Part shown: positions 1 through 64,000 of the stretch, in pieces | Layout of the letters: every line of letters begins with the position of its first letter | Numbering within the stretch: position 1 is the stretch's first letter | Source of the DNA: Parcubacteria group bacterium GW2011_GWA2_40_23 | GTDB lineage: Bacteria; Patescibacteriota; Patescibacteriia; UBA11705; JABHMO01 | DNA length: 64,000 nt | NCBI GenBank assembly: GCA_000996245.1 | Contig: LBYP01000002.1 | Span: 5,352-69,351, forward strand | Direction of reading: 5' to 3' | Notes under the pieces: generated by a model | The model's input: the letters and a program-made list of their open reading frames with translations, nothing else | Told to the model about the DNA's origin: nothing | Database searches by the model: none | Program-made: the position numbers and the translations under genes

Positions 1-186
1 ATTTGTAAGATCGCAAAAAAACTTTGCTTTGATTAAAGCATTCTCTTGAAAAGCTGTCCCTGTTTCCTCCACATCATCAGTAATACTTAGATCTTCCAAG
101 GATACGGCCTCAATGTTCCAAAGAGCTAAAAACTTTTTGAGTTCTTGAGCTTTTCCGACATTATGTGTTGCGATTACGAGTTTCAT
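1..186 (-). CDS. rdgB: RdgB/HAM1-family non-canonical purine NTP pyrophosphatase, N-terminal 62 codons (gene continues past left edge)
   Basis: Own translation of reverse strand from ATG at 186-184: MKLVIATHNVGKAQELKKFLALWNIEAVSLEDLSITDDVEETGTAFQENALIKAKFF, the conserved ATxNxGKxxE / ETGxTFxENA N-terminus of this family. Missing from ORF track because truncated. TAGAAT (rc of 195-200) lies 8 nt upstream of the ATG. Confidence 0.75.
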   Translation of the reverse strand, partial: MKLVIATHNVGKAQELKKFLALWNIEAVSLEDLSITDDVEETGTAFQENALIKAKFFCDLTN

Positions 187-216
187 ATATAAATATTCTA
201 CAAACAAACAAATCAA

Positions 217-251
217 CCCTGCACTATAAAGTGTGCCCTTTAAGTACAGGG
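217..251. repeat. GC hairpin of a dispersed intergenic family (CCCyGCAC ... GGG followed by CAAG)
   Basis: CCCTGCAC (217-224) / GTACAGGG (244-251) imperfect inverted repeat followed by CAAG. Related hairpins at 2185, 6080, 22277, 29586. Confidence 0.45.
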
Positions 252-298
252 CAAGCAAAGCAAACAATTATGCAAAAAGTCCTTTGACCATTCTTAGC

Positions 299-344
299 TA
301 ATCATAGTAATCACTTGGTAATCATGCTAATTATAGTCAATCAG
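299..344 (-). repeat. Phased array of five ATGATTA-like heptamers (plus strand TAATCAT), 9-11 bp period, abutting the T-tract of the unit A1 terminator
   Basis: taatcat 299, taatcac 308, taatcat 319, taattat 328, caatcag 338. The reverse-strand reading TGATTGACTATAATTAGCATGATTA matches 21/25 nt of the array at 18662-18696. Confidence 0.6.
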
Positions 345-347
345 AGT

Positions 348-385
348 AAAAAAAGGAGGGTCGACGCACTGTAGCATCGACCCTC
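348..385 (-). terminator. Intrinsic terminator of unit A1
   Basis: Reverse strand: GAGGGTCGA-N12-TCGACCCTC (9-bp perfect stem) followed by CTTTTTTT. Confidence 0.75.
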
Positions 386-979
386 GTGAACATGTCTTTA
401 CCACCGCGACCTTGACGGGCTTGCGATCAGAACAGCCCCGATCTTGGTCCGGCATGGATCCTCGGGGAACCGGCGTCCCATAGATACTGGGACGCGATGG
501 AGCTACGTGAACCAGCTCGGATACCGCTTGCACATGGCAAGTTCTCCTTCTGCTGTGGCCGCGAGCGTGGTGCTCGTTCTTCGGCCTCGTTCTTGCTCCA
601 GAACCGAGTTCGTGTGGCACGTCGCGAGTTGAGCTCTCGCAGCGTGCCGTCAGAAGCCGAAGATGAGCGTACCGGAGTGGAGCCGCATGAAGCCTCCGTC
701 TGCGGAATTCTCGCATCCAATTTCGAACTTCGAACCGTGTTGATCTCTTGTTGCTTGGTGAACAGCCTGTTGCACTCGGTGTTCCGCGGACTTGCTCGAT
801 GAACACAGTCTACAACAAATGAGTTCTGCGGACTTGTCCTACACGGGCGGGGGACGTGCTCTGAGCATGCGCACCTCCATGTTGTGGAACCTTGAGAACC
901 AACGTGGTGTTGATGGCCAGAAGCCGATATTCGAACGAACGCGGCTTCTTTCTCGCTAACACCACAAAAGCGAGACGAT
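348..979 (-). ncRNA. Unit A1: ~630-nt GC-rich transcript without a credible long ORF (candidate structured RNA, or decayed/scrambled coding cassette)
   Basis: Bounded by promoter 986-1014 and terminator 348-385. Many local helices, e.g. GCGTCCCA-N7-TGGGACGC at 473-495, and GGCACG/CGTGCC with nested GCGAG/CTCGC at 616-648. No frame shows the G/C third-position bias of the coding islands. The longest ORF (327-806) is Arg-rich and reads through the terminator. GGAGG (878-874) + 5 nt + ATG (868) opens only a 9-codon ORF, MLRARPPPV. Confidence 0.45.
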
Positions 980-985
980 AAAAAT

Positions 986-1014
986 ATCCTATACTATTTA
1001 TAAACTAATGTCAA
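986..1014 (-). promoter_or_regulatory. Sigma70-type promoter of unit A1
   Basis: Reverse strand TTGACA (1014-1009), 17-nt spacer ttagtttataaatagta, TAGGAT (991-986). Confidence 0.6.
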
Positions 1015-1028
1015 GTTTTTGGCAAAGG

Positions 1029-1056
1029 AAAAAGCGGTCGAGATGAGTCGAACCGC
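1029..1056 (-). terminator. Intrinsic terminator of unit A2
   Basis: Reverse strand GCGGTTCGA-N6-TCGACCGC (one bulged base) followed by TTTTTCC. Confidence 0.65.
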
Positions 1057-1267
1057 TTCTGGATTACTTGCTCGCCACGCCGTGGCACGCCGCTTCGAGG
1101 GAATCCAACCCCGGAAAAGCCTGTCTGTGGTAAACACTAAGGGGCCTTTCGACCTTAGTGCTCTGGACACTCTTCCATAGATCCTCCATGGTGTTTGTGC
1201 GTGCGCGAATCGTGACCGAACAGGATCTCTGCGTTGCTTCGCCGTTGATACGGCTTGGCAGTCCAGC
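1029..1267 (-). ncRNA. Unit A2: ~240-nt GC-rich transcript (candidate sRNA; a 41-codon small ORF cannot be excluded)
   Basis: Promoter 1274-1302 and terminator 1029-1056. Helices include CACTAAGG-N10-CCTTAGTG (1135-1160). GGAGG (1187-1183) + 4 nt + ATG (1178) opens a 7-codon ORF, MEECPEH. An SD-less 41-codon ORF (ATG 1189 to TAA 1064, MEDLWKSVQSTKVERPLSVYHRQAFPGLDSLEAACHGVASK) ends just before the terminator stem. Confidence 0.45.
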
Positions 1268-1273
1268 ATGTAT

Positions 1274-1302
1274 ATAATAGCACAATAATAAAATTATGTC
1301 AA
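1274..1302 (-). promoter_or_regulatory. Sigma70-type promoter of unit A2
   Basis: Reverse strand TTGACA (1302-1297), 17-nt spacer taattttattattgtgc, TATTAT (1279-1274). Confidence 0.7.
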
Positions 1303-1342
1303 TAGCAGTTTTACTTATTTTTGAAAATAGTCTAATTTAAGC

Positions 1343-1379
1343 AAAAAAAGAAGGGGTACCGCGTGAGCAAATACCCCTT
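1343..1379 (-). terminator. Intrinsic terminator of unit A3
   Basis: Reverse strand AAGGGGTA-N13-TACCCCTT followed by CTTTTTTTGC. Confidence 0.75.
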
Positions 1380-1447
1380 AGAACCGTGCCACCATTACAG
1401 TGGCGAGATCATGGTGTCCTCCAGTAATGGGGAAGACTAAAGTGACT
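1343..1447 (-). ncRNA. Unit A3: ~100-nt GC-rich transcript (candidate sRNA / leader-peptide RNA)
   Basis: Promoter 1450-1478 and terminator 1343-1379. Two mutually exclusive helices: CCATTAC..GTAATGG versus GCCAC-N7-GTGGC. GGAGG (1422-1418) + 5 nt + ATG (1412) opens a 5-codon ORF, MISPL (stop 1397-1395). Confidence 0.45.
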
Positions 1448-1449
1448 AC

Positions 1450-1478
1450 ATTATTACATAAAACAGCTTATATGTCAA
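1450..1478 (-). promoter_or_regulatory. Sigma70-type promoter of unit A3
   Basis: Reverse strand TTGACA (1478-1473), 17-nt spacer tataagctgttttatgt, AATAAT (1455-1450). Confidence 0.6.
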
Positions 1479-1533
1479 TAGTTAAGCCTGAGAAATAGAC
1501 AAAATCGTCTGATTTTAGTATAATTTACATAAT

Positions 1534-2175
1534 ATGCTTTACATTGTAGCCACACCTATTGGAAACCTCGAAGACATTACTTTTAGAGCTTTAAGAACGC
1601 TTAAGGAGGTGGATGTCATCTTGTGTGAAGATACAAGACAGACCATGAAGCTTTTGTCCCATTTTCAGTTTTCAAAGCATCTGATTTCTTTGCATCAGCA
1701 CACCTCGGACGAAAAGATGTTAGCTCTCTTAAAACAGTATGAAAATATTGCTTATGTAAGTGATGCAGGCACCCCAGGAATTTCTGACCCAGGAAATAAG
1801 TTAGTCGCTAAAGCGGTTGAATTGAATCTTCCGGTTTGTCCAATTCCAGGAGTTGCTGCCGTGACGACTGCACTTAGCATTTCTGGTTTTCAAACAGATC
1901 ATTTTATGTTTTTGGGTTTTATGCCCCTGCGCGGGCGAACCAAAATATTTAATTTAATCAAAGATTCTGATGTGACTATCGCATTTTACGAATCACCACA
2001 TCGAATAATCAAAACACTCGAAGCATTAAAGCCAATCGTGGGGAATCGCTTATTCTGCGTTTGTCGAGAACTGACTAAAAAGTTCGAAACTATTTACCGC
2101 GGAACTGTCGACGAGGTGCTTCCCGAAATATCTAAAAAAGTAAAAGGTGAATTTACAATTATTATAAGTAAATAA
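1534..2175 (+). CDS. rsmI: 16S rRNA (cytidine1402-2'-O)-methyltransferase RsmI (short form, 213 aa)
   Basis: N-terminus MLYIVATPIGNLEDITFRALRTLKEVDVILCEDTR is the RsmI/tetrapyrrole-methylase-fold signature. TATAAT at 1519-1524 lies 9 nt before the ATG, with no SD. Confidence 0.85.
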   Translation: MLYIVATPIGNLEDITFRALRTLKEVDVILCEDTRQTMKLLSHFQFSKHLISLHQHTSDEKMLALLKQYENIAYVSDAGTPGISDPGNKLVAKAVELNLPVCPIPGVAAVTTALSISGFQTDHFMFLGFMPLRGRTKIFNLIKDSDVTIAFYESPHRIIKTLEALKPIVGNRLFCVCRELTKKFETIYRGTVDEVLPEISKKVKGEFTIIISK

Positions 2176-2184
2176 GCTCGTAAG

Positions 2185-2229
2185 CCCCGCACCACAAACT
2201 GCCTTTGGGTGCAGGGTAAACGAGATAAG
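2185..2229. repeat. 45-bp repeat copy 1 (hairpin CCCCGCACC-N14-GGTGCAGGG plus TAAACGAGATAAG)
   Basis: Exact reverse complement of 6067-6111. The adjacent segment TAAGTGAAATAAGC...AAACTTATCTCGCTA is also shared (direct orientation) with 6032-6131. Confidence 0.85.
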
Positions 2230-2295
2230 TGAAATAAGCTAATTCAAGGTTTACTTAGCACTTAACTTGCTTAAAACTTATCTCGCTAGAAAAAT

Positions 2296-3807
2296 ATGGA
2301 AAAATATTACATAACAACACCTATTTATTACGCTAATAGCAAGCCACATATTGGTCATGCTTATACGACGATAGTGGCCGATATTTTAGCGCGATATTAT
2401 CGTTTAAAATTAGGACAAGAAAATGTTTGGTTTTTAACGGGGACAGATGAACATGGTTCAAAAATTGCGCAGGTTGCAGAAAAAGAAGGCAAAGATCCTC
2501 AAACTTTTGTTGATGATGTTTCAGCTCTTTTTCAGTTGTCTTGGAAAAATTTGAATATTAGTAATAACGATTATATTCGCACGACAGAAAAAAGACATGA
2601 AGACGTCGTCACTGAGATCCTCACGAAATTGAAATCAGCTAAAACTCCACTTGGCAATGACTTTATTTATTCTGGTGATTATGAGGGTTTATATTGTGTC
2701 GGTTGTGAATCATACAAAAAGCCTGAAGATTTGGTAGACGATAAATGTCCAGATCATAACAAAGAACCAGAATTGCTTAAAGAAAGTAATTGGTATATTC
2801 GTTTGTCAGATTATGCCGAGATACTCAAAAATAAAATTCAAAACGATGAAATAAAAGTTTTGCCAGCCGATCGTAAAACAGAAGTTTTGTCATTTATCGA
2901 ACAAGGTTTGGAGGATGTGGCCATTAGTCGTCAACAAGTTAAATGGGGCATACCGGTACCATTCGACAAAGATCAAACTATATACGTTTGGGTCGATGCT
3001 CTTCTAAACTATATCTCAGCACTTGGTTATCCAAATGACGAAAAGTTTAAAAAATTTTGGCCAGCAAACACTCAACTCTTGGCAAAAGATATTTTAAAGT
3101 TTCATGCCATCATTTGGCCAGCGATGCTCATTGCGGCCGGCATCGAGGCACCCAAAGAACTTTTTATCCATGGTTATTTCACTATTGATGGTAAGAAAAT
3201 GAGTAAAACTATTGGTAATGTTATTGATCCAAATGATTTAGTCTCTGAGTTCGGAGTTGACGCCGCACGCTATTTAATCGTTTCACAATTTCCATTTGGA
3301 CAAGACGGTGACGTCAAAGCTGATGAATTTAAAGTAAAATATAATTCTGATCTTGCTAATGGTATCGGTAATTTAGTTAGTCGTGTAATTACGATGGCTG
3401 AAAAGTATTGCGATAATAAAATTCCAGCATTGAAATATACTGGCACTTTTAATTTAACCGCACTTTGGAAAAGAGTGGAACAAAATTATGTAGATTATAA
3501 GATTTTTGAGAACCTTAGAGAAATTCAAGAATTAATTAGCTGGGCTGACAATCATATTGCCGAAACTACGCCTTGGGCCAAGGCTAAAGAAGGGAAGGCA
3601 GCAGAAGTAAACCAAATCCTTTATAATTTAATTGAAGTCCTGAAACAACTTGCGGGGTTATTACTTCCGATACTTCCACAAACCGGAGCAGAGATTCTTA
3701 AACGTATAAATTTTGCTTCTACTGATATAGAATCAATTAAAACACTGAATAATCTCGACTCAAAAAAAACATTAGATAAAGGTGAGCCTTTATTCCTTAG
3801 AAAGTAG
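2296..3807 (+). CDS. metG: Methionyl-tRNA synthetase
   Basis: HIGH-type motif PHIGHAYT and KMSKS-type motif KMSKT. Length and N-terminus are typical of MetRS. Confidence 0.95.
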   Translation: MEKYYITTPIYYANSKPHIGHAYTTIVADILARYYRLKLGQENVWFLTGTDEHGSKIAQVAEKEGKDPQTFVDDVSALFQLSWKNLNISNNDYIRTTEKRHEDVVTEILTKLKSAKTPLGNDFIYSGDYEGLYCVGCESYKKPEDLVDDKCPDHNKEPELLKESNWYIRLSDYAEILKNKIQNDEIKVLPADRKTEVLSFIEQGLEDVAISRQQVKWGIPVPFDKDQTIYVWVDALLNYISALGYPNDEKFKKFWPANTQLLAKDILKFHAIIWPAMLIAAGIEAPKELFIHGYFTIDGKKMSKTIGNVIDPNDLVSEFGVDAARYLIVSQFPFGQDGDVKADEFKVKYNSDLANGIGNLVSRVITMAEKYCDNKIPALKYTGTFNLTALWKRVEQNYVDYKIFENLREIQELISWADNHIAETTPWAKAKEGKAAEVNQILYNLIEVLKQLAGLLLPILPQTGAEILKRINFASTDIESIKTLNNLDSKKTLDKGEPLFLRK

Positions 3808-3863
3808 TAATTTGCTTTTTTGTTTTCTTGCTTTTTTGATTATCGTTAAATAATTTTCTAAAT

Positions 3864-4706
3864 ATGATAGACACTCATGCCCATGTTAATTTTAGCACCT
3901 TTAAAGATGATGCTGATGCAGTAATTCAATCAGCTTTAGATAAAAAAATTGCTATTATTAATGTTGGGTCGCAAATCAGCACTAGTCGTCGTGCCGTCGA
4001 GTTGGCCGCTAAGTATCCTCGTGTGTTTGCAGCTATTGGTTTACATCCGATTCAATTACAGGATGAAGAAGTAATTGAGGAGGGAATCACTTTCACTACA
4101 CGGAAAGAAGAGTTTAACTACTCAACATACAAAGAGTTGGCTAAACAGAAACATGTCATCGCTATTGGTGAGACTGGTTTGGATTATTACCATATTCAAG
4201 AAAGGCCTGAATTTAAAGAGATTGTTGAAGATCAGAAGAAAGTTTTTCATCAACATATAGATTTGGCAAATGAAATGAAATTGCCCATGATCATTCATAC
4301 CCGAAGTGGTAAAAATAATAGTGATGCGGCGTGCATCGATATTCTCTCGGAGTTAAGAAAAAATAAACCTAAATATGGTGGAGTTATGCATTGCTATGCT
4401 GGTCCGCCTGAATTGATTAAGGATTTTGTGGCCCTGGATATGTATATTAGTTTTAACGGTATTTTAACTTTTGATAAAACGGGACTCATCGAAAAAATCT
4501 TGTTCTCAACACCCGAAGATCGAATTCTAACTGAAACCGATTGTCCTTATCTAACTCCTGCGCCATATAGAGGCAAACGTAATGAACCGGCCTATGTGGA
4601 TTTTGTAGTTTCTAAAATCGCTGAACTAAAAAATCGTGAATTTGCTGAAATTGATCTTTTAACGACCAGAAACGCAGAACGACTTTTTCATATCGCTTTA
4701 CAATAG
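3864..4706 (+). CDS. tatD: TatD-family metal-dependent hydrolase/DNase
   Basis: MIDTHAHVNF N-terminal HxH metal motif, GETGLDYY, ~280 aa. Confidence 0.85.
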   Translation: MIDTHAHVNFSTFKDDADAVIQSALDKKIAIINVGSQISTSRRAVELAAKYPRVFAAIGLHPIQLQDEEVIEEGITFTTRKEEFNYSTYKELAKQKHVIAIGETGLDYYHIQERPEFKEIVEDQKKVFHQHIDLANEMKLPMIIHTRSGKNNSDAACIDILSELRKNKPKYGGVMHCYAGPPELIKDFVALDMYISFNGILTFDKTGLIEKILFSTPEDRILTETDCPYLTPAPYRGKRNEPAYVDFVVSKIAELKNREFAEIDLLTTRNAERLFHIALQ

Positions 4707-4770
4707 GATTTTATGATCAAGCTTCGTATTGTGACTTATAAACAAGAATGCTTGATTTTTTTTTATTTTC

Positions 4771-5097
4771 ATGATAGATTGTAGGTGCTTTTCTATACCT
4801 ATGCAAAATTCTAAGAATGAGAAAGTTTGGTGGCAACCGGCCATCGAAATCTTTGTTCAAGTCTCTGGATGGATTGTATTCCCGCTACTCATCGGTATTT
4901 ATTTAGGCCGATGGTTACAGGAAAAATGGGGACATGAACCGTGGATATATATAGGTTGTGTTGCGGCTGCTTTCATTATTACAAATGTGGGTTTAATACT
5001 GATTGTTTTAAAGGCGGCCAAGAAAATGCAAAAAGTCATCGACGAATCCGAAAAACAAGTTCAGAATCACAAAGAGACTGAGCAAGTAAAAAAATAA
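4771..5097 (+). CDS. AtpZ/AtpI-like small membrane protein preceding atpB (alternative start ATG 4801)
   Basis: Two hydrophobic helices; positioned immediately upstream of atpB as in many atp operons. Confidence 0.5.
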   Translation: MIDCRCFSIPMQNSKNEKVWWQPAIEIFVQVSGWIVFPLLIGIYLGRWLQEKWGHEPWIYIGCVAAAFIITNVGLILIVLKAAKKMQKVIDESEKQVQNHKETEQVKK

Positions 5098-5100
5098 TAT

Positions 5101-6006
5101 ATGGCTCAAAGTGGTCACGCGACAACTGAAGTGCAAGAAATAGAAACTGCTCAAACAGAAGAGGCAGTTACGCTTGGTCACAATTCTACGGATGCAAAAA
5201 CAGAAGTTTCGCACGAAGCTACTTTAGCGGCAGAACCAATTGCTCATTTTGGTGCTTTCCCAATTACAAATTCTTTATTAAATACCTGGATAGTTGTCGC
5301 TATCCTTTTTGTTTTTGCCATTGTTTTACGATCTAAATTGAAAATAATTCCAAAGGGTTTGCAGAATCTATTTGAAATTGTAGTTGATGGTGCCTTGAAT
5401 CTGTGCGACTCAGTAACTAATGACCGCAAAAAAACCTTAAAAGTTTTTCCAATCGTTTTTAGTTTCTTTATATTCATTTTAATTGCTAATTGGATGGGTT
5501 TAGTCCCGGGAATTGGTTCAATCGGATTTATTGAAACTGAAGGAGCTCATAGTATTTTTGTCCCATATTTTCGTGGTGGTACGGCCGATTTAAATACAAC
5601 ATTAGCTTTAGCTTTGATTGCAGTTATTGGTTCGAATATTTTCGGTATTATAGCAGTGGGCGGCTGGAAGTATTTTAATAAATTTGTAAATCTAAAAATT
5701 TTGGCTCGAATCCCATTTACGATAAAAAAGGATCCAAGTGTCATCATTGTTAACCCTATTAAGTTTTTTGTGGGTATTATAGAAATTATCGGTGAAGTGG
5801 CAAAAATTGCTTCGCTCTCTTTTCGGCTTTTTGGAAATGTTTTTGCTGGCGAGGTTCTACTTTCATCATTAGCTGTTATTTTGGCCTTTGGATTACCAAT
5901 ACCTTTTATGTTTTTGGAAGTTATAGTAGGTGTTATTCAGGCATTAATATTTGGCATGTTGACTTTGGTTTATTTCAGCATTGCCATGACTGAAGAAGAA
6001 CATTAA
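5101..6006 (+). CDS. atpB: F0F1 ATP synthase subunit a
   Basis: Polytopic membrane protein with the conserved LSFRLFGNVFAGE arginine motif. Confidence 0.9.
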   Translation: MAQSGHATTEVQEIETAQTEEAVTLGHNSTDAKTEVSHEATLAAEPIAHFGAFPITNSLLNTWIVVAILFVFAIVLRSKLKIIPKGLQNLFEIVVDGALNLCDSVTNDRKKTLKVFPIVFSFFIFILIANWMGLVPGIGSIGFIETEGAHSIFVPYFRGGTADLNTTLALALIAVIGSNIFGIIAVGGWKYFNKFVNLKILARIPFTIKKDPSVIIVNPIKFFVGIIEIIGEVAKIASLSFRLFGNVFAGEVLLSSLAVILAFGLPIPFMFLEVIVGVIQALIFGMLTLVYFSIAMTEEEH

Positions 6007-6066
6007 TAAAGTGAGTAAGCTTGTAAGCTAGTAAGTGAAATAAGCAAGTCAAGGACTCGCTTGAAA

Positions 6067-6111
6067 CTTATCTCGTTTACCCTGCACCCAAAGGCAGTTT
6101 GTGGTGCGGGG
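6067..6111. repeat. 45-bp repeat copy 2 (inverted relative to 2185-2229)
   Basis: cttatctcgtttaccctgcacccaaaggcagtttgtggtgcgggg is the exact reverse complement of 2185-2229. Confidence 0.85.
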
Positions 6112-6163
6112 CTTACGGCTTATCTCGCTATAAAATAAGAGTGATAAACCAAGCAGACGTTAA

Positions 6164-6418
<255 letters not shown>

Positions 6419-6488
6419 TTTGTTCTTAGATTACTCTGCTCATTTGAGCAGGGTAGTAAAGAGTAAATTATAAAATATAAATATTTAT

Positions 6489-7004
6489 ATGGATGATTTA
6501 ATAAAAACATTTCACATCGATTGGAAATTACTTATTGCGCAAATAATTAATTTTGGCATTGTGGTGGTTGTTTTGGGCGTATTTGCTTTGAAGCCATTAA
6601 TTAAAATGATGAAAGAGAGGGAAGAAAAGATTTCTGATGGGATAAAACATGCCGAAGAAATGGAAGAAAAGATTAAGGAAGTTGCTAAACTTAAAGAAGA
6701 AGAAATAAAACAAGGGAGAAAAGAAGCTCAAGTTTTAATTGCACAGGCAGAAAAGAAAGCGGAAGATTTACGACAAGAAAAAATTAAAAAAACTATCACT
6801 GAAATTGAAAAAATGGCCATAGATGCTCGTGGTCGTATCCGTGAAGAACGTGACGAGATGATTAAGAGTGTCAAGGATGAACTCGGAGCTTTAATTGCAA
6901 CCGCTTTAAACCGGGTTATGAGTAATGTTATTTCAGAAAAAACACATACACAGGTAATTGATGATGTTATTAAAGATCTTGAAAAAGAAGCCATTACCAA
7001 ATAA
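6489..7004 (+). CDS. atpF: F0F1 ATP synthase subunit b
   Basis: N-terminal TM helix followed by a long charged coiled coil; operon position. Confidence 0.85.
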   Translation: MDDLIKTFHIDWKLLIAQIINFGIVVVVLGVFALKPLIKMMKEREEKISDGIKHAEEMEEKIKEVAKLKEEEIKQGRKEAQVLIAQAEKKAEDLRQEKIKKTITEIEKMAIDARGRIREERDEMIKSVKDELGALIATALNRVMSNVISEKTHTQVIDDVIKDLEKEAITK

Positions 7005-7006
7005 TT

Positions 7007-7549
7007 ATGTCCCAGACTTCTACAATTAAACATTATGCTACTGCCTTGGTGGAACTTGGTATTGAAAACCAATGTTATGAAGCTTTAGTGGCTGACTTAG
7101 TAGATGTTGATTCTAAGATCAATGAGAATTTAGAATTTAAAAAGTATTTAACCGACAAGCATGTAACTTTTACTAAAAAACAAGAAGCTTTAAAAAACAC
7201 TTTTCAGGATTTTATCAGCGATAAAACATATAATTTTTTATATTTATTGATTAAAGATGGAAAGCTTCTGGATTTATCATCAATATTAAAGATTGCCGCT
7301 AAAACACATTTAGAATCGCAGGATTTGTTTGAGGTTATGGTGGAATCAGTTATTCCTTTGACTGTAGCTCAGGAAAAGAAGATTCAAGAAAAATTGTCAC
7401 AAACGATTAAGCAAAAATTAATTACCAAAAATATAATTAATCCCGAAATTATCGGCGGTTTAAAAATTTTCTTAGGCGACACTGAGATAGATGGCAGTAT
7501 TCGCGGAAAAATTTTGCGACTAAAGAAAAAGATTGAGGATTACGAATAA
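7007..7549 (+). CDS. atpH: F0F1 ATP synthase subunit delta (OSCP)
   Basis: 180 aa; sits between atpF and atpA; C-terminal [22 protein letters not shown] motif. Confidence 0.8.
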
Positions 7550-7565
7550 ATTATCAAATAACAAT

Positions 7566-9104
7566 ATGGTACAAAAAAAAGACGATTACGTAATAGAAGC
7601 CTTAAAGAAACAAATTAATGAGTTCAAAGAACATGTATCAGTTGATACTGTTGGACGTGTTTTGGAAGTGGGCGATGGTATTGCCAAAATATCAGGACTT
7701 TCGAATGTTATGTATTCAGAAATGCTAGATTTTGGTTCTGGTGTCTTCGGTGTTGCTTTAAATCTTGAAGAGGATGCAGTCGGTGCCATGATTTTGGGTG
7801 ACTGGTTAAAGATTAAAGAAGGTGATGTCGTTAAAAGTACTGGACGTGTGTTGGAAGTTCCAGTGGGCGAGAATTTAATTGGACGTGTGGTTAACCCCTT
7901 GGGTGAAGCTATGGATGGCAAAGGAAAAATTGATTCAAAAATATTTTATCCAGTAGAAAAAATAGCGCCGGGTGTTATTACTCGAAAATCTGTAAATGTC
8001 CCAGTGCAAACTGGTATTAAAGCAGTTGATTCCATGATTCCAATCGGACGTGGTCAACGCGAACTTATTATTGGTGATCGTCAAACAGGCAAGACTGCCA
8101 TTGCTATTGATACAATTATCAACCAAAAAGGAAAAGATTTAATTTGTGTTTACGTTGCGATTGCTCAAAAGGAATCAAAGATTGCTAAGATTGTAGCCAA
8201 GCTCGAAGAAGCCGGTGCTATGGATCACACGATTATTGTTTTGGCGGGTGCTTCTGCTCCAACATCATTAAATTATATTGCGCCTTTTGCTGGTTGTGCC
8301 ATGGCAGAATATTTTATGGATAAGGGCAAGGATGTTTTAATAGTTTATGATGATTTATCAAAACATGCTGTAGCTTATCGCGAAATTTCATTGTTATTAC
8401 GCCGACCACCAGGACGTGAAGCTTATCCTGGAGATGTTTTCTATTTACATTCCAGATTATTAGAAAGATCCGCTCGCTTAGACAAGGAATATGGTGGTGG
8501 TTCTATTACTGCTTTGCCAATTATTGAAACTCAAGCAGGGGACATCTCTGCCTATATTCCCACAAATGTAATTTCAATTACTGATGGACAAATTTTCTTG
8601 GAAAGTGATTTGTTTTATCAGGGTATTCGTCCAGCGATTAATGTGGGTTTATCTGTTTCTCGTGTCGGTTCAAGCGCCCAAATTAAAGCTATGAAAAAAG
8701 TAGCTGGTAAATTACGTTTGGAGGTAGCGCAATATCGAGAATTGGCAGCCTTCGCTCAATTCGGTTCAGATTTAGATGAATCAACTAAGAATCAACTCGA
8801 ACGTGGTAAACGTATTGTTGAAATTTTGAAACAGGGTCAATACGTTCCAATGGCAGTTGAAAAACAAGTTGTGATTCTTTTTGCAGCAATTAAGGGATTA
8901 CTCGATAATGTTGATGTCAGCAAATTAAATGAATTTGAAATTGGTTTACATAATTATTTGGAAACTACAGTTCCAGAGATTTTGAAAGAAATTTTAGAGA
9001 AAAAAGAAATTGATGAAATGCTAGAAGCCAAAATCATTAAAACTATTAATGAATACAAGTCAACGGTAGAAGAACTATTGGTAAAAGCTGAGGCTGATGT
9101 TTAG
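7566..9104 (+). CDS. atpA: F0F1 ATP synthase subunit alpha
   Basis: Walker A GDRQTGKT. Start placed at ATG 7566 (MVQKKDDY...). The track start 7533 is a TTG overlapping atpH. Confidence 0.95.
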
Positions 9105-9118
9105 GGTTTGTCATGCAT

Positions 9119-9160
9119 CATACATCATGTAACACTTTGATACAGGTTACATGATACATG
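9119..9160 (+). other. Long hairpin in the 112-nt atpA-atpG spacer
   Basis: CATACATCATGTAAC-N12-GTTACATGATACATG (10 bp perfect plus 3 bp after a 2-nt mismatch), with no T-tract. Possible processing/stability element. Confidence 0.4.
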
Positions 9161-9216
9161 CCGGAGTTAAGCAGTAATTCGTAACATCATTATAAATGTA
9201 CTATTCGTAAAACAAT

Positions 9217-10170
9217 ATGGCTGGTGGAACAAGAGAATTAAAACGTCGTATCAAATCTGTTGCTAGTACTCAAAAGGTAACTAAGGCAATGGAAATGGTC
9301 GCTGCATCAAAAATGCGTCGCGCCATTAATTCGGTTTTGGCTACACGCGATTACTCTAATCTTGCTTGGGCGACTATTATGAACTTGGCACAAAGAACAG
9401 ACTCGGCTTTGCATCCATTATTAGCCAAAAAAGATAAAGTCGAAAGTGTTTGCTTGATTCTAATCAGTTCAAACCGTGGACTTTGCGGTGGATTTAATAT
9501 GCAAGTTGTTCAAAAGGCTATTAACTCAATCAAAAAACACGAAGAGAATGTTAAAGTTACAGATGTAATTACCATGGGAACAAAGGGCCGAGACATTATT
9601 CGTGGTTTTAAATTTAATGTTGCAGCTGATTTTAAAAAACAAGATTTAACTTTAAGAGTTTCCGATGTTTACGCAGTAGCTCATTTGATCATAAAAGATT
9701 TTACTTCTGGGAAATACGATAAAGTTTTTGTGGCTTTTACAGATTTTGTTTCAACTTTAAAGCAAGAACCGCGCGTTAAACAATTATTACCGATCGATCA
9801 AGAACCAGATGAATATCTTGGTGTAGTTGGAAAGAGTGCAGGCGTTGGTACTACAAAAAAGTTTATTCAAGCCAAAGCTGAAAAATATTTGAAAAAAGGC
9901 GAATATTCTTATGAATATGTTTTCGAACCTAATGCTAAAACTGTTTTAGAAGAAATGTTGCCACGTTTAATCGAAACTCAGATCTATCAGGCTGTTTTGG
10001 AATCTGAAGCATCCGAACACAGTGCCAGAATGTTCTCTATGCGCAATGCTTCTGAAGCTGCTTCGGACATGATTAGCGATTTATCATTATCATATAACCG
10101 TGCTCGTCAAGCTGGTATTACGCAGGAAATTGCGGAAATCAGTTCTGCGGCTGAATCTTTAAAAAAATAA
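9217..10170 (+). CDS. atpG: F0F1 ATP synthase subunit gamma
   Basis: N-terminal LKRRIKSVxSTQKVTKAMEMVAASKMRRA and C-terminal ITQEIAEI motifs. Confidence 0.9.
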   Translation: MAGGTRELKRRIKSVASTQKVTKAMEMVAASKMRRAINSVLATRDYSNLAWATIMNLAQRTDSALHPLLAKKDKVESVCLILISSNRGLCGGFNMQVVQKAINSIKKHEENVKVTDVITMGTKGRDIIRGFKFNVAADFKKQDLTLRVSDVYAVAHLIIKDFTSGKYDKVFVAFTDFVSTLKQEPRVKQLLPIDQEPDEYLGVVGKSAGVGTTKKFIQAKAEKYLKKGEYSYEYVFEPNAKTVLEEMLPRLIETQIYQAVLESEASEHSARMFSMRNASEAASDMISDLSLSYNRARQAGITQEIAEISSAAESLKK

Positions 10171-10189
10171 TTCAATTTAAAAATAGTAA

Positions 10190-11563
<1,374 letters not shown>

Positions 11564-11568
11564 ACATT

Positions 11569-12024
11569 ATGGAAAAAATGAATTTTAAAATTGCGACTCC
11601 CGAACGTGTCGTCTTCAAAGAAGACATTGATTCAGTTACTTTGCCAACAAGAGCTGGTGAAATTACGGTTTTACCAAATCACGTCCCACTGATTTCAGTT
11701 TTGCAACCAGGGGAAATAAGAATTCAAAATGAGGGCAAGGAAACAGTTCTGGCCATCTCGGGTGGTTTTGTTGAAGTTTTATCAACCAAGGTTGTTGTCT
11801 TGGCTGACACTGCTGAACGTTCAGAAGAAATTGATGTGGCTCGAGCCGAAGCCGCGATTCGCAAAGCGCAAGAATTGCGTGAACAAAGAGCGGGGGATAG
11901 TCGCGAGTTTGCAGCTCTTTCAGCACAAATTGAAAAAGAATTGGCACGTGTGAAAGTCGGTCGTAAAATGGCGCATCGGGTTCAAATGCAAGGCGCGCAA
12001 AGAAGTCAGCTAGAAAAAGAATAG
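11569..12024 (+). CDS. atpC: F0F1 ATP synthase subunit epsilon (extended C-terminus)
   Basis: Operon position; N-terminal beta-sandwich-like sequence, then a helical tail. Confidence 0.85.
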   Translation: MEKMNFKIATPERVVFKEDIDSVTLPTRAGEITVLPNHVPLISVLQPGEIRIQNEGKETVLAISGGFVEVLSTKVVVLADTAERSEEIDVARAEAAIRKAQELREQRAGDSREFAALSAQIEKELARVKVGRKMAHRVQMQGAQRSQLEKE

Positions 12025-12040
12025 TATAAAGTTATAATAG

Positions 12041-12076
12041 AAGGTCAGAGTTTAATGCTCATGACCTTTTATATTT
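12041..12076 (+). terminator. atp operon terminator
   Basis: GGTCA-N14-TGACC followed by TTTTATATTT. Confidence 0.6.
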
Positions 12077-12118
12077 ATCATGATTTTGCTATAATTCCAT
12101 TGAATAAAAATAAAAAAT

Positions 12119-12616
12119 ATGGTGATTCTAGATTACATTTTGCTTGGTATCATTATCCTCTTGGGAATCTTAGGATTAAGAAGGGGACTAATTCAATCAG
12201 TTGGATCAATCATCGGCATTATTGTGGGAACGCTTGTGGCGAGTCGTTTTTATCCGCTGGTTGCAGATTGGTTTGGCGGATCTAATTTAACAACTTTGCT
12301 AACATTTATTGTAATTTTTAGCATAACTGTTAAACTGGTCAGTATCTTGTTTTGGCTCCTTGGCAAGATCTTTAAGATAATAACCATTCTACCTATAATA
12401 TCGCATTTTGACAGGTTTTTAGGCCTAATTTTAGGGCTTGTAGAAGGGCTGCTAGTCCTCGCAGTGATTCTAAGCTTTTTACTGAAATATCCATTTAACT
12501 ATTGGATAGTAACTCAAATGGGTGCTTCAGTTGTCGCAAAAGTTTTGTTGAAAATCGGGTTTGTGTTTATTCCACTTTTCCCAGATGCTTTGAAGAAAAT
12601 TAAATCATTCATGTAA
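12119..12616 (+). CDS. cvpA: CvpA-family membrane protein
   Basis: N-terminus ILDYILLGIIILLGILGLRRGLIQSVGSIIGIIVG is typical of CvpA; 4 TM helices. Confidence 0.7.
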   Translation: MVILDYILLGIIILLGILGLRRGLIQSVGSIIGIIVGTLVASRFYPLVADWFGGSNLTTLLTFIVIFSITVKLVSILFWLLGKIFKIITILPIISHFDRFLGLILGLVEGLLVLAVILSFLLKYPFNYWIVTQMGASVVAKVLLKIGFVFIPLFPDALKKIKSFM

Positions 12617-12617
12617 T

Positions 12618-13490
12618 ATGTCAAATGTAAAACAGTATAAAAGAAGGGAAAAGGGAAAAGGGATATGGGGTATGGGAGTTAGATCTTCCCTTATACCTTA
12701 CCCCATAATGCTTACCCCAAATAAATTGTTTTTTTGTTTTCTTGCTTTTTTGATTATGCTTACAGGTTGTACTAAAGTAGGTGATTATTCTTTCGTCAAT
12801 TATGGACTTAACACCAAGACCAATGAAATAGTAAAATCCGCAGATGGTCAATCCGTTTCTTGGGTATCACAAGATGTAAGTGGCGAAAAAGTAATGAACA
12901 GAATTTTTTCCGCAACAAACACCGGTAAAAACAAAACAGAACTTTTGAGTATGGAATTAGAGAAGGAACGTTCTTTACGTATTTTAGGTTTTTATCCAGA
13001 GAATAGCGTTTTCGTTTATGCTATCGAATATCAAAATCCAAACTTTGGAGTTGCTGTACAACGAGAAACTTTTTATAAATTTTTTAATGAAGATAATTCA
13101 CACAGTATTGGTAAAGATTATTTACGATTTTTCAAAACAGATCGTGGTGTCATGGGCTTAAGAGTCGGTGATGTCTTAGCTTACTATCAACTATCAATGA
13201 ACAATGCCTATGCGGTTGATTCTAAAAGTAATTACATCCAAGATAGTAAGGTAAAAGCATTATTTACAGATGCACAATTAACTCCTGATCTTAAAAAAAT
13301 TGTCTATACTTTTGAATATGAACCAGCAACTCAAGGCTATAATCAGAATAAGCTAATGGTCAGCGATTTTTATGGGGAGAATCGCAAGGAACTTGTCGCC
13401 TCAGACAAAAGTATTGATATTCTTGAAATGATTGGCAATGATAAAGTTAAGGTCAAAGTCGGGGATGAAGAAAAAGAGTTTTCCTTTTAA
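12618..13490 (+). CDS. Putative lipoprotein (likely true start ATG 12708)
   Basis: Lipobox LTGC after the hydrophobic stretch FFCFLAFLIM. From the in-frame ATG at 12708 the signal peptide is MLTPNKLFFCFLAFLIMLTGC. The upstream 30 codons overlap a G-rich hairpin motif. Confidence 0.6.
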   Translation: MSNVKQYKRREKGKGIWGMGVRSSLIPYPIMLTPNKLFFCFLAFLIMLTGCTKVGDYSFVNYGLNTKTNEIVKSADGQSVSWVSQDVSGEKVMNRIFSATNTGKNKTELLSMELEKERSLRILGFYPENSVFVYAIEYQNPNFGVAVQRETFYKFFNEDNSHSIGKDYLRFFKTDRGVMGLRVGDVLAYYQLSMNNAYAVDSKSNYIQDSKVKALFTDAQLTPDLKKIVYTFEYEPATQGYNQNKLMVSDFYGENRKELVASDKSIDILEMIGNDKVKVKVGDEEKEFSF

Positions 13491-13502
13491 GTAAATTATG
13501 AA

Positions 13503-13533
13503 GAGGCGAGCTAGGCTCGTCTCTTTTTGTTTT
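13503..13533 (+). terminator. Terminator of the lipoprotein gene (sequence re-used right of island B)
   Basis: GAGGCGAGC-tag-GCTCGTCTC followed by TTTTTGTTTT. Confidence 0.7.
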
Positions 13534-13637
13534 CATATAAATATCAATTGTCTAGTAGAGGAGAATATGGATAATTTGTAATTCGTAAAATAATGTTTAA
13601 ATTTAGCTAAAATAAGTAAGTGTCCATATGATTCCTG

Positions 13638-13666
13638 TTGACAAACATAAGAAAGTATGTTATTGT
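13638..13666 (+). promoter_or_regulatory. Sigma70-type promoter of island B
   Basis: TTGACA (13638-13643), 17-nt spacer aacataagaaagtatgt, TATTGT (13661-13666). Confidence 0.6.
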
Positions 13667-13705
13667 TATGGCAATTGAACCTGTGCTACAACGATGGAGG
13701 AATCC

Positions 13706-13990
13706 ATGGATCTGATCGGATTGGACATGAAGGCTCGTCAGGCTCGGGAGAAGTTCACGGTCGTGACCAAGCTGGGTGATGCGGTCTGGACGCCGGCGGA
13801 GATCAACCGACTGGTGCACCAGTACAGAACCATCATCAGCACGCTTCCCAGGATGCCCTCCGTCGCGATTCTCGCGGGAGAGTACTCCAAGGACCAGCTC
13901 GTCGCGTTCCTCGGGACGGACAACTTCACCGTCGAGCTGATGGTCGGTCGCCAGAACCCCAAGCTGCCGTTCAGCGCTCCGATGCTCTGA
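13706..13990 (+). CDS. Island B1: 94-aa GC-rich protein of unknown function, paralog of B2
   Basis: GGAGGA ends 4 nt before ATG 13706. G/C-ending codons dominate. About 45% identity to B2 over ~67 aa (KFTVVT..G..VW..E..RL....PR..SVAI.AGE.SK...V..LGTD.F.VEL.V). Confidence 0.7.
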   Translation: MDLIGLDMKARQAREKFTVVTKLGDAVWTPAEINRLVHQYRTIISTLPRMPSVAILAGEYSKDQLVAFLGTDNFTVELMVGRQNPKLPFSAPML

Positions 13991-14020
13991 GCGCGGCAAG
14001 TTCGAAAGAGAGGAACGGAC

Positions 14021-14248
14021 ATGCTGGTTCTGTTGACTCCTGCCAAGTTCACCGTCGTGACCTTGTTCGGTTTTGGGGTGTGGCATAAGGACGAGGTTCA
14101 ACGTCTGGCGAACAGGCTGAGAGCCTGCGTCTACACGTATCCAAGGAGGCTTTCGGTCGCGATCATCGCGGGAGAGCACTCCAAGGCTTCGATCGTGGAC
14201 GTCCTCGGTACGGACGACTTCGGCGTCGAGCTGAAGGTCAAGTGCTAG
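14021..14248 (+). CDS. Island B2: 75-aa GC-rich protein, paralog of B1
   Basis: AGAGAGGAA SD-like motif 5-6 nt before ATG 14021; same conserved blocks as B1; followed directly by terminators. Confidence 0.7.
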   Translation: MLVLLTPAKFTVVTLFGFGVWHKDEVQRLANRLRACVYTYPRRLSVAIIAGEHSKASIVDVLGTDDFGVELKVKC

Positions 14249-14282
14249 AAACCAGTCACTCAAGGTTTCAAGAGGCGAGCAG

Positions 14283-14351
14283 CTTCGTAGTTGCTCGCCT
14301 TTTAAATTTTAGGAAATGAGACAACTCGTCTCTTTTTGTTTATTATGCTAA
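14283..14351 (+). terminator. Two tandem terminators closing island B
   Basis: AGGCGAGC-N12-GCTCGCCT + TTTTAAATTTT (14283-14320), then GAGAC-N5-GTCTC + TTTTTGTTT (14328-14351). Their outer halves, AAGAGGCGAGC and CTCGTCTCTTTTTGTTT, duplicate the host terminator at 13501-13532. Confidence 0.7.
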
Positions 14352-14364
14352 TATTTACTTGAAT

Positions 14365-17337
14365 ATGAGCTTATTAGAATCATCAAACAAAGAGCAGCTT
14401 TCAGCTATTATGCATGAGGCTGGGCCTCAGCTGATCGTTGCCGGAGCGGGGACGGGCAAGACGCGAGTAATTACAGCCCGTATAGCTTATTTAATTACAG
14501 AAAAAAACATAAATGTCGACGAAATTCTGGCTTTGACTTTTACTGACAAAGCAGCCGAAGAAATGGAAGAACGTGTAGATAAAATGTTGCCTTATGGCTA
14601 TGTCGACTTGTGGATTTCAACTTTTCACTCCTTTTGTGACAAACTATTAAAACGCCACGCTCTCGATATTGGACTCTCTAACAATTATAAACTTATAAAC
14701 GAAACTGAGGCTTGGTTACTGATTAAAAAGAATTTAGCGCGTTTTGATTTGGATTATTACCGTCCGCTTGGTAATCCAACCAAATTTATTCATGCTTTGC
14801 TAAAACATTTTTCGCGTTGTAAAGATGAGGGCATTTCGGCCGAAGAATATTTGGAATTTGCTGATGGTTTAAAATTGGACTTGGATGTAACTGATTATGT
14901 AAAAAAATTAGATTTGCCAGAAGACTTTGCGGAACTGAAGAAAGAAGAAAAACAAGCGTTGCTCAAACAGGAAATTATTCGAATTAATGAAATCGCTAAG
15001 GCATATCACACATATCAACAAATATTAATCGAAAATGATTGCTTGGATTTTGGCGATTTGCACAATTACGCCATTAAACTTTTTAAAGATCGTCCCTTGA
15101 TTTTAGATAAATATCGACGTCAATTTAAATATATACTTGTCGATGAATTTCAGGACACAAATTTTGTTCAATATGAACTCATCAAGCTTTTAGCAGCTCC
15201 CAAAAATAATTTGACAGTGGTGGGGGATGATGACCAGTCAATTTATAAATTCCGAGGAGCTTCTATTAGTAATATCATGCAATTTAAAGAAGATTACCCA
15301 AACGCGCAGGAAGTTGTCTTAACGGAAAACTATCGATCGGCGCAGGAAATTTTAGATTTGTCATATAATTTTATTAAGCAAAATGATCCTAATCGGTTGG
15401 AAGCGAAGTTGAATATCAATAAAAAATTAAAATCGAATAAAACTGAGCAGGGAGTTATCGATCACAAACATTTTGAAACTATCGATGCTGAAGCGCAGTT
15501 TGTTATAAGTCAGATTCGAGAAATACAAAAAGTAACTCAGTGCGAGTGGAAACAATTTGCCATATTGGTACGTGCCAATGAAAGCGCTAATATTTTTATT
15601 AGTTATTTAGATTCCGCAAATATTCCATATCAGTTCTTAGCATTACGTGGATTGTATACGAAGCCAGTCATTGTTGATTTGCTCAACTACCTAAAGTTGT
15701 TAGATGATTATCATGAGGGAGCTTCGGTTTATCGATTGTTAAATTTCCCATGTTTCAAATTAAAAACTGATCAAATCATCAAAATTGTTCATTATGCAAA
15801 GCAAAAAAGTTTTTCATTGTACGACACGTTGAAGAAGATTGTTATAATTCCTGGTATTGAAATGGAAACAATAACTCAGGTTGGGAAAATATATGCTCAG
15901 GTTGAAGCTGATACTGCTTTGGCACAAAAGAAACGTCCGACCGAAGTCTTGCTAAATTTTTTATACACTTCCGGTTATTTAGAACACGTAAAAAATTTGG
16001 ACGAAAAAATTGCTAAAGAAAATTTAGATTATATCCAACAGTTTTTTCAAAAAGTTAAAGAGATAGAAACCACTTACGAAGATGCGCGCATTAAAGATAT
16101 AGTCGAGGTTTTTGATTTAGAATTGCAATCTGGCGAAGCTGGGCGATTGGCTTTTGATGTTGAAACAGGTCCAGACATGGTAAAGGTCATGACAGTGCAT
16201 GGATCAAAAGGTTTGGAGTTTGACTATGTTTTCTTGCCAAATCTTGTCGACCGTAAATTCCCAACAGACGAACGCAAAGAGGCTATCGAGATTCCAGCAG
16301 CCTTGATTGAAGAAAAACTGCCCGAAGGTAATTTCCATTTAGAAGAAGAACGCCGACTTTTTTATGTGGCGATGACTCGAGCGCGACGTGGTTTATTTTT
16401 TACATCGGCAGAGGATTATGGCGGAGTACGCAAAAAAAGGTTATCGAGATTTTTAATAGAAATGGGTTATAAAAAAGATTATGACATCCAATCGACTGAA
16501 ACTATTTTAATCAAGCCAAGTAAATCATCAGCAGTTGATAAATTTGTTTATGAATTACCAAAAAGATTTAGCTTTTCGCAAATTGCAACTTACGAAAAAT
16601 GTCCTTTACAATACAAATACGGAAATATTTTAAAAATCCCAGCTTTTGGCAGTCATTATTTTACTTTTGGTACAATTATCCACTCAACTTTGCAGAAATT
16701 TCTAGAAGAATCGTATCAAGTTAATAATAATGTTCAAGAAGATTTATTTAGCAATATAAAAAAGACGATTAAAAAGGGAACTTTGCCCTTGGATCGATTG
16801 TATCAAGTTTATGATGATGTTTGGTTTGATGATTGGTTCCAAGATCCTAAGCAGAAAGAAGAATATTATAAAAAAGGAAAAGCTTTGCTGAAAAGTTTTC
16901 ATGCTGATTTTAATTCAGAGTTACCAGAAGTAAGAAATCTCGAAATATCATTTAAATTGCCAGTCGGCCCATATTTCTTTTCTGGTAGAATTGATCGAGT
17001 CGATAATTTAGAGTCTGGTTTAGTGCAGATCATTGATTATAAAACCGGGCAAGCCAAGGATGATAAATTAACAACAGATGACAAACGTCAACTTTTATTT
17101 TATCAGATTGCGGCCGAGGAAGCCTTAAAGTTGAAAGTTGAAAAGATGACATACCATTATTTAGAAGAAAATAAGAAAATATCTTTTATGGGTAAAGAAA
17201 AAGACAAGGAAGAATTAAAGAAAAGATTTATTGAAGATATTGAATTGATCAAGGCACAGAAATTCGAAGCCACGCCAAGTCCTTATGTTTGTGGTAGTTG
17301 CGATTATCGAAATATTTGTGAGCATAAAAAATTGTAA
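14365..17337 (+). CDS. UvrD/PcrA-type superfamily-1 helicase fused to a C-terminal PD-(D/E)XK, Cas4/AddB-like 4-Cys nuclease
   Basis: Walker A GAGTGKT, motif II VDEFQDTN, C-terminal Cys cluster KCPLQ ... CGSCDYRNIC (CX2CX5C). Start at ATG 14365 (track start 14359 is TTG). Confidence 0.85.
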   Translation: MSLLESSNKEQLSAIMHEAGPQLIVAGAGTGKTRVITARIAYLITEKNINVDEILALTFTDKAAEEMEERVDKMLPYGYVDLWISTFHSFCDKLLKRHALDIGLSNNYKLINETEAWLLIKKNLARFDLDYYRPLGNPTKFIHALLKHFSRCKDEGISAEEYLEFADGLKLDLDVTDYVKKLDLPEDFAELKKEEKQALLKQEIIRINEIAKAYHTYQQILIENDCLDFGDLHNYAIKLFKDRPLILDKYRRQFKYILVDEFQDTNFVQYELIKLLAAPKNNLTVVGDDDQSIYKFRGASISNIMQFKEDYPNAQEVVLTENYRSAQEILDLSYNFIKQNDPNRLEAKLNINKKLKSNKTEQGVIDHKHFETIDAEAQFVISQIREIQKVTQCEWKQFAILVRANESANIFISYLDSANIPYQFLALRGLYTKPVIVDLLNYLKLLDDYHEGASVYRLLNFPCFKLKTDQIIKIVHYAKQKSFSLYDTLKKIVIIPGIEMETITQVGKIYAQVEADTALAQKKRPTEVLLNFLYTSGYLEHVKNLDEKIAKENLDYIQQFFQKVKEIETTYEDARIKDIVEVFDLELQSGEAGRLAFDVETGPDMVKVMTVHGSKGLEFDYVFLPNLVDRKFPTDERKEAIEIPAALIEEKLPEGNFHLEEERRLFYVAMTRARRGLFFTSAEDYGGVRKKRLSRFLIEMGYKKDYDIQSTETILIKPSKSSAVDKFVYELPKRFSFSQIATYEKCPLQYKYGNILKIPAFGSHYFTFGTIIHSTLQKFLEESYQVNNNVQEDLFSNIKKTIKKGTLPLDRLYQVYDDVWFDDWFQDPKQKEEYYKKGKALLKSFHADFNSELPEVRNLEISFKLPVGPYFFSGRIDRVDNLESGLVQIIDYKTGQAKDDKLTTDDKRQLLFYQIAAEEALKLKVEKMTYHYLEENKKISFMGKEKDKEELKKRFIEDIELIKAQKFEATPSPYVCGSCDYRNICEHKKL

Positions 17338-17370
17338 AAAAAGGGCCACGCAAACTTGTGTCTGCGTGGC
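17335..17370 (-). terminator. Terminator of island C (also sits directly after the helicase stop)
   Basis: Reverse strand GCCACGCA-N10-TGCGTGGC followed by CCCTTTTTTTT. The T-tract is present only in the minus orientation. Confidence 0.7.
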
Positions 17371-17396
17371 TCCTTGCGACGAGTTGTGACTCGGCG

Positions 17397-18377
17397 CTAG
17401 TTGGTGAGCACGTGGCTGATGTCCATGTCCGGACTGACGATCAGCTTCTGTGCCGTGTTCTCGCCGATGACCTCGATCGCCTCGTTCGGACCCGTACCCA
17501 GGTTCGGGATGAACCCGATCTGGATGTACGAGTACTGCTCGAGGGGATCGACGTCGCAGCGCACGTCGAAGGCCGTCGTGGTGCCCTTGGGTAGGAAGAT
17601 GTCCGTCAGGTCATGGAAGACGAGCTGCGCGTTCCATCCCTCGGTGTTTACGTAGGGTTGACCCTGGTAGGCCAGGGTGTGGCCACCCGAGATCAGGCTG
17701 CAGTTGCGCACCTTCTCGAAGTGGTCCCCGGTCATCATCATCGACAGCGTGACCTCGGTGAGAACGCCGTCCTCGGCGTAGGCCGTGTCTTCGGCGTCGA
17801 CCATCAGGTAGAACGTGAACAAGTGGACCTGCGAACCTTCGACGAGCAGGTTGCTGGTTTCCTTCTTCCAGACCATGACGGTCGAGAATTGCGGCTCCAT
17901 GTACGGCGCGCAGACTTCTTCGACGGAGCAGTAGAACGTACGGTTGCCCCTGGCGATGGCGTCGTAGAAGGCTTGGAAGTTGCTGTGCCAGACGTTCATC
18001 ATCGCGATCTGCTTCTGCGCCGCGATCCGTCGCAGCTTGTAGGTCGGGATCATGGCGATGGGGTATTTGGGGTCTCCCGCCAAGGCCAGCTTGATCTTCC
18101 AGGTGTTGGTCGTCGCGTTCTGCGTCGCCTTGGCCAGGAACTGGCCCTCGTACTGGAAGTAGTAGCTGATGTTGTCGGTGAAGTTGGTCCACCCGACGCA
18201 GTCGGTGCCGTACCAGTCCGGCAACTGGCCGGTCAGGTTGAAGTAGTCGATGCTTTCCTGGTTGTACGTCTCGGCGACGTACTTGAGGTCGGCGAAGGTC
18301 TGGGGCGGACCGCCCCCGGCGTACGCGGCACTCGAGAAGCACAGGACGGCGAGCAGGGCGATGAGGGTCTTCTTCAT
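17397..18377 (-). CDS. Island C: secreted 326-aa GC-rich protein of unknown function
   Basis: Signal peptide MKKTLIALLAVLCFSSAAYA. GGAGGA lies 7 nt before the ATG. Near-exclusive NNC/NNG codon usage (checked codon by codon). Several Cys residues; no motif I can name. Confidence 0.8.
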   Translation of the reverse strand: MKKTLIALLAVLCFSSAAYAGGGPPQTFADLKYVAETYNQESIDYFNLTGQLPDWYGTDCVGWTNFTDNISYYFQYEGQFLAKATQNATTNTWKIKLALAGDPKYPIAMIPTYKLRRIAAQKQIAMMNVWHSNFQAFYDAIARGNRTFYCSVEEVCAPYMEPQFSTVMVWKKETSNLLVEGSQVHLFTFYLMVDAEDTAYAEDGVLTEVTLSMMMTGDHFEKVRNCSLISGGHTLAYQGQPYVNTEGWNAQLVFHDLTDIFLPKGTTTAFDVRCDVDPLEQYSYIQIGFIPNLGTGPNEAIEVIGENTAQKLIVSPDMDISHVLTN

Positions 18378-18447
18378 CTCGGATTCCTCCTTCGGACGTT
18401 TCGAACCTTAGATCGATGGTGTACATCACCAATCTCTCTTTGGCACC

Positions 18448-18476
18448 ATTCTAGCATGTTTTTAATAAATTGTCAA
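18448..18476 (-). promoter_or_regulatory. Sigma70-type promoter of island C
   Basis: Reverse strand TTGACA (18476-18471), 17-nt spacer atttattaaaaacatgc, TAGAAT (18453-18448); ~64-nt leader. Confidence 0.7.
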
Positions 18477-18499
18477 ACCTATTTTCATCGTTTTGCGAG

Positions 18500-18520
18500 C
18501 CTGCCTGCCGGCCAGGCAGG
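18500..18520. other. Isolated GC hairpin ~25 nt upstream of the island C -35 box
   Basis: CCTGCCTG-ccggc-CAGGCAGG, 8-bp perfect stem, no T-tract on either strand. Confidence 0.4.
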
Positions 18521-18661
18521 GAGCACTTTCGTTAAAAAGCGACGTGGCAATCTCTAATTCGATTTCTAATTAATCAAATCAATAGGTTATACATTTTTAT
18601 TCGTAAATTTAGCAAAATACTAGATACTGTCTAAGCGAACCTAACTGCAAATCGAGGATAC

Positions 18662-18696
18662 TAATCATGATAATCATGAAAATCATAGTTAATCAT
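18662..18696 (-). repeat. Phased array of four ATGATTA-like heptamers abutting the island D terminator
   Basis: taatcat at 18662, 18671, 18690 and aaatcat at 18680 (period 9-10 bp). Homologous to the array at 299-344. Confidence 0.6.
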
Positions 18697-18699
18697 GGC

Positions 18700-18735
18700 A
18701 AAAAAGAGCCCCACCGTTCGCGACGAACGGTGGGG
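18700..18735 (-). terminator. Intrinsic terminator of island D
   Basis: Reverse strand CCCCACCGTTCG-tcg-CGAACGGTGGGG (12-bp perfect stem) followed by CTCTTTTTT. Confidence 0.8.
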
Positions 18736-18740
18736 CAGGG

Positions 18741-19364
18741 CTAGAAGTTCCAGACCAGGCGCAGGTACAGCACGTGGTCACCCGCGATCTCCGGCGTGAA
18801 GTCGTAGGCGACCCAGATTCGGCCCGCGCCGAGCAAGATCGAGGGGCCGATGGCCGCCTCGTCGAACGTCTTCTCGGAGAAGAAGTTCTCCTGGACGATG
18901 CCGAACCCAGCGATGTTGCCTGGCTTCATCCAGTCGAGGGTGGTCAGCGTGTAGTAGTTCCGCTGCACGTGCCCCTTGTCGCCGTCGACAGGGAAGTAGA
19001 CGTCGCCCTCGACGCACAGGAGCAGGTCGCTTGGCAAGGGCTGCGTGAGCCAGATGCTCGCGAGAGCGGACATGCCGCCGTCGTTGGTCATCCAGAGACC
19101 TCCCAGGAGCTTGAGGTTCGTCTTCGTCGACAGGACGCTCATCTCCGGCCCGAAGTAGCCGAAGATCATGGAGTTGCCGCGCATTGACACCAGGCCGGTG
19201 GCGTGGGCGTAGATGCCGCCCGTGATGTTCTCGCTGAGCGTGAACGGGGAGAAGGTTCGGCCCAGGGTGACCAGGAACTGGCCGTTGGACTCGACCTTGG
19301 CCTCGGCGGCCGTGGGGATGATCATCGCACACAGCAACAGGATCACGAGCAGGAAGCGCTTCAT
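18741..19364 (-). CDS. Island D: 207-aa secreted protein with outer-membrane beta-barrel-like features
   Basis: Start placed at MKRF (ATG 19364) with GGAGG 5 nt upstream. Signal peptide MKRFLLVILLLCAMIIPTAAEA. Gly/aromatic-rich alternating pattern. C-terminus YLRLVWNF has hydrophobic residues at positions -1, -3, -5, -7 and a terminal Phe (classical OMP beta-signal). Confidence 0.7.
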   Translation of the reverse strand: MKRFLLVILLLCAMIIPTAAEAKVESNGQFLVTLGRTFSPFTLSENITGGIYAHATGLVSMRGNSMIFGYFGPEMSVLSTKTNLKLLGGLWMTNDGGMSALASIWLTQPLPSDLLLCVEGDVYFPVDGDKGHVQRNYYTLTTLDWMKPGNIAGFGIVQENFFSEKTFDEAAIGPSILLGAGRIWVAYDFTPEIAGDHVLYLRLVWNF

Positions 19365-19409
19365 CGAAGCCTCCAAAGTGGTGTGACGTCCCGTGAAACA
19401 GGACATTCT

Positions 19410-19437
19410 AATTTATCATAAATAATAAAAAAGTCAA
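19410..19437 (-). promoter_or_regulatory. Promoter of island D
   Basis: Reverse strand TTGACT (19437-19432), 16-nt spacer, TGaTAAATT extended -10 (hexamer 19415-19410). The -35 box ends 1 nt from the ATG of the divergent host gene at 19439. Confidence 0.55.
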
Positions 19438-19438
19438 G

Positions 19439-19762
19439 ATGCAAGGCATTAGTGGTATACTAAAATCAACTTTCAATAAAAGAAGTGTCCTCAGCAAACA
19501 AGTGCAATCTGGGATGATTGTTGAGTTTGTTAATGAACTAATTCATGAATACTGGGGCAAAAAGGGCGCTGAACAGGCAAAGGCTAAATTTATAAAAAAT
19601 AAAATTTTAACTATATTTACTGTAAATGCAGGCATGTCGCAGGAAATTAAATTTAAACAAAATAAAATATTAGAAACAGTTAACACTAGGTTTGATGAGC
19701 GGGTACTTAATCAATTAAAAATCGTTGCCGGCGGAATTGACAAAGGCGATGATATACCGTAA
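19439..19762 (+). CDS. DUF721/DciA-like small protein (host-type composition except the last ~13 codons)
   Basis: 107 aa with pattern W..VVG-like EYWGKKGAEQAKAKFIKNKILTIFTVNAGMSQEIKF, typical of DUF721. The 3' end, GTTGCCGGCGGAATTGACAAAGGCGATGATATACCGTAA, is GC-richer and contains the island E -35 box. Confidence 0.5.
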   Translation: MQGISGILKSTFNKRSVLSKQVQSGMIVEFVNELIHEYWGKKGAEQAKAKFIKNKILTIFTVNAGMSQEIKFKQNKILETVNTRFDERVLNQLKIVAGGIDKGDDIP

Positions 19763-19765
19763 AAC
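19737..19765 (+). promoter_or_regulatory. Candidate promoter of island E embedded in the 3' end of the DUF721 gene
   Basis: TTGACA (19737-19742), 17-nt spacer aaggcgatgatataccg, TAAAAC (19760-19765, overlaps the stop codon). Confidence 0.45.
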
Positions 19766-19797
19766 GAAGTGATGGCCTTTCCATCAAGGAGGTTCCC

Positions 19798-20115
19798 ATG
19801 GATGCACGACAAAAGGTCGTGGCAGTGTTCGATCTTCCGCACGGTGAAGGTCAGGTCGATCTGATGGTCGACATGGCACTTGAGTCCAGCTGGACTGGCC
19901 AAGGAATCGATACTTCGTACTTCATGTTCCACAAGCCGCACTGCGGCGGTCCCATGCGGCCGATCAAGGTGGCGGACAAGAAGATGGTTCTGTACTGCAG
20001 CGGTTGCGTGTTGCGTCTTCAGCTTCTGATCATGAAACTGCCTACGAACCTGGGCGAACTCGGTGAAGCGATCAACGAGACCTGCACGCATTCGGATCTG
20101 CCCTCACGTTTCTAA
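19798..20115 (+). CDS. Island E: 105-aa GC-rich protein with Zn-ribbon-like Cys/His spacing
   Basis: AAGGAGG lies 5 nt before the ATG. HKPHCGGP ... YCSGC (H/C-x..-CxxC). G/C-ending codons. Confidence 0.7.
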   Translation: MDARQKVVAVFDLPHGEGQVDLMVDMALESSWTGQGIDTSYFMFHKPHCGGPMRPIKVADKKMVLYCSGCVLRLQLLIMKLPTNLGELGEAINETCTHSDLPSRF

Positions 20116-20127
20116 TCGAGATAATAT

Positions 20128-20162
20128 CAGGCCTTCCTAGCACTAGGAGGCCTGGTTTTTTA
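20128..20162 (+). terminator. Intrinsic terminator of island E
   Basis: CAGGCCTTCCTAG-ca-CTAGGAGGCCTG (one bulge) followed by GTTTTTTAT. Confidence 0.75.
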
Positions 20163-20201
20163 TGTTGAAAAGCTCTAGCTTCTGTGATAGAATATCTGCA
20201 T

Positions 20202-20585
20202 ATGAGTATAGGGCGTTTTTTCCTAGTTTTAGGTCTGGCTACAGGTCTGTGTTGGTTGGCCTGGATTGCTGTTTTATTTTTTATGAATCCAGCAGAAAAT
20301 AGTCCCGTGGCTCTAATCTTATTTTATTTAAGTCTTTGTTTGTCCTTAATTGGTACCTTTTTATTCATCGGGTATCTTGTTAGAGGTTTAACTAACCAAA
20401 CCGAAATGCCGTATAAGCATGTTAAAGCAGCTTCAAGGCAGGCAGTCTTATTTACCGTACTCATTGTTCTAGCCTTGATGCTACAAAGTTATCGTTTTTT
20501 AACTTGGTGGAATTTGTTAATTTTGGTGGCCTTACTTGGGTTCGTAGAATTATTCTTTATTTCATACAAAAAATATAATAAATAA
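20202..20585 (+). CDS. Polytopic membrane protein, unknown function (leaderless-style start)
   Basis: Four hydrophobic helices. Extended -10 TGaTAGAAT (20185-20193) lies 8 nt before ATG 20202. The track start 20184 is a GTG inside the promoter. Confidence 0.6.
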   Translation: MSIGRFFLVLGLATGLCWLAWIAVLFFMNPAENSPVALILFYLSLCLSLIGTFLFIGYLVRGLTNQTEMPYKHVKAASRQAVLFTVLIVLALMLQSYRFLTWWNLLILVALLGFVELFFISYKKYNK

Positions 20586-20588
20586 AAT

Positions 20589-22274
20589 ATGAGACAGTCA
20601 AAGTTATTTGGTAAAACACAAAAAGAAACACCATCTGATGCTGTAGCCGAAAGTCAGAAGCTTCTACATCGAGCAGGTTATGTGCGCGATTCTGTGGCCG
20701 GTAGATATTATTTTTTACCATTGGGAATGCGCGTACATGAAAAAATAGAAAAAATTATCCGTGAAGAAATGGATCGCACCGGCGCGGAACAAATATTAAC
20801 ACCAACCTTACATCAACTAGAATTATGGAAAGAAACAAATCGTACAGACACCGCTGGCTTTGAGTTGATGAAAGTAAAAGATAGAAATGGGGCGGAGTTC
20901 GCTTTGGGTGGAACGGCCGAGGAAATGATTGTTGATGTGGTGCGAAAGTTTAATATCAGTTACAAAGATTTACCTTTTAATATTTATCAATTCTCAAATA
21001 AGTTTAGAGATGAAATGCGTGCTCGCGGTGGCCTTTTGCGAACTCGAGAATTCATCATGAAAGACGCTTACTCTTTTCATGAAACAGAAGCTGATTTTAA
21101 AAAAGAATATGAAAAGATGTGGAAGGCATACGAAACAATTTTTGCTCGTATGGGGCTAAAAACTGTTGCGATTGAATCTGATAATGGTTACATTGGTGGT
21201 GAATATTGTCACGAATTTATTGTTGAATCTGCCAGTGGAGAAAGTAAAGCTTTGACTACAGAGGATGGAACTTATGCTGCACACGAAGAAGTGGCAAAAT
21301 TCAAACGAGATAATAAAAATTTAGATGAGTCTCTGGGTGGAATGATTGAAGTCGAGGCCAAGAGAGAAAACACCATGCAAGCTGGTGTGGAATTGCATAA
21401 GTTACCTTTATGGCAACAAATTAAGAATGTTTTATTTGTGACAGAAAAAGGGAGATTTATTTTGGCTGTGATCCGTGGTGATTTAGCCGTCAATGAGTTA
21501 AAGCTTGTGCACGCAGTTGGTGCGTTGATATTAAGAGCAGCAACGGATGAAGAAATTCGATCAATCGGAACAGAACCTGGCTTTATTGGTCCTGTAGGGC
21601 TTGATCATAAAAAAGTCACAGTTGTTGGTGATTTATCGTTACGAACAGCTGTTAACTTTTGTACTGGTGCTAATAAACAATATTGTGACTTACAAAACGT
21701 AAATATTGATCGTGACTTTAATGTAGACAAAGAAGCTGACATCGCCTTGGCGGAAGCAGGCTTTTTAAGTGAATCCGGCAAAGAGTTACGAGAGATCAAA
21801 GGTATTGAGGTTGGAAATATTTTTCAACTTGGTTATCATTATTCCAAATTAATGAATGCAACTTTTACAGGTAAAGATGGTAAAGAAGAATTTTACTATA
21901 TGGGCTGTTATGGAATAGGTTTGGGGCGAACTATGGCCACAATTGTAGAAATGCATAATGATGAAAAAGGTATAATTTGGCCAGAAGCTGTCGCACCTTT
22001 TCAAGTACATTTACTGACATTGGGCGAAGACGAGAAGGTGATGAAAGCATCCGAACAATTATATGAGGAGTTGTTGGCGGCAGGTATTGAGGTGTTGTTT
22101 GATGATCGCGATCTAAGCGCTGGAATCAAATTAAAAGATAGTGATCTTATTGGTTTGCCAAAGCGTATTGTCGTAAGCACTAAAACCCTGGAGCAAAATA
22201 AAGTTGAATTGAAATTACGATCAGAGGACGAAATAGAACTGGTTGACATTAGTTCAATCGCAAAAAAGGTGTAA
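20589..22274 (+). CDS. proS: Prolyl-tRNA synthetase (bacterial type with insertion domain)
   Basis: MRQSKLFGKTQKE... N-terminus, class II motifs (REFIMKDAYSF, GCYGIGLGR), 561 aa. Confidence 0.95.
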   Translation: MRQSKLFGKTQKETPSDAVAESQKLLHRAGYVRDSVAGRYYFLPLGMRVHEKIEKIIREEMDRTGAEQILTPTLHQLELWKETNRTDTAGFELMKVKDRNGAEFALGGTAEEMIVDVVRKFNISYKDLPFNIYQFSNKFRDEMRARGGLLRTREFIMKDAYSFHETEADFKKEYEKMWKAYETIFARMGLKTVAIESDNGYIGGEYCHEFIVESASGESKALTTEDGTYAAHEEVAKFKRDNKNLDESLGGMIEVEAKRENTMQAGVELHKLPLWQQIKNVLFVTEKGRFILAVIRGDLAVNELKLVHAVGALILRAATDEEIRSIGTEPGFIGPVGLDHKKVTVVGDLSLRTAVNFCTGANKQYCDLQNVNIDRDFNVDKEADIALAEAGFLSESGKELREIKGIEVGNIFQLGYHYSKLMNATFTGKDGKEEFYYMGCYGIGLGRTMATIVEMHNDEKGIIWPEAVAPFQVHLLTLGEDEKVMKASEQLYEELLAAGIEVLFDDRDLSAGIKLKDSDLIGLPKRIVVSTKTLEQNKVELKLRSEDEIELVDISSIAKKV

Positions 22275-22276
22275 AA

Positions 22277-22311
22277 CCCCGCACCAGAAAGTATTCTCTT
22301 TCGGTTCGGGG
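22277..22311. repeat. GC hairpin of the dispersed family, downstream of proS
   Basis: CCCCGCACC-N17-GGTTCGGGG followed by CAAG. Confidence 0.5.
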
Positions 22312-22367
22312 CAAGTAAAAACAAAAATCAAAGTAATAATTTATTATTGATTTTTATTTTAAATAGT

Positions 22368-23423
22368 ATGTTAAGAAGATTGTTAAATAGATTCTCCAAG
22401 AAAATCGGTATTGATCTTGGAACATCAAATACAACTATCGCCTTGCAGGACAAGGGGATTGTTATTCGTGAGCCATCGGTTGTGGCCATTAATAATCGTT
22501 TAGATCAAATTATTGCCGTGGGCGAAGAGGCTAGTAAGATGATTGGTAAGAATCCAAAATATATTACCTTGGCTTATCCTTTGGTTAATGGTGTTATCTC
22601 TGATTTTGAGGTAACTGAAAAGATGTTCAAGTATTTTTTTGATAAGATATTTCAGGAAAACTTTAATTTTACAGCTAGACCCTCGGTAATTATTAGTATT
22701 CCGCTTGATGTTACAGAAGTTGAAAAGAAAGCTGTTGAAGATGCTGCCCTGGGTGCAGGTGCTGGGAAAGTTTTTTTGGTTGAAGAAGTTATGGCTGCAG
22801 CTATTGGCGCGCGCTTACCGATTAACGATGCTTCTGGTAGCATGATTATTAATTTGGGTGGTGGCAAGACCGAAATTGCAGTTATTTCTTTGCATGGTGT
22901 TGTAATTTCGAAGTCTTTGAAATTAGCTGGCGAAGAATTAAATAAAAATATTATTCAATACGCTCGTGATCGTTTTAACCTACTTATTGGAGAAAAAAAT
23001 GCTGAAGATATAAAAATTAAAATTGGTTCAGCATTCGAACAGGGTGAGTCTATGTCTGTAGAAATGCGTGGACGTGATTTAATCAGTGGTTTGCCACGAG
23101 AAATTATTATCACTGATTATCAAGTTAGGGAAGCGATCGCCAGTTCTATCCACAATATAATTGATGCTATAAAAAGTGTGCTTGAAGTAACCCCGCCGGA
23201 GTTGGTAGCTGATATTTTCGAACGAGGTATTGTACTTTGCGGCGGTGCAGCGCAATTGCGTGGCATGGAAAAAATTATTTCGAAGGAAACTGAAATTCCA
23301 GTCAGAGTTGCAGATGATCCAACGACTTGTACTATACGCGGCGTAATGGTTTTGTTGGATGATGACAATTTACTCAAAGATATTTTATTGCCTTCTGCTA
23401 ACGAAGAAAAAGTAGTTAGATAA
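22368..23423 (+). CDS. mreB: Rod-shape protein MreB
   Basis: Actin-fold phosphate-1 motif GIDLGTSNT. Start at ATG 22368 (track start is TTG). Confidence 0.9.
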   Translation: MLRRLLNRFSKKIGIDLGTSNTTIALQDKGIVIREPSVVAINNRLDQIIAVGEEASKMIGKNPKYITLAYPLVNGVISDFEVTEKMFKYFFDKIFQENFNFTARPSVIISIPLDVTEVEKKAVEDAALGAGAGKVFLVEEVMAAAIGARLPINDASGSMIINLGGGKTEIAVISLHGVVISKSLKLAGEELNKNIIQYARDRFNLLIGEKNAEDIKIKIGSAFEQGESMSVEMRGRDLISGLPREIIITDYQVREAIASSIHNIIDAIKSVLEVTPPELVADIFERGIVLCGGAAQLRGMEKIISKETEIPVRVADDPTTCTIRGVMVLLDDDNLLKDILLPSANEEKVVR

Positions 23424-23424
23424 T

Positions 23425-24231
23425 ATGCCCTTAACACCAAAACCAACAAAGCTGATTATTCTAACAGTAGTAATTATTTTGCTACTGGTTTTTTTACATT
23501 ATACGCACATTCTTTCTCCACTAGAGCGAGCTGTAACTGGAATGACAAAAATGATTATGAGAATTTCTTATAATTTTTCTAATAATATTGGGGCAAACTA
23601 TTTGGAATTCAAGTTAAAGAGAGAGTTGTTGAATGAAAATAAAGAATTGAAGGATCAACTGGCCATACTGTTTAAGGAAAAGAGTCGTTATTTAAATGAA
23701 AAGGAAGAAAACGATTTTCTGCGTGAACAGTTGAAGTTTTCACAAACATTGAATTACGAATTTATAATTGCCAATGTGGTCGGAAAAAATGTTGCAGGCG
23801 TACAAAATATTTTATTATTAGATGTTGGTGCTCAAAACGGGTTGCTTGTTGGTCAGCCAGTTCTTGGTGAACAAGGAGTGGTAATTGGTAAAATTAGCAA
23901 AGTCGAAAAAAATCGAGCTTTCATGTTACTTATAAATGATGATCTATCGCGCCTGGCCGTAAAAGTTCAAGGTTCTGATAAAACCATGGGAATTATTGAG
24001 GGTGAATTTGGACTTGGTATAAAGATGCGTCTCATACCGCAAAACGAAACAATAAGTGAGGGCGATTTGGTGGTTACTTCCGGATTGGAGGAATTAGTTC
24101 CAGCAAATTTAATTATTGGAACCATAGAGAAAATAACCAGAGCCCCCGAAGATCTTTTTCAAGAAGCTGCGATTAAGTCGCCGATTGATTTTAGTAAAAT
24201 TACTCTGGTTAATATTATAAAAAATAAATGA
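23425..24231 (+). CDS. mreC: Rod-shape protein MreC
   Basis: N-terminal TM helix, coiled coil, beta-rich C-terminal domain; position after mreB. Confidence 0.8.
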   Translation: MPLTPKPTKLIILTVVIILLLVFLHYTHILSPLERAVTGMTKMIMRISYNFSNNIGANYLEFKLKRELLNENKELKDQLAILFKEKSRYLNEKEENDFLREQLKFSQTLNYEFIIANVVGKNVAGVQNILLLDVGAQNGLLVGQPVLGEQGVVIGKISKVEKNRAFMLLINDDLSRLAVKVQGSDKTMGIIEGEFGLGIKMRLIPQNETISEGDLVVTSGLEELVPANLIIGTIEKITRAPEDLFQEAAIKSPIDFSKITLVNIIKNK

Positions 24232-24770
24232 TAAAATCAACATTAAAACATTTTTTCATTATAATAATAGTCGCTTTATTACAGGTGGCTATTTTGCCCA
24301 ATTTATCAAGTAAAATGGGTAATTTAGATCTTGTCTTGGTTGTTTTAATCTTCATAGCAGTTGTTTATAAGTTTTATCTAGGGGTGATTTATGGTTTAAT
24401 ACTTGGATTTTTCCTTGACCTCTATTCTGCTTTGCCCTTTGGCATGATTATTCTGTGCTATATGTTGGTTTTGTATTTTGTCTATTTGATATTTCAAAAG
24501 TTATTAACAAATAAATCATTTTATTCATTACTCGGAGTGACATTTATCGGGACTATAATTTATAGCATTTTGATATATATTTCGAAAATTAGTTATTATT
24601 TCATAAATACTAAGGATTACTTATTAATAAAAAATTATTCAATAATAAGTTTTCAAAATATAGGTTGGCAGGTTTCACTAAATATATCATTAGCTATAAT
24701 TTTGTTCATGTGTTTCCATTTTGGCAGCCGTCAGTTTAACGCCGGTTTTATTGATACAACAAAAAAGTAA
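24228..24770 (+). CDS. mreD: Rod-shape protein MreD
   Basis: Small polytopic membrane protein overlapping the mreC stop (ATGA); operon position. Confidence 0.65.
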   Translation: MIKSTLKHFFIIIIVALLQVAILPNLSSKMGNLDLVLVVLIFIAVVYKFYLGVIYGLILGFFLDLYSALPFGMIILCYMLVLYFVYLIFQKLLTNKSFYSLLGVTFIGTIIYSILIYISKISYYFINTKDYLLIKNYSIISFQNIGWQVSLNISLAIILFMCFHFGSRQFNAGFIDTTKK

Positions 24771-24771
24771 T

Positions 24772-26808
24772 ATGTGGTCTTACCTTAAATACAAATTCAC
24801 AAATAAGCTCAAAAAAAAATATCAAGATGATAGTGCAATTTTTGCCGGCAGCAAAACACACATTGAAAGTTCTGGCATTAAATCTAGAAATAAAAGCGCG
24901 TGGGTAGAAGAAGCTTTTGTCAATTATACGGAAGAAGACTTAGTTAGCACAAAACAAAATTATTTGGGAACAGTTTTACCAGCCAAACGAATGATAATTT
25001 TTTGGTTTTGTCTTATGCTCGGCGTTGTTTTGCTACTCGCTCGAGCCCTACAATTGCAGGTCATTAAAGGACCATATTATCGTTCAGTAGCTGAAAAAAA
25101 TCGTATTCGTGTTTATAATTTACCAGCTCCTCGAGGCATAATTTATGACATTAATAATATCCCACTCGTGCGCAATGTGCCGACTTTTGCTCTTTACATA
25201 ATTCCCAACGATTTATCATCTAGCTTAGAAAATAAAGATGAGGTTTTAACTTGGCTTAATAAAAATTTGAAGATGGATTCCAATAATGAAGATCTGCAAA
25301 AAATACTTAAAATTAAATCTTCACAAAAAGAATATTACGAACCTGTTTTACTAGTCGAAGATATTGATTATGAGGCTGCGCTTAAAATGCATATTGAAAG
25401 CGCAATTTATAACGGAGTTGACGTAGAAATTCAATCAAGACGTGAGTATTTAAATACCAATAATCAACAACTTGTTAGCAGTTTAGCCCATGTTTTAGGG
25501 TATGAAGGAAAGATAAGTCAAGAGGAATATGAAAATCGGGTAAATGATGGTTATTTATTTAATGATTTTATTGGAAAAACCGGATTAGAAGAAAGTCTTG
25601 AAAAGACTTTACGCGGTGTTTATGGAAAAGAACAAGTTGAAGTTGATTCTAGTGGCAAGGCTATTAAAATTCTAGCACAGGAAGATGTTAAAAAGGGCGA
25701 TAATGTTATTTTAAATATTGATTTTGAAATGCAAAAAAAGCTTGAATCTATAACTCAGGCATATTTGAATAAATATAATAAGCAGAAATCGGCCATCGTT
25801 GTTTTGAATCCGCAAAACGGAGCCGTCATGGTGTTGCTTAGTTTGCCGGGATATGACAATAACGCATTTTCAAAGGGCATATCTGGGACTGAGTATAATA
25901 AATTGATGGAAGACAAAAATAAGCCACTGTTCAATCGAGTCATTAGTGGTGAGTATCCTTCGGGTTCAACAATTAAACCCGTGATGGCCGCGTCAGCTCT
26001 AGAGGAAGGAATTATAACGGCTTCAACTTCATTTTTGAGCACCGGTGGAATTCGCATTGGTCAGTGGTTCTTCCCCGATTGGTTGGCTGGGGGACATGGC
26101 ATTACTGATGTCAAAAAAGCGCTGGCGCAATCAGTTAATACCTTCTTCTATATTATTGGTGGGGGCTATGGTGAACAACCGGGCTTAGGCGTTTATAAAA
26201 TAAAAGAGTATTTAGAAAAATTTGGTTTGTATAAAGTTAGTGGTATTGAATTACCCAACGAACACGCTGGTTTCTTGCCCACTCCCGAATGGAAAGAAAA
26301 AGCAAAAAATGAACCATGGTACATTGGAGATACTTATCATTTATCTATCGGACAAGGTGATTTATTGGTCACGCCATTACAAATTGCCAATTATACCGGT
26401 GTTTTTGCAAATAAAGGAACTCTTTATAAACCACATTTAGTCAACCATTATTTTGATCAAAACACACAACAAACATTGATGATTGAGCCGGAAGTAATCA
26501 ATTCAAATTTTATTAAGGAAAATAATATTGAGATTGTTCGTCAGGGAATGCAACAAGGCGTCAAAAACGGTAGCTCACGCATTTTAAATTCCTTGCCCGT
26601 AACTTCGGGCGCTAAAACTGGCACAGCTCAATGGAATTTGGAAAAAGACCCGCATGCTTGGTTTACAGCCTTTGCTCCTTACAATGATGCTGAAATTGTT
26701 ATAACGGTCTTGGTTGAAGAAGGTAAGGAGGGAAGTCAAATTTCAGCTTATATTGCCAATGATTTTTTAAATTGGTATTTTCGTGAGTATCATAAATTGT
26801 CGCGCTAG
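24772..26808 (+). CDS. mrdA: Penicillin-binding protein 2 (elongation transpeptidase)
   Basis: SxxK = STIK (YPSGSTIKP) and KTG = KTGTA. Start at ATG 24772 right after the mreD stop; the track's 17-codon extension overlaps mreD. Confidence 0.85.
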   Translation: MWSYLKYKFTNKLKKKYQDDSAIFAGSKTHIESSGIKSRNKSAWVEEAFVNYTEEDLVSTKQNYLGTVLPAKRMIIFWFCLMLGVVLLLARALQLQVIKGPYYRSVAEKNRIRVYNLPAPRGIIYDINNIPLVRNVPTFALYIIPNDLSSSLENKDEVLTWLNKNLKMDSNNEDLQKILKIKSSQKEYYEPVLLVEDIDYEAALKMHIESAIYNGVDVEIQSRREYLNTNNQQLVSSLAHVLGYEGKISQEEYENRVNDGYLFNDFIGKTGLEESLEKTLRGVYGKEQVEVDSSGKAIKILAQEDVKKGDNVILNIDFEMQKKLESITQAYLNKYNKQKSAIVVLNPQNGAVMVLLSLPGYDNNAFSKGISGTEYNKLMEDKNKPLFNRVISGEYPSGSTIKPVMAASALEEGIITASTSFLSTGGIRIGQWFFPDWLAGGHGITDVKKALAQSVNTFFYIIGGGYGEQPGLGVYKIKEYLEKFGLYKVSGIELPNEHAGFLPTPEWKEKAKNEPWYIGDTYHLSIGQGDLLVTPLQIANYTGVFANKGTLYKPHLVNHYFDQNTQQTLMIEPEVINSNFIKENNIEIVRQGMQQGVKNGSSRILNSLPVTSGAKTGTAQWNLEKDPHAWFTAFAPYNDAEIVITVLVEEGKEGSQISAYIANDFLNWYFREYHKLSR

Positions 26809-26841
26809 AAAATATATTTTGTTTGTTTGTTTGTGGATAAC

Positions 26842-26916
26842 TTGACTTTAAGCCCATATTTGTTATATTTAAATCATAAGGAATAAAACCAGGTCTAAAC
26901 GACCTGTATTTAATTT
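26842..26916 (+). promoter_or_regulatory. greA promoter plus leader hairpin with T-tract (possible attenuator)
   Basis: TTGACT (26842-26847), 16-nt spacer, TGtTATATT (hexamer 26864-26869), then CAGGTC-taaac-GACCTG (26890-26906) followed by TATTTAATTT, 10 nt before the greA ATG. Confidence 0.5.
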
Positions 26917-26925
26917 AGTAGTATT

Positions 26926-27390
26926 ATGTCAGCTCCAATTATTTTAACAGCCGAAGGACGAAGTAAGCTCGAGATAGAATTAAAAAATTTAAAAGAAGTT
27001 AGACGACCAGAAATTATCGAGAAAATTGAACAAGCTAAGGAATTGGGTGATCTTTCTGAAAATGCTGAATACCATGACGCTAAAGATCAACAGGGTCGCA
27101 TCGAATTGCGTATTCGTGAAATTGAAGAAATTTTTAGAAAAGCCATTGTTAGTGAGCAAACTAAAACTAAAGACAAAATTACTCTAGGCTCAAAGTTTAT
27201 TGTTAAAGACGCAGCAGGGAACAAAAAAGAGTTTTTCATAGTTGGTTTTAACGAAGCCGCACCCGCAGAAGGTAAGATTTCTATAGATTCTCCTATAGGG
27301 CAGGCCTTTATGAATGCTAAAAGGGGGGAGGAGGTAGAATTTATAGCGCCTCGTGGTAAAGTCGTTTATCAGGTTGTAGAAATATTGTAA
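26926..27390 (+). CDS. greA: Transcription elongation factor GreA
   Basis: 154 aa with conserved LSENAEYHDAKDQQ motif in the N-terminal coiled coil. Confidence 0.9.
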   Translation: MSAPIILTAEGRSKLEIELKNLKEVRRPEIIEKIEQAKELGDLSENAEYHDAKDQQGRIELRIREIEEIFRKAIVSEQTKTKDKITLGSKFIVKDAAGNKKEFFIVGFNEAAPAEGKISIDSPIGQAFMNAKRGEEVEFIAPRGKVVYQVVEIL

Positions 27391-27402
27391 GATCAAATAA
27401 GG

Positions 27403-27436
27403 GAGGCGCTTAGATCAAGCGCCTCTTTGCGTTTTT
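27403..27436 (+). terminator. greA terminator
   Basis: GAGGCGCT-N7-AGCGCCTC followed by TTTGCGTTTTT. Confidence 0.75.
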
Positions 27437-27469
27437 ACTTAAAATAAGCTATAATTTCACTATAAATAT

Positions 27470-28048
27470 ATGCAAACAGGAATATCTATTGCTGATGCGC
27501 GAGAACTCCTTAAAAAGTACATCAAGCAAACAAACACATTAAATCATTGCCGCGAATCAGAAGTTGTTATGGCAGCTTTGGCTGAACGCTTAGGCGAAGA
27601 TCAAGAATCATGGGCCATTGCAGGCTTATTACACGATTTAGATTGGGAATTGGTTCAAGATGATGTTAATGAACATGGTGTTAAAGTCCAAGAACTTTTG
27701 CGGTCCGAGGGTGTTTCCGAGGAATTGATTTCGGTCATTGTTTCTCATGTTGGCGGTTTAACTAGTCATTATCCAGAGAGTAAGCGAGAATCCAAGATTG
27801 AACACGCTCTCGCTGCAGGGGAAACTGTTACCGGCTTAATTTTCGCCTCAGCTTTGGTCAATCCAGAGAAAAAGTTTGAGTTCGTCAAAGTTAGTTCCTT
27901 GCGCAAAAAGATGAAGGACAAAGGCTTTGCGGCTAAGGTTAATCGTGATGTTATTATGGAATGTGAAAAGATTGGACTTACTATTGATGAGTTTTTAGAA
28001 ATTAGTTTAAAAGCGATGCAGGCGATTGCAAAGGAAATCGGATTATAA
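27470..28048 (+). CDS. HD-domain metal-dependent phosphohydrolase
   Basis: H...HD signature (NHCRESE ... AGLLHDLD), 192 aa. Confidence 0.7.
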   Translation: MQTGISIADARELLKKYIKQTNTLNHCRESEVVMAALAERLGEDQESWAIAGLLHDLDWELVQDDVNEHGVKVQELLRSEGVSEELISVIVSHVGGLTSHYPESKRESKIEHALAAGETVTGLIFASALVNPEKKFEFVKVSSLRKKMKDKGFAAKVNRDVIMECEKIGLTIDEFLEISLKAMQAIAKEIGL

Positions 28049-28062
28049 ATATAATTTGAAAT

Positions 28063-29547
28063 ATGTCTGAAACAACTGAAGAACAAATTCGTCTACAAAA
28101 ACTAAGTCAATTAGCTGATTTAGGCATGCAAGCCTATCCTGAGAAGTTTGATAAAAAACAATCATTAGCTGAATGTATTGAGTTGAAAGAGGGCAAAAAA
28201 GTTCAAACTGCTGGCCGTTTGATTATGTTTAGAGATATGGGCAAGCTAACCTTTGCTCATATCCAGGATTTTTCTGGCAAAATGCAAATTGCTTTCAAAC
28301 AAGACGATTTGGGCAAAGATAATTATAAGGCTTTGTTAAAGCTGATTGATTTGGGTGATTTTATCGGTGTAGAAGGGGAAACATTTGTTACTCATAAAGG
28401 TGAATTAACGATATTAGTTTCAAAATGGACTTTTTTAGGTAAGGCCTTACGTCCTTTACCAGAAAAATGGCATGGCTTAAAAGACAGGGAGGTCGCTTAT
28501 CGACAACGATATTTAGATCTTATTTCCAATCCCGAAGCGATGTCTAGATTCCAGTTCCGCAGCAATTTTGTTAAAGCTTTACGTGAATTTTATTGGTCCA
28601 AAGGTTTTTCTGAAGTAGAAACTCAAACCCTGTGCCATAAGGCAACTGGTGCGCACGCTCAGCCTTATAAGACACATAATAATGCACTTGATATGGATGT
28701 CTATTTGAGAATTTCGCATGAATTACCATTAAAAGAACTTATAGTCGGTGGATTTGAAAAAATATTCGAGCTTGGAAAAGCTTTTAGAAATGAAGGTCAT
28801 GATCCTTCTCATTTGCCAGAGCATACTCATCTTGAGCATTATTGCGCATATTGGAATTATGAGGATAATATGAAGTTTTTGGAGGAAATGTTTGATTATT
28901 TATTTGAAAAATTAAATTTACCAAAGAAGATTAAGATTAAAGATAAAGAGGGTAATGAACGTGATGTTGATTTTACCACACCATTTGAACGTATTAATTT
29001 TGTCGAATTGATAAAAAAGGATTCAGGTATTGATATTGCTGAAGTTAGAGACAGTAAGGAGCTTATTAAGCAAATTAAAGCAAAAAATATTAAGATCGAG
29101 GGTATGGACGAAATGGGCTATGCTACATTGGTTGATAATCTTTATAAAAAGGTTTCTAGACCTAAAATTACTGGCCCAGCCTTCCTTTATCATTATCCGA
29201 TAGAATTGCAGCCTTTAGCTCGTAGAAATGATGAAGACAAGAGTATCGTCGATCAATTCCAAATTGTTGTAAACGGTTGGGAGGTTGGTAAGGCTTATTC
29301 TGAGTTAGTTGATCCAATTGATCAGGAACAGCGCTTTGCTGAACAATCTAGTTTAAAAGAAACAGGGGATGATGAAACTATGGAAGGTGATCCAGAATAT
29401 ATTACTGCCATGAAAACTGGTATGCCACCAATTTCTGGTTGGGGCATGGGAGTTGATAGAATAATTACACTTTTGACAGGACAAGAAAATCTTCGCGATG
29501 TTGTACTCTTCCCCTTAATGAAACCAAAAGATGGAGAAGATGAATAA
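28063..29547 (+). CDS. lysS: Lysyl-tRNA synthetase, class II
   Basis: N-terminal OB anticodon-binding region, class II motifs (FRNEG, GWGMGVDR), 494 aa. Confidence 0.95.
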   Translation: MSETTEEQIRLQKLSQLADLGMQAYPEKFDKKQSLAECIELKEGKKVQTAGRLIMFRDMGKLTFAHIQDFSGKMQIAFKQDDLGKDNYKALLKLIDLGDFIGVEGETFVTHKGELTILVSKWTFLGKALRPLPEKWHGLKDREVAYRQRYLDLISNPEAMSRFQFRSNFVKALREFYWSKGFSEVETQTLCHKATGAHAQPYKTHNNALDMDVYLRISHELPLKELIVGGFEKIFELGKAFRNEGHDPSHLPEHTHLEHYCAYWNYEDNMKFLEEMFDYLFEKLNLPKKIKIKDKEGNERDVDFTTPFERINFVELIKKDSGIDIAEVRDSKELIKQIKAKNIKIEGMDEMGYATLVDNLYKKVSRPKITGPAFLYHYPIELQPLARRNDEDKSIVDQFQIVVNGWEVGKAYSELVDPIDQEQRFAEQSSLKETGDDETMEGDPEYITAMKTGMPPISGWGMGVDRIITLLTGQENLRDVVLFPLMKPKDGEDE

Positions 29548-29566
29548 ATAATGTGTTCACATTCTT

Positions 29567-29639
29567 GTCACCATGAGTTTACTTGCCCAGCACCCAAACG
29601 TAGTGAGTGGTGCTGGGCCGAAGGGTGACATTTTGTTTC
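29567..29639 (+). terminator. Compound hairpin terminator of lysS containing a family GC hairpin
   Basis: Outer stem GTCACC/GGTGAC encloses CCCAGCACC-N14-GGTGCTGGG (29586-29617), followed by ATTTTGTTT. Confidence 0.65.
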
Positions 29640-29640
29640 A

Positions 29641-29679
29641 CAAAATAAACAGCGAGAAATCATTTGAGACGTCCCGCTG
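29641..29679 (-). terminator. Terminator of island F
   Basis: Reverse strand CAGCGGGA-N13-TTCTCGCTG (8 bp including one G-U) followed by TTTATTTTG. Confidence 0.55.
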
Positions 29680-29686
29680 AGTTGGA

Positions 29687-29878
29687 CTAGGCGCGTTGCT
29701 TGACCTTGAGTTGCATGTACAAGGCGATAGGAAAGAAGATCAGCCCGAAGAGTCGGTAGATCAGGAAGTCGCCAGCAGGAACCCCTGAACGTAAGGTTGG
29801 ATCATCTCTGACGAGACTCGCAGCGAAATAACCCCAGAGCAAATTGAGCAGGACGACGGCTACTGCGATAGAAAGCAT
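29687..29878 (-). CDS. Island F: 63-aa GC-rich two-TM membrane peptide
   Basis: GGGGGAGG lies 5 nt before the ATG. Hydrophobic segments are SIAVAVVLLNLLWGYFAASLV and LIYRLFGLIFFPIALYM, with a basic C-terminus KVKQRA. Confidence 0.65.
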   Translation of the reverse strand: MLSIAVAVVLLNLLWGYFAASLVRDDPTLRSGVPAGDFLIYRLFGLIFFPIALYMQLKVKQRA

Positions 29879-29916
29879 TCAAGCCTCCCCCAAAAGATTT
29901 GCGCACCCGAAAGCAT

Positions 29917-29945
29917 ATATTAGTTTTATTATACCTGTTTGTCAA
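29917..29945 (-). promoter_or_regulatory. Sigma70-type promoter of island F
   Basis: Reverse strand TTGACA (29945-29940), 17-nt spacer aacaggtataataaaac, TAATAT (29922-29917). Confidence 0.7.
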
Positions 29946-30120
29946 TAATTTGAAAAAAACAGTGATTTGCTGTAAAATTATGTTGTTATATGATTTATAC
30001 ATTAATTAATCAAATAAAAATCTCCCCGGTGGGGGAATAACCTTGTCTCCTCAACGTTTGTGTTGCTGTAATTCTTCCATGATCCATGTCCTATGTATAA
30101 CTAAACAATTCTTAAAATAT

Positions 30121-31392
30121 ATGTTAGATATAAAATTTATCCGTGAAAATAAAGAGCTCCTGCAAACAGTCGCAGGTCAAAAGAATATTAAGGTCGACTT
30201 CGAAAAGCTTATTAAGCTTGACGATAAGCGTCGCACTTTGAATCAGAAAATTGACGAACTCAGGACTCAAAAGAATCAAACATCTAAAGAGATTCCACAA
30301 ATGTCATCCAAGGATAGAGAAATTGCCCTAGAAAAGATGAAAGTGGTCGATACGGAACAAGATAAGCTTGAAGAGCAATTAAAACCATTATTAATTGAAA
30401 TTAACGATTTGATGTTGCAAGTCCCCATGTATGTTCATAAAGATACACCTGTCGCGCTTGATGAAGGCGGCAATGTCTCAATTAAAGAGGTTGGAGAGAT
30501 TCGAAAATTTGATTTTACAATTAAAGATCATGTTCAACTTGGTAAAGACTTAGATATTATTGATGGCGAACGTGGTGTCAAAATTGGTGGATCTCGAGCT
30601 TATGTCCTAAAAGGTGATGGAGCACGACTTGAACAATCTCTTTTGAAATATGCTCAGGACTTCATTTCACGTAAAGGTTATACTTTAATGTATGTGCCAG
30701 TGATAGTCGATCGTTTCGCTTTGGAAGGCACCGGTTTTTTCCCTGGTTCAGAAGATCAAATTTATCATTTGGGAAAAGATGATAAGTATTTGGTCGGTAC
30801 GTCCGAAGTTGCTTTAGGCGCATATTATTCAAACGAGGTGTTAGATATTAAGAATATTCCGTGTAAAATGGCGGGGATTTCAACCTGTTTTAGACGCGAA
30901 GCTGGTACTTATGGTAAAGATACGTCTGGGGTTTATCGTGTCCACCAATTTAACAAAGTCGAACAATTTATTCTTTGTGAAGGTAGTGAAGAAAAAAGCC
31001 AAGCTATGTTTGATGAGTTAGCCAAGAATGTTGAAGAATTTTTAGCATCATTAAAACTGCCTTATAGAATATTGAATATCTGTACAGGCGACATGGGGCG
31101 TGGCAAATATCAAATGTATGATTTTGAATGTTGGATGCCAAGCAGAAAAAATTATGGAGAAACTCATTCTTGCTCAAATCTTCATGATTTCCAGGCGCGA
31201 CGACTTAATCTACGTTACAAAGACGCCGATGGTAAGATAAGTTATTGCCATACTCTGAATAATACTTTGGTCGCGACACCAAGAATACTTATTCCAATTC
31301 TTGAATTGAACCAAAATGAGGATGGCAGCATCAATATACCTGAAGTTTTACGACCATACATGGATAATCAAGAGAAAATAGTCAAAAAATAG
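30121..31392 (+). CDS. serS: Seryl-tRNA synthetase
   Basis: MLDIKFIRENKELL start, N-terminal coiled-coil arm, class II core (FRREAG, TLNNTLVATPR). The track's 26-codon N-terminal extension (30043) is Cys-rich nonsense. Confidence 0.95.
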   Translation: MLDIKFIRENKELLQTVAGQKNIKVDFEKLIKLDDKRRTLNQKIDELRTQKNQTSKEIPQMSSKDREIALEKMKVVDTEQDKLEEQLKPLLIEINDLMLQVPMYVHKDTPVALDEGGNVSIKEVGEIRKFDFTIKDHVQLGKDLDIIDGERGVKIGGSRAYVLKGDGARLEQSLLKYAQDFISRKGYTLMYVPVIVDRFALEGTGFFPGSEDQIYHLGKDDKYLVGTSEVALGAYYSNEVLDIKNIPCKMAGISTCFRREAGTYGKDTSGVYRVHQFNKVEQFILCEGSEEKSQAMFDELAKNVEEFLASLKLPYRILNICTGDMGRGKYQMYDFECWMPSRKNYGETHSCSNLHDFQARRLNLRYKDADGKISYCHTLNNTLVATPRILIPILELNQNEDGSINIPEVLRPYMDNQEKIVKK

Positions 31393-31402
31393 AGATCTAG
31401 AA

Positions 31403-31434
31403 GAAGCTCCGCAGTTGTGGGGCTTCTTTGTTTT
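31403..31434 (+). terminator. serS terminator
   Basis: GAAGCTCC-N8-GGGGCTTC followed by TTTGTTTT. Confidence 0.7.
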
Positions 31435-31467
31435 ATAAAACACCTAAAATCTGCTATAATTTAGCAT

Positions 31468-32601
31468 ATGAATAACGAAAAAACCTGGGTCGAAATTGAT
31501 CAAGGAAAAATTTTAAATAATTTCAGTCAATTCCGTAAAAGAGTGGGGAAGGGGGTTAAAATTGCTGCAGTTCTTAAGGCTAATGCATATGGTCATGGCC
31601 TTGAAAATGTAACTGAGATCCTTAAAAATAAAACTGATTATTTTGCAGTTGATTCGATTCGCGAAGCGTTGATAGTTAGAAAAATTTCTAAACTTCCAGT
31701 AGTTATTTTTGGTTATACTTCGGAAGGGGAGTATCCAAAACTGCTGAACAATAATTTTGAACAAACTATTTTTGATTTTTCTAATTTAAGCCAATTAAAC
31801 GTTGTGGCGAGTCGATTGCACAGGGTTGCACAAATTCATTTAGAAATTGAAACTGGTACTTCTCGTAATGGGATTTTATTGAAGGATTTGCCTATGTATC
31901 TTGGGTTCATAAAAAAGAACAAGTCCTTGAGTTTGGCAGGTTTGTTTACACATTTTGCCAATATTGAGGACACAACTAATCATGCATATGCAGAAAAGCA
32001 ATTAAAGATATATAAAGAGGCAGTTAAGTTGGTAAATGAATTTGGTTTTAAAGATTTTATTAAACATACGGCCTGCACGGCTGCGAGCATTCTCTTTGAT
32101 AAAACTTATTTTGATATGATACGTTTAGGTATTGGTCTTTATGGTATGTGGCCGTCAGAAGAAACAAAAATTAGTGCGCAGAACGATAGGATTGATCTTA
32201 AGTTGAAACCAGCATTAACCTGGAAAACAAGAATTGCACATATCAACGATTTACCAACAAAAACATATGTCAGTTATGGTTGTACTGAACGTTTAATGCG
32301 TGACAGTAAGGTTGCAGTCATCCCTGTGGGTTATTATGATGGCTTTGATAGAGGGCTCTCAAATATAGGTGAAGTCCTGGTTGGAGGCCTACGTTGCCCA
32401 GTTTTAGGTCGAATTTGTATGAATATGAGTATGATTGATGTTACTAACGTTAAAAACGTAAAGATTGATGATGAAGTTGTCCTTCTTGGCCGTCAAAAAC
32501 AAGAAGAAATCACAGCGGAAACAACGGCACAAAAAATAAATACGATTAATTACGAGGTTACGACGCGCATCAACCCCCTAATAAAGAGATTTACAATTTA
32601 A
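31468..32601 (+). CDS. alr: Alanine racemase
   Basis: PLP-lysine motif AVLKANAYGHG. TGcTATAAT (hexamer 31455-31460) lies exactly 7 nt before the ATG (leaderless style). Confidence 0.9.
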   Translation: MNNEKTWVEIDQGKILNNFSQFRKRVGKGVKIAAVLKANAYGHGLENVTEILKNKTDYFAVDSIREALIVRKISKLPVVIFGYTSEGEYPKLLNNNFEQTIFDFSNLSQLNVVASRLHRVAQIHLEIETGTSRNGILLKDLPMYLGFIKKNKSLSLAGLFTHFANIEDTTNHAYAEKQLKIYKEAVKLVNEFGFKDFIKHTACTAASILFDKTYFDMIRLGIGLYGMWPSEETKISAQNDRIDLKLKPALTWKTRIAHINDLPTKTYVSYGCTERLMRDSKVAVIPVGYYDGFDRGLSNIGEVLVGGLRCPVLGRICMNMSMIDVTNVKNVKIDDEVVLLGRQKQEEITAETTAQKINTINYEVTTRINPLIKRFTI

Positions 32602-32603
32602 AT

Positions 32604-33425
32604 ATGGGCATTAGCAGTAAATATCAACGTGATTATTCAAATGTCAGCTTCGATAATCCACGTTTATTAAAAAAGCGTGAAAATCGTAAGCTTTTTTTAG
32701 CGCGTACTATATCAATAATAAGCGGCGTTATTATAATTGCTTTATTTTACTTTATATTTTATTCAAGTTTTTTTAGAGTTACGACTTATGAAGTCAATGG
32801 CTTACAAAAGATAAAGCAGGAAAACATAGACAATATTATCAATAATTACTTGAATAAACGTAGGTTATTGATTTTTTCTCATCATAATTTTTGGTTGTTA
32901 GATAAGAATGGTTTAAAGACAGAAATCAATAAATATTATTATTTTGAGCAATTAGAAATAAAACGAAAGCTACCAAACCGATTGATTATCAATATCTCCG
33001 AAAAACAGCCTATGATTAATTGGGTTTCAAATGAATTGTGTTTTCACGTTGACTTGAGTGGAAATGCAATTGGTTATTGTGAAAATGATAGTGGATTAGT
33101 GACTATACGTGATTTACAACAAAAAGAAGTCAAAATTGGGTCATTGGTAGCCAGCCCAGAGACCTTAAACTACATCATTAATTTGCATCAGCAAGCCACG
33201 AATATATTAAAAGAGCGATATAAACCTCTTTATTATGAACTAAATGATAAGTTACTCACGGCACATAGTGATTCGGGTCCTGAGATTCGATATAATTTAG
33301 ATATTGCGATAGGGGAACAAGTGGGGCGATTAGATCTTGTCTGTAGGCAGAAAGAGGTTAAAGACAATTATCAAAATCTTAAGTATATTGATTTGCGCTT
33401 TGGAGAAAAAGTTTTCTATCAATAA
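32604..33425 (+). CDS. FtsQ/DivIB-like cell-division protein (TM + POTRA)
   Basis: N-terminal TM helix, then a YEVNGLQKIKQENI POTRA-like start; genomic context is cell-wall genes. Confidence 0.55.
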   Translation: MGISSKYQRDYSNVSFDNPRLLKKRENRKLFLARTISIISGVIIIALFYFIFYSSFFRVTTYEVNGLQKIKQENIDNIINNYLNKRRLLIFSHHNFWLLDKNGLKTEINKYYYFEQLEIKRKLPNRLIINISEKQPMINWVSNELCFHVDLSGNAIGYCENDSGLVTIRDLQQKEVKIGSLVASPETLNYIINLHQQATNILKERYKPLYYELNDKLLTAHSDSGPEIRYNLDIAIGEQVGRLDLVCRQKEVKDNYQNLKYIDLRFGEKVFYQ

Positions 33426-33553
33426 TAATTCTCTTAATTCCCCCTTGTTATATTTTACGACACTCAACATAGCGAGTATGAATAGTGGGCGATATTAAAT
33501 AATGCAGAAAGAACTGGTATTGCTAGACTTATTGATAGAGGAGCTAAAGACTA

Positions 33554-33583
33554 CCGCGAAAATTTTTTAAAAAATTTTGGCGG
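33554..33583. promoter_or_regulatory. 30-bp near-perfect palindrome 115 bp upstream of the xer gene (candidate dif-like/Xer or other protein binding site)
   Basis: CCGCGAAAATTTTTTAAAAAATTTTGGCGG; 14 of 15 mirrored positions are complementary. Confidence 0.35.
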
Positions 33584-33697
33584 CGTACCATCAGTAATTT
33601 GGTTTAAAAAGTCTTTTTAAATGATTATCCACACGCGCCGCTTGTTCTAAGCTTTAAAAGCCCTATACTTAGTATAGTACAACTCTTAATTAGCATT

Positions 33698-34678
33698 ATG
33701 CGACGTATGTATAATTCAGATAAGCCTATAATTAAACATATCCCCGACTTCCTCGACTACCTCGAGATTGAAAAAGGTCTGGGAAATAAAACGCAAGAAA
33801 ACTACGCGCGTTTTTTACATCGTTTCTCGGAATGGTTGCAGCAGAACAATCAAGAGAAGCTTCTCCCCCACGAATTAAGCCCGGAGCTCGTTTGGGCTTA
33901 TCGTGTATATTTGTCGCGCGAAACAAAATCTAGAAGAAAGAACGAGGACTTTTTGAAAAAATCAACCCAGAATTATTATTTGATTGCCTTGCGCGGATTA
34001 TTGAATTTTTTCACAGAAAGAGATATTAATGCGATTCCTGGTGAAAAAGTTAAACTGGCTAAAAACTTAAAGGAACATAGCATTCATTTTTTAAATCTTG
34101 ATCAAATTAAACAATTATTAGAAGCTCCTGATATTAAACATACTCCTGGTTTAAGAGATCGAGCCATTCTCGAAAGCCTCTTTTCAACTGGATTACGCGT
34201 AGCTGAGCTGGCTAAATTAAATCGAGAAGATTTTAAAGTAAAAGATGGTGTTGTTTTTTTAGAACTTAATGTCATGGGTAAAGGAAGTCATCCTCGAGTA
34301 GTTTATTTTTCCGAGCGAGCTTTAAACTGGATAAAAGCATATTTAGCAAAGCGTGCAGATATTGACCCTGCCCTCTTTATTAATTATAAGCCAGGAAAAA
34401 ATGAAGTTAATGATCGGCGTTTAACGGTTCGTTCGATTGAAGTAATTGTAAAAAAATATGTAAAAATAGCCGGACTACCACTAACAACAACTCCACATAC
34501 GTTGCGACATTCATATGCCACGGACTTGTTGACACAGGGTGTCGATTTGAGGCTTGTTCAGGAGTTTTTGGGTCATCGAAGTATTTCGACGACTCAAATA
34601 TATACTCACGTGACTAACAAGAATCTGCGTGATGTTTACTTGAAATATCATAGTGGCGCACAAGATAAAAAATATTAA
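33698..34678 (+). CDS. Tyrosine site-specific recombinase, XerC/XerD family
   Basis: C-terminal catalytic motifs HTLRHSYATDLL and LGHRSISTTQIYTHV; N-terminal SAM-like domain. Confidence 0.85.
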   Translation: MRRMYNSDKPIIKHIPDFLDYLEIEKGLGNKTQENYARFLHRFSEWLQQNNQEKLLPHELSPELVWAYRVYLSRETKSRRKNEDFLKKSTQNYYLIALRGLLNFFTERDINAIPGEKVKLAKNLKEHSIHFLNLDQIKQLLEAPDIKHTPGLRDRAILESLFSTGLRVAELAKLNREDFKVKDGVVFLELNVMGKGSHPRVVYFSERALNWIKAYLAKRADIDPALFINYKPGKNEVNDRRLTVRSIEVIVKKYVKIAGLPLTTTPHTLRHSYATDLLTQGVDLRLVQEFLGHRSISTTQIYTHVTNKNLRDVYLKYHSGAQDKKY

Positions 34679-34689
34679 TTTATATTTTT

Positions 34690-34959
34690 ATGATGAGAAA
34701 ATTTTGGCAAATTATGGGAGGAACTTATCTCTTCTTATTCAAAAGAAGAAAAGTGATTTTGGGTCTAGTTATTACTGTTTTGGTTGTTGGTCAGCTTTTT
34801 TTGTTAATTTGGTTGGTTGTGGGACAAGTTAAAATTAAAAAAGACATGAAGAAAAATCAGGACGCGGTCGTAAAGCTTCTCAATAAAACCTATAGTCAAG
34901 CTTGGCAGTTAAATACCAAGTTTAATCAAAGAGAAGCTGCAGCCAACCCCAAAAAATGA
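34690..34959 (+). CDS. Small single-TM protein (89 aa)
   Basis: One hydrophobic helix (ILGLVITVLVVGQLFLLIWLVV) plus a polar tail; upstream of the giant surface protein. Confidence 0.5.
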   Translation: MMRKFWQIMGGTYLFLFKRRKVILGLVITVLVVGQLFLLIWLVVGQVKIKKDMKKNQDAVVKLLNKTYSQAWQLNTKFNQREAAANPKK

Positions 34960-35069
34960 TATCCACTACTTAATAGATGTAATTTTGAAGATATTTTGCT
35001 ATAATTTAAGTGTCAAACAGACAATGACGTTGATATATTTTAAATATTGTAAATTAAATTTATAAAGCT

Positions 35070-35315
35070 ATGTCAAAACTAGTTGATTTTTTGAAGTTTC
35101 CGTGGCTAATTAGAAGCATACGTGAAATAAAAATTTTGTATTTAATTGTTTTTGTGATGTTGGCGGTACAAACAATTTTGTCCGCTCTTTTATTTATGCG
35201 TCTCGAGAAGCTTGATAATAGCTTTATCGATTACCGCGAAACATCCATGAAACGAATTAACCAGATTTACGGTCAGGTCTATTCCCTATCGTCGAGAATT
35301 GAAAATAAAAAATAA
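35070..35315 (+). CDS. Small single-TM protein (81 aa), same architecture as 34690-34959
   Basis: One TM helix plus a short helical tail. The stop overlaps the next ATG (TAATG). Confidence 0.5.
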   Translation: MSKLVDFLKFPWLIRSIREIKILYLIVFVMLAVQTILSALLFMRLEKLDNSFIDYRETSMKRINQIYGQVYSLSSRIENKK

Positions 35316-38300
35316 TGTATTTATATAATATAAAAATAAAATTTAGTATGACAAAAACAATTTTCATGAATCGTGCTTTTGTCAGTATTATCGCCGTGGT
35401 TACTGTTTTTACCATGAGCGGTATTGCTGGCTTAATACAACCGGCTAACGCAGCTAATCCCCCGCTTGATCCACCGTTAACAACGGCACTAGTTTATTCT
35501 AATCTTGTTGAACCAACAAATTTGACTGTTGGCGTGGATGGAAGTGTTTTGATTGCTGATTTTGACCTTCAAGGAAATGATCAACCATTAAGTAGTTTTA
35601 TGGTTTATGTTGAACCTGTAGGAGATTTTGACCCAGCAACTGATTTGGGTGCAGAAGGTTTGGCAAGTTTCACTCTTGGAATTGTTGAATCACCACAGGG
35701 GCCAGATGACGTTTTATTAAGTTTTATTGGAAACACTCCCATGGTTGGTTCGGGATTCTTTACTGGTATGTATGCTTATCAACTAACTCCAACCGGTTCA
35801 GATCCTTTAATTTCCAGTACCCTTACCACGTACTACCTAAACGCCGTGTATACGGATACGGCCGTTGTTGGGCATTCATTTGTGGTAAAAATCACTTCCC
35901 TTTCTGTTGCTTCTGGTGAATCTGCTGCAGTTTTTACGAACGTAGTTGGAGGTGATCCTGCATTACTAACAACAGAAACAATGACTTTTGTTGAAGGCGA
36001 AGAACCACCACCGGGTGGGGATGGTTTTTCCTTGGTCGCCTACGGTCCGATGCAACAAATGACTATTCCTAAATACGCTCCTGTAGATTTTTTCTTCAAT
36101 GAAGATTTAAATAGCGCTGTGAGAGCAGATTTAGATAGTTATTTTCAAACAGACCCGGTAGTTGCTGGCAATTGGAATCTCTATGATGAATATTGGGGCG
36201 AAAATCATATTTATCATGTTGGGTTTTTTCCGGCTGATGGTTGGGAGACAGGTACGTCTTACAATGTTAAAGCAGCAAAAAGCATTACAAACACTGAGGA
36301 TGAAGCATTTTCATTGGATTTGGGTGGCGGTGATGGTTTTGAATATGGTGACATGGCTTCTGACGAACTTTTTTATTATTTTACTGTTGTCGGTAGTGAT
36401 CAAGAAGACAGTGGTTACTTCCCTCCCATGGCTTTCTTGGGTTATCCTAATAATGAAATGCATAATGTACCAACAAGTTTACAACAGATAGGTGTTGAAT
36501 TTGATCGTAATGATATGGATGCTACAACGTTTACTAACGAAAATATTTATTTAGTCAAAGTTTCACCTGGCGGTGGCGAAGAGACGGTTGATGATGTAGA
36601 ACTATCCCCTGCAAGCGGCTTATCTGGCTCTGTAAGTTTGTCTGGATTTACATTAGAGGCAAATACTAAATATAGGGTTTATGTAACTCGCGATGTCATG
36701 GATAGCCGCGGGAATCGACTAGCTGGACAATTTAGTCAAGGTAGTGAACCCGGTCCCTTTACGAGCAGTTTTTATACTGGTGGAGGTTCAGATCAGCTTA
36801 TAGCTAGGTACATGGGCACAAATTTGAATTTTTTTAGAAATGGTGCCGGACAAATTGTTAACGTCCCCACGGCTGAAAATGTTCGACTATCATTTGACAA
36901 TCCTTTAATGGCCTCATCATTAACGGGCAATATTACAATTGAACCAAGCTTGGGCTGCGGTGAAGGTGGAGATTTATCTTTGTCGTATGATGCCAACTCT
37001 TTTGAAGCAATTGTAATCCCAAACTGTCTTTTTACCGCTTCAACTTCTTATACCTTAAGCTTTGAAGATTTAATGTCGGTTACGGGAACGGAGGTTAACG
37101 CTGGTAGTCTTGTTTTCACGACAGGACTAGCAGATGCCGCACAACCAACAATAAATTCTGTTATGGCCGACAATTATGGTTTGATAATTGAATTTAACGA
37201 GCCAATGGACACTACTCTTGCAGAAAACAAAGGAAACTATGCCTTAAAAGTGCGGAATGATGCTACAGACTGGGCAGAAGTTACAGCCACTCCACTTTCA
37301 AATGCTGTTGTCAGATATGAAAGTGATAATAAAACCGTGTTCATAGATATCTCATTGACTGCTGGGTCTGAATATCAAGTAACTGTCAGCAGCAATTTAA
37401 CAGATTTATCTGACAATCCCCTTTTGACTGATGGCGGTGTTAATGTTCGTACCGGTTATGTTATGGACGCGTCAAAATTTGCGGGCGGTCAAGGAAACCA
37501 AGGCATGGGTGGTAGTACTTTCGACATGGGAAACATGGGAGAAATGCCAATTGCTGTACGACCTATGTCAAAATTAGTTGGAGTTACAACAAAATATTTT
37601 GTTGATTTACCGATAAGTCAACAAATTAATGCTGGTGGCAAAATTGAATTTTGGTTCCCACAGGGATTTATAACGAGTGCTGCGATTCGTGATGCGCAAA
37701 GTCCAGTAAATGGTGACTTTAATCAACCAGCACCAGGTAAACCAAGTTTTGCGAATACAGATCCTGCCGGCACAACCAGTAATGGTGTTGCCAATGATGG
37801 TATTGGCATAATCGGCGAGCGAACTATTGTAATTAAGTTGAGCGAGGGTACTATGCCACAGGATTTTTTGCGTATCGACCTTGATGGCATTGTCAATTCT
37901 TCTACTGTGAAAAAAGAAGATACGGCAGGTTGGCAGGTCAGCATAATGACATATAATTCTTCAGGTGTAATGTTAGAAGGGCTTACATCAATGCCATTTT
38001 ATACGAGTGCTGGTGGTACAAATTCATTGACGGTTGACATTGATGGCGTTAGTGACGGTGACGATGGTTCTTTGGGAGTTTACCTATTCTCCCCCATGAC
38101 CGGTCAAATTATGCAAACAGCGACAATTACGGGCGATGAGTCAGAAGGGGTGGCCGATGGTAGTGTCACTTTCAATAATTTAGATGATGGACAATATGAG
38201 TTCTTCACAGATAAAAATGCACAACTAGATGGCAATATGTACTATGGGAATTCATTTATGGATAGTATTTCGCTGTCAGGCGGTGAGGATGAAACAAGAG

Positions 38301-41300
38301 AAATTATCTTTTCTGATCCTGCAACGCAAGACAATTTATACGCATTAGAAGTTACATTAATTGGAGATTTTACAACCGATGGCGAAAATGACAATGTTGA
38401 TATTTTTGCTGGTTCACCAAATGGATTTCGGGTTATCACGGCTTCACCGGGCAATACTGCTGGTTATCCTGTGACTCTATATTTACCTGATGGTGAATGG
38501 AATGTCGGTATGGGGCCGGCCATGTCTGCAACATCAACGATGGCTTCTCAAATAGATTGGATGCCACCACAAAATCAATTTGTTAAGGTTTGGAATAATG
38601 GATGGAATGCGAGCGTGCAAGAAGTAATATTGGATAGCAGTAATATAGAACAGTATTCAATCAGCGGATCAGTTGTTGATGAAAATGATGTTGGAATTGC
38701 TGATGTTGAAGTTTATGCCTATCAACCGCAAGCAAGTTTCGGAAAACAAAGTGTTAAAACGCAGTCAGATGGTTCTTTTGTCTTGAACGTAGGCTGGCCG
38801 GGTGTTTATACTCTTGGTACAAATAAAAATGGTTTTCCGGAGTCTTCACAGCAATCGATTGCGGTTAATGATGATGTCTCTGATGTTAGTTTTGTGTTGA
38901 AAAAACCAGCTTTTACAATTTCTGGCATGGTAAAAGATTATAATGGTAATGGCGTCCCTAACGCTCCTGTTTGGTCCTATCAAACAGCGGGTGGATTTGG
39001 CTGGTCTGGGACATCAACAGACGTAACAGGTTCATTTATTCTTTATGTTGATACGGGTACTTGGATGGTTGAATCAGACCCAAAAAGTGTCGGGTGGATG
39101 CAATACTCTGATGCAATTGAAATAACAGATGAATCTGTCAGTGGCATTACACTCCAACCAGATACTGATCTTGATTATGTAACCATAACAGGAAATGTAA
39201 GCATAGATGGTAATGCATATACGTACGGACCTATTCGGGCTGTAAAATACAATGCCAATGGGTCATTCGCTGGTCAGCAATATGGTGGTCAAACTGATAG
39301 TCAAGGAGATTATTCAATAACAGTACCAGAAGGAATTTATCGTGTAGATATTTGGGCTCCTGGTTATGGAGAGATTGAACGAACAGACTCTGATGATTAT
39401 CCAAATAACCCTGCAAACGTAAATGCAACCAGTGGCAATGTTGACGGAGTTGATATTACTGTCGGTGCGGATGACTTAATTGATGTCAGCGTTAATTTTA
39501 CAAATCTCGATAGCGGCGAATATGACGGTGTGTCAGCTTTTGTAACACTTAGTGCTGTTAACTTGGGGACAGGAATCCCTACCGGATACAAAAACAATAT
39601 CATGATCAAAAACATTGCTGACCCAACTTTTGATAATATTGTTAAGGTCAAGGAAGGAAATTATTTTGCCTTTGTTCAAGTGCCAGGGTATGGTGAATTT
39701 ATTCCGTTAGAGGGCCAACTAAATGCGGCCACAACACCAGGATACATTGATGTAGGCGCTGGAAGTACCGATAGTAATACACTCACTATTGATCTTCCGG
39801 ATGTAGATAATTTAATTACAGTCACTGGCTCTGTAATTGATGCAGAAGAAAGTCCAGTAGAAAATGCTTGGGTGACAATCAATAACATGGAAAAAGGTTT
39901 TAATCGCGGAGTTAATACTGATAGTAGCGGTGAATTTTCGATTAATTTACCGGTTCTTCAATCAGGAAATTATAATATTGCTGTTGGTAAACCAGGTTAT
40001 ATGGCTGTGACGCCAGAAGCTGTTGATTTAACTGATGTAAATCTAAATGGTATTGCTGATGCATTATATGAATTTACACTTCAACAGCAAACAGCACTTA
40101 TTACAGGTAATATATTTGCTGATAAAGATGGAGGCACAAATAATGTTCTTGATGTGGGAGAAGGTCTCGCTTATGGTTGGATCTTTGCTCAAGAAACAAT
40201 TACAGGTCTAGTAAGTAATACACCTGTTGATGGCAAAGGATATTATCAACTTGGAGTTGTTAATGGTACCTGGGAAGTTTTTGGTAATGCGGATGGATAT
40301 GAACAAACACAGTATAAATCGGGCGGAGTACCTGCAACGATTGTTGTCAACAATGGAAACCAAACCAACAAAAATATTGAACTTGGTTTGCGTGCAGATT
40401 GGAACAAAAAAACCAAAAAGAGCCCCATGACTTTGAATCAAGGTGGTACTATTGATGATTCAGCTTCAACCGGAACTGGTGTTAAATTGGTTGTTCCAGC
40501 GAATGCCATGGGGACATCAAGTTCTTCTGGGTCATTCAATATATCGAACACAACATCAGTTGGTTCATCTAATACGTCTAGACCCTTTGGTATGGAAGGA
40601 AAAGTTGTTAGTGCTGTTGATGCAGATGGTCAACCAATCACGACATTAAGCGATTACATTGACATTGAAATGGTTGTTTGGAAATCAGAAGTTGATGCTG
40701 AAATTGCAGCTGAAAGAATGACTGAAATGTCTGATCTTTTATCCGCTCAACTTGGGTATTATGACAATTCAACAGATAATTGGGTCGCATTAGAAACAAC
40801 GCGTGTCGCCTACTATCAAGAAAATGAAGATGATGCAGAATGGAAAACTTACATTAGCGATGATGAAACATTAAATGATTATGAAGCTTTTATTACGGAT
40901 GCTTTGATTGACGAAACCTTCACTGCTTATTTCGACTATAAGCTTGTTTTCACAGCCAAAACAAACCACTTAACGACTTTTGGGGTAACAACCGCGCTCG
41001 GTGTTGCCGGTGGCGAGGAATCAGCTAATGATGCACCAAGAAGCACTAGCGGCGCCGGTTCAGCTGTTATTCTTGTAACTGAAACAATTGTAGACAAAGC
41101 TATTACAGTTCCCCTTTCAACTTCATCATCAACAGTAGTTTTATCAAAGGCAGGGACTATGAATTTTACAAGCTCCGGTTTAGCTCATAGTTTAACGCTC
41201 AAAAATGTTGATGTGACTGGTCAGTCAGCAATTTTAGTAGTAGCGAGTACCCCCTTCGAAGTAACGGCTAAATTGAACAAGGCGGAATTAGTAGACATAA

Positions 41301-42001
41301 ATAAAGATGGTGTTAATGACATGGAAGTCTTGTTAACAGCGATAAATTCAGCAAATGATGTGAAATTAACAGTGAAGTTATTAGTTGGGGCGAGTATAGT
41401 CCCTCCAGGAGCCGTTGTGACACCAACTCCTGTAGCTGAAACACCCGCAACCACAGCTGTTACCACAGAGTATATGCCTCGTAAAGCTGCTGTGATTAAT
41501 CTTATGAGTGAACAGCAGGCCTTAACTGACTTCATTGCTTTGACAAAACTCGTACCAAACACGCAAGCCGACAACTGGGTAGTAGATTACCTTGCTTATG
41601 GTAATTCAACTCGTACCTTGGCAATGTCAGCTCGAGAAAGAAAGGGCATCTTGGAAGATTTTATCTCAATTTATGGCAACTTACCTAAGACTGAAAGTGA
41701 TTGGAAGGCTCTAGCTGAAATAGCGGCCGGTAAAGTCACTCCTAAGCGTGTTATTGCTCAGGAAGTTAAAGCGATCAAGGAATTCTTTAAAATCTTTAAG
41801 AAGACTGTTAATTTTAAAGATAAAACCAACGAATCCTTTGTTCACAAATTGTCTTATAGAATGCGAGTTGATCAGCGGAATTTAGCTAAGGAGCAAACAG
41901 CTTTAACTAAATTTATAAAAGTGTATCAAAAGAAGCCTTGGGATGGATATGCTTGGTCGATTGTGAGAGCACTCGCCTATTCTGGGATATTAGACAAATA
42001 A
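35315..42001 (+). CDS. Giant (2228 aa) secreted/cell-surface protein with Ig-like and CarboxypepD_reg-like repeats (alternative start ATG 35348)
   Basis: Signal/anchor NRAFVSIIAVVTVFTMSGIAGLIQPANA. Repeated modules of the type ISGSVVDENDVGIADVEVYAY...SDGSF and VTGSVIDAEESPVENAWV...TDSSGEF. Thr/Ser/Gly/Asp-rich and Cys-poor. Confidence 0.85.
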   Translation: MYLYNIKIKFSMTKTIFMNRAFVSIIAVVTVFTMSGIAGLIQPANAANPPLDPPLTTALVYSNLVEPTNLTVGVDGSVLIADFDLQGNDQPLSSFMVYVEPVGDFDPATDLGAEGLASFTLGIVESPQGPDDVLLSFIGNTPMVGSGFFTGMYAYQLTPTGSDPLISSTLTTYYLNAVYTDTAVVGHSFVVKITSLSVASGESAAVFTNVVGGDPALLTTETMTFVEGEEPPPGGDGFSLVAYGPMQQMTIPKYAPVDFFFNEDLNSAVRADLDSYFQTDPVVAGNWNLYDEYWGENHIYHVGFFPADGWETGTSYNVKAAKSITNTEDEAFSLDLGGGDGFEYGDMASDELFYYFTVVGSDQEDSGYFPPMAFLGYPNNEMHNVPTSLQQIGVEFDRNDMDATTFTNENIYLVKVSPGGGEETVDDVELSPASGLSGSVSLSGFTLEANTKYRVYVTRDVMDSRGNRLAGQFSQGSEPGPFTSSFYTGGGSDQLIARYMGTNLNFFRNGAGQIVNVPTAENVRLSFDNPLMASSLTGNITIEPSLGCGEGGDLSLSYDANSFEAIVIPNCLFTASTSYTLSFEDLMSVTGTEVNAGSLVFTTGLADAAQPTINSVMADNYGLIIEFNEPMDTTLAENKGNYALKVRNDATDWAEVTATPLSNAVVRYESDNKTVFIDISLTAGSEYQVTVSSNLTDLSDNPLLTDGGVNVRTGYVMDASKFAGGQGNQGMGGSTFDMGNMGEMPIAVRPMSKLVGVTTKYFVDLPISQQINAGGKIEFWFPQGFITSAAIRDAQSPVNGDFNQPAPGKPSFANTDPAGTTSNGVANDGIGIIGERTIVIKLSEGTMPQDFLRIDLDGIVNSSTVKKEDTAGWQVSIMTYNSSGVMLEGLTSMPFYTSAGGTNSLTVDIDGVSDGDDGSLGVYLFSPMTGQIMQTATITGDESEGVADGSVTFNNLDDGQYEFFTDKNAQLDGNMYYGNSFMDSISLSGGEDETREIIFSDPATQDNLYALEVTLIGDFTTDGENDNVDIFAGSPNGFRVITASPGNTAGYPVTLYLPDGEWNVGMGPAMSATSTMASQIDWMPPQNQFVKVWNNGWNASVQEVILDSSNIEQYSISGSVVDENDVGIADVEVYAYQPQASFGKQSVKTQSDGSFVLNVGWPGVYTLGTNKNGFPESSQQSIAVNDDVSDVSFVLKKPAFTISGMVKDYNGNGVPNAPVWSYQTAGGFGWSGTSTDVTGSFILYVDTGTWMVESDPKSVGWMQYSDAIEITDESVSGITLQPDTDLDYVTITGNVSIDGNAYTYGPIRAVKYNANGSFAGQQYGGQTDSQGDYSITVPEGIYRVDIWAPGYGEIERTDSDDYPNNPANVNATSGNVDGVDITVGADDLIDVSVNFTNLDSGEYDGVSAFVTLSAVNLGTGIPTGYKNNIMIKNIADPTFDNIVKVKEGNYFAFVQVPGYGEFIPLEGQLNAATTPGYIDVGAGSTDSNTLTIDLPDVDNLITVTGSVIDAEESPVENAWVTINNMEKGFNRGVNTDSSGEFSINLPVLQSGNYNIAVGKPGYMAVTPEAVDLTDVNLNGIADALYEFTLQQQTALITGNIFADKDGGTNNVLDVGEGLAYGWIFAQETITGLVSNTPVDGKGYYQLGVVNGTWEVFGNADGYEQTQYKSGGVPATIVVNNGNQTNKNIELGLRADWNKKTKKSPMTLNQGGTIDDSASTGTGVKLVVPANAMGTSSSSGSFNISNTTSVGSSNTSRPFGMEGKVVSAVDADGQPITTLSDYIDIEMVVWKSEVDAEIAAERMTEMSDLLSAQLGYYDNSTDNWVALETTRVAYYQENEDDAEWKTYISDDETLNDYEAFITDALIDETFTAYFDYKLVFTAKTNHLTTFGVTTALGVAGGEESANDAPRSTSGAGSAVILVTETIVDKAITVPLSTSSSTVVLSKAGTMNFTSSGLAHSLTLKNVDVTGQSAILVVASTPFEVTAKLNKAELVDINKDGVNDMEVLLTAINSANDVKLTVKLLVGASIVPPGAVVTPTPVAETPATTAVTTEYMPRKAAVINLMSEQQALTDFIALTKLVPNTQADNWVVDYLAYGNSTRTLAMSARERKGILEDFISIYGNLPKTESDWKALAEIAAGKVTPKRVIAQEVKAIKEFFKIFKKTVNFKDKTNESFVHKLSYRMRVDQRNLAKEQTALTKFIKVYQKKPWDGYAWSIVRALAYSGILDK

Positions 42002-42006
42002 CGGAT

Positions 42007-42071
42007 AAAAAAATATACGGGGGTAGGGAACAAAAATCTTTGTTCCCTACAAACACCCGTATATTTTTTTT
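42007..42071. terminator. Bidirectional nested-hairpin terminator between convergent genes
   Basis: A-tract, ATATACGGGGGTAGGGAACAAA-N4-TTTGTTCCCTAC..CACCCGTATAT, T-tract. Confidence 0.75.
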
Positions 42072-42081
42072 GTAATTCTAT

Positions 42082-43269
42082 TTAAGGCAAATAGTTTAAA
42101 GGATTAACCGGAATTCCATTCAACCTAACTTCAAAGTGCAAGTGTGGCCCAGTTGTCAGATTGCCGGCGCCTTGGGTTCCTGGCATACCGCCTGTATTCC
42201 CTATTATTTCTCCCTTGGCAACGAATTCATCATTTTGCACAAATATTTTACTGACGTGTCCATAAACCGTAGAAAGACCGTCGCTGTGAATCAAGGAAAT
42301 GTAACTGTATCCCATACCTGCATTTCTAACGTTTAGCACATAGCCATCGGCTGGAGCCCTGATTGAAGTCCCTTGTTTAACCGCAATATCGATGGCTGGG
42401 TGTTCAAATAAATAACGAAACGGATAGCCGGGGTCATGGAATGTAGTGGTGATTCGGCGTGAGCTAAGAGGCCAATCAAAATCTGAAGAAGTTAATTGTT
42501 GAGGTTTAGATTTAAGTTTACTGCGCAATGCCTTTTCCATCTGCGCAATTTGCGCACTAACTGCATCCTGATCACGTTTTGCTTGCTTGTATAATTCATT
42601 GTACTTTTTTTCAGACTGTTTGGTTGTTACTAAAAGGTTATCTTTGTAACTTACCTCTCCTGTTATTTCTGTCTTTTTAAGCTCAAGATCATCTTTTAAC
42701 TGAGCATATTCTTTTTGCTTAGCTTCGAGCTGGCTTTTTTTGTCAACTTGTTCCTTTTTTACTGTTTTTAAATCCCCAAGTGTTGTTTGTAGATTGACTT
42801 GAAGGTCGCGGGTGTATTCTATTTGATTGTAAAAGTCAGAAATTGTGTTGTTAAGTAAAAAAATATGGAGTTCATTCTTTTGATCATTCTCATGTATTTC
42901 TTGAAGCACTGCTGAAAGGTTCAGTTTTTGATTACTGATTCTGTCGTTAGTGTTAATTATTTGAAGTTCTAGCTTTCTTGATTCTAACTTGGCTGTGTTT
43001 ATTTCTTGCTCCGTAGCCTTGATATCAAGATTAGTTTTGGCTATTTGATTGTCGAGAATTGAAAGTTGATTAGCAAGTGAAGCAGATTCTTGTTGTTTTT
43101 TCTTGATATTTTCTTGATAAATGGACATTTGCTTTTTGAGATCATTAGCTGCATTCTTTTTTTGCTCAATTTGCAGTGTTAAGTCATCAGTTGTTTCTGC
43201 TTGAGTTAAAAAAGGTAAAAATAAAAACACTAAGCTAAGTGTTAATAAAATTTTTGTTTTTGATTTCAT
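42082..43269 (-). CDS. M23-family peptidase with long N-terminal coiled coil (EnvC-like)
   Basis: C-terminal HPAIDI, GPHLHFEVRLNG metal motifs. Signal peptide from MKSKTKILLTLSLVFLFLPFLTQA (start 43269; track start 43302). Confidence 0.85.
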   Translation of the reverse strand: MKSKTKILLTLSLVFLFLPFLTQAETTDDLTLQIEQKKNAANDLKKQMSIYQENIKKKQQESASLANQLSILDNQIAKTNLDIKATEQEINTAKLESRKLELQIINTNDRISNQKLNLSAVLQEIHENDQKNELHIFLLNNTISDFYNQIEYTRDLQVNLQTTLGDLKTVKKEQVDKKSQLEAKQKEYAQLKDDLELKKTEITGEVSYKDNLLVTTKQSEKKYNELYKQAKRDQDAVSAQIAQMEKALRSKLKSKPQQLTSSDFDWPLSSRRITTTFHDPGYPFRYLFEHPAIDIAVKQGTSIRAPADGYVLNVRNAGMGYSYISLIHSDGLSTVYGHVSKIFVQNDEFVAKGEIIGNTGGMPGTQGAGNLTTGPHLHFEVRLNGIPVNPLNYLP

Positions 43270-43420
43270 TTGTTGTAAATGTTGAAAATGTTTATCCCGC
43301 ATTTTAAGGGCTTGTCATGTAGTTAAAGAGTATACTTTATACTACATGGAACACTTTATAGTGCGGGATTCTAAATGTTCAAATTCTTCCATTACATTGT
43401 AACACAACTGAGCCTAGAAC

Positions 43421-44956
43421 TTAAGATAAGAAGTCGAGGGCTTTTTGAATCCGAGCTAATGTTTTATCTTTCCCTAGCGCAGAAGCTAGTTCAAACGGTC
43501 CTGGTGATTTGTCTCGACCAGAAAGAGCATAGCGCAAAGGCCACAGAATTGAACCAGTATCAAGGTTGTTTTGTTGAATCAAGGCCTTGAGATCAACCTC
43601 TATTTTTTCTGAGTTGAATGATTCGTCTTTTAAATCTTGAAAATATTGTAAGAGAAGTTTTAAATTCACTTTTGTTTGTTCTTTGTCGGATTTCTTCCAG
43701 ATCAAATTCTCTGCAGGATATCCAAGATTGTTACTAAGCATAAAGCCAATCGCCTCTGGTAAGTCACTTAACTTTTTAATGCGACTCTTTTCGAGGGCTA
43801 AAATGCGGTTCAATTCAGTTGGTTTAATGCTCTCCCCTGTTTCGTTAATAACAATTTTATTGTCAGAAAAAGTCAAAAGTTCAGCTTTTTCTAAATATGG
43901 TTTGGCCAGTTCTAGGAATTTTGCTTCTGAAGATTCGCGAATATAAATGCCATTAATCCAATCTAATTTATCGACGTCGAAAACAGCACCTGCTTTATGA
44001 ACATTATCAAGTGAAAATTGATTAATAAGTTCATCGAAAGTATAAACTTCTTGTTCTGTGCCGGCGTTCCAGCCGAGTAAGGCAATAAAGTTCAAAAGAG
44101 CTTCTTTTAAATAACCAGATTCAACAAAATCAGAAACACTTGAATCTCCGTCGCGTTTGCTAAGCTTTTTGCGTTGTTTGTTTAATAATTGTGGTAAATG
44201 TGCGAATTGGGGCATTTGCCAACCAAAAGCTTCATACAATAAAACATGTTTGGGTGTGCTGGCAATCCATTCGTCTCCACGCATAACTTGAGTTATTTTC
44301 ATCAAATGATCATCAACAATATTGGCAAAGTGATAAGTTGGGAAATTATCTGCTTTCATTAAAACATAGTCATCGAGGTTCTTGGTATTAAAAATAATTT
44401 CGCCACGAATTAAATCATCACAAATTACATCTTTATTTTCGGGCATGCGGAAACGAATAACATGCGGTGCCCCCTGTTTTAAAAGCGTTTGAACTTCATC
44501 TTTAGATAAATCTCGACATAAATTATCGTATTTGGGTGCCAGTTTATTTTTAACCTGATCTTCGCGTAAAGTTTCCAGTCTTTCTTTACTGCAAAAACAA
44601 TAATAGGCTTTATTTTTGTCTAATAAATCTTGTATATGTTGTTGATAGATGTCTAGTCGCTGTGATTGCGTATAAGGTCCAAAATCACCTTTTTCCTTGA
44701 CCTTGCCATCTTTTGTGAGGTATGGACCTTCATCACCCGAAATATTAGCCCATTCAAGGACTTTAAGTAAATTTTCTACTGCTCCTGGCACTTTTCTTGT
44801 TTGGTCTGTGTCTTCGATTCTAATTAAAAAATTACCTTTATAATGTTTAGCAAAAAGAAAGTTATAAAGAATGGTTCTTAGGTTGCCAATATGAACAAGT
44901 CCTGTTGGGCTTGGAGCAATACGAACGCGTACATTTTGAGTATTAAGTTTTTCCAT
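43421..44956 (-). CDS. gltX: Glutamyl-tRNA synthetase
   Basis: RIAPSPTGLVHIGN (HIGH-type) and KLSKRDG (KMSKS-type) motifs. Confidence 0.95.
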   Translation of the reverse strand: MEKLNTQNVRVRIAPSPTGLVHIGNLRTILYNFLFAKHYKGNFLIRIEDTDQTRKVPGAVENLLKVLEWANISGDEGPYLTKDGKVKEKGDFGPYTQSQRLDIYQQHIQDLLDKNKAYYCFCSKERLETLREDQVKNKLAPKYDNLCRDLSKDEVQTLLKQGAPHVIRFRMPENKDVICDDLIRGEIIFNTKNLDDYVLMKADNFPTYHFANIVDDHLMKITQVMRGDEWIASTPKHVLLYEAFGWQMPQFAHLPQLLNKQRKKLSKRDGDSSVSDFVESGYLKEALLNFIALLGWNAGTEQEVYTFDELINQFSLDNVHKAGAVFDVDKLDWINGIYIRESSEAKFLELAKPYLEKAELLTFSDNKIVINETGESIKPTELNRILALEKSRIKKLSDLPEAIGFMLSNNLGYPAENLIWKKSDKEQTKVNLKLLLQYFQDLKDESFNSEKIEVDLKALIQQNNLDTGSILWPLRYALSGRDKSPGPFELASALGKDKTLARIQKALDFLS

Positions 44957-45074
44957 AATTTATGTAAATTTCATCAACATTATAGTCTATTTTGAGCAAC
45001 AAGTAAATGACAGTCAAGGTCAACGAATATATTGGCTAAATTTATTTAAAATATTGACATATCGTTTGAAGGGG

Positions 45075-45103
45075 TTGACAAAATTGTAATTATTTGCTAT
45101 TAT
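45075..45103 (+). promoter_or_regulatory. Sigma70-type promoter of island G
   Basis: TTGACA (45075-45080), 17-nt spacer aaattgtaattatttgc, TATTAT (45098-45103); ~110-nt leader. Confidence 0.7.
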
Positions 45104-45220
45104 TACCTGTTATTCAAGTGTTTACCTTAGCTTTTTGAGGCTGAGTTAATTTCCGCCTTTTAAAGGTGTAGTGAACACCACAAGTGATCTGTTCCCCAAC
45201 CATCCGTGAGGAGGTGCCTG

Positions 45221-46735
45221 ATGCTGTACCAGAAACTGCTCGATGCGAAGATCGGAGTCGGTCCGGCCACCATCACCAAGCTCGACGAGGCGGGTCTCAA
45301 GACCGCCGAGGCCATCCTGGCCGCCGGGCTCGACGGGCTGCGCGCCATCAAGGTCTTCCCGCCGATCGCGGGCAAGATCCTCGAGGTCGCGCTCGCCAAC
45401 CCGACGCCCGCCACCGAGATCGAGGCCGCGTCGGCCCCGATCATCCTCCACCCCGACGACGCGGCCAAGGTGGCCGAGGTCGCCCCCACCACCACGAAAA
45501 ACGAGACCCCCGCGGTCCTGGTCAAGCGGCAGACGGTGTTCGCCGCCAAGCTCGAGGAGGCCGCCAAGGCCAACGGTACGACGGTGGAGGAGCTCCGCGC
45601 CGCCGCCAAGGCCAACGTGCCGGCCGAGAAGCCGGTCGTGGTGACCCACAAGACCCTGGCCAAGCCCGAGAACGAGCACGTGAACTTCATCGACGTCGGG
45701 ATCGAAACCCCGACCGAGTTCACGAGCCCCGTGCGTCTGCGCGACTTCTTCGACAAGCTGCCCAAGGGGCAGGTGCCGGACAGCGCGCGCTACATCAAGA
45801 ACCTCTTCCCCGTCTGCGCGATGTGTCGCGCCGCGGGCAGCACGAAGACCCTCCAGATCGACCACGTGCACGTGCTCGTGGTCACCCGTCTCGACGGCAG
45901 CGTCAACAGCGGTTTGTTCTGCGACGACCACATCACGGTGGCGTACGGACAGGCCAAGGACCTGGTCAAGGACGGGAAGCTGAAGGAGGTCAAGATCATC
46001 TGGCTGCGCGAGGCGTGGGCCAACCTGACCCGCGCGTACAGGGCGCAGGTCGACGAGGCGCGCGAAGAGCGCTACCGCAAGGAGCGCGCCGACCGCCGCA
46101 CGGCCGCCCTCCGGGCCGTGATGGAGGATCTCGGCTCGGTGACCAGCGAGCACTGGATGACCGACGAGCAGCTCGGCAGCTACGTGTCGCCCATGGACGT
46201 CCCGGTCTTCACGTGCGGACTCGAGGCGAAGCAGGCCCGTGAGCTGCACCTCCTGCCCAACGACAAGGAGAAGGGTACGTTCAAGGGGCGCTGGGGGCGG
46301 TTCTACGACGAGTACGGCATCCGGCTCGTCATGCGGCCCCCGCAGGACCTGACCCAGCACAACACGCTCGTCCAGCACTTGCGGGACGACGCCAAGGCCG
46401 CCCAGGCCACGCCGTTCTTCCCCGTCGTCCTGGTCCGCCGTTACTTCGGTGACGACCTGGGCTGGCGCTACCTGGCGATCCACGAACTGGTCATCGAGGA
46501 GTTCGTGGCGACCTACGAGCAGGCGCACAACTTCAAGGTGCGCACCGGGGCCATGGCCTACGAGTGGCTGACCCGTCGCTGGGAGGTCCAGCGCGAAGAA
46601 GCCGCCAAGGCCGCGGCGCAGGCGTTCGCCAAGAGCGACGAAGGCAAGGCGCTGAACGCCTTCCTCAACGCCGCCCCGGACGACGAGGCCGCCGCCGACA
46701 GCGCCCTGTTGGCCGGCAGCGCCCACAAGAAGTAA
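45221..46735 (+). CDS. Island G: 504-aa GC-rich protein with N-terminal helix-hairpin-helix pair and a CxxC..DH..N..CxxH (HNH-like) motif
   Basis: GAGGAGG lies 6 nt before ATG 45221. HhH-like KIGVGPATITKLDEAG and LRAIKVFPPIAGKILE. Cys/His motif VCAMCRAAGSTKTLQIDHVHV...VNSGLFCDDH (nt 45815-45931). Strong G/C third-position bias only in this frame. Confidence 0.75.
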   Translation: MLYQKLLDAKIGVGPATITKLDEAGLKTAEAILAAGLDGLRAIKVFPPIAGKILEVALANPTPATEIEAASAPIILHPDDAAKVAEVAPTTTKNETPAVLVKRQTVFAAKLEEAAKANGTTVEELRAAAKANVPAEKPVVVTHKTLAKPENEHVNFIDVGIETPTEFTSPVRLRDFFDKLPKGQVPDSARYIKNLFPVCAMCRAAGSTKTLQIDHVHVLVVTRLDGSVNSGLFCDDHITVAYGQAKDLVKDGKLKEVKIIWLREAWANLTRAYRAQVDEAREERYRKERADRRTAALRAVMEDLGSVTSEHWMTDEQLGSYVSPMDVPVFTCGLEAKQARELHLLPNDKEKGTFKGRWGRFYDEYGIRLVMRPPQDLTQHNTLVQHLRDDAKAAQATPFFPVVLVRRYFGDDLGWRYLAIHELVIEEFVATYEQAHNFKVRTGAMAYEWLTRRWEVQREEAAKAAAQAFAKSDEGKALNAFLNAAPDDEAAADSALLAGSAHKK

Positions 46736-46757
46736 CGTTCAACAACGTTCGTAGCCG

Positions 46758-46795
46758 CCTCCCGAGGACTCATTTCTCGGGGGGCGCTTTTTTTT
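46758..46795 (+). terminator. Terminator of island G; its T-tract runs into the -35 box of island H
   Basis: CCTCCCGAG-N9-CTCGGGGGG followed by CGCTTTTTTTT. The last Ts are the first bases of TTGACA at 46794. Confidence 0.7.
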
Positions 46796-46822
46796 GACAA
46801 ATATACACCTGAACTCTATGAT
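46794..46822 (+). promoter_or_regulatory. Sigma70-type promoter of island H
   Basis: TTGACA (46794-46799), 17-nt spacer aatatacacctgaactc, TATGAT (46817-46822). Confidence 0.7.
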
Positions 46823-46855
46823 TGTACTAAGTGGTACTGTTCTAAGGAGCGTGGC

Positions 46856-47473
46856 ATGAATGCGAAACATCTTCCTCCGCCCACTCCCACGACGCTCTCC
46901 GAAGCGTTTTGGCCCCTGTTCATGACGAACAAAGTGATGGTGCGTTTTGTCGGTGCGTATATCTGCTTCGGCGTGGCAGATGACAGCAACCGACTACTCG
47001 TAGTGTATGCACACGACACTGCCAGCCGATTGCATCTTCCTACACAGGAAGCAATTGCTCGAGCGTTCCCTCTGCGGAATGCCAAACAACAAGAATACAC
47101 CGGACCACATGATCTGCCAGTGTCGTACAGTGACATTCAACGAGTTCGCAACGTGATGCGTTATGAGTTTCTTCAGGAAAACCGGCGCGTCTTACTGCTT
47201 GTTTCGACTCCTGAGGAGTCGGTAGTTGAAAACCAGGAACAACTCATGTTCATCCAATGGAGTAGACCGAACCCACTTCAAATTGCTCGCATCGTCGAAA
47301 CTATTGGTGCGGATCGTGTCCACGTCGTACGAAAAAATGCGCTGGAAACGCGCCTCCTGGTGGAGTTGAAACCCAATGAACGATTGAAGTTCTCTGTGAC
47401 CGGTTGCCACTTCAGCAGCCCCTTTGCAACTGCGGCTCTGTTGCCGGTGCAGTGCGACACCTGCACTGCTTGA
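46856..47473 (+). CDS. Island H: 205-aa protein of unknown function (intermediate GC)
   Basis: AAGGAG lies 6 nt before the ATG. Bounded by its own promoter and terminator. No recognisable motif. C-terminal Cys pair CDTC. Confidence 0.65.
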   Translation: MNAKHLPPPTPTTLSEAFWPLFMTNKVMVRFVGAYICFGVADDSNRLLVVYAHDTASRLHLPTQEAIARAFPLRNAKQQEYTGPHDLPVSYSDIQRVRNVMRYEFLQENRRVLLLVSTPEESVVENQEQLMFIQWSRPNPLQIARIVETIGADRVHVVRKNALETRLLVELKPNERLKFSVTGCHFSSPFATAALLPVQCDTCTA

Positions 47474-47477
47474 AAAT

Positions 47478-47518
47478 AAGCCAGCCTTGATCCTCGAATC
47501 TTGGCTGGCTTTCTTTTT
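47478..47518. terminator. Terminator after island H, shared with the convergent wecG-NUDIX gene
   Basis: AAGCCAGCC-N16-GGCTGGCTT followed by TCTTTTT; A-rich on the other side. Confidence 0.7.
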
Positions 47519-47529
47519 ACAAAATAAAT

Positions 47530-48735
47530 CTAAATTTCATCAATAAATTTTTTGGTAAATTCTTGTCGAACCGGATGTAATAGTTTTAATAGTTCATCTT
47601 TTTTGACCCACTTGATGGCAGCGACTTCCCTATTTGGTCGGAATTGATTTGAGTCGATAGCCCCGCTATATTCTACTAAAAATGCAATTTGCTTTTGTCC
47701 TTTGTACCCATGAAGTAATTGATAATGTTTTGGTGAGATATAGGCATGTTCTGCCTTAATTCTTTTAACTACTTTCATCTTATCTAATTCGAATCCGAGC
47801 TCTTCATTAATTTCACGCAGGATTGCAATCTCAATATTCTCGTTTTTATCAACGCCGCCTTGTGGAAATTGCCAGTGATTGGGAAGATGAGCATTTTCTT
47901 GAATTAAATATAGACCGTCTTTGTTTTTTATAACGCCGAGAACATTGGCACGATATTCTGTTTTAATTCTTTTAGCCCATTTATGACATTCTAAAAGAAA
48001 ATCTGCGGTGGCATGTTTAATGCGCATCAACCTTTTTGGTTCTTGATAAAGTCTAAAGAGCCATTCCATTCCCAGTTCTTGCATTAACTTTGGCGCGCGC
48101 TTTATCTTGCCTGATAAAAAATCAAAAGATCCCCCGACACCCAATGCTATTCTGACTGATGATCCATACCCCTTATCCCCTATCCCTTTTCCCAAATTGT
48201 TTTCAATCCACTCCTCTTGTTCTGGCGCACCCAAACAGACAAACAATACTTGAGTTTGATGCTTTTTGATTTTGTCCAAAAGAACTTTATCAGCGATTGG
48301 AGTTTTAGCGGATAAAGCACATCCAAGTTTAACTTGAGGATATGAATTATCGAAAAACTTTTTTAGGTCCTCAAGCGTTGTTAGCGAATCGTTTCGTAGA
48401 AGTACAAAAACACGAGCCGAGTTGTTTTGGCCTAATAGTTCGCGCGTGAAGTCAGCGCCTGTGACTCGGTTTTTTAAATCTGTTCCAAGTATTTTGGCAC
48501 CGAGTTTGAGCCCAAAGCCATCTGGCAAATTTAAGTCTGCCGAGTTCAATGTGTCTTTGTATTCTTCCGAGCTTGCAGCTTTTAAGCAGATTTCTGGGTT
48601 GGGCGTATAAACGCTATGGGGAGCATCCGAGGCCATGAACTCCCTGGTTTTTTCAAGAAAATATTCCAAAGGCTGGTCGTCTATTTTAACGCCAAGAATT
48701 ATCGCTTTGTTTTGTAGGTCTTTGGGGACGTTCAT
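47530..48735 (-). CDS. Fusion protein: WecG/TagA/CpsF-family glycosyltransferase + C-terminal NUDIX hydrolase
   Basis: GAPEQEEWI ... GVGGSFDFLSGKIKRAP ... GMEWLFRL (WecG/TagA motifs), then NUDIX box GGVDKNENIEIAILREINEELG. Start at MNVPKDL (48735), because the track extension overlaps the clpB promoter. Confidence 0.8.
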   Translation of the reverse strand: MNVPKDLQNKAIILGVKIDDQPLEYFLEKTREFMASDAPHSVYTPNPEICLKAASSEEYKDTLNSADLNLPDGFGLKLGAKILGTDLKNRVTGADFTRELLGQNNSARVFVLLRNDSLTTLEDLKKFFDNSYPQVKLGCALSAKTPIADKVLLDKIKKHQTQVLFVCLGAPEQEEWIENNLGKGIGDKGYGSSVRIALGVGGSFDFLSGKIKRAPKLMQELGMEWLFRLYQEPKRLMRIKHATADFLLECHKWAKRIKTEYRANVLGVIKNKDGLYLIQENAHLPNHWQFPQGGVDKNENIEIAILREINEELGFELDKMKVVKRIKAEHAYISPKHYQLLHGYKGQKQIAFLVEYSGAIDSNQFRPNREVAAIKWVKKDELLKLLHPVRQEFTKKFIDEI

Positions 48736-48809
48736 AATGTTTTGATACTTGTGGGTAAACAAGAACAATATAGCAGATTTTTGCTTAAATTTAAATAACA
48801 CCACTAGAT

Positions 48810-48837
48810 TTGACAAATTATGGCTATCCCCTATAAT
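48810..48837 (+). promoter_or_regulatory. clpB promoter
   Basis: TTGACA (48810-48815), 16-nt spacer, TATAAT (48832-48837). Confidence 0.65.
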
Positions 48838-48840
48838 TAA

Positions 48841-48867
48841 TTAGCAGTCCTAATGTTAGACTGCTAA
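48841..48867 (+). promoter_or_regulatory. CIRCE-like inverted repeat (HrcA-operator type) in the clpB leader
   Basis: TTAGCAGTC-N9-GACTGCTAA versus the CIRCE consensus TTAGCACTC-N9-GAGTGCTAA. The full palindrome TTAATTAGCAGTC/GACTGCTAATTAA is 13 bp perfect. Confidence 0.65.
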
Positions 48868-48879
48868 TTAACAAAAAAT

Positions 48880-51519
48880 ATGGATATTAGAAAATTTACC
48901 ACAAATTCACAACAGGCCATGCAAGAAGCACAGGCTCTGGCTTTTGAATATAATCACCCGCAAATCGATACCTTGCACTTACTCTATGCCCTACTCCAAC
49001 AAGACGAGAGTATTGTTTTAACGGTCTTAAAAAAGATGGAAGCACCTGTTGAAAACATTATTCGAGATGTTGAAACAGCCTTGCGTCGCATGCCCAAGGG
49101 CGCAGTTAACAAACAGCCACAATCTGGTCAGGTTTTTATAACTGCTTACATGAATCATGCGTTGGTTTATTCAGAAAAAGAAGCTTTAAAGTTGGGGGAT
49201 GAGTTTGTCAGTACAGAACATCTTTTATTGGCTTTGCTGAAAGTTGATTCTGCTGCCAGCGAGATACTGAAACTTTACAATATTAATTACGATTTAGTTT
49301 CCAAAATTTTATTAGATGTACGCGGTGGTCAAAAAGTTGACTCAGCTGAACCAGAAAATAAAGTTAATATCTTGAGCAAACATACGGTTAATTTAACTGA
49401 AGAAGCCCGACAAGAAAAATTAGATCCAGTTATTGGTCGTAACGAAGAAATCCGTCGTGTACTTCAAGTCCTTTCTCGACGCACCAAAAATAATCCAGTA
49501 TTAATTGGCGAACCCGGCGTTGGTAAAACTGCTATTGCTGAAGGTTTGGCTCAACGAATTGTCTCGGGTGATGTTCCAGAAAATTTAAAAGACCGAGAAG
49601 TCTTATCTTTGGATATTGGTTCATTGGTTGCTGGTTCAAAATTCCGCGGTGAATTTGAGGAACGCATGAAAGCTATTTTAACTGAAATTAAAAAGAATAA
49701 AGATCGTTATATTATTTTTATTGATGAGTTACATACCATAGTCGGTGCTGGTTCAATTGAAGGCACACTCGATGCATCGAATATGTTAAAACCGGCCTTA
49801 GCGCGTGGCGATTTACATTGTGTTGGCGCTACTACTTTGAAAGAATATCAAAAGCATATTGAAAAAGATGCTGCTTTGGAACGTCGCTTCCAGCCAGTCT
49901 TTGTTAGCGAACCATCAGTTGATGATACGATCGCTATTCTACGTGGTATTAAAGAAAAATATGAAGTTCATCATGGTGTTCGTATTACTGACGATGCTTT
50001 AATTGCAGCGGCTAAACTTTCTCAAAAATATATTACTGATCGTTTCCTTCCAGATAAGGCAATTGATTTGGTTGATGAAGCCACCTCAGCTTTACGGATT
50101 GAATTAAATAGCATGCCTGTTGAATTAGATTTAATGAAGCGCGACATTATGCGTTTAGAAATTGAAAAGCAAGCTATTTCCAAAGAAAAAACTGTGACGA
50201 CCATTAAACGTCTCAGGGAAATCAATAAAAATCTGGCTGAACTTAAAGAAAAAGCACACCAATTAGAATTGCATTGGAAGAAAGAACGTGAACTCATTAA
50301 CGATATTCAAGAAGCCAAAAAAGAAATAGACAAAATGCGACAAGAAGCAGAAATTTTTGAACGCAAAGCTGAATATGAACGTGTCGCTGAAATCCGTTAT
50401 GGCCGCATTCCCGAAAGAGAAAAAGCGATCAAGAGTTTGCAAATGCGTATGAAAAAATTGCAGTCAGGCCCTGGTGGTAGAAAAATGTTGAAAGAAAAAG
50501 TTACTGAGGAAGATATCGCAGTTGTAGTTTCAAAATGGACGGGAATTCCAGTTTCCAAAATGCTGCAAAGTGAAATTGAAAAACTGGCTCATGCAGAAGA
50601 AGAATTAAGTAAGCGTGTTATTGGTCAAAAAAGAGCCATACAAGCCGTGTCAAATGCATTACGTCGTTCACGCGCCGGTTTATCTGAAGAAAATCAACCA
50701 ATTGGAACTTTTATGTTCCTTGGTCCAACTGGTGTTGGGAAAACAGAACTGGCGAAAGCGTTGGCAGAATTCATGTTTAATAGTGAAGAAGCCATTGTGC
50801 GTGTAGATATGTCGGAGCTGATGGAAAAACATGCTGTTTCAAAATTGATTGGTTCGCCCCCAGGATATATTGGTTACGAAGAAGGCGGACAACTTACAGA
50901 AAAAGTTAGACGACGCCCCTACTCTGTTGTTTTGTTTGATGAAATTGAAAAAGCCCATCCCGATATATTTAATGTTTTATTACAACTTTTAGACGACGGT
51001 CGTTTGACTGATGCCAAAGGGCGTATAGTCAATTTCAAAAATACTGTTATTATCATGACTTCAAATATCGGTAGTGATATGATTTTGCAAGCTTTGAATA
51101 AACGAGGCGATCTTGGTTTTCAAGGCAATGAAATCAATCAACATGATGATATTGAGTCAAAGGTAAAAGATCGTCTTAAAGAGTTCTTTAATCCAGAATT
51201 TTTGAATCGTGTAAATGAAATAATCGTTTTTGAAGCTTTACAAAAAGAAGATATAAGACAAATAGTCGATTTACAACTAAATTTAGTCGCAAAACGACTT
51301 GCAGATCATAATGATATTAAACTCACCTTTACCAAAGCCATTAAAGAGTTACTGGTAGAAAAAGGATTTGATCCTCAATTTGGCGCCCGGCCGCTAAAAA
51401 GACTGATACAAAATAAAATCTTGGATGAATTAGCCTTAAATATCATAGAGGGCAAGATCAAAAATAAAGTAACCATTGACTACAGTAATGAAAAGCAAAA
51501 AGTGATGATTAAGTGCTAA
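48880..51519 (+). CDS. clpB: ATP-dependent chaperone/disaggregase ClpB
   Basis: Two AAA+ modules ([16 protein letters not shown]), N-domain, long middle coiled coil; 879 aa. Confidence 0.95.
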
Positions 51520-51526
51520 TATAGCG

Positions 51527-51557
51527 CAGCTCTGCTTACCGCAGGGCTGTTTACTTT
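51527..51557 (+). terminator. clpB terminator
   Basis: CAGCTCTGC-ttacc-GCAGGGCTG followed by TTTACTTT. Confidence 0.6.
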
Positions 51558-51585
51558 GAGGCAGAATTTCTGTATAATTTAGCAT

Positions 51586-52959
51586 ATGACAAAAACCAAA
51601 ATTTTATTTAATTTAATAGTAATTTGTGCTCTTTTGGTGCCTTTTATTCCCGCTGAAGCTGCCAGTTTTGACCCTGGTAATATCATTTCTGACGTGAACA
51701 TGACGAATTATGGGACCATGACGCAACAGGATATCCAAAATTTTTTAAATAAAAAAAGCGGCACTCTAAAGGCCTTGATATCTCCAGATGTAAATGGCAT
51801 TCCTAAGTTAGCCAGCGAAATTATTTATCAAGCAGCTATACAGAACCGGATCAATCCGATGTATTTGTTGGTCATGCTTCAGAAAGAAATGAGTTTAATT
51901 GAAGATTCTACTCCTAAAGCGTCTCAATACGATTGGGCAATGGGCTATGGTGTTTGTGATAATTGCAGCGTCGAAGATCCGAAAGTACTAGCGTTAAAAG
52001 GTTTTGGTGTGCAAGTTGATCGTGCGGCTGGTGTTCAAAGATGGTTTTACGATAATGCGCAGAATGGTTGGGTAAAACGAGCTGGTAAATCCTATACGAT
52101 TGATAATCAGGAAGTGTTTATGCAAAATCAGGCGACAGCTAATTTGTATAATTATACGCCGCATATCAGAGGGAATAATAATTTTTGGAAAATTTGGAAC
52201 AATTGGTTTTCACAAAAATATCCTGATGGAACCTTACTTCAAAAAGCCAATGATCCTGGTGTCTGGTTAATTCAAAACAGTATGCGTCGCGCATTCCAAT
52301 CTAAATCAGCCTTACTCTCACGCTTCGATTTAAAGAATATTATTATTGTTAGTGCTGATGAGTTAGATAAATATGAAATTGGTTCTGCCATTAAATATCC
52401 CAACTATTCATTGCTAACAACACCTGACGGAGCTGTATACATGATTGTTAATGACAAACTGAGAAAATTTGAATCAAAAGAAGTTATACGAACTTTAGGT
52501 TATAATCCAGAAGAGTTTGAAGATATCACTTTTGATGAATTGGCTACTTACGAACTTGGTGATTTAATAACTATTACAAGTTCATATCCAGCAGGAGCCT
52601 TGTTACAAGATAAAAAATCAGGTGGCGTGTATTTTGTAATGGATGGATATAAATATCCAATTATCGCCAGGGAAATCATGCAAATTAATTTTCCCAAGAT
52701 GAAAATAACAGCAATTTCAACAGAAGAATTAGATAAATTCCCACGTATGGATTCGGTGAAAATTAAGGACGGTACTCTAGTAAAATCAAAAGAGTATTCA
52801 TCGGTTTATGTAATTGCCAATGGACAAAAAATGCCAATTTCCGCAGGTACTGTTTTCGAAGGTTTAGGCTATAAATGGGCCAATATCAAAGTGGTTCCTG
52901 AAGTTGCTTTAAGCAATTTACCACAAGGCAATTATTTGGATCTTGATTATAAAAAATAG
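51586..52959 (+). CDS. Secreted 457-aa protein, unknown function (possibly cell-wall associated)
   Basis: Signal peptide MTKTKILFNLIVICALLVPFIPAEA. TATAAT (51573-51578) lies exactly 7 nt before the ATG. Confidence 0.6.
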   Translation: MTKTKILFNLIVICALLVPFIPAEAASFDPGNIISDVNMTNYGTMTQQDIQNFLNKKSGTLKALISPDVNGIPKLASEIIYQAAIQNRINPMYLLVMLQKEMSLIEDSTPKASQYDWAMGYGVCDNCSVEDPKVLALKGFGVQVDRAAGVQRWFYDNAQNGWVKRAGKSYTIDNQEVFMQNQATANLYNYTPHIRGNNNFWKIWNNWFSQKYPDGTLLQKANDPGVWLIQNSMRRAFQSKSALLSRFDLKNIIIVSADELDKYEIGSAIKYPNYSLLTTPDGAVYMIVNDKLRKFESKEVIRTLGYNPEEFEDITFDELATYELGDLITITSSYPAGALLQDKKSGGVYFVMDGYKYPIIAREIMQINFPKMKITAISTEELDKFPRMDSVKIKDGTLVKSKEYSSVYVIANGQKMPISAGTVFEGLGYKWANIKVVPEVALSNLPQGNYLDLDYKK

Positions 52960-52960
52960 T

Positions 52961-53749
52961 ATGATTGTTTTTGCAGGCATAACCCCCCACTCACCTATCT
53001 TGATACCAACGATAGGCAAAGAGAATCAAGCAAAACTTAAAAAAACCTTGAAGGCTTTTGATATTTTAGAAGAAGAACTTTATAAGGCGGCACCAGATAC
53101 AATCATTGTTATTTCTCCGCACGGTGAGATTAATAATAATAATTTTATTGTAAACACACAAAGTGATTATAAAGCAAAGTTGCATGAATTTGGTGATTTT
53201 GGAACAGAATTACAATTTAAGTCTGATTTAATATTTATCAATCAACTGAAAAGTCAGAATGAAATGACTTTGCCTATTCAGTTGACATATAGCGATAACA
53301 TAGATCATGGTTTCTCTGTCCCTTTATATTTTTTAACGAGAAAGCATAAAAATTATCGGGTTGTCCCCATTAATTATTCTATGTTGAATTACGAAATGCA
53401 TCTTAAATTAGGCGAAGCTATAAAAGAAGCTTGTTTTTCTCTTGATAAACGTTTTGCCATTATTGCTTCCGGCGATTTATCGCATCGTCTATCGTATCAT
53501 GCGCCGGCTGGATTCTCTCCCCAAGCAAAAGAGTTTGATAAAAAAATGATTCAGCTTTTAAAAAAGAAAAATGTTGAGAATATTTTGAATCTAGACCCAG
53601 ATTTAATTGAAAATGCAGCTGAATGTGGTTTGCGTTCATTTCTTGTTTTGTTGGGTGCTATCAAAAAAATGGATTATGACTTTCAGGTTTTGAGTTATGA
53701 AGCACCTTTTGGCGTTGGTTATCTTGTGGGCGAAGCCAAATTTAAATAA
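52961..53749 (+). CDS. Class III extradiol dioxygenase (LigB/Memo-like) family protein
   Basis: GITPHSP, ISPHGE, DHGFSVPL, SGDLSHRL histidine-containing blocks typical of the fold. Start at ATG 52961 after the upstream stop. Confidence 0.55.
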   Translation: MIVFAGITPHSPILIPTIGKENQAKLKKTLKAFDILEEELYKAAPDTIIVISPHGEINNNNFIVNTQSDYKAKLHEFGDFGTELQFKSDLIFINQLKSQNEMTLPIQLTYSDNIDHGFSVPLYFLTRKHKNYRVVPINYSMLNYEMHLKLGEAIKEACFSLDKRFAIIASGDLSHRLSYHAPAGFSPQAKEFDKKMIQLLKKKNVENILNLDPDLIENAAECGLRSFLVLLGAIKKMDYDFQVLSYEAPFGVGYLVGEAKFK

Positions 53750-53753
53750 ACTT

Positions 53754-55661
53754 ATGATGACTATAGGACAATTTATTCCACTCACAAAACTACCAAGAAA
53801 TCTTGGTTGTTTTGATTATCAAATAAAACCAGAATTAATATCTCAAATAAAAGTTGGTCAAGTAATTAAGATCCCATTCGGCAAAAGAGAGGTTTGGGGT
53901 TGTTTCGTAGGTTTAATTGAGAAAAGTACTTTTGAAAACATAAAAGCTATCGATAAAATCGAGACGCTAACAGAACTTGATAGCTTTCAATTAGAGTTTT
54001 TGAAATGGTTCTCAAAATATTATTATTATTCTTTAGGGTCAACCTTCAAGCTTATGCAACCCGAGCGCCCCTTAAAGAAACAAGGTCTTCGCGAAAGCCA
54101 TGATGCAAATGATTACATTGCTATTGAGTTTAAACCCGAGACACAAATAAAGAAAATAGCACAAACAATTTTAAACAATAAAGAAGAAAAGTATTGGCTG
54201 GCTGATTTTGACAAAAATGTTAAATGGTCTTTATATCTAGAGTTAGTCAAAAACTCCCAGCTTCACTCACTGAGTTCGGATGCTGGGCAAGCAAAGAAAC
54301 AAATCTTCATTTTATTTCCAGAAGTTTCTCTTGCACAAAGCTTTTATCAATCGCTCCCACGTGATATTCAAAATGAATCACGCTTAGCAATTGGCGACAA
54401 CATGAAAACCAAGAACAAGGCTTATCAAATTTGGTCCGATATAAAAGATAATAAATGTAAGTTGATTGTTGGGACTCGCTCAACCTGTTTTTATTTGACG
54501 CAAAACATTGGAACAATTGTTGTTGATAGCGCCGAGTCTGGCGATTACAAACAATGGGATCAATCGCCATATTATGATTCTATTGAAATTTTAAGAAAGG
54601 CTCAATCTTTTTTAAAAAATAAGTTAATTTTGACAACAACAAAACCACGAATCGAAGACACTTTTGTTTTTAAACAAGAAAATTATCAATACATTGCTTT
54701 GGGCGACAAACAAAAACAAAACATTATCGTTGTCGACATGAAAAAGGAACAAAAACGAAAATTCTTTTTTCTTTCTTATCAAGCTGAAGCAGCTCTTGAT
54801 GATTGTATCGAAAACAATAAACAGGCTTTAATAATTATCAATAAGATGGGTTTATTCAGTAAATTAGTTTGTTCCGATTGCGGTTACGAGGCGCATTGTG
54901 AAAAATGTGAATTACCTATGATGGTTAATGAGCAAGGTGAATTAGAATGCCGTCATTGTAAACTAACAATAAAAGCTCCTACGGCTTGTCCTAAATGTGG
55001 TAACATTAAATTACAAGGACGTGGTGCTGGTTTAGCACAAATAAAAAAAGAATTGAGCCAGCAATATACTTGTTCCGAAAATTTAGCTGACAAAAAAGCA
55101 CAGGTTTTACTAAGTACGGGGCAGTATATGAATCCGGGTGAATTAAAAGATATTGACGTTGTAATATTCGCTTACTTTGACAGTTTAATTTATTTGACTG
55201 ATTTTAATTCTAATTTTAGACTTTACAACTTTGTTCAAAATATTATTGAAGGTTTGAACAAACCACAAAAGATTATTATTCAAACACATTTCCCAAATAA
55301 TGAAGTTTTTAAGTTTATCAATAATAATTATTCATTTTTATATAACAATGAAATTTCAGCTCGTAAAGAACATTACTATCCCCCATTTTGCACTTTGATT
55401 AAACTTTTTTTCCAACATCATGACAAAAAGATTTGTTCTGCAGAAGCAGCACGATTATACGCAGAGCTGTTGGTGCGAGTTAAAAACATTGGTGGTTCTA
55501 TTTCTGAACCATACCTTTATTACTTGAATAAAATACGTAAACGATATCGTTATATCTTGACGATTAAACTTCCGCCTTGTGACTTAAATAAAGAAAATGA
55601 GTTATTGTCAACTGTGCCAGATTTCTGGAGCATTGACAAGAATCCTAAAGACTTGTTATAA
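53754..55661 (+). CDS. priA: PriA-like primosomal protein N' homolog with degenerate helicase motifs I and II
   Basis: N-terminal 3'-DNA-binding-like region and the PriA zinc cluster CSDCGYEAHCEKCELPM...CRHC...CPKCG. The expected GxGKT position reads LADFDKNVKWS, and the expected DEEH reads VVDSAESGDYKQ. Confidence 0.7.
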   Translation: MMTIGQFIPLTKLPRNLGCFDYQIKPELISQIKVGQVIKIPFGKREVWGCFVGLIEKSTFENIKAIDKIETLTELDSFQLEFLKWFSKYYYYSLGSTFKLMQPERPLKKQGLRESHDANDYIAIEFKPETQIKKIAQTILNNKEEKYWLADFDKNVKWSLYLELVKNSQLHSLSSDAGQAKKQIFILFPEVSLAQSFYQSLPRDIQNESRLAIGDNMKTKNKAYQIWSDIKDNKCKLIVGTRSTCFYLTQNIGTIVVDSAESGDYKQWDQSPYYDSIEILRKAQSFLKNKLILTTTKPRIEDTFVFKQENYQYIALGDKQKQNIIVVDMKKEQKRKFFFLSYQAEAALDDCIENNKQALIIINKMGLFSKLVCSDCGYEAHCEKCELPMMVNEQGELECRHCKLTIKAPTACPKCGNIKLQGRGAGLAQIKKELSQQYTCSENLADKKAQVLLSTGQYMNPGELKDIDVVIFAYFDSLIYLTDFNSNFRLYNFVQNIIEGLNKPQKIIIQTHFPNNEVFKFINNNYSFLYNNEISARKEHYYPPFCTLIKLFFQHHDKKICSAEAARLYAELLVRVKNIGGSISEPYLYYLNKIRKRYRYILTIKLPPCDLNKENELLSTVPDFWSIDKNPKDLL

Positions 55662-55681
55662 TTCTCTTAATTTAAATAAAT

Positions 55682-56161
55682 ATGATATACAAAATTTTAA
55701 CACATCCGAATAAAGAATTGCGTAAAAAATCACAAAAAGTATTGGTGGCTGAAATTTGCACTCCAGAAAAGCAGAAGTTTTTGATTAACATGTCAAAAAC
55801 AATGATTACGAAGGATGGTATTGGTTTGGCAGCACCACAAATAGGTGTTTTAAAAAGAATTATTACAATTGCGTATAAAGATAAAGTGCTAGTCCTAATC
55901 AATCCAATATTAACAAAAAAATCATGGCTCAAAGAAGTTGAAGAAGAAGGCTGTTTAAGTGTCCCTGGGGTTTATGGATTAGTTAAAAGACATCATAAAT
56001 TATTTGTAACTGCTTATAACGAACAGGGCAAAAAAGTTGAGTTTGAAGCCAAGGGTTTACTGGCACGTATCATTCAGCATGAAGTTGATCATTTGGATGG
56101 GGTTTTATTTATTGATAAAGTTATAAAAATTACTCAAGGAGTAATGCCAGAAACACAATGA
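55682..56161 (+). CDS. def: Peptide deformylase
   Basis: Motifs GIGLAAPQ, EGCLS, HEVDH. Confidence 0.9.
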   Translation: MIYKILTHPNKELRKKSQKVLVAEICTPEKQKFLINMSKTMITKDGIGLAAPQIGVLKRIITIAYKDKVLVLINPILTKKSWLKEVEEEGCLSVPGVYGLVKRHHKLFVTAYNEQGKKVEFEAKGLLARIIQHEVDHLDGVLFIDKVIKITQGVMPETQ

Positions 56162-57105
56162 ATAAAAAAGACATAAAAATAATATTTATTGGTTCAGCCA
56201 ATTTTTCAGTTCCGATTTTAGAAATGTTAATCAAAAATTATACAGTTCAACTTATTGTCACTGAAGAAGATAAGGCCGCTGGACGCGGTAAAAAAATTAC
56301 TGCACCACCGCCTAAGTCAATTGCCCAAGCAAGCAATATTTCCTGCGTGCAACCTCAAAGAGTAAAAGGAAATGTGGAGCTATTCGAACAAATAAAAAAA
56401 TTAGCACCAACGGTTTTGATTGTCGCAGCTTATGGCAAAATTTTACCTAATAAAATCTTAGAGATGACTGAATTTGGTTGTTTAAATGTGCATCCTTCAC
56501 TACTCCCAAAATATCGCGGTCCCTCACCTATTCAAACAGTTTTACTGAACGGAGAAAGTCAGACTGGAGTCTCGATCATGCTTTTAAATAGTGCCATGGA
56601 TGAGGGTGATATTTTAAAACAGGATGAAGTCGCTATTGAATCAAACGAAACTTATGAAGAACTAGAATCTAAACTAGCATTAAAGAGTACTAAGATGCTT
56701 GACGAGGTCTTGCCTCAATATATTAACGAAAAGATAGAATTAACCAAACAAAATGATAGCGAAGCAACCTATTGTTATAAAATTGATAAACTTGATGGTT
56801 GCATAGATTTCACCAATTCAGCCGAAACAATCTATAACCAATATCGAGCTTATCATTATTGGCCCGGGATTTATTGTTTTTATGGGAAACTAAAACTCGA
56901 TTTGATCGAAGTCAAGAATGAACCTATTGAAGACATTGATAATTACAAAGTTGGTAAAGTTTTCAAAAAAAATAAAGCCGTCTATGTGAAGTGTCAAAAT
57001 TCTGCCTTACAGTTAGTAAAAGTTAGATTAGAATCGAAAAAAGAAACGCTTGTACTTGATTTTTTGAATGGACATCAAGATTTTATTGGAACTGTTTTAG
57101 AGTAA
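56158..57105 (+). CDS. fmt: Methionyl-tRNA formyltransferase
   Basis: Follows def with a 4-nt overlap. HPSLLPKYRG motif, N-terminal formyltransferase and C-terminal OB-like domain. Confidence 0.9.
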   Translation: MNKKDIKIIFIGSANFSVPILEMLIKNYTVQLIVTEEDKAAGRGKKITAPPPKSIAQASNISCVQPQRVKGNVELFEQIKKLAPTVLIVAAYGKILPNKILEMTEFGCLNVHPSLLPKYRGPSPIQTVLLNGESQTGVSIMLLNSAMDEGDILKQDEVAIESNETYEELESKLALKSTKMLDEVLPQYINEKIELTKQNDSEATYCYKIDKLDGCIDFTNSAETIYNQYRAYHYWPGIYCFYGKLKLDLIEVKNEPIEDIDNYKVGKVFKKNKAVYVKCQNSALQLVKVRLESKKETLVLDFLNGHQDFIGTVLE

Positions 57106-58616
57106 TTAAGACATTCGATAGTAGCCATCACTAAAATTATATAGCCGATTCCTAACGGATGATTTAAGTAAGGGCTAAAGACATGCGTGGCGACAAGTGC
57201 TACTAATCCCAAAAACAAGCCGATGAGAAGTGCATTGTTAGAATGTACTTCTTTATTTTTCAGTTGAATAAATAAATTACGTACAATTTGATAAATAAAT
57301 GCTAAATATATTAAAAGACCAATAACACCGATCTTCAGTATTATATCCAAGTAGCCCCACTCAAACGCGTATGTCGTGTATACTCCAGTCGGATTTTTAA
57401 TACTTGTGATGCGTGGATCGCGACTTTCATAAGTAATTGTAGTTCCCCATCCAGAACCTAAGATCGGATGTTTTGTGATGGCCTTAAAAAGATGTGGTAA
57501 TTGATTCCAACGACTGGCGCCGGCTTGATCCTGTATATCAAAACGAGAGTTTAAAGCTGAACTTGGATTTATTACTGTTTGTTGTGGTACAGGGAAAAAC
57601 AGCGCGATCGCTAAAACAATAAACGACAATAAAGCTAGGATTAATGCTTTTCCGGCTAGGCCTAAAATATTTGTAAATTTGTAACGATAATAAAATATTG
57701 CAAAACCTAATATTACTATTCCGGCGGCAAGTAGCCCGACCCAGAAGCTTCTAGACAAGGAAAGTAATACTGTTACGACACTTAAAGCGACTATGGCAGC
57801 ACAATACCACCAATCTTTTGTATTTGTTTTAGTTTTTTTTATCAAAAGAATATCGACAAGTAAAATCACTGCCCCAATCATAGTAAAGAGTTGGGCTTGA
57901 GAAAAAATGCGGAATAATCCCCCACTGACCAAAGTGAATTCACCCCAACGAGTGTCGCGACCCCAGTCGTATAAATAATTCTGGAGATTACTGAACTTGT
58001 GGGAAAAAGCGTAGAGAAAAAATAACGATTTTAATGAAACTGCCGTGACGCTAGCAAGTAAAATCGGCCATACTGGTGCAAGATACTTTTTTTCACGTAG
58101 GATATAAATCAGCGGAAGTAAATAAAGGAAATATAACCAAGCATTAAAATCATTAAAAATGTTTCCTAATGTGTTTCCCTTAATTAAGGCCATGAGTAAG
58201 CCCCAAAGACAAACTAGTCCTAATAATAAAAGGGATTTATTTTTAAAAATTACACTCAAAAATTGTTTTAATGTTTTCTGGCGGATAGTATGATAGAAAA
58301 AAGATAGCAAAACAATAACAAAAATAGCCATGCGAATCGAAATGGTTTGTCCGTTGATGACAAGATCAAAGTAATGACCTTGCGAACCAATAAATAGTTC
58401 AATTAAGGCAGTATAAACTCCATATTGTAATCGATAAATACTTATACAGGCAATAAAGAAACACAAAACAACAAAGACAAGGTTATTTATCGATAGAAAA
58501 GGATTTATCCAATGAGTGAAAAAGGAAAGTAACTCAATAAAAAAAATCAGCAGTAACGTAGTTTTAAACGCTCTGCCAAACCAAGTGAAGTTTAAAATGT
58601 GTGTATTGTCAGTCAT
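57075..58616 (-). CDS. O-antigen ligase/polymerase-like (Wzy_C) polytopic membrane protein
   Basis: More than 10 TM helices, a large loop with the SRSFWVGLLAAG-type segment; adjacent to glycosyltransferases. Confidence 0.6.
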   Translation of the reverse strand: MTDNTHILNFTWFGRAFKTTLLLIFFIELLSFFTHWINPFLSINNLVFVVLCFFIACISIYRLQYGVYTALIELFIGSQGHYFDLVINGQTISIRMAIFVIVLLSFFYHTIRQKTLKQFLSVIFKNKSLLLLGLVCLWGLLMALIKGNTLGNIFNDFNAWLYFLYLLPLIYILREKKYLAPVWPILLASVTAVSLKSLFFLYAFSHKFSNLQNYLYDWGRDTRWGEFTLVSGGLFRIFSQAQLFTMIGAVILLVDILLIKKTKTNTKDWWYCAAIVALSVVTVLLSLSRSFWVGLLAAGIVILGFAIFYYRYKFTNILGLAGKALILALLSFIVLAIALFFPVPQQTVINPSSALNSRFDIQDQAGASRWNQLPHLFKAITKHPILGSGWGTTITYESRDPRITSIKNPTGVYTTYAFEWGYLDIILKIGVIGLLIYLAFIYQIVRNLFIQLKNKEVHSNNALLIGLFLGLVALVATHVFSPYLNHPLGIGYIILVMATIECLNYSKTVPIKS

Positions 58617-59043
58617 CCGTTTTTCGGTAGAGTTTATAAATTAAACTTTCAGAATTATTAGAGACATAACAATGCGTATCGAAAAATTGTCGTAAATAAG
58701 ATGGTGCACAGTTAGGGCAGTTTTCGAATTGCTTAATAGTTAAATCGATTAAGAGGTCGTTAATTTTTATCCAACAATGTTTTATTGGCGTTTCGCCAAA
58801 TTCACCTGATTCAACATTACAATCACATCGATTTGAGCGTAAATAGTTAGCCAACTCGTTGTGATGGTAATCTGCTAAGCCGCTGATATTCAAAACGTGC
58901 ACAGGTTGACCATCAATAATTGTTTTACGTGTTTTTTCGTGTATATACTCTTCAATTCTTTGTATAATATCATTGATGTTGATTTCTGGTTTTTGCAAAT
59001 CAATAAAAGGTTGAAATGAAAATGATTTTTCGATAATTAACAT
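58609..59043 (-). CDS. Hypothetical 144-aa protein
   Basis: Host-like composition; overlaps neighbours by a few nt in the same operon; several Cys/His; no family recognised. Confidence 0.5.
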   Translation of the reverse strand: MLIIEKSFSFQPFIDLQKPEININDIIQRIEEYIHEKTRKTIIDGQPVHVLNISGLADYHHNELANYLRSNRCDCNVESGEFGETPIKHCWIKINDLLIDLTIKQFENCPNCAPSYLRQFFDTHCYVSNNSESLIYKLYRKTDD

Positions 59044-59047
59044 ATTG

Positions 59048-60013
59048 TTAAACCCGTGATTGAGGTCGAGCTTTTATTTTTAAAAATTGAACTAATAATG
59101 TTAAAGCCCAGCTAATTGGTTGCAAAGCGTAGAGTATCCAATATTCATAAGCCTTATGATGTTTCTTGAAATAACGTAACATACCCTGGTTAAAACGTTT
59201 TTGTTTTTTAAGACCAAAAGTTTGGGCAAAACTCTTGCCTTCATAATGAGTCACTTCAGCGAGTGGCGTAAAGTAAATTTTATATCCCTTAGCTAATATG
59301 TTTTGGCATAGTTCAACATCTTCCCACCAGAGCCAATAACTTTCGTCCCAGCCACCAATTTTATCCATAATTGATTTTCTGGTAAATATACAAGCACCCA
59401 TAGCTTGTTCTACTTCCCTTTCAGATAAATAGTTAAAATCTTTCATTAAATAATTCTTAATGCAAGGAAGCCAATTTAAAAAGTGATGTAGTTTTAGTAA
59501 AATTAATATTTGGCTGCAGAGATCAGGCAACTTTTTAACACTAGGCTGAATAGTCTTGTCAGCATAGATTAAACGACAAGTAACTATACCCGCATTTATT
59601 TTGGATTTAAAATAATCCTGTAGTTTTAAGACAACATTTTCTTTAATTTCCATATCAGGATTCATGAAAAAGATGTATTCACCTTTTGCAACCGTTAAAC
59701 CTTGGTTATTTGCTTTCGCAAAACCAGCGTTAAAATCGTTAGCTATTATAACTAAGCGTTTTTCATTTATTTCTGATCTGAAAATTTGTTGTAAATGTTC
59801 GACAGAACCATCTGAAGATTTATTGTCTATAAGAATGACTTCAAAACGAATATTTCTGGTGTATTTAAAAAGAGATTGAATCATTTTAGTAACAATCTCT
59901 TTTACGTTCCAGTTAACAATTATAATTGAAACATCAACTTGGTCACGAAGTTCAGAGTTCATGGCTTGAAGTTGTGTAACGAATTTATAGGTTTGATCTA
60001 AAAGCGTTTTCAT
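59048..60013 (-). CDS. Glycosyltransferase family 2
   Basis: VSIIIVNWN ... LIDNKSSDGS ... NAGFAKANNQG ... FFMNPDMEI, typical GT2 blocks. Confidence 0.85.
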   Translation of the reverse strand: MKTLLDQTYKFVTQLQAMNSELRDQVDVSIIIVNWNVKEIVTKMIQSLFKYTRNIRFEVILIDNKSSDGSVEHLQQIFRSEINEKRLVIIANDFNAGFAKANNQGLTVAKGEYIFFMNPDMEIKENVVLKLQDYFKSKINAGIVTCRLIYADKTIQPSVKKLPDLCSQILILLKLHHFLNWLPCIKNYLMKDFNYLSEREVEQAMGACIFTRKSIMDKIGGWDESYWLWWEDVELCQNILAKGYKIYFTPLAEVTHYEGKSFAQTFGLKKQKRFNQGMLRYFKKHHKAYEYWILYALQPISWALTLLVQFLKIKARPQSRV

Positions 60014-61218
60014 GAGTGAAAAATTTTACTGTAAATAATCTTAGTCATCATGTCGGCGCGTTTTTCCCAGGTATGATCCTTAACTATTAATTGACGCTCT
60101 AGATGTTTTACATCCGAGTCTTCCTTGAGGGCACGGTCGATTAAATTCAAAAAGTCGTTTGAATCTTGAGCAATATAAATATCATTTTTAAACTTTTCTA
60201 CTCCAGCACCGTTTGTTGTCACGACCGGCAACCCACAAGCCAAATAGTCATAAAGTTTCATGGGGTTCATGGAGTTAACAAAATGATTCAATTTGTGTGG
60301 AATAATGGCAACATCAAAACGTTTTAAGTAACTTGGAGCATCATCATAAGCGACGCGGCCAAGCCAATGGACATTCTGAAAATGCTTTAATGCTCGCTCG
60401 GCCGCATTCCTTACTGATGGCCAAACAGGACCGCATAAGACTAATTCTTTGTCTGGATTTTTTTGAGCTATTTTTGCTAGCAATTCAAAATCAATGCGTT
60501 CTTCGATTGTGCCTAAATAACCAATAACTGGTTTAGTGATTTCCGAAATATCGTTTGTTTTATCAACTAAGTCTGGATTATTGAAATGATCATAATCAAC
60601 TCCATTCGGTACCCAATAAACATCTTCGGTTCTATCAAATTCTTTAAACATGTCCTTCATGTGTTCGGATACAGTAAAAACAACCTGAGCTTTTTCGCTA
60701 ATTGTTTTGTAGTTGTTGAGAATACGCTGCTTTGACATCAGTTTTGTATAACTTGGATGCTCGGACCAATCATCAACCGCATCAAATACAAAAAGATGCT
60801 CATTTAATTTTCCAATAAAATCTGTAAACAGCGGATTATAGGACCAAAAAACAACGTTTTTAAGATTAAGTATTTTTTCAATTCGTTTTAATTCGTTAGC
60901 AACAGTTTTGTGCGAGAAAAATGAATCAACCGTACTGTAAACATAAATCTTGTCGGTTTTCTGCCAACACGCACTCGTGAGGTCACCGTAAATCATTTCT
61001 GAACTTTTTTTCTCAAAAAGTATATTTTTAATAAAATGACCAATCGTTTTTTTAAATCCGATAGGCAAAAAATCTACAGCTACAATTTTTTCTATTTTAT
61101 CTTCTTCGGCTAAGGCTTGGAGAATATTATAGTTACGATTGACTATGCCGTGATCCCAATCAAAATAAGATGACATGTTAAACATGACTAGATTTATTTT
61201 TTCGTGGTGTGCAAGCAT
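60010..61218 (-). CDS. Glycosyltransferase family 1 (GT4-type)
   Basis: C-terminal block PMKLYDYLACGLPVVTT is typical of GT-B retaining enzymes. Confidence 0.8.
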   Translation of the reverse strand: MLAHHEKINLVMFNMSSYFDWDHGIVNRNYNILQALAEEDKIEKIVAVDFLPIGFKKTIGHFIKNILFEKKSSEMIYGDLTSACWQKTDKIYVYSTVDSFFSHKTVANELKRIEKILNLKNVVFWSYNPLFTDFIGKLNEHLFVFDAVDDWSEHPSYTKLMSKQRILNNYKTISEKAQVVFTVSEHMKDMFKEFDRTEDVYWVPNGVDYDHFNNPDLVDKTNDISEITKPVIGYLGTIEERIDFELLAKIAQKNPDKELVLCGPVWPSVRNAAERALKHFQNVHWLGRVAYDDAPSYLKRFDVAIIPHKLNHFVNSMNPMKLYDYLACGLPVVTTNGAGVEKFKNDIYIAQDSNDFLNLIDRALKEDSDVKHLERQLIVKDHTWEKRADMMTKIIYSKIFHS

Positions 61219-61219
61219 A

Positions 61220-62215
61220 TTAATTTAAAAATAATTTTGTATCAAGGGCAAAAATGCGATCGGAAAAATCTGCCGGAGAGCCTTGATTATCGAAGATAGC
61301 TTTATCAGCGACGTTAACCTTAGTAGATAGATCATCCAAATGATTTAGCGCAACTGCTTCGCGTGTTTGTGGTAAAACAGGGCTACCAAACTCTAAACGG
61401 CCATGATGACTGGCAATTAAATGTAGCACTTTTGTTTTTAATAAATCAGGAAAATCTTTTATACTCTCGATAGCTTTAGACACAGCAATTGTGCCTAACA
61501 TTAAATGACCAATGAGCGCCCCATCAACAGTACGAAAAATTGTATGATTTACATCCAATTCATCGAGTTTGCCAATGTCATGTAATAAAACTCCAGTCTT
61601 TAAAAGATCTTTATCTATTCTTGTAAAACTGGCACATAAACATTCTGCTAATGCAAGCATCTCGGATACATGTTCTACAAAACCACCAACGTAAGCATGA
61701 TGTATACGTTCTGCTGCCGGAGCTTTCTTGAACTTTTCGATAAATTTTTCATCTTTAAAAAAAGAATTTACGAGTTTCTTTAAATCATCATTCTCGATAC
61801 TATCGACTTGTTTTAAAATTGTTTTGAAGAGCGCTTCTAAATCCTTCTCTGATCCGGGTAGAAAATCGGCTGTTTCTTGATTTTGAGCTTTTTGTAAAAA
61901 TGAAATTATAAGTTGATTTTTTTCTTTAAATTCATTGACCTTGCCTCCAAGACTAATGATGTCACCAATCTCAAACTCATCACAATTGTTCAAATTATCT
62001 TCCCAAATTTTAGCTGTTATTTCACCGGTTCGATCAGCTAAAATAAGGTCAATAAAATCTTTATTTTGGCTGGTTTTCCCTTTTTTAATGTCTCGTACTA
62101 CTGCTAAAAAATTGGCGACTTGGTCTCCGGCTTGTAAATCCTTGATGAATTTATCTTTCATATTTGATTGTTTTTTATGATTTGTGACCTCTTCTATAAA
62201 TGAAAGTTGAGTCAT
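61220..62215 (-). CDS. YhaM-like OB-fold + HD-domain 3'-5' exoribonuclease (alternative start 62161)
   Basis: N-terminal OB fold (FLAVVRDIKKGKTSQNKDFIDLILADRTGEITAKIW) and HD domain (HHAYVGGFVEH ... LLHDIGK). The track's 80-codon N-terminal extension runs into island I and is rejected. Confidence 0.75.
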   Translation of the reverse strand: MTQLSFIEEVTNHKKQSNMKDKFIKDLQAGDQVANFLAVVRDIKKGKTSQNKDFIDLILADRTGEITAKIWEDNLNNCDEFEIGDIISLGGKVNEFKEKNQLIISFLQKAQNQETADFLPGSEKDLEALFKTILKQVDSIENDDLKKLVNSFFKDEKFIEKFKKAPAAERIHHAYVGGFVEHVSEMLALAECLCASFTRIDKDLLKTGVLLHDIGKLDELDVNHTIFRTVDGALIGHLMLGTIAVSKAIESIKDFPDLLKTKVLHLIASHHGRLEFGSPVLPQTREAVALNHLDDLSTKVNVADKAIFDNQGSPADFSDRIFALDTKLFLN

Positions 62216-62276
62216 AATGCTGTGATTTATACTAAAATAGCGTAAGAGTATAAAATTATTATAGCATTTTTTGAGA

Positions 62277-62312
62277 AATATAAAAGGCGCACTGATCTTG
62301 AGACCAGGCGCC
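62277..62312 (-). terminator. Terminator of island I
   Basis: Reverse strand GGCGC..CTG.TCT..AGA.CAG..GCGCC extended imperfect stem followed by CTTTTATATTT. Confidence 0.6.
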
Positions 62313-62318
62313 AACGTT

Positions 62319-62660
62319 CTACGCAGCTGCAACGATTTTCTTGATTTTTCGACGCAGTTCAATCGCATCGAAAGGCTTGGTGACCACTTCGTCGGGTTGC
62401 TCGGCACAAGAGAAGTGTTCTGGCGGGGCGCTTGAAACCATGATGATGCGAGCATCAGGGCAAAGTCGTCGTGCGTAGACGATGAACTCGGCTCCCGTCA
62501 TTCCAGGCATGTCGTGGTCTGTGACAATGACCCGGGCTGAGCGACCGCTAAGGCATTTTAAGGCCTCGAATGGTGAATGATGCGTTCGGTGTGGCAAAGT
62601 ACCAGCAACAGCCTTGAATAGAGCTAGATTCTCTGGCAGATCATCAACGAAAAGCACCAT
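62319..62660 (-). CDS. Island I: stand-alone CheY-like response-regulator receiver domain (113 aa)
   Basis: VLFVDD acidic pair, VIVTDHDMPGMTG phospho-acceptor Asp context, IIMVSS, TKPF lysine. AGGGAG lies 7 nt before the ATG. GC-rich codons. Confidence 0.8.
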   Translation of the reverse strand: MVLFVDDLPENLALFKAVAGTLPHRTHHSPFEALKCLSGRSARVIVTDHDMPGMTGAEFIVYARRLCPDARIIMVSSAPPEHFSCAEQPDEVVTKPFDAIELRRKIKKIVAAA

Positions 62661-62693
62661 AACATGACTCCCTATGTTGATAAGAGCTTCAAT

Positions 62694-62722
62694 ACTGTAT
62701 ACTAAAAAAAACTTCCTGTCAA
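62694..62722 (-). promoter_or_regulatory. Sigma70-type promoter of island I
   Basis: Reverse strand TTGACA (62722-62717), 17-nt spacer ggaagttttttttagta, TACAGT (62699-62694). Confidence 0.6.
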
Positions 62723-62747
62723 GGATCGCTTTTGTGAATAAGTCGAT

Positions 62748-63779
62748 TTATTTAAAAAAACAAGCATCTCCAAAACTAAAAAACTTATATTTTTGTTTGA
62801 TAGCTTTTTGATATAGTTCAAGAGTAGTTTTTCGTCCAATAAGTGCGCTGACAAGCATTAAAAGTGATGATTTTGGTAAATGGAAATTAGAAATTAGTGC
62901 GTCAACAAATTTGAATTTGTAACCGGGATAAATAAATATGCTTGTATTTTGTTTAATTGCTTCGTTGCTTAATTGATTATTTGAAAATGCGGTTTCAAGA
63001 GTTCTAAGACTGGTTGTTCCGACTGCAATTATTCTCTTGCCTGCTTTTTTCGCCTTGATTAATTGATTAATTGTTTGTTTGTTTACTTCAATATATTCTG
63101 AATGAATTTGGTAGTCTTCAATCTTTTCAGTATTAACGGGATCGAACGTTCCAAGTCCTACATGCAAAGTGACAAATTCAATTTGACATCCGACTCTTTT
63201 GATTTGGGTCAGCAATTTTTTGGTAAAATGAAGTCCAGCGGTTGGTGCTGCGGCAGATCCTAGTTTTTTTGCATAAATAGTTTGATATTGTTTTTGAAGA
63301 ACACTTTCAGTCGATTTTGAATGAATATAAGGAGGTAATGGCATTTGACCAATTTTAAGTAAAATGCTGTTAAATTTTTTACCCTTAAAATTGAACTCTA
63401 CGAGCCACGTTTTCCCTTCATTTCTAGATATTACTTGAGCCTTTAAACCAGCCTTAAAAAGCAATTTTAGACCAACCTGGGGGTTCCGTAGTCCAAGTAA
63501 GACTTCCCATTTGTGGTCTTCGGTTTGATCTAGCAGCAAAACCTCTGCCCGACCACCACTTTCTTTGTTCCCCATTAAGCGGGCCGGCATAACTTTCGAA
63601 TCATTAAAAACTAAAACGTCGTTTTTAGTTAAATATTTAGGTAGATCATAAAAATGTTTATGCTCAATCTTTTTTGTTTTGCGATCATAAATCAAAAGAC
63701 GCGCACTGTCTCGTGGCGTCGCTGGTTTTTGAGCAATTAATTCTGATGGCAATTTGTAATCAAAAAGTTTTAAATTCAT
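62748..63779 (-). CDS. queA: S-adenosylmethionine:tRNA ribosyltransferase-isomerase
   Basis: N-terminus MNLKLFDYKLPSELIAQKPATPRDSARLL and the GTTSLRTLE block are typical of QueA. Confidence 0.95.
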   Translation of the reverse strand: MNLKLFDYKLPSELIAQKPATPRDSARLLIYDRKTKKIEHKHFYDLPKYLTKNDVLVFNDSKVMPARLMGNKESGGRAEVLLLDQTEDHKWEVLLGLRNPQVGLKLLFKAGLKAQVISRNEGKTWLVEFNFKGKKFNSILLKIGQMPLPPYIHSKSTESVLQKQYQTIYAKKLGSAAAPTAGLHFTKKLLTQIKRVGCQIEFVTLHVGLGTFDPVNTEKIEDYQIHSEYIEVNKQTINQLIKAKKAGKRIIAVGTTSLRTLETAFSNNQLSNEAIKQNTSIFIYPGYKFKFVDALISNFHLPKSSLLMLVSALIGRKTTLELYQKAIKQKYKFFSFGDACFFK

Positions 63780-63781
63780 AT

Positions 63782-64000
63782 TTATAAGTTACTCAACTGT
63801 TTCAGCAATTCATTAGTTTCAATGCGATCGTCATATTCCTTCCCCACATAACGATAAAGCTCTGTTCCGTTGTTGTCGAAAAGCATAATAGCAGGTTTAG
63901 AAACTTCTTTGCCTTTATAAACAGTTCTGAAATTGAAAGAATCGATAACTTTATAATCGTTGTCAGAGAGGACTGGATAATCAAGCTTTAAAAATTCTTT
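63782..64000 (-). CDS. Thioredoxin-fold peroxiredoxin/redoxin (AhpC-TSA/Bcp-like), C-terminal 72 codons (gene starts beyond right edge)
   Basis: Own translation of the reverse strand in the frame ending at TAA (63784-63782): KEFLKLDYPVLSDNDYKVIDSFNFRTVYKGKEVSKPAIMLFDNNGTELYRYVGKEYDDRIETNELLKQLSNL. The pattern F..LSD....v...f...........P...l.d..G is typical of this fold. The ORF-track entry 63802-63984 is a different, implausible frame. Confidence 0.6.
   Translation of the reverse strand, partial: KEFLKLDYPVLSDNDYKVIDSFNFRTVYKGKEVSKPAIMLFDNNGTELYRYVGKEYDDRIETNELLKQLSNL

Follow-up and report, generated by a model that had tools for sequence, protein, structure and literature searches.

A conserved cluster of predicted small RNA genes with SD-led mini-ORFs between rdgB and rsmI in a clade of Parcubacteria

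The interval between rdgB and rsmI

The window studied here, i.e. the whole 64 kb stretch of DNA that was analysed, comes from a Parcubacteria MAG, the genome of an uncultured CPR bacterium. In this window, the interval between rdgB and rsmI contains three separate predicted promoter-to-terminator small RNA genes, A1, A2 and A3, all on the minus strand (Table 1). Their three promoters are near-consensus, all of the TTGACA-17-TAnnAT type, and the GC content of the units is 0.5-0.64, against 0.38 for the genome. Downstream of A3 and of A2 one finds the promoter of the next unit and no gene. Downstream of A1 lies rdgB, on the same strand, 163 nt past the A1 terminator. Judging from the sequence, rdgB apparently has a leaderless-type -10 box of its own immediately 5' of its ATG. 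The flanking genes in all the loci compared are rdgB/Ham1, an N6_N4 methyltransferase, rsmI, NUDIX and metG.

Every GC-rich island of the window, whether it codes for protein or not, is a self-contained promoter-to-terminator unit with a composition unlike that of the neighbouring genes. The coding cassettes close to the cluster have the same architecture as A1-A3: a TTGACA-17 promoter, a leader of 26-111 nt, a GGAGG and a terminator. The leader lengths of 111, 89 and 33 nt that the first-pass annotation had given for the three units are correct and fall inside this range. Gene callers made no call within A1-A3 and chose wrong frames in the adjoining GC-rich islands. The idea that the window is an artificial chimera was rejected, since it matches independent contigs from ENA and JGI at 100% identity over the units and the coding islands.

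Table 1. Predicted features of the three units, as positions in the window. Transcript ends are approximate; the A1 terminator is a scan call, and the A2 and A3 terminators were read from the sequence and folds.
Feature	Position	Strand	Description
A3 promoter	1450..1478	-	TTGACA, 17 nt spacer, AATAAT, TG extension
A3 transcript	1340..1444	-	~105 nt; from promoter and T-run; fold z-score -3.5
A3 SD	1418..1422	-	GGAGG 1422-1418, then 5 nt; predicted fold pairs it with upstream anti-SD GUCUUCC
A3 mini-ORF	1395..1412	-	ATG ATC TCG CCA CTG TAA; ATG 1412-1410, MISPL, TAA 1397-1395
A3 hairpin	1388..1404	-	GCCACU/GGUGGC, stop UAA in loop
A3 intrinsic terminator	1343..1379	-	AAGGGGUA...UACCCCUU, then U7
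A2 promoter	1274..1302	-	TTGACA, 17 nt spacer, TATTAT
A2 transcript	1024..1268	-	~245 nt; 'ME' RNA of the cluster
A2 SD	1183..1187	-	GGAGG 1187-1183, then 4 nt
A2 mini-ORF	1155..1178	-	ATG 1178-1176, MEECPEH, TAA 1157-1155
A2 hairpin	1132..1163	-	stop codon in 5' arm (GCACUAAGG)
A2 intrinsic terminator	1027..1059	-	AUCCAGAAGCGGU, common to L083 u1
A1 promoter	986..1014	-	TTGACA, 17 nt spacer, TAGGAT
A1 transcript	348..980	-	~630 nt; long RNA with three micro-cistrons
A1 module 1	839..878	-	SD GGAGGUG 878-872 (GGAGG 878-874, then 5 nt), ATG 868-866, MLRARPPPV, TAG 841-839
A1 module 2	650..697	-	GGAGG 697-693, 4 nt, ATG 688, MRLHSGTLIFGF, TGA 652-650
A1 module 3	503..549	-	AAGGAG 549-544, 8 nt, ATG 535, MCKRYPSWFT, TAG 505-503
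A1 intrinsic terminator	349..385	-	12-bp stem, then U7

Rfam 15 at the gathering threshold returned no match for the window and seven related loci, and in E-value mode, on three clusters, only chance-level matches (at E<=10 or E<=1). ARAGORN found neither tRNA nor tmRNA. The longest ORFs inside A1-A3 have no match in Pfam, and GC is flat over codon positions in the units (0.54/0.55/0.61), with a GC3 of ~0.6 against 0.8-0.95 in the coding islands. By blastn the units resemble nothing else in the window, and nothing in 80 rsmI loci of Patescibacteria, in phage genomes or in plasmids.

SD-led mini-ORFs and their conservation

The first-pass annotation had noticed in each of the three units a GGAGG followed at 4-5 nt by an ATG that opens only a very short ORF, and had estimated that about 0.03 such sites were expected. 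All three sites are where it placed them and the estimate was correct: 20,000 dinucleotide-preserving shuffles of A1-A3 gave a mean of 0.022 GGAGG-N4-5-ATG sites, against 4 observed. None of the 20,000 shuffles reached four sites or placed at least one in each unit, and the antisense strand of A1-A3 has zero. A chance origin is thus excluded. Yet, the count of one site per unit was too low for A1, which carries two more modules (SD and start at 697/688 and 549/535). The sequence that the annotation had described as common to A1 and A2, CATGGAGG...CAGAGCAC, is present, but it is not significant by blastn at E<=1. Of the 14 GGAGG-N4-9-ATG sites in the 64 kb window, six open genes of the GC-rich islands and four fall within A1-A3, 10 in all. 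Host genes are SD-less and leaderless-looking, with 0 of 42 showing even a 4-mer SD, whereas the GC-rich cassettes, coding and non-coding, all use the consensus GGAGG.

The cluster is found at the same locus in seven relatives (L083, L084, L089, L097, L099, L104 and L101), whose RsmI is 64-83% identical to that of the window. Across these seven relatives the nucleotide sequence is almost unalignable, yet the SD-start-mini-ORF modules are kept in every one; blastn of L083 and L084 against the units of the window found no similarity. The predicted RNAs, a small RNA, an 'ME' RNA and a long RNA, thus make up a conserved cluster 5' of rsmI that belongs to a single clade of Parcubacteria/ABY1-like CPR bacteria. 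Two close relatives, L088 and L090-92, lack it at the rsmI locus, and it is hence dispensable. Among GTDB species representatives, searched via RsmI, the closest are 58-59% identical and modules occur in 0 of 80 loci. In the 1.03 Mb that we searched, an SD followed by start-xx-R[YF]PS-xxx-stop is found only in the long RNAs of the cluster. A degenerate DNA pattern of the canonical module had four matches in JGI metagenomes, one of which is the known L084 contig. The other three were put aside as chance matches, one being on an animal-like contig (L093) and two inside genes (L094, L095), and so was the single match in IMG/VR, which also lies inside a gene.

The shortness of the ORFs is a constant of the cluster. 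A GGAGG, AGGAG or related core precedes an ATG, GTG or TTG by 3-9 nt in 28 of 28 modules, and the ORF that follows is closed within 13 codons in all of them (P ~5e-14), even though stops are rare in these RNAs, at 0.031 per triplet. On these counts, ORF shortness is non-random and appears as a selected trait. The ORFs have 1-5 codons in the companion RNAs and 1-13 codons over all units. The shortest, L084 u1, is a start-stop (AUG UAG) that encodes no peptide.

Homologs of A1 were identified in L083 u2, L084 u2, L089 u3, L097, L099 u3 and L104. Each of these long RNAs has 2-3 paralogous micro-cistrons of the form M-x(0-2)-R-[YF]-[PT]-S-G-x-x-stop. They are SD-led, 7-13 codons long, and have GC-rich structured spacers in between. 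The Y/F-P-S core lies at a fixed distance from the stop, and the N-terminal length is variable; the most variable residues are the last two before the stop. MAFFT aligns the long RNAs well at the mini-ORF only, and repeat finding returns the mini-ORF as the only repeated unit. Among the modules of the window, module 3 alone has the canonical form of the R-[YF]-P-S-G decapeptides. Modules 1 and 2 are diverged copies: the former has a PPPV C-terminus before its stop, like that of L084 module 1 (MSRRYPSGCPPGV, then stop), and the latter retains R-x-x-S-G, though its stop is no longer at the usual place. A1 contains 7 stop triplets over all three frames, of which 3 are the mini-ORF stops. Outside L104, 12 of the 15 long-RNA modules stop at UAG; with L104, where TAG, TGA and TAA are all used, the count is 13 of 18.

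The variation among these mini-ORFs resembles that of genes. In codons 4-8 the true frame has a pN/pS of 0.34 and the other two frames have 1.45 and 0.92, in comparisons that are not independent (only eight species, and modules within one RNA are paralogs). Entropy is 1.13 at the third codon position, against ~0.5 at the first and second. Serine is encoded by AGC, AGT, TCC and TCA, i.e. codons switch between AGY and UCN. Part of the conservation of the R-F-P codons (CGC UUC CC) could also come from pairing, as these can pair with the module's own SD. Overall, selection on the A1 family looks coding-type and frame-specific. The annotation had listed micro-peptide genes among its possible readings. 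This is supported for the A1 modules, as a family of 7-13 codons present in seven related species and under coding-type selection, but the MLRARPPPV that it had put forward is only a diverged copy. The predicted A1 peptide, of ~10 residues, matches no described family. A full-text search of 8 million papers for 'RYPSG' gave nothing relevant, and no exporter, modifying enzyme or peptide target is found nearby.

The companion RNAs are conserved in another manner. Members of the A2 family are L083 u1, L089 u2, L104 u2 and L097 u3, and the homologous mini-ORFs read MEKLSQKR, MEYSLRAT, MEKFG and, from a GTG, MERPDPGSLRN, each followed by a stop. Equivalents of A3, defined by position, are L089 u1, L099 u1 and L104 u1; A3 itself is laid out as an SD, a 5-codon ORF, a hairpin and, ~20 nt further on, the terminator. 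The peptides of A2 and A3 show no frame-specific purifying selection beyond 'ME' and 'MRR-G'. The stop-bearing hairpins change on both arms between species. For A2 the stem is CGUUAGG/CCUAACG in L083, CGUAGAGG/CCUCUACG in L089 and CGCUAAGG/CCUUAGCG in L104. For A3 the sequence of the stem has changed, yet it still forms in the predicted folds of L089 (UCCGGG/CCCGGA) and L104 (GGCC/GGCC); the L099 stem (CAAGG/CCUUG) is seen by eye only and is missing from the MFE and centroid folds of that RNA. The proposal that the mini-ORFs are leader or cis-acting ORFs is thus plausible for A2 and A3, whose homologs keep the SD, the start and the stop-bearing hairpin but not the peptide. The annotation had also asked whether homologs lack the SD-ATG or fail to keep the reading frame; this check was run and the finding survived.

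Predicted folds pair most module SDs, with a mean unpaired probability of ~0.25 against ~0.4 for the whole RNA, and initiation may thus be gated or weak. Local hairpins often enclose the SDs, formed with pyrimidine tracts that lie upstream or within the ORF. In the MFE and centroid folds the terminators are stable (8-12 bp), and a non-exhaustive search of these folds found no helix that competes with them through the ORF region. Applied to the whole long RNAs and to their 5' domains, MAFFT and RNAalifold gave no convincing consensus fold, the sequences being too diverged and too few. By eye only, the 5' domains of A1, L083 and L084 show apparent compensatory pairs.

What the modules might do

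We think it rather probable that A1-A3 form an independently transcribed and conserved cluster of small RNAs, with selected ribosome-binding sites and short frames kept by selection, and that A1 is a polycistronic messenger for micro-peptides. The GGAGG-start sites would then be genuine ribosome-binding sites, maintained by selection, assuming a working anti-SD in the 3' end of the 16S rRNA. The modules of A1 would each be translated into a micro-peptide. In A2 and A3 the peptide would not be essential. What these two RNAs keep is a strong SD with a start close to the 5' end and, directly after it, the stop-bearing hairpin, which a ribosome loaded on the start would have to open. Such loading would most likely act in cis on RNA stability, termination or folding, as it does in the mccA transcript of microcin C.

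The mini-ORFs might instead be cis-acting leader or arrest peptides, with R-[YF]-P-S-G, or the PPP or PPG of module 1, stalling the ribosome. With ribosomes in place, the RNA would refold so as to control terminator read-through into the downstream rdgB or methyltransferase-rdgB operon; or else the stall would simply park ribosomes on an abundant RNA. We see a small but real chance for this reading. Like leader and arrest peptides (erm/cat, TnaC, SecM/RAPP), the mini-ORFs are short, SD-led, placed in structured RNA 5' of a terminator and endowed with a conserved motif at a fixed distance from the stop, the N-terminal length being variable. PPP and PPG are EF-P-dependent stall motifs, and module 1 carries one of them in two species (RPPPV-stop in the window, CPPGV-stop in L084). 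The long RNA is always 5' of rdgB or Mtase-rdgB on the same strand, and the frequent hairpins around the SDs and the preference for UAG would also fit. But stop-adjacent residues are the most variable ones, which is unusual for termination-arrest peptides such as TnaC, and the stops of L104 vary. The motif is unlike known arrest motifs such as RAGP and RAPP, and R-[YF]-P-S-G is not known to have been described as one. The terminators are strong, with no obvious alternative antiterminator fold, and rdgB apparently has its own -10 box. Finally, A3 and A2 lead into another promoter and have no regulated gene in the transcript. There is a small chance that the micro-cistrons serve to engage ribosomes rather than to make peptides, the long RNA being an abundant, structured RNA of CPR bacteria dedicated to parking ribosomes or sensing the state of translation. 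Its perfect SDs would capture ribosomes, and the nascent-chain motif, at its fixed distance from a mostly UAG stop, would hold them, in a cell whose own mRNAs are SD-less or leaderless. Such an RNA could possibly set the balance between SD-led translation (foreign, GC-rich cassettes) and leaderless translation (host).

It seems improbable to us that the GGAGG motifs do not serve translation at all, A1-A3 being sponge or decoy RNAs for a CsrA-like factor or the 30S anti-SD and the ORFs mere by-products. There can be several very strong SD-like motifs in one RNA, up to AAGGAGGUGAU, and since host genes are SD-less, SD-rich RNAs could target the messages of SD-led island genes. The start-stop of L084 u1 gives no peptide, and start-stop sites of E. 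coli are ribosome-binding sites without product (10.1101/520783). Yet a sponge has no need for what accompanies the motifs here: a start at 3-9 nt in every module, frames that are all closed early, and coding-type, frame-specific selection with its AGY/UCN switches. The comparison with Csr/Rsm sponges holds insofar as these are small RNAs with several SD-like GGA motifs. It fails in that the motifs of the cluster are full GGAGG with a start and a closed, frame-conserved ORF, that they number only 1-3 per RNA, and that they are mostly paired, unlike the loop-displayed motifs of Csr/Rsm.

The annotation had also suggested that the sites are the retained initiation regions of cassettes whose coding body was lost or scrambled, i.e. 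that promoter, leader, SD and start were left over in decayed GC-rich cassettes after nonsense or frameshift mutations. The expression architecture shared with the neighbouring coding cassettes, the long open frames on both strands of A1 and the degenerate look of its modules 1 and 2 relative to the family consensus speak for such decay. But three-base periodicity is found nowhere in A1-A3, in contrast with the high GC3 of island genes, and the long ORFs of the units have no Pfam match. Moreover, the locus, the architecture, the mini-ORFs and their stop positions are conserved down to 64% RsmI identity under purifying selection. We regard the decay reading as largely refuted, and as very improbable.

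If the mini-ORFs of the small RNA cluster are translated, as we favour, then with 7-13 codons, and 1-5 in the companion RNAs, they would count among the smallest known genes that are conserved. They would also occur as tandem paralogs on one structured RNA, and in CPR/Patescibacteria, where small RNAs and peptides are almost unexplored. The sharp split within the genome, between SD-less, leaderless-looking host genes and GC-rich cassettes with consensus GGAGG, offers a concrete way to study how the genes acquired by episymbiotic CPR bacteria are expressed, and to ask whether SD-led translation runs in these cells as a separate, regulated channel.

Comparison with known systems

mccA, the precursor gene of microcin C, has a short and abundant RNA that ribosomes bind and stabilise (PMC4231749). 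A ribosome bound to its mini-ORF governs termination and renders the transcript abundant and exceptionally stable, and MccA-type peptides are conserved in length but not in sequence (PMC4231749, PMC6495379). The cluster resembles mccA in its tiny SD-led ORFs (7 codons in mccA) of conserved length and, in the predicted layout of A3, in a short transcript with the intrinsic terminator just 3'. Yet, MccA ends in Asn and is the substrate of the adjacent mccB-E, and there are no such genes near A1-A3: mccB (a ThiF-like adenylyltransferase), export and immunity genes are all missing among the flanking genes of all loci. The last residue of a mini-ORF is V, F, T, H, L, D, G, R, P, C or Y, or else Met is the only residue; the one homolog ending in Asn, the 11-residue peptide of L104 u2 (MERPDPGSLRN), is isolated. 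The long RNA also differs from mccA by its 2-3 cistrons with a conserved internal motif, and the host of A1-A3 is a CPR bacterium. A comparison for a polycistronic small-peptide mRNA is provided by yrzI/spyTA of B. subtilis (PMC12067863).

Very strong SDs near the 5' end are also found in the STAB-SD of cry mRNAs (PMC4113751) and in the hbs mRNA of B. subtilis, where initiating ribosomes at a strong SD protect the RNA from degradation (PMC5737220). In these systems the bound 30S or 70S blocks RNase J1/Y (PMC4113751, PMC5737220). However, the STAB-SD is followed by no start codon and hbs is a normal gene, whereas each SD of the cluster leads, after 3-9 nt, into the start of a mini-ORF that is closed. 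Contrary to such 5' stabilisers, the long RNA also shows selection on the sequence of the peptide.

Dual-function sRNAs such as RNAIII/hld and SgrS/SgrT are likewise structured, with their own promoter and terminator and with one or several SD-led small ORFs. Their peptides have 17-50 residues and they have known base-pairing or toxin-antitoxin roles, whereas the ORFs of the cluster have 1-13 codons and occur as tandem paralogs. All the GC-rich islands of the window also resemble phage 'morons', which are promoter-gene-terminator units of deviant composition. But the islands are flanked by housekeeping genes of the chromosome and are not part of a prophage, and the small RNA cluster is syntenic across species instead of sporadic.

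Three GC-rich units between rdgB and rsmI

The 1.35 kb region between the divergent genes rdgB/Ham1 and rsmI contains three blocks of 50-64% GC in a genome of 38% GC. On the minus strand every block has a near-consensus promoter in front of it and a stem-loop with a T-run behind it, and A3 (a small RNA), A2 (the 'ME' RNA) and A1 (a long RNA) are therefore likely to be three separate transcription units. These signals show them to be predicted autonomous small RNA genes. Window positions 1-2200 are found at 100% identity in two independent assemblies.

The first-pass annotation had reported one GGAGG-ATG site per unit, each opening a mini-ORF. The three sites and their peptides are exact in position and sequence, and their excess over chance is confirmed: GGAGG-N4-5-ATG occurs four times in A1-A3 against a mean of 0.022 in dinucleotide-preserving shuffles, none of which reached four (0/20,000), and never on the antisense strand. 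The count of one per unit missed two further modules (SD, start codon and mini-ORF) in A1. Over the whole window and both strands there are 14 occurrences of GGAGG-N4-9-ATG, six at gene starts of GC-rich coding islands and four in A1-A3. Among the AT-rich host ORFs of 120 aa or more, 42 in all (e.g. those starting at 1534, 31468 and 51586), not one has even an SD 4-mer at -16 to -4. In many, a -10-like TAnAAT box lies 6-9 nt upstream of the ATG, and host mRNAs look leaderless. Within this genome the GGAGG start signal is thus specific to the GC-rich islands.

Predicted features (window coordinates unless a contig is named)
Feature	Position	Strand	Details
rdgB/Ham1 start	186	-	
Divergent intergenic region	187-1533		
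rsmI start	1534	+	
A3 promoter	1478-1450	-	TTGACA/17/AATAAT
A3 transcript	~1444-1340	-	~105 nt
A2 promoter	1302-1274	-	TTGACA/17/TATTAT
A2 transcript	~1268-1024	-	~245 nt
A1 promoter	1014-986	-	TTGACA/17/TAGGAT
A1 transcript	~980-348	-	~630 nt
A1 module 1	868	-	start codon
A1 repeated motif	781-838	-	
A1 module 2	688	-	GGAGG 697-693, ATG
A1 module 3	535	-	AAGGAG 549-544, ATG
'ME' RNA, L089	9178-9603 (-)		
'ME' RNA, L104	4405-4722 (-)		
'ME' RNA, L105	3905-4328	-	
Start-stop site, L084	9824-9839	-	first small RNA
Extra short unit, L099	3480-3650	-	
GC-rich single-gene cassettes (GC 0.52-0.68)	13630-14300, 17340-18470, 18690-19430, 19740-20160, 29650-29910, 45060-46790, 46790-47520, 62290-62700		
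94-aa paralog	13706-13990	+	
75-aa paralog	14021-14248	+	
326-aa protein gene	17397-18377	-	
VWNF protein gene	18741-19364	-	
Cassette, L084	2971-3580	-	
Cassette, L089	2781-3240	-	

Conservation of the mini-ORFs

Homologous loci were fetched through relatives of RsmI, and the comparison covered eight species. The GC-rich regions of the relatives are minus-strand promoter-to-terminator units, with no blastn similarity between the units of the window and those of L083 and L084. Modules are kept in every cluster-bearing species except L105, which has one doubtful copy. Absence of the SD-ATG or loss of the frame in homologs, which the first-pass annotation had held to count against the mini-ORFs, was checked for and not found. 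The units are thereby shown to carry conserved putative SD-start-mini-ORF modules. The window, L089 and L104 share one order of units (small RNA, 'ME' RNA, long RNA), which L099 also follows, except that its middle unit encodes MPKRADATAFP and not an ME-type ORF. The whole cluster is absent at this locus from the closest relative (L088, positions 1-420) and from L090-92 (L090, 2191-2374), and is thus dispensable or mobile. In JGI metagenome contigs a degenerate module pattern matched the known relative and otherwise only by chance, and in IMG/VR it gave one chance match; hence the family looks confined to a narrow clade. No species representative in GTDB exceeds 59% RsmI identity, those nearest being Falkowbacteria-like and other Patescibacteria.

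rsmI loci of related species (public contigs), with the peptides of their long-RNA modules (stop codons omitted, non-ATG starts in brackets) and predicted hairpin stems
Locus	RsmI identity	GC-rich region upstream of rsmI	Long-RNA peptides	A2-family stem	A3-family stem
Window			MLRARPPPV, MRLHSGTLIFGF, MCKRYPSWFT	GCACUAAGG / CCUUAGUGU	GCCACU / GGUGGC
L083	83%	long	(TTG)RRCFPSGFF, MRRRYPSGDT	CGUUAGG / CCUAACG	
L084-87 (mutually identical)	83%	long	MSRRYPSGCPPGV, MRRRYPSGCT		
L089	69%	long	(GTG)KIRYPSGDT, (GTG)TFRFPSGFD, MHFRYPSHFL	CGUAGAGG / CCUCUACG	UCCGGG / CCCGGA
L101 (partial)	68%	long			
L097/98	67%	long	(GTG)HWP, (GTG)RYTSGFP, (GTG)YTSGFD		
L104	66%	long	MRRFTSGFL, MRRYPSSPY, MRRYPSGFC	CGCUAAGG / CCUUAGCG	GGCC / GGCC
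L105	65%	long	no clear module, one doubtful 10-codon ORF		
L099/100	64%	long	MRVRHPSGFV, MQRRFPSGGT, MTFRFPNWFF		CAAGG / CCUUG (read by eye, absent from predicted folds)
L088 (closest relative)	92%	no cluster; rdgB-rsmI spacer 65 nt			
L090-92	82%	no cluster; rdgB-rsmI spacer 183 nt			

Conservation in the long RNAs centres on the mini-ORF. It is the only place where MAFFT aligned whole long RNAs convincingly and the sole repeated unit in L089 and L104, and the pattern SD, start, R[YF]PS, three residues, stop is confined to these RNAs (1.03 Mb, six frames). In eleven 10-codon modules, pN/pS over codons 4-8 is 0.34 when read in the annotated frame, compared with 1.45 and 0.92 in the alternative frames, and third codon positions have an entropy of 1.13 bits, compared with 0.53 for first and 0.50 for second positions; the comparisons are not independent, since modules within one RNA are paralogs. 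The invariant Ser is encoded by AGC, AGT, TCC and TCA. Such patterns show coding-type selection, as read from sequence. The Met-to-Arg gap varies from 0 to 2 residues and, with one exception, three codons separate Ser from the stop. Only module 3 is canonical in the window. Module 1, the ORF first noticed, shares a PP-x-V-stop end with module 1 of L084, and module 2 retains R-x-x-S-G but no longer the stop position; the two resemble paralogs that are drifting apart. Just 3' of the module 1 stop, CAAGUCCGC(A/G)GAAC occurs twice, and the related UUCCGCAGA lies just 5' of the module 2 SD. In L099, the 3' end and terminator of the long RNA recur in an additional short unit, and …TCGAACCGCCCTCTTTTTTT is present twice.

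The A2 and A3 peptides are not conserved between species. A2-family ORFs (MEECPEH, MEKLSQKR, MEYSLRAT, MEKFG and (GTG)MERPDPGSLRN) enter a predicted hairpin and stop in its 5' arm, except for an in-frame stop in the loop in L104, and both arms of the stem change between species. A3-family ORFs (MISPL, MRRPG, MRRQG, MGL and a bare AUG-UAG) are followed by a predicted hairpin of 4-6 bp whose loop holds the stop codon and whose stem sequence differs between species. The predicted stop-holding hairpins are shown to covary between species. The bare AUG-UAG is in L084, where GGAGG-N5-AUG-UAG forms a start-stop site in place of the 3-5-codon ORFs of other species. Downstream of the ORF hairpin, the 'ME' RNAs of L089, L104 and L105 have a well-conserved core of ~150 nt with several compensatory pairs (e.g. 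UAUCCGGCG...UAGCGC..ACGGGCU.GGAA), which may form an independent structured RNA domain; A2 of the window is shorter and only loosely similar. Across all families, 28/28 SD-led ORFs close within 13 codons (P ~5e-14), while stop triplets are rare (0.031 per triplet in these RNAs, 0.012 in A1); mini-ORF stops account for three of the seven stop triplets of A1 in any frame. By this count the mini-ORFs are shown to be held short by selection, on the evidence of their sequences.

Possible roles of the modules

We propose that the long RNA would serve as a polycistronic messenger for two or three copies of a peptide of 8-13 residues and that in A2 and A3 ribosome loading would act in cis on the RNA. 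By analogy, the closest worked-out precedent is the mccA transcript of microcin C, a short, abundant RNA with a 7-codon ORF on which ribosome binding triggers termination and gives exceptional stability (PMC4231749); ORFs of this type are conserved in length (PMC6495379). An mRNA of B. subtilis is shielded from degradation by ribosomes that initiate at its strong SD (PMC5737220), and E. coli start-stop sites bind ribosomes and give no product (10.1101/520783). The C-terminal Asn is missing and the mccB-E genes are absent here, hence our claim is that the RNAs would work like mccA, not that they belong to its family. None of the described families matches the cluster. Small RNAs with small ORFs and micro-peptide genes are already known in kind; what is new is that one structured RNA carries conserved decapeptide cistrons in tandem, that three RNAs form a syntenic cluster and that they lie in a genome otherwise without SDs.

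Other readings must be weighed. The modules might cause cis-acting arrest or attenuation, including read-through into rdgB or a methyltransferase-rdgB operon. Whole-unit fold z-scores, terminators included, are modest (-3.5, -2.0 and -2.4). The SDs are more paired than average in predicted folds (mean unpaired probability ~0.25 against ~0.4), either with an upstream CUCC/UUCC tract (A3; module 1 of A1, L083 and L084) or otherwise with a pyrimidine tract within the module's own ORF, and initiation may thus be structurally gated. Variation in the last two residues and at the N-terminus is somewhat easier to reconcile with a peptide product than with a signal for termination arrest. We regard arrest or attenuation as possible but unlikely. 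An untranslated sponge mimicking SDs is less probable still, because selection is frame-specific.

The suggestion that the units are cassettes whose coding body was lost is largely refuted. GC is flat over codon positions in A1 (0.54/0.55/0.61), as in A2 and A3, whereas five real coding islands show strong periodicity (GC3 0.79-0.95), and long ORFs within the units have no Pfam match; decayed GC-rich genes are thus a highly improbable origin. Rfam 15 gave no match at gathering level in the window and seven related loci, and chance-level matches only in E-value mode; no tmRNA was found, and window positions 1-64000 have no tRNA gene or any Rfam family. The units have no similarity to phages or plasmids.

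GC-rich coding cassettes elsewhere in the window

Eight GC-rich single-gene cassettes sit amid AT-rich housekeeping genes, with leaders of 26-111 nt, intrinsic terminators and GC3 up to 0.95. Six have a TTGACA-17 promoter and 18690-19430 has TTGACT-16, the match upstream of 62290-62700 being anchored on a wrong start coordinate. Start signals are GGAGG in five, AAGGAG in one and GGGAG in one. One JGI contig matches 15180-30304, four islands included, at 100% identity; the islands are not artefacts, since they are present in independent assemblies. The secreted-looking protein of 326 aa has no relative but itself among 5.8 billion proteins. In public contig L106 the gene caller took the wrong frame for it (271 aa), hence GC-rich island genes are mis-annotated in databases. 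Another cassette carries tandem paralogous small ORFs of 94 and 75 aa that share KFTVVT...AI(L/I)AGE(Y/H)SK...LGTD(N/D)F.VEL and have no Pfam match. A further island protein carries a signal peptide and terminates in ...VWNF, similar to the C-terminal signature of outer-membrane beta-barrels. This is odd for a CPR bacterium and is a hint that the gene came from a GC-rich diderm. Finally, L084 and L089 carry other GC-rich coding cassettes between bacA and an NTP-transferase gene, which are adjacent in the species of the window; insertion of such cassettes is thus general in the clade and varies from species to species.

Follow-up and report, generated by a model that had tools for sequence, protein, structure and literature searches.

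The genomes of CPR bacteria (Patescibacteria) are tiny; to our knowledge, they contain few recognisable mobile-element genes, and no genetic tools are available for these organisms. How, then, might a small foreign gene unit come to sit between two host genes with pieces of a terminator on either side of it? We addressed this question at one locus in a stretch of 64,000 nucleotides, here called the window, from a groundwater Parcubacteria genome. The window has a background of 30-40% GC, with several islands at 55-70% GC. The locus lies in the gene neighbourhood atpD, atpC, cvpA, a 290-aa protein and a UvrD-type helicase-nuclease, and the islet, a 0.8-kb expression cassette with a predicted promoter, a ribosome-binding site (RBS), two high-GC ORFs and a strong terminator, occupies the spacer between the last two genes. 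The upstream host gene (12618..13490, plus strand) encodes a 290-aa hypothetical protein (NCBI UT32_C0009G0021 of Parcubacteria group bacterium GW2011_GWC2_39_14), which an earlier sequence-only reading of the window had called a lipoprotein, a name we keep. The downstream gene (14359..17337, plus strand; likely start ATG 14365) encodes a UvrD-type helicase with a PD-(D/E)XK nuclease domain, whose relatives are found in Kuenenbacteria, Falkowbacteria and other Patescibacteria.

Ten bases past the stop codon of ORF 12618-13490, positions 13501-13532 read AAGAGGCGAGC-tagg-CTCGTCTCTTTTTGTTT. The 11-mer AAGAGGCGAGC is present at 13501-13511 and again at 14270-14280, and the 17-mer CTCGTCTCTTTTTGTTT at 13516-13532 and again at 14325-14341. 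In a repeat search of 13400-14450, these were the sole flanking direct repeats, with spacings of 769 nt (11-mer) and 809 nt (17-mer). The sequence-only reading had described this arrangement as a split duplication of the host terminator. It placed the left copy (11-mer, tag-g, 17-mer) correctly and was right that the two right-hand pieces keep their order with 44 nt between them, but its coordinates for these pieces (14280-14290 and 14335-14351) were 10 nt too high. The cassette extent that it proposed, 13533-14334, is about right and is corrected here to 13533-14324.

Since GC-rich stems and T-runs are common to terminators, a degree of similarity between the two sides of the islet is expected, and the repeats might in principle reflect chance, a genome-wide terminator motif or an assembly chimera. 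The 17-mer has two matches in the 64-kb window at up to two mismatches, against 0.03 expected, and no shuffled sequence reached two. For the 11-mer, at up to one mismatch, only the two copies and their own complementary arms match in the window, and within 568 kb comprising the window and related loci, this junction is the one place where the arm motif GAGRYGAG lies in a hairpin context. The repeats are thus not common motifs, as the sequence-only reading needed them not to be. The identical locus sequence is present in the independent assemblies SRR3309152 and JGI 3300025152, and SRR29904083 matches by gene content. The lipoprotein allele of L033, a related contig with the same islet, occurs in six further contigs, three of which span the whole islet identically while three are identical into its first ~250 nt. 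The junctions are therefore not chimeric, nor is the locus an assembly artefact, and an origin of the repeats in chance, common motif or chimera is extremely improbable.

We searched for homologues of the 290-aa protein and examined contigs with the same synteny for empty sites. Four related lineages, represented by five contigs (L036, L037, L038/L039 and L040), have no islet. At these sites the spacer between the lipoprotein and helicase genes is 60-65 bp long and consists of the lipoprotein stop codon, ~10 nt, one hairpin (AAGAGACGAGC-TAG-GCTCGTCTCTTTTTGTTT) and the helicase promoter, with the consensus AAGAGA(C/T)GAGC-TAG-(G/A)CTCGTCTCTTTTTGTTT, then (T/A)ATATG(C/G)TAATATT and the helicase start. 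Because this hairpin is single at empty sites, it is a terminator of the host itself, which was duplicated at the site of the islet: the spacer ancestrally contained one 32-nt predicted intrinsic terminator, which we call T0, with the helicase promoter directly after it. The earlier proposal that insertion took place at, or copied, the host terminator is supported by these relatives, in all of which the terminator is present once between the two genes.

In the window, one terminator copy is complete and has kept its ancestral surroundings on the left (T0-left; 13501..13532, plus strand); it comprises arms at 13501-13511 and 13515-13525 and a T-tract. It lies 10 nt past the stop codon and folds into a 12-bp stem followed by TTTTTGTTT (-18 kcal/mol, z = -5), thus combining the GC-rich stem-loop, T-tract and position downstream of a stop codon that mark an intrinsic terminator. 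At one stem position, the window and L033 have a G.T pair, and empty sites have A-T. On the right side of the islet, the putative extended -10 element of the helicase promoter, TGCTAATAT, lies at 14346..14354 (plus strand). This element (TGnTAATAT) is conserved in 7/7 lineages and lies ~5 nt past the terminator T-tract, so that the -35 position of the helicase promoter would fall inside the 3' arm of the terminator.

The right-hand pieces of the duplication belong to two different hairpins: the 11-mer match pairs T0-left with a hairpin that we call T1, and the 17-mer match pairs T0-left with a second hairpin, T2. T1 (14270..14303, with an extended stem at 14267-14306; plus strand) is a strong hairpin containing the right 11-mer copy, with a stem of 15-plus bp (-27.4 kcal/mol, z = -8), and is the predicted terminator of the cassette. 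Its arms are those of T0 with one compensatory pair change, from A-T to G-C; it is identical in L033 (34/34) and is also present in L034, another occupied relative, behind a different ORF. From these likenesses, T1 looks like a third, remodelled copy of T0 that acts as cassette terminator. T2 (14304..14341, hairpin 14318-14341; plus strand) is a copy of the ancestral spacer plus terminator. In the window, its 5' arm has decayed to GAGAC (14318-14322), its 3' arm and T-tract form the 17-mer (14325-14341), and it folds with a 5-bp stem (-7.9 kcal/mol, z = -2). T2 and its upstream spacer are 80-82% identical to empty junctions over ~40 nt, and in L034 T2 is a whole hairpin, ATGAGACGA-CTGAA-CTCGTCTCTTTTTGTTT (also written ATGAGACGA-CTGAA-CTCGTCTC...), and its 5' arm and the T0 5' arm are homologous (about 18/23 identical, the sequences being read directly). 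T2 is thus the second terminator copy, in the ancestral right-hand context.

L033 has lost the 5' arm of T2: GAGAC is replaced by GTCTC, the upstream 5-mer is not complementary to the 3' arm, and positions 9598-9640 of that contig, which cover the 17-mer and its downstream flank, give no significant fold. The 17-mer is nevertheless 100% identical between L033 and the window, and the helicase promoter 96% identical, which argues for a function of the 17-mer that goes beyond termination. We also considered whether the duplication ran past the 17-mer into the helicase promoter or coding start, and rejected this: local and anchored alignments, compared with shuffles and with random AT-rich 22-mers, gave z < 2.

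These structures bear on the literal form of the earlier model, in which a single right-hand T0 was split by insertion of a 44-nt stretch into its loop, and the insert supplied a complement for each half. The exact 11-mer and 17-mer, in the same order and 44 nt apart, speak for this model, and T0-left looks like the 5' arm of T1 (G at position 6) fused to the 3' arm of T2 (T), a junction that would account for its G.T pair. Against it, T2 in L034 possesses its own 5' arm, a homologue of the T0 arm; between T1 and T2 lies a stretch similar to the spacer that ancestrally preceded T0, so that a tandem duplicate of spacer plus hairpin fits better than a foreign 44-nt insert; and T1 is a complete hairpin conserved in three lineage types. 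We consider strict loop insertion less well supported and quite doubtful. In formal terms, an arm-spacer-arm unit inserted into a loop has the same structure as a tandem hairpin duplication. The sequence-only interpretation is thus partly supported. The terminator is duplicated at the islet, but as three terminator-derived hairpins rather than as an intact and a split copy, since T1 is complete and the element bearing the 17-mer is a whole copy in L034; and the completion of each half into its own hairpin, strong for the 11-mer, is weak for the 17-mer.

A further copy of the ancestral junction lies inside the islet in inverted orientation. Positions 13596..13620 (minus strand) contain the end of the lipoprotein gene, its stop codon and spacer, with the palindrome TTTAGCTAAA at 13602-13611. 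The sequence TTTAAATTTAGCTAAAAT (13596-13613) is the exact reverse complement of the junction in L038/L039 (18/18; z ~8 against shuffles), and the fragment also matches L040 (17/17) and L033 (16/16). The palindromic core occurs nowhere else in the window. Conservation of the fragment between window and L033 is 92%, compared with 41-71% for its neighbours. A string resembling this fragment is also found after T1, at 14301-14317.

The cassette begins with an AT-rich segment of 63 nt (13533..13595) that is 71% identical to L033 and has no significant similarity to the helicase 5' region. The predicted cassette promoter (13638..13666, plus strand) consists of TTGACA, 17 nt and TATTGT with a TG extended -10; it is kept in L033 and appears in L034 as TCGACA...TAATTT. 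A 5' UTR (13667..13705, plus strand) with the RBS GGAGG at 13696-13700 is homologous to the leader of the unrelated L034 ORF. ORF1 (13706..13990, plus strand; GC3 0.84) encodes 94 aa and belongs to an unannotated family of ~95-aa proteins. We place its start at ATG 13706 and not at the mechanically called 13694, because L033 has no upstream ATG and family members begin MDL or MNL. ORF2 (14021..14248, plus strand; 75 aa, GC3 0.79) is a paralogue of ORF1, with 54% identity over 65 aa, and lacks the C-terminal DNPxLPF motif. A 218-aa minus-strand ORF in the islet is a by-product of high GC.

In Pfam, PHROGs and PADLOC, the window ORFs had no match, and three relatives gave sub-threshold matches (E 0.02-0.06). 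The family comprises 66 clusters at 50% identity, and 3/4 members examined sit in islets (in this window, L043 and L044); one of these three islets lies within a ribosomal-protein operon. On both sides of the L044 islet lies an exact 15-nt repeat, which overlaps with a terminator arm. No neighbour gene conserved across the family loci was found. In higher-GC Patescibacteria, family members are not compositional outliers, which fits a donor within Patescibacteria; gene exchange in this group is extensive and mostly internal to it (PMC12455944). A Pfam scan of the ORFs at ~10-18 kb of the window revealed no recombinase, transposase or integrase in or beside the islet, the region 13400-14450 has no terminal inverted repeats besides the hairpins themselves, and a search of viral contigs for the T0 or T1 sequence found none.

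To place the islet in time, we compared the window with its occupied and empty relatives. In L033 the islet is the same, and T0-left, T1 and T2 are all present. L034 and L035 lack T0-left: the lipoprotein stop codon abuts a homologous promoter and leader, followed by a 70-aa ORF, T1 and T2. This ORF was considered as a degraded homologue of ORF1 or ORF2, and a search of six-frame translations with the family HMM found nothing to support this. An extra ~900 bp between atpG and atpD in L033, considered as a second target duplication, proved to be an extra gene with low-complexity overlap around it.

Between the window and L033, dS is 0.19 for ORF1 and 0.16 for ORF2, compared with 1.36 for the lipoprotein gene and 1.68 for the helicase gene. 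Directly beside the islet (last 300 nt of the lipoprotein gene, first 360 nt of the helicase gene), it is 1.5-1.6. Judged by synonymous sites, the cargo is thus ~8-10 times younger than the host genes on either side, whose divergence stays high up to the junction. Nucleotide identity tells the same story: it is 91-100% from ORF1 through T1 (55/55 over the tail and T1) and drops on both sides, to 76-88% in the stretches flanking the islet, against a backbone of roughly 72-90%. The transferred tract ends between the genes, close to the repeats. Flank identity groups L033 with L036 as sisters and places the window outside this pair; L036 is empty, with the ancestral A in its terminator arm. The cargo dS is below that of the flanks and below that between L033 and L036 (0.5-1.0), so the cargo entered at least one lineage after the split of the window from L033 and after the split of L033 from L036. 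Young cargo between old flanks, together with an empty closest relative, suggests that the islet was transferred horizontally as one unit, with the repeats as its borders.

The AT-rich leader (13533-13705) stands apart from the cargo that it precedes. It is ~74% identical between the window and L033, which makes it more diverged than the cargo synonymous sites; some backbone intergenic stretches are unalignable between the two, and the leader is still alignable. Judging from these alignments, slot and cargo may have partly separate histories, which fits the presence of a different ORF in the L034 slot.

A leader older than the cargo would also be expected if the islet and its triple-hairpin slot were ancestral to the window, L033, L036 and L034, with loss from L036 through the repeats and later gene conversion or sweeps in the cargo. 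The promoter, leader and T1-T2 are common to the more distant L034 at backbone-like divergence, and direct repeats would permit precise deletion down to a single T0. Three findings argue against this account. Deletion through the 17-mer would keep the G that both carriers have in T0-left, and in L036 the pair at this position is the ancestral A-T. L033 is the nearest relative of the L036 flanks throughout, up to the junction, so that import of an empty junction from a distant lineage, which we had considered, is not supported. Finally, the cargo dS of 0.16-0.19 is lower than the L033-L036 dS of 0.5-1.0. We therefore regard ancestral presence with loss as less well supported, and as an unlikely history.

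The explanation that we favour, with moderate confidence, is that the host terminator was duplicated around a horizontally moving cassette without a recombinase, which spreads by recombination in conserved patches after a first duplication of the replication type. The islet, delimited by terminator copies, would have passed as one unit from lineage to diverged lineage, most likely when related DNA was taken up and then recombined within the few patches that are perfectly conserved. These patches would be the terminator and the helicase promoter plus start, with the duplicated terminator serving as a portable homology arm. Selection would keep the copies, as they would terminate the upstream gene, insulate the cassette and preserve the promoter elements that overlap the 3' half of the terminator. 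The first duplication was probably an illegitimate, replication-type event at the palindrome, either tandem duplication or template switching, as suggested by the three copies, the inverted junction fragment and the clustered arm inversion in L033. Several points weigh against this explanation: the homology patches are short, about 17-30 nt; the AT-rich leader is more diverged than the cargo synonymous sites; L034 lacks T0-left, which bears on whether duplication came first or copies were later added or deleted; and the empty site of L036 might reflect precise loss followed by back-mutation. Among inversion, circle and Campbell schemes, no single clean rearrangement path for T0-left, the inverted fragment, T1 and T2 fitted the observed order.

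The serious rival is that the repeats are att-like sites (attL/attR), at which a trans-acting recombinase (a host Xer-type enzyme, or an integrase encoded at another locus) recombines the palindrome with the 17-mer as crossover core. An exact 17-nt core is present at both ends of the islet and in single copy at the empty site, the transferred tract ends at the repeats and not within the flanking genes, and pdif modules and IMEX elements likewise lack a recombinase of their own; the repeat around the L044 islet would fit as well. However, there is no recombinase gene in or beside the islet, T0 is an 11-3-11 GC-rich element with a T-run and not the 11-6-11 of a dif site, and viral contigs contain no matching sites. 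The 17-mer is moreover 100% conserved in 5/6 other lineage types, whether occupied or empty (L036 has one mismatch), so the identity of its two copies is explained by function alone. Three hairpin copies and an inverted fragment are also unlike a clean site-specific event. We hold such a recombinase to be improbable here, and return to duplication of the terminator around a recombinase-less cassette as the preferred account.

Whatever its route, the locus provides a concrete and polymorphic case of foreign genes entering and spreading as a small unit without an encoded recombinase, and its analysis defines an unannotated ~95-aa protein family. With the islet at an intrinsic terminator and the terminator duplicated, both neighbours keep their signals, and conserved patches bound the moving unit. 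Should the pattern hold generally, recent islets and their exact borders in uncultivated genomes could be recognised by a simple signature, duplicated terminator halves. A broader proposal, which we put forward as distinctly speculative and rather unlikely, is that the host palindromic terminator is the recombination site of a recombinase-less CPR cassette system in which small islets of promoter, ORF and terminator, with a terminator copy at each end, spread from one diverged lineage to another and exchange their cargo at fixed slots; it would then be a functional analogue of integron attC sites or pdif modules, built from a terminator. Hints of generality are the different ORF in L034, the half-terminator repeat of L044, and similar terminator-half repeats around another island of the window, island A. 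We found no description in the literature of terminator duplication at islets.

Compared with known systems, the boundaries of the islet behave like attL/attR or pdif sites but fail defining features of both. In attL/attR islands and prophages, as here, direct repeats of tens of bp bound the insert, the empty site has a single copy, and the repeat restores the 3' end of a host element; an identical core at both ends and a single empty-site copy are both found at this locus. In contrast to such islands, the islet is only 0.8 kb long, has no integrase, and shows three target copies plus an inverted junction fragment. Their usual target is the 3' end of a tRNA or tmRNA gene, whereas an Rfam scan and a tRNA/tmRNA scan of the 64-kb window gave zero matches. 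The pdif modules and IMEX elements are likewise small and recombinase-less, with short imperfect palindromes at their ends and different cargo in the same slot. They rely on a 28-bp dif-like site (11-nt XerC arm, 6-nt centre, 11-nt XerD arm), from which the GC-rich 11-3-11 structure of T0 with its T-run differs, and pdif sites around a module are inverted, whereas the repeats here are direct.

Integron cassettes resemble the islet in that an imperfect palindrome (attC) comes after a small ORF cassette and different cargo appears at a fixed expression site. Those cassettes are promoterless, whereas the islet has its own predicted promoter and the palindrome is the host's own terminator; reading T0, T1 and T2 revealed no R''/R' cores (RYYYAAC / GTTRRRY), and the Pfam scan of ORFs at ~10-18 kb of the window showed no IntI near the islet. 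Tn7, downstream of glmS, and group IIC introns also insert directly after intrinsic terminators, where insertion is safe for flanking genes. They bring their own machinery (TnsABCD, or intron RNA and reverse transcriptase) and duplicate either 5 bp or nothing; here both machineries are absent, Rfam being empty in the window and the islet ORFs having no reverse transcriptase domain. For transposons and insertion sequences more generally, the islet ORFs lack a Pfam match and terminal inverted repeats are absent, and a target-site duplication of fixed length (about 2-14 bp), produced by staggered cuts, differs from the duplication here of a whole 32-nt hairpin, ~40 nt with its spacer, in up to three copies.

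Template switching at quasipalindromes and slipped-strand duplication would not alone import 0.6 kb of foreign high-GC coding DNA. What the locus shows in keeping with these processes is several local copies, one of them inverted, of a palindrome-containing junction, together with the clustered 3-nt change in L033, where GAGAC has become its own reverse complement.

Another islet with a member of the island-B family, the unannotated ~95-aa protein family encoded in the lipoprotein-helicase spacer, lies in L044 (GCA_043755535.1). An exact direct repeat of 15 nt, TATAAAACAAAACCG, occurs there at L044:1409-1423 and 1891-1905, one copy on either side of the family member; the one on the right overlaps a hairpin's 5' arm, and a T-run follows that hairpin. 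This makes a second family-bearing islet with a terminator half repeated around it. A further member is found in L043 (ENA ERZ27253820 k141_109571), within a 2.1-kb block (L043:4737-6857) inside the S10 ribosomal-protein operon, in the gap between rpsS and rplB. The block carries four small ORFs on the opposite strand, one of them the island-B family member and another a DUF5317 protein; a search for a repeat flanking it found none.

High-GC island A of the window (about 360-1260) has the repeat AGYAAAAAAAGRAGGG at both sides, at 345-360 and 1340-1355 (16 nt, 88%). Either copy consists of the A-tract and stem of a minus-strand terminator, and the hairpins differ between the copies. The likeness may have arisen by convergence between terminator halves and not by duplication. 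Another island, at window 45146-47473, has 65-70% GC and is placed between gltX-like and other host genes; its 509-aa and 205-aa ORFs had no match in Pfam.

High-GC island C directly follows the helicase gene (window 17397-19406) and is also present in the relative with a different ORF in the island-B slot (L034, from ~12200) and in the empty-site relatives L038 (from ~4400) and L040 (~7800-8400). Its GC content is about 60% in all relatives, the empty-site ones included. Between the window and L033, the relative with the same islet B, the island is more diverged than the backbone (55-72% versus ~80% nucleotide identity), and its high GC appears to have been kept across long divergence. Its two signal-peptide proteins gave no Pfam match. 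The gene directly 3' of it (window 19439-19762) encodes a small DciA-family protein, of helicase-loader type.

At the start of the helicase gene (window 14346-14367), a predicted extended -10 element, TGCTAATAT, is conserved and ends about 10 nt upstream of the ATG at 14365. No Shine-Dalgarno sequence precedes this ATG, and the helicase transcript may have little or no 5' leader. In two distant Patescibacteria, about 1.1 kb breaks the gene at residue 294/295 (L024:6870-7978; L031:6897-7969); an intein, intron or insertion would each be a possible explanation.

L033 also carries an extra gene in the atpG-atpD gap (L033:4593-5512), of host composition and with a lipoprotein-like signal peptide, which the window lacks (10171-10198); a check for a target duplication at this gene turned up none. 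In T2, the right-hand terminator adjoining the helicase promoter, comparison of the 5' arms (L033:9598-9612 versus window 14314-14332) revealed three clustered substitutions that turn GAGAC of the window into GTCTC, its exact reverse complement, leaving a direct repeat in place of the hairpin. This change looks like a template-switch mutation.

Follow-up and report, generated by a model that had tools for sequence, protein, structure and literature searches.

Island B, a segment at positions 13638–14341 of the window (the whole stretch of 64 kb of DNA that was analysed), contains two small genes, B1 and B2, which are shown at the level of sequence to be real and so far unannotated. Both belong to a rare protein family that is undescribed and new to the databases, here named DNPxLPF after its C-terminal motif. 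Viewed as a whole, the island is explained best, and on balance probably correctly, as an imported cassette of this family, in which B2 arose from B1 and whose products form an oligomeric binding or regulatory module.

Organisation and composition of the cassette

Island B is, as the earlier note had it, a bicistronic cassette for two small soluble proteins that are paralogues of each other, and the unit is self-contained. The island holds the elements then listed, and B1 (13706–13990, 94 aa) as well as B2 (14021–14248, 75 aa) are open reading frames on the + strand with exactly the boundaries and lengths assigned to them. The island is likewise as GC-rich as had been claimed, with a GC content of 0.56–0.61 compared to about 0.34 in the flanks. 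This excess resides almost wholly at third codon positions (GC3 of 0.84 for B1 and 0.79 for B2 versus 0.26–0.36 in host genes), whereas GC1 and GC2 are ordinary and close to the host values. The junctions of the cassette are found in two further, independent public assemblies: ENA contig L001 (578 nt) is 100% identical from the 3′ end of B1 through B2 and the two terminators into the AT-rich flank, and a Logan contig of 1542 nt displays the same four-gene order as the window. Accordingly, the junctions are neither an assembly artefact nor a chimera. The cassette matches no Rfam RNA family at gathering thresholds and gives only chance-level matches at E≤1, and no tRNA is present in the 64 kb of the window.

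About 40 nt upstream of B1, a sigma-70-type promoter-like site, TTGACA-17-TATTGT with a TG before the −10 element, is located at 13638–13666 (+). With 10 of 12 consensus matches it is the top-scoring site of a 2-kb scan, in which six promoter-like sites were found versus 3.9 expected. Since such sites are frequent here, the promoter is plausible rather than proven; the single promoter proposed in the earlier note is thus present as a site and ranks highest, but as a consensus match it falls short of the certainty with which it was put forward. The assignment of one Shine-Dalgarno sequence to each gene, in contrast, stands as it was made. Read from the sequence, GGAGG (13696–13700, +) lies 5 nt before the start codon of B1 and AGAGG (14009–14013, +) lies 7 nt before the ATG of B2. 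An alternative in-frame ATG at position 13694 would extend B1 to 98 aa, the version given by gene callers. The start at 13706 is favoured, because the family alignment begins at the residues MDL and because GGAGG is situated 5 nt upstream of it.

The cassette is closed by two terminators, both of which turned out to be true hairpins followed by a T-run, as had been predicted. T1 (14262–14310, +) has a core stem formed by 14270–14284 and 14289–14303, which is followed by TTTTAAATTTT, and T2 (14313–14341, +) consists of a GAGAC/GTCTC hairpin followed by TTTTTGTTT. The double-terminator region (14249–14345) folds at −35.9 kcal/mol with a z-score of −5.6, which was equalled by none of 200 shuffled sequences. 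On the other side of the cassette, a terminator scan located T0 (13501–13532, +; −18 kcal/mol, z −5.0), the terminator hairpin of the upstream 290-aa gene. Two parts of T0, AAGAGGCGAGC and CTCGTCTCTTTTTGTTT, have exact second copies at 14270 and 14325, which are the only further occurrences within the window. The 5′ arm of T0 (11 nt, exact) recurs as the opening of T1 at the far side of the cassette, and the 3′ arm together with its T-run (17 nt, exact) recurs as the close of T2. This split repeat of T0 around the cassette is the trace left by an insertion or recombination event at the terminator.

The DNPxLPF family and the relation of B2 to B1

The family, which comprises about 65 clusters at 50% identity, was defined by an exhaustive search of 1.84 billion representatives with a profile of B1 and B2. 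The search yielded 67 matches, of which 65 are genuine, B1 and B2 included; the remaining two matched in multiple stretches and were dropped as low-complexity or repeat artefacts. A word-indexed homology search with B1 and B2 returned no proteins beyond these two. Nearly all genuine members are 83–110 aa long, with about 93 aa being typical, and most cover almost the entire profile. Their consensus reads xDLxGM...R...KFTVLxR..G.W...E...L...L...V...P..P..LIL.GE...E.I...LG...F....V.G.DNP.LPF.P. with an N-terminal helix of the form MDLxGM and a tail of the form G-x-[DQ]-N-P-x-L-P-F. Five residues, Thr18, Trp28, Gly58, Leu87, and Pro88, are near-invariant (at least 90%), and Phe74 is conserved to 85%. 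The C-terminal residues Leu87, Pro88, and Phe89 are conserved to 83–94% and represent the best-conserved motif of the family, in which the mean column identity is 27%. With a median pI of 6.4 the family is not uniformly basic.

B1 and B2 alone gave no match in Pfam (E≤1) or NCBIfam, and matches to PHROGs were found at E>0.2 only. Comparison of all 65 members with Pfam, NCBIfam and PADLOC resulted in scattered chance-level matches (best E 0.004) and none were obtained with PHROGs, while a sequence-profile search of the PDB returned a single chance match (E=0.15). No source carries a meaningful name for the family, which is absent from Pfam, NCBIfam, PHROGs, PADLOC and the PDB. The claim that B1 and B2 belong to no known family therefore holds in the sense that neither they nor their 63 homologues have a curated match; they are, however, not orphans but part of a wider unnamed family.

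B1 is a full-length member, in which the ferredoxin-like core is preceded by the N-terminal helix and followed by a tail with the sequence GRQNPKLPF. It has the length of the family and matches the family HMM from end to end (106.8 bits, HMM positions 1–92), with E-values of 1.5e-52 against the profile of B1 and B2, which includes B1 itself, and 1.1e-25 against the 65-sequence profile. Its N-terminal and C-terminal family-specific ends read MDLIGLD and GRQNPKLPF, respectively, and the maximum Kyte-Doolittle hydropathy over 19 aa is 0.78. AlphaFold2 with the 65-sequence alignment modelled B1 with a pLDDT of 92.9 and a pTM of 0.81 (an alignment of B1 and B2 alone gave a pLDDT of 46 and was uninformative). 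In the confidently predicted fold, a helix at the N-terminus precedes a ferredoxin-like β-α-β-β-α-β core, which is followed by an ordered C-terminal tail. The ferredoxin-like fold itself is common. Searching the PDB and BFVD with the predicted structure by Foldseek, a check that the earlier note had suggested, revealed nothing at E<1e-3.

Family members usually occur as single genes, and all loci except the window, L032 and L033 harbor one copy. In L032 a short, helix-less copy is located directly upstream of a full-length copy within a small operon; as this short copy and B2 are not closely related, the arrangement arose independently. Hence the tandem pairing of a short and a long copy is not a property of the family and has one other instance only. 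The interpretation offered in the earlier note is thus supported in part, and the hetero-oligomer or modulator pair that it suggested would not be a feature of the family as a whole. L033 contains two dispersed copies. In L043 (5998–7804) the ribosomal protein cluster is interrupted between rplB and rpsS by the family member, which is on the opposite strand and accompanied by two genes for membrane proteins, and in L048 (3654–3941) it is located beside rpsF-ssb-rpsR. Members mostly match the composition of their own genome, and those in AT-rich genomes are mostly AT-rich. Locus retrieval with a subset of 20 sequences yielded five metagenome loci and no viral locus, and no copy was detected in plasmids, in phages (tblastn against 50,697 phage records) or in IMG/VR (motif scan).

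B2 is a core-only in-paralogue of B1 with a hydrophobic N-terminus. BLASTP aligns the two proteins without gaps over 65 residues, 35 of which are identical (54%; E=1e-22). The tandem paralogy postulated in the earlier note is thereby borne out and each of the conserved blocks it listed was recovered, but the identity of about 45% over some 67 aa given there was somewhat too low. B2 scores 63.9 bits against the family HMM and matches positions 7–78 only, which identifies it as a truncated member. Spanning the region from the first strand to just past the last strand, it starts with MLVLLTPAKF, ends with VELKVKC and lacks both the N-terminal helix and the C-terminal G-x-DNP-x-LPF tail. Thr18, Trp28, Gly58, and Phe74 are present in both proteins. 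Across the whole family the top match of B2 is B1, which places the duplication in the lineage of the cassette. As judged by these alignments, B2 appears to have arisen by tandem duplication of B1 with the core alone being retained. The first 19–20 residues of B2 reach a 19-aa Kyte-Doolittle maximum of 1.78, compared to values of at most 1.41 in the 63 relatives.

The 65 aligned codons have a pS of 0.31 and a pN of 0.29, from which a Nei-Gojobori dN/dS ratio of about 0.9 follows; this is an upper estimate because codon bias depresses dS. Among identical residues, 26 of 34 codons are identical versus 17.5 expected at saturation, i.e. synonymous sites are unsaturated. In combination, both values indicate fast divergence of the proteins after a fairly recent duplication. 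A ratio of about 0.9 fits relaxed constraint on one copy equally well as divergence for pairing. Of the columns in which the two proteins differ, 24 show the better family fit for B1 and 14 for B2 (p=0.18). The columns favouring B1 are mainly found at the ends of B2; within the core it is often B2 that carries the family-preferred residue.

B1, the 30-nt spacer and B2 share one reading frame, in which the TGA of B1 is the sole stop codon (13706–14248); read-through of this TGA would yield a two-domain protein of about 180 aa. The shared frame is probably a coincidence, since host genes do stop at TGA (5 of 38 ORFs in the window).

Host, insertion site and origin

The cassette is flanked by cvpA, a lipoprotein-like gene and the gene of a 992-aa UvrD/PD-(D/E)XK (AddA/UvrD-type) helicase-nuclease. 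The best relatives of the latter are found in Kuenenbacteria (64%), Falkowbacteria (61%) and other MAGs of Patescibacteria, and the host is a Kuenenbacteria/Falkowbacteria-like, AT-rich member of the Patescibacteria (candidate phyla radiation). The title 'uncultured Gammaproteobacteria bacterium' is borne by several MAGs whose helicase has its closest counterparts in Patescibacteria; as their gene content and GC resemble Patescibacteria, these titles are probably wrong. For the upstream 290-aa gene, the genome collection yielded no relative.

In the seven closest relatives cvpA is located upstream of the helicase gene, and the gap between them, in which unrelated small genes are found, ranges from 98 nt without any gene (L024) to 3360 nt, compared to 1742 nt (12616–14359) in the window. 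None of 30 related loci contains a family member. The order cvpA-helicase-dciA is kept in the closest relatives (L002, L003, L020, L023, L024, and L031), and the second gap, between helicase and dciA (17337–19439 in the window), is also variable (187–828 nt). Because of the varying sizes and the different cargo genes of the window, both gaps are regarded as insertion hotspots. In front of the helicase gene, a TGnTAAnAT element is retained at 14346–14354 (segment 14346–14368), as in L002 (segment 9975–10006) and L024 (segment 9975–10003). Its retention downstream of the cassette places the latter between the terminator of the upstream gene and the promoter of the helicase. The helicase start is likely ATG 14365 rather than TTG 14359, as indicated by comparison with relatives. 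The TGnTAAnAT element, which resembles an extended −10 element, is thus only about 10 nt away from the start codon, suggesting a very short or absent leader. No integrase or transposase was found near the cassette. A reading as an integron cassette was rejected, given the cassette's own promoter, the lack of a nearby integrase and flanking hairpins that are ordinary terminators.

The nearest homologues of B1 are P0003, P0006 and P0005 with 47%, 43% and 39% identity, respectively. Their contigs have GC contents of 50%, 56% and 64%, and their GC3 is comparably high (0.46–0.75). Islands of horizontally transferred genes have been reported to make up as much as 13% of genome length in Patescibacteria and to be exchanged mostly within the phylum (PMC12455944). 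Import, a point on which the earlier note made no comment, is supported by four lines of evidence together: the contrast in GC3, the lack of the cassette in relatives, the variability of the gap and the repeats on either side. We infer that the donor was a GC-richer genome with a DNPxLPF family member.

Five further GC-rich genes with near-host GC1 and GC2 are present in the 64 kb, in which the host GC3 is about 0.3. They are located at 17397–18377 (−, GC3 0.91), 18741–19406 (−, GC3 0.92; 221 aa), 19798–20115 (+, GC3 0.68), 45206–46735 (+, GC3 0.95) and 46856–47473 (+, GC3 0.54). Pfam gives no match for any of them, and the N-termini of two resemble signal peptides. Very roughly, GC-rich stretches account for a tenth of the window. 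One of them, at 321–1280 (0.52–0.56), comprises only short overlapping ORFs on both strands, without a Pfam match or an Rfam match at E≤0.1. No flanking direct repeats were detected at the other GC-rich islands and hence there is no common insertion signature.

The 221-aa gene has a syntenic orthologue of 37% identity in the Kuenenbacteria MAG of locus L002 (13008–13634, −), likewise between helicase and dciA, and no other carrier among the 30 related loci. The GC3 of this orthologue is 0.67 versus 0.34. At 37% identity synonymous sites are saturated, so that one old transfer cannot explain the GC3 of both genes; they were either replaced repeatedly or have maintained GC-rich codons. In the host lineage, a high GC3 is therefore not always the mark of a recent import. 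The persistence of GC-rich codons in the 221-aa gene and its distant orthologue, outside the cassette, is more puzzling than the cassette itself. It is a long shot that B1, B2 and the other GC3-rich genes of the window constitute a class of genes with a GC-rich 'codon dialect' in AT-rich Patescibacteria, with the DNPxLPF family as a mobile regulator that comes as a long/short pair. Translation control, mRNA stability or a role tied to a GC-rich partner organism are possible reasons for such a dialect.

Possible function and comparison with known systems

In an all-against-all comparison of the neighbours within ±4 kb at 15 loci, no recurring neighbour was found, and Pfam scans of unannotated neighbours were blank except for one DUF5317. 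As the homologues have no neighbours in common, the function of the family can be inferred only weakly. In L033 both copies (4673–6957 and 10001–11202) adjoin genes of two-component systems, encoding a response regulator, a HATPase_c protein and a HisKA kinase. This association is the only functional hint and, being confined to a single genome, a weak lead.

In the favoured model, Island B would have been acquired horizontally as a self-contained transcription unit, with promoter, two genes bearing Shine-Dalgarno sequences and double terminator, and would have inserted into the variable gap between cvpA and the AddA/UvrD-type helicase-nuclease gene. B1 would be the complete member, and the imported gene would then have been duplicated in tandem, leaving B2 with the core only. 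The product may be a small cytoplasmic, non-enzymatic binding or regulatory module working as an oligomer, a role which is weakly suggested by analogy to ACT-, PII-, and MzrA-like ferredoxin-fold proteins. B2 could pair with B1 via the face of the sheet that B1 covers by its own termini; alternatively, it could be a diverging spare copy.

A further possibility, to which we give distinctly less weight than to the favoured model, is that B1 alone is functional and that B2 is a decaying remnant of the duplication, open by chance. The loss of both family-specific termini including the best-conserved motif, the dN/dS ratio of about 0.9, an N-terminal hydrophobicity above that of all 63 relatives and the closer fit of B1 to the family (24 versus 14 differing columns, p=0.18) are in line with decay. 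However, the frame of B2 is intact and preceded by a good Shine-Dalgarno sequence, the near-invariant core residues Thr, Trp, and Gly-Glu are kept, family-preferred core residues are often found in B2 where B1 differs, the score against the family HMM still amounts to 63.9 bits, and L032 also retains a short, helix-less copy beside a long one. It is highly improbable that read-through of the B1 stop codon joins the products of the two genes into one protein with tandem domains: translation of 13706–14248 is continuous save for one TGA, but a shared frame has a one-in-three chance, B2 possesses its own Shine-Dalgarno sequence and ATG, TGA is an ordinary stop in the ORFs of the window mentioned above, and genuine family matches are all single-stretch. 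It is hardly conceivable that B1 and B2 are spurious and that an antisense ORF of 218 aa (13607–14263, −), which covers the entire cassette, is the real gene. This reading is effectively refuted by 65 sense-strand homologues, some of them in AT-rich genomes, by the confident predicted fold of the sense product and by the codon-position GC of the sense genes (0.58/0.40/0.84), which fits the + strand, compared to 0.71/0.40/0.55 for the antisense ORF. Since homologues exist for the sense products only, the antisense ORF is a shadow frame. With respect to origin, the GC-richness might not be a mark of import at all, if the lineage keeps GC-rich synonymous codons in particular genes. This is compatible with the high GC3 of both the 221-aa gene and its orthologue in L002 despite saturation, and with GC1 and GC2 near host values in all island genes. 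We nevertheless consider it improbable for the cassette, as none of the relatives has a counterpart of B1 or B2, their nearest homologues stem from GC-rich genomes and have a similarly high GC3, an AT-rich genome mostly goes with an AT-rich family member, and the flanking exact repeats indicate insertion.

The main rival on function is a role in conflict systems, where small immunity, antitoxin or anti-defence proteins travel as solitary mobile cassettes and B1 and B2 would be a pair diversifying against variants of a toxin or nuclease. The sporadic and rare distribution of the family with one to two copies, its fast divergence (27% mean column identity, B1/B2 dN/dS of about 0.9) and its insertion into conserved gene clusters (L043 and L048) would agree with such a role. 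Moreover, L035 adjoins a DNA-modification or defence-like block and an HNH gene, and L033 is located near GmrSD. Tandem paralogous small proteins are usual in the immunity-gene arrays of polymorphic toxin systems, which the arrangement of B1 and B2 resembles. However, at the 15 loci no toxin, nuclease or defence gene is recurrent beside family members and the neighbours are mostly housekeeping genes; matches to PADLOC are at chance level (one member, E=0.023) and to PHROGs are lacking, and the family has no copies in phages, plasmids or IMG/VR. A conflict-system role is therefore judged unlikely.

With about 65 clusters and a confidently predicted fold, the DNPxLPF family is a candidate for a new entry among the domains of unknown function. 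The cassette itself would represent a clean example of gene uptake, with verified junctions, at a conserved hotspot of a streamlined Patescibacteria genome, where the acquired gene was then duplicated and truncated. Should the long and the short protein interact, the pair would provide a simple model of a duplicated small protein evolving a partner. At present, its value lies mainly in annotation and in research on how genes move within the candidate phyla radiation.

Comparison with known systems led to the rejection of three identities on the basis of tested features, namely a toxin-antitoxin pair, a phage moron and MzrA. Type II toxin-antitoxin pairs consist of two different families, a toxin and a DNA-binding antitoxin, whereas B1 and B2 are mutual paralogues, and neither has a Pfam or PADLOC match to a toxin or antitoxin. 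Like phage morons and transferred cassettes of Patescibacteria, Island B is autonomous, has its own promoter and terminator as well as an atypical composition, and is situated between housekeeping genes; unlike morons, it lies outside a prophage and has no PHROG, phage, plasmid or IMG/VR match. MzrA is a periplasmic protein of enterobacteria that is anchored in the inner membrane and modulates the EnvZ/OmpR two-component system. Its structural likeness to the B1 family is weak, sequence similarity is absent and kinase neighbours are found in one locus only; moreover, B1 and its relatives have no hydrophobic segment (maximum 1.41) corresponding to the MzrA anchor. None of the 65 members matches the sequence profiles of ACT domains (PF01842, ACT_n; hmmscan against Pfam, E≤0.1). 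By fold class, and in this respect only, ACT, PII/PstA, CutA and MTH1187/YkoF, which are stand-alone ferredoxin-fold domains with ligand-binding or regulatory roles, may come closest to the predicted structure of B1. An imported accessory cassette of hypothetical proteins is an already known phenomenon in Patescibacteria; the protein family that it carries here is new.

Follow-up and report, generated by a model that had tools for sequence, protein, structure and literature searches.

The window, i.e. the whole 64-kb stretch of DNA that was analysed, carries at 18700–19437 a single transcription unit that fills this interval exactly, running from a promoter through a 5′ hairpin, a ribosome-binding site (RBS) and a coding sequence to an intrinsic terminator. 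Its gene, designated D, and the associated features all lie on the minus strand:

18741–19364, minus strand: gene D, CDS of 207 aa plus stop codon; GC 0.63, GC3 0.94; predicted precursor of a 12-stranded barrel
19410–19437, minus strand: promoter of gene D from a promoter scan (TTGACT, 16 nt, TAAATT, with a TG extension)
19388–19404, minus strand: 5′ hairpin of the D transcript (GTCCTG-tttca-CGGGAC), beginning approximately at the predicted transcription start
19370–19374, minus strand: Shine-Dalgarno sequence of D (GGAGG), 5-6 nt before the ATG
19299–19364, minus strand: Sec signal peptide of D, residues 1-22 (MKRFLLVILLLCAMIIPTAAEA), with predicted cleavage before K23, as read from the sequence
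18744–18767, minus strand: last strand of D, the β-signal-like YLRLVWNF, residues 200-207
18700–18736, minus strand: intrinsic terminator of D, a 13-bp stem with 10 G-C pairs followed by a T-run

The −35 box of this promoter overlaps the start codon of the divergently transcribed dciA (19439). An in-frame ATG at 19406, which would extend D to 221 aa, was rejected as an alternative start because it coincides with the predicted transcription start and lacks an RBS; the starts of D orthologs mostly match the region of the 207-aa start, with two carrying a few additional N-terminal residues. GC content at the three codon positions of D (0.54, 0.41 and 0.94) follows a periodicity which argues that its frame is the real one, rather than one of the overlapping ORFs typical of GC-rich stretches. 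Taken with homologs in other assemblies and a dN/dS below 1, this identifies D as a real gene and not a chance ORF. The layout of the promoter is kept in the orthologous loci L016, L011, L002, L007 and L001, as is the GGAGG upstream of D in orthologs. The 5′ GTCC…GGAC hairpin is likewise kept, with changes that preserve pairing (e.g., GTCCTGtttCAGGAC and GTCCTgtcgtaaAGGAC), and the terminator is 96% identical in L010. The window holds one cluster of ATGATT/AATCAT repeats, located only at the 3′ flank of D. These repeats were discarded as an insertion signature, as they are not conserved in relatives and L016 has a different repeat at this place.

The codon style of D recurs in at least five further single-gene units of the window:

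17397–18377, minus strand: gene C, encoding a secreted protein of 326 aa that has conserved cysteines and belongs to no known family; GC3 0.91
18476–18448 (promoter) and 17370–17345 (terminator), minus strand: gene C's own signals
19798–20115, plus strand: gene E, a 105-aa orphan and possible zinc ribbon; GC3 0.68
13694–14248, plus strand: genes B1 (13694-13990) and B2 (14021-14248), tandem small orphan paralogs; GC3 of B1 0.84
45218–46735, plus strand: gene F, a 505-aa orphan with its own promoter, GAGGAGG RBS and terminator; GC3 0.95

The units comprise one gene or a tandem pair with a strong RBS, a hairpin terminator and a promoter-like site (clear in five of six, weaker for E). GC3 in the window is bimodal, with ~44 host genes at 0.24-0.38 versus 0.84-0.95 in B1, C, D and F (F2 has 0.54), and GC1 and GC2 of the units are only slightly raised. 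Codon choice in the units is the mirror image of that in host genes: asparagine is encoded by AAC in 100% of cases in the units versus 20% in host genes, with corresponding values of 98% versus 17% for ATC, 85% versus 10% for CTG plus CTC, and 93% versus 26% for AAG. The word-indexed search returned no homologs of C, and a structure model of C from its single sequence reached a pLDDT of 38.7 and was hence left unused. Pfam, NCBIfam, PHROGs and PADLOC had no match for D or the other GC-rich units, whose proteins are all orphans, and an Rfam scan of the window returned nothing.

Otherwise, the content of the window is of the housekeeping type, including an ATP synthase operon, mreBCD-pbp2, six aminoacyl-tRNA synthetases, ClpB, PriA, FtsQ and glycosyltransferases. 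Its AtpD, ProRS, ClpB, QueA and LysRS exactly match proteins of 'Parcubacteria group bacterium GW2011_GWC2_39_14' (KKR07557, KKR07569, KKR07590, KKR07602 and KKR07576, respectively). GW2011_GWC2_39_14 is a CPR genome from the Rifle aquifer, and a bin whose name carries the matching sample, GC and coverage code, PER_GWC2_39_14, is listed as Peregrinibacteria (98% complete, 38.5% GC, 1.32 Mb; PMC5113843). The syntenic contig CAZMEQ010000005.1 is labeled 'Gammaproteobacteria'; we reject this label, given 20 kb of synteny with the window and given that AtpD and ClpB of the window resemble those of E. coli no more than those of Bacillus, Thermus or Mycobacterium. The sequence-only reading had proposed a CPR/Patescibacteria-like host of monoderm type, and this is borne out by the exact protein matches to a CPR genome and by a literature that describes CPR bacteria without an outer membrane (see below).

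A word-indexed search of 5.8 billion protein clusters identified six homologs of D. All six loci are GC-rich islands within contigs of 29-36% GC. D adjoins dciA in the five of them long enough to show this flank, and a 990-aa UvrD/PD-(D/E)XK helicase gene lies on its other side wherever that region is covered. Further D loci came from GTDB representative genomes (L011) and from JGI metagenomes (L016 and L019). The order dciA / D / (C) / helicase is common to L002-L011, L016, L019 and the locus of P0024, and is held down to 51% identity; even at P0024, a remote D homolog (profile E 6e-35), synteny is unchanged. C adjoins D in most relatives and is hypervariable, E is conserved across dciA on the side away from D, and the B units are found in L016 and missing from L011 and L002. 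None of the usual traces of mobility was seen at this locus: a tRNA scan found no tRNA genes in the window, D has no flanking repeats or mobility genes, and there is no integrase next to it, the XerC/D-like gene of the window being 14 kb away. Searches for relatives of D, C and F in IMG/VR, of F in GenBank phages and of D in PLSDB plasmids were negative, and no GC-rich replicon carrying the unit genes was found. Nor did the searches reveal homologs from a donor lineage closer than those of CPR bacteria; the profile search gave one distant member (~24% identity) on a contig of 66% GC. Together, these data show that D has long resided in a CPR (Peregrinibacteria-like) clade and is inherited vertically there, integrated with the regulatory DNA of the host between dciA and the helicase gene; it is not recently transferred cargo. 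The family may have an ancient origin in a diderm, which would leave these conclusions on D unchanged.

The reach of the family was assessed by an exhaustive profile search of 1.84 billion representatives, which yielded 47 clusters at 50% identity. Members are 184-226 aa long and matched over most of their length, bar three clusters (a protein truncated to 103 aa and two very long ones that match only locally). Repeating the word-indexed search with a 42-sequence profile brought little gain. Among the sampled contexts, L020 is a CPR-like contig of 46% GC with a DUF5671 gene and an IleRS fusion, on which the D-like gene has a GC3 of 0.63 versus about 0.5. In L012 and L013 (contigs of 37-42% GC) the GC3 of the D-like gene is only mildly raised, and L015 is another island-like pair. 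L021 lies on a contig of uniform 66% GC that also carries a response regulator and may come from a diderm, and in L019 a distant paralog separates D from C (hhalign E 2.6e-5). Judged by these contexts, members of the D family are mostly seen in CPR-like DNA, though also outside it.

With a dN/dS of 0.17-0.22 in close pairs, the D protein is under purifying selection, yet it evolves much faster than its neighbours, and the secreted protein C likewise changes fast. Thus, L011 and L007 share 95% identity in the helicase and 87% in D, while the window and L016 share 90% in the helicase, 67% in D and 45% in C; deeper pairs have 72-79% in the helicase and 58-64% in D. Divergence of D is concentrated in its middle (residues about 38-153, dN 0.37; nucleotide identity 60-74%), whereas the signal-peptide end and the C-terminal 54 residues have been conserved (82-96% nucleotide identity at the ends). 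For C, ω between the window and L016 is 0.83; strains with flanks of 99-100% identity differ in whether they have the gene, and its alleles are all ~45-48% identical to one another. The branching order of D is that of the helicase, so vertical descent, combined with rapid change at some of the sites, suffices to account for D. Allele exchange between lineages was considered as a cause of its divergence and is unneeded, as relatedness in D tracks relatedness in the helicase; the one apparent case of exchange, L006 and L011, turned out to be one and the same strain. Such fast change in D and C is the behaviour of surface molecules in conflict, be it with phages, hosts or competitors.

The base composition of D changes in a step. 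GC is about 0.30-0.37 in the flanks and 0.62-0.64 inside, and the GC-rich stretch spans only the region from the 5′ UTR to the terminator; dciA has a GC3 of 0.29, and both the 300-nt C-D spacer and the end of the helicase gene are AT-rich. When the window is compared with L011 or L002, four-fold degenerate sites of host genes are 0.27-0.43 identical (0.24-0.33 expected from composition), and those of D 0.45-0.50 (0.41-0.42 expected), with 87-90% of the D sites being G/C. A transfer relic would have decayed toward the host composition over this time; saturated four-fold sites together with a GC3 that is still high thus indicate that the composition of D is being held. Comparison of the window with the closer relative L016 shows how: a four-fold site with G/C changed to A/T at 19% of island sites versus 70% of host-gene sites, and swaps between G and C occurred at 18% against 2.7% in the same island/host-gene comparison. 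The GC3 of the units is therefore actively maintained, with synonymous sites turning over between G and C and rarely going to A/T.

We considered whether mRNA structure within the coding regions is what is selected, and rejected this. Whole transcripts fold with z = -4.6 and -4.2, but this signal stems from the 5′ hairpin and the terminator, and coding sequences compared with synonymous-codon shuffles have z-scores of -1.7, -0.5 and -0.4, like host genes. The coding regions of the units are nevertheless about twice as stable per nucleotide, owing to their GC content. Regional mutation bias and biased gene conversion fit poorly with a GC step at the transcript ends that leaves dciA and the C-D spacer untouched. 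A force confined to the transcribed region makes selection on the transcript or on its decoding the more likely explanation, and the options for maintenance are selection on transcript stability, selection on decoding in the sense of a codon-defined regulon, or the partner-cell reading described below. Selection strong enough to hold nearly every third position at G/C is difficult to square with the small genome of a symbiont, and we know of no proven mechanism for codon-level selection of this kind. A literature search for GC3-rich units of this type in CPR bacteria found no description.

The predicted D protein begins with a signal peptide, as claimed from the sequence before, and its layout is that of a canonical Sec signal: MKR, a 14-residue hydrophobic core (FLLVILLLCAMIIP) and TAAEA, with AEA directly before K23. 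AlphaFold2 modelled this N-terminal signal as a helix, and a signal peptide is present in 42 of 42 aligned family members. D has no match in Pfam or NCBIfam and none among PDB sequences. Its fold was addressed by structure prediction, a check that the sequence-only reading had proposed. From an alignment of six sequences only, AlphaFold2 returned a barrel-type model (pLDDT 76.9, pTM 0.68) that consists of the N-terminal helix followed by nothing but long antiparallel strands. DSSP counts 11 strands in this model, not 12, with the last 20 residues near a pLDDT of 60. Counting the 16-residue first strand as two would put the longer connections (5, 4, 10, 3 and 9 residues) on one side and the short turns on the opposite one, as in outer-membrane proteins. 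A Foldseek search with the model gave its best TM-scores (0.58/0.68) to KdgM. Its E-values were weak, none being at or below 1e-3; all strong structural matches are integral membrane barrels, and the best ones are 12-stranded.

The family alignment supports the same fold from column statistics. In 42 sequences, variable L/V/I/F positions alternate with the invariant Q29, E119, D121, E159, E169, D188 and R202, and the conserved aromatics are Y70, W105, Y123, Y138, W184 and Y187; the columns thus display lipid-facing hydrophobic residues alternating with a polar lumen, along with aromatic girdles. Charged residues, both acidic and basic, are accordingly conserved on the face of D that does not contact lipid. 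One or two of the 42 relatives touch DUF481, Phenol_MetA_deg and BBP2, all of them outer-membrane barrel families, at sub-threshold E-values of 0.002-0.005. An oligomeric β-barrel pore-forming toxin was rejected, since in the model one chain makes up the whole barrel (11-12 strands) and such toxins do not occur among the structural matches.

Model, structural matches and residue pattern thus agree with the original observation of an outer-membrane β-barrel-like product, which stands with two corrections. The first concerns size: 8-10 strands had been proposed, but the best structural matches have 12. The second concerns the C-terminus, which had been described as a classical β-signal. In the D protein of the window, YLRLVWNF is indeed hydrophobic at -1, -3, -5 and -7 and ends in Phe, and the alternation of hydrophobic residues round R202, invariant in 42 members, holds across the family. 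The terminal Phe does not, as the last residue of the 42 members is more commonly Leu (19) than Phe (8) or Val (5). Taken together, the modelling and the family pattern make D a predicted Sec-exported, single-chain transmembrane β-barrel of the outer-membrane type, with 12 strands and very short loops. The D family, of previously unnamed ~200-aa proteins, is a new family within a known fold class.

Where might such a barrel act? A porin would be of no use in the cytoplasmic membrane of a one-membrane cell, so D would have to act in another lipid layer. In the mechanism we propose, D would cross the single membrane of its producer by Sec export, and the barrel would then provide a small channel in some lipid layer distinct from this membrane. 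Our favoured site is the membrane of an attached partner or host cell, where D may act at the symbiont interface as a pore for nutrient leakage or uptake; the second choice would be an outer layer of the CPR cell that has so far escaped notice, with or without a BAM-type machine. Placement in a partner membrane, one of the options raised by the sequence-only reading and the one we favour, fits the arms-race-like divergence of D, its linkage to the hypervariable secreted C, and a symbiotic lifestyle as inferred for Peribacteria-related organisms (PMC4736985). Overall, D is best read as a new family of small transmembrane β-barrel channels, long resident in a CPR clade, that probably acts at the cell surface or in a partner membrane. 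We know of no insertion machinery for such a barrel in a monoderm, and a porin released outside a monoderm cell could also harm the producer's own membrane.

A more conventional arrangement would be that the clade has an outer membrane or a layer resembling one, with D being an ordinary small porin inserted by a BAM-type machine encoded elsewhere in the genome. Signal peptide, barrel and β-signal-like last strand do give D the look of a BAM substrate, the family is widespread with its 47 clusters, the inspected DNA amounts to 64 kb of a 1.32-Mb genome, and direct observations of envelope architecture exist for very few CPR bacteria. We nonetheless judge this arrangement unlikely, though a serious rival. 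Surveys of thousands of CPR genomes report neither TonB-ExbBD nor PilQ, microscopy suggests that there is no Gram-negative envelope, and CPR bacteria have probably lost their second membrane (bioRxiv 10.1101/2022.09.22.508938). Related Peribacteria have sortase and S-layer genes (PMC4736985), and the 64-kb window, with its ~50 ORFs, has no gene for outer-membrane biogenesis.

For the composition of the units, the rival to selection is GC-biased gene conversion, or repeated replacement of alleles from a GC-rich pool at recombination hot spots. Several features of the locus are what this would produce, namely the hypervariability of D and C between close relatives, the far lower identity in the middle of D than at its ends, and the gain or loss of C between near-identical strains with alleles only about 45-48% identical to each other. 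The extent of the GC-rich stretch speaks against it, since it ends at the UTRs and leaves dciA, the helicase end and the C-D spacer AT-rich; the less variable B1 and E and the conserved ends of D are also GC-rich, D relatedness tracks host relatedness, and no GC-rich replicon with these genes came to light. We therefore hold such an origin of the high GC to be quite unlikely and retain selection on the transcribed region as the better account.

That D is a soluble secreted barrel, e.g. a carrier that scavenges lipids or other hydrophobic molecules, rather than a membrane channel, appears very unlikely. A conserved set of polar and charged residues next to a variable hydrophobic face is the pattern of a lipid-facing exterior with a functional lumen, a 12-stranded barrel would be too wide for a packed hydrophobic core, and the strong structural matches are without exception integral membrane barrels. 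The idea does account for the unusually short loops, and it matches the lifestyle of CPR bacteria, which are unable to make fatty acids and must acquire their lipids; moreover, a monoderm offers no obvious membrane for such a barrel.

A bolder reading holds that the units D, C, B, E and F are written for another decoding environment, with a high-GC diderm partner cell producing or assembling their products. The units would reach this partner where the two cells touch, as transcripts or as DNA; its Sec and BAM machineries would then insert the D barrel into its outer membrane, giving the parasite a conduit. It cites the generic signals of each unit (near-consensus sigma-70 promoter, GGAGG, intrinsic terminator), the protective 5′ hairpin and the mirror-image codon usage and, if true, would jointly explain a BAM-type signal without BAM, the held GC3 and the arms-race-like divergence. 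We consider it highly improbable.

Finally, the GC of 0.63 and GC3 of 0.94 in a genome of 35-39% GC, the lack of matches in Pfam, NCBIfam, PHROGs and PADLOC, and a distant homolog on a 66% GC contig might suggest an island recently acquired from a high-GC diderm and non-functional or decaying in its monoderm host, but this is scarcely tenable for a gene that occupies the same locus in all relatives including the remote P0024, has intact and conserved regulatory signals and a dN/dS of 0.17-0.22, keeps its GC3 at saturated four-fold sites, and has no mobility genes, tRNA or flanking repeats and no matches in viral, phage or plasmid collections. Two proposals of the sequence-only reading are not supported either: non-functional cargo does not agree with a syntenic gene whose promoter, 5′ hairpin, RBS and terminator are kept under purifying selection, and D as the mark of a diderm donor lacks backing, as no donor was found, every close homolog lies at the same CPR locus, and GC3 remains near 0.9 between relatives at which four-fold sites are saturated.

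CPR/Patescibacteria are regarded as having lost the outer membrane and its whole assembly machinery. A conserved, selected barrel family of the outer-membrane type in such a bacterium therefore implies that an outer lipid layer was kept, that assembly can proceed independently of BAM, or that pores are placed in the membranes of partners. The last of these, if true, would provide a concrete and testable molecule for nutrient extraction by a symbiont. In addition, a GC3 near 0.9 beside neighbours at 0.3, persisting through saturating divergence, constitutes a natural experiment on the maintenance of bacterial GC, with selection, biased conversion and mutation as the causes at issue. D thus seems to be a known fold class in an unexpected host, within a compositional phenomenon that is apparently undescribed.

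Among known systems, the closest in structure are the small 12-stranded porins KdgM and NanC (PDB 4pr7, 4fqe, 2wjr and 8xua), which are channels for acidic sugars. Sequence identity to D is 6-9%, the Pfam KdgM family (PF06178) does not match D, the loops of D are much shorter, and its lumen has conserved acidic residues, whereas KdgM and NanC conduct acidic sugars. D also differs in its host, a CPR bacterium without a known outer membrane or BAM. Matches to DUF481 (PF04338), COG4313/Phenol_MetA_deg (PF13557, PDB 4rl8) and BBP2 (PF07642) are far below curated thresholds, and D of the window itself matches none of the three. The β-barrel outer layers of Terrabacteria, i.e. the toga Omp-β of Thermotoga and SlpA of Deinococcus, are built from much larger, trimeric barrels unlike D; Thermotoga and Deinococcus keep BamA, and an outer layer of their type is not known from the D clade. 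For a single-chain barrel acting in a foreign membrane, the placement we favour for D, neisserial PorB provides a precedent, as it ends up in host cell and mitochondrial membranes. PorB, however, is inserted into the outer membrane of the cell that makes it before it leaves, a route with no known counterpart in a monoderm. With classical genomic islands, the D units share a sharply atypical base composition, orphan content and the variable presence of B and C. In contrast to such islands, each unit is single-gene and has no integrase, tRNA or repeat borders, and here D and E are syntenic across deep divergence, with a composition that is not drifting toward that of the host.

The gene encoding D, the 207-aa predicted outer-membrane-type beta-barrel, is one of several GC3-rich units in the window. 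At least five further single-gene or tandem units display GC3 values of 0.54-0.95, as compared to 0.24-0.38 in host genes:

13694-14248, GC3-rich unit or units
17397-18377, GC3-rich unit (gene C, encoding a 326-aa secreted protein and adjoining D)
19798-20115, GC3-rich unit
45218-46735, GC3-rich unit
46856-47473, GC3-rich unit

Each GC3-rich unit possesses its own RBS and terminator, and most a clear promoter-like site. Their products are orphan proteins without exception, and together the units take up ~10% of the window.

The spacer between D and C harbors two elements:

18663-18696, four AATCAT repeats spaced ~9-11 nt apart, immediately 3′ of the D terminator
18497-18520, G+C-rich near-palindrome CCTGCCTGCCGGCCAGGCAGG, directly upstream of the gene C -35 box

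The AATCAT cluster is the only one of its kind in the window. In the same spacer of the close relative L016 (10640-10800), five TTCGTAA-like repeats take its place, and both sets of repeats may represent binding arrays for a regulator. The near-palindrome, which lies in an otherwise AT-rich spacer, is not conserved in L016.

L019 carries an additional signal-peptide gene between D and C:

L019 1915-2568, 217-aa signal-peptide protein, GC3 0.65

Its product is a distant D-family paralog (hhalign probability 75%, E 2.6e-5). Loci L006 and L011 (10620-11800), with flanks that are 99-100% identical, are separated by a 1.1-kb indel that removes gene C and, in L006, also changes the final strand of the D barrel (protein P0005). 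Given the L006 coverage of only ~1x, this indel is possibly an assembly error. The L011 record (CAZMEQ010000005.1) is labeled 'uncultured Gammaproteobacteria bacterium'. Over 20 kb it is syntenic with the CPR window, and a 90% ClpB cluster is common to both. Probably the record is mislabeled, or else a contig of CPR origin ended up in a bin with those of another organism.

GC is locally raised at further spots of the window. The stretch at 300-1290 (GC 0.5-0.6) lacks codon periodicity, had no match in Rfam and gave MFE z-scores of -3.6 (plus strand) and -2.7 (minus strand). This stretch, which might represent a degenerate unit or else a structured RNA of unknown type, contains the first of these two features:

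~355-395, minus strand, hairpin followed by a T-run
62319-62660, minus strand, stand-alone 113-aa receiver domain (Response_reg, E 3e-9), GC 0.52

The receiver-domain ORF, a further such spot, shares sequence with the 5′-terminal part of the ORF called for an HD/OB-fold gene (61220-62455).

Two unusual fusions were observed, namely a WecG/TagA glycosyltransferase joined to a NUDIX domain (window 47530-48816, minus strand) and, on the distant CPR-like contig L020 (11815-15549), an IleRS into which a His_Phos_1 domain is inserted. Finally, the window encodes a very long protein with host-like codon usage (GC3 0.28):

35315-42001, plus strand, 2228 aa, Big_5 and CarboxypepD_reg domains

This protein is probably a member of the group of giant surface proteins that has been described in Peregrinibacteria.
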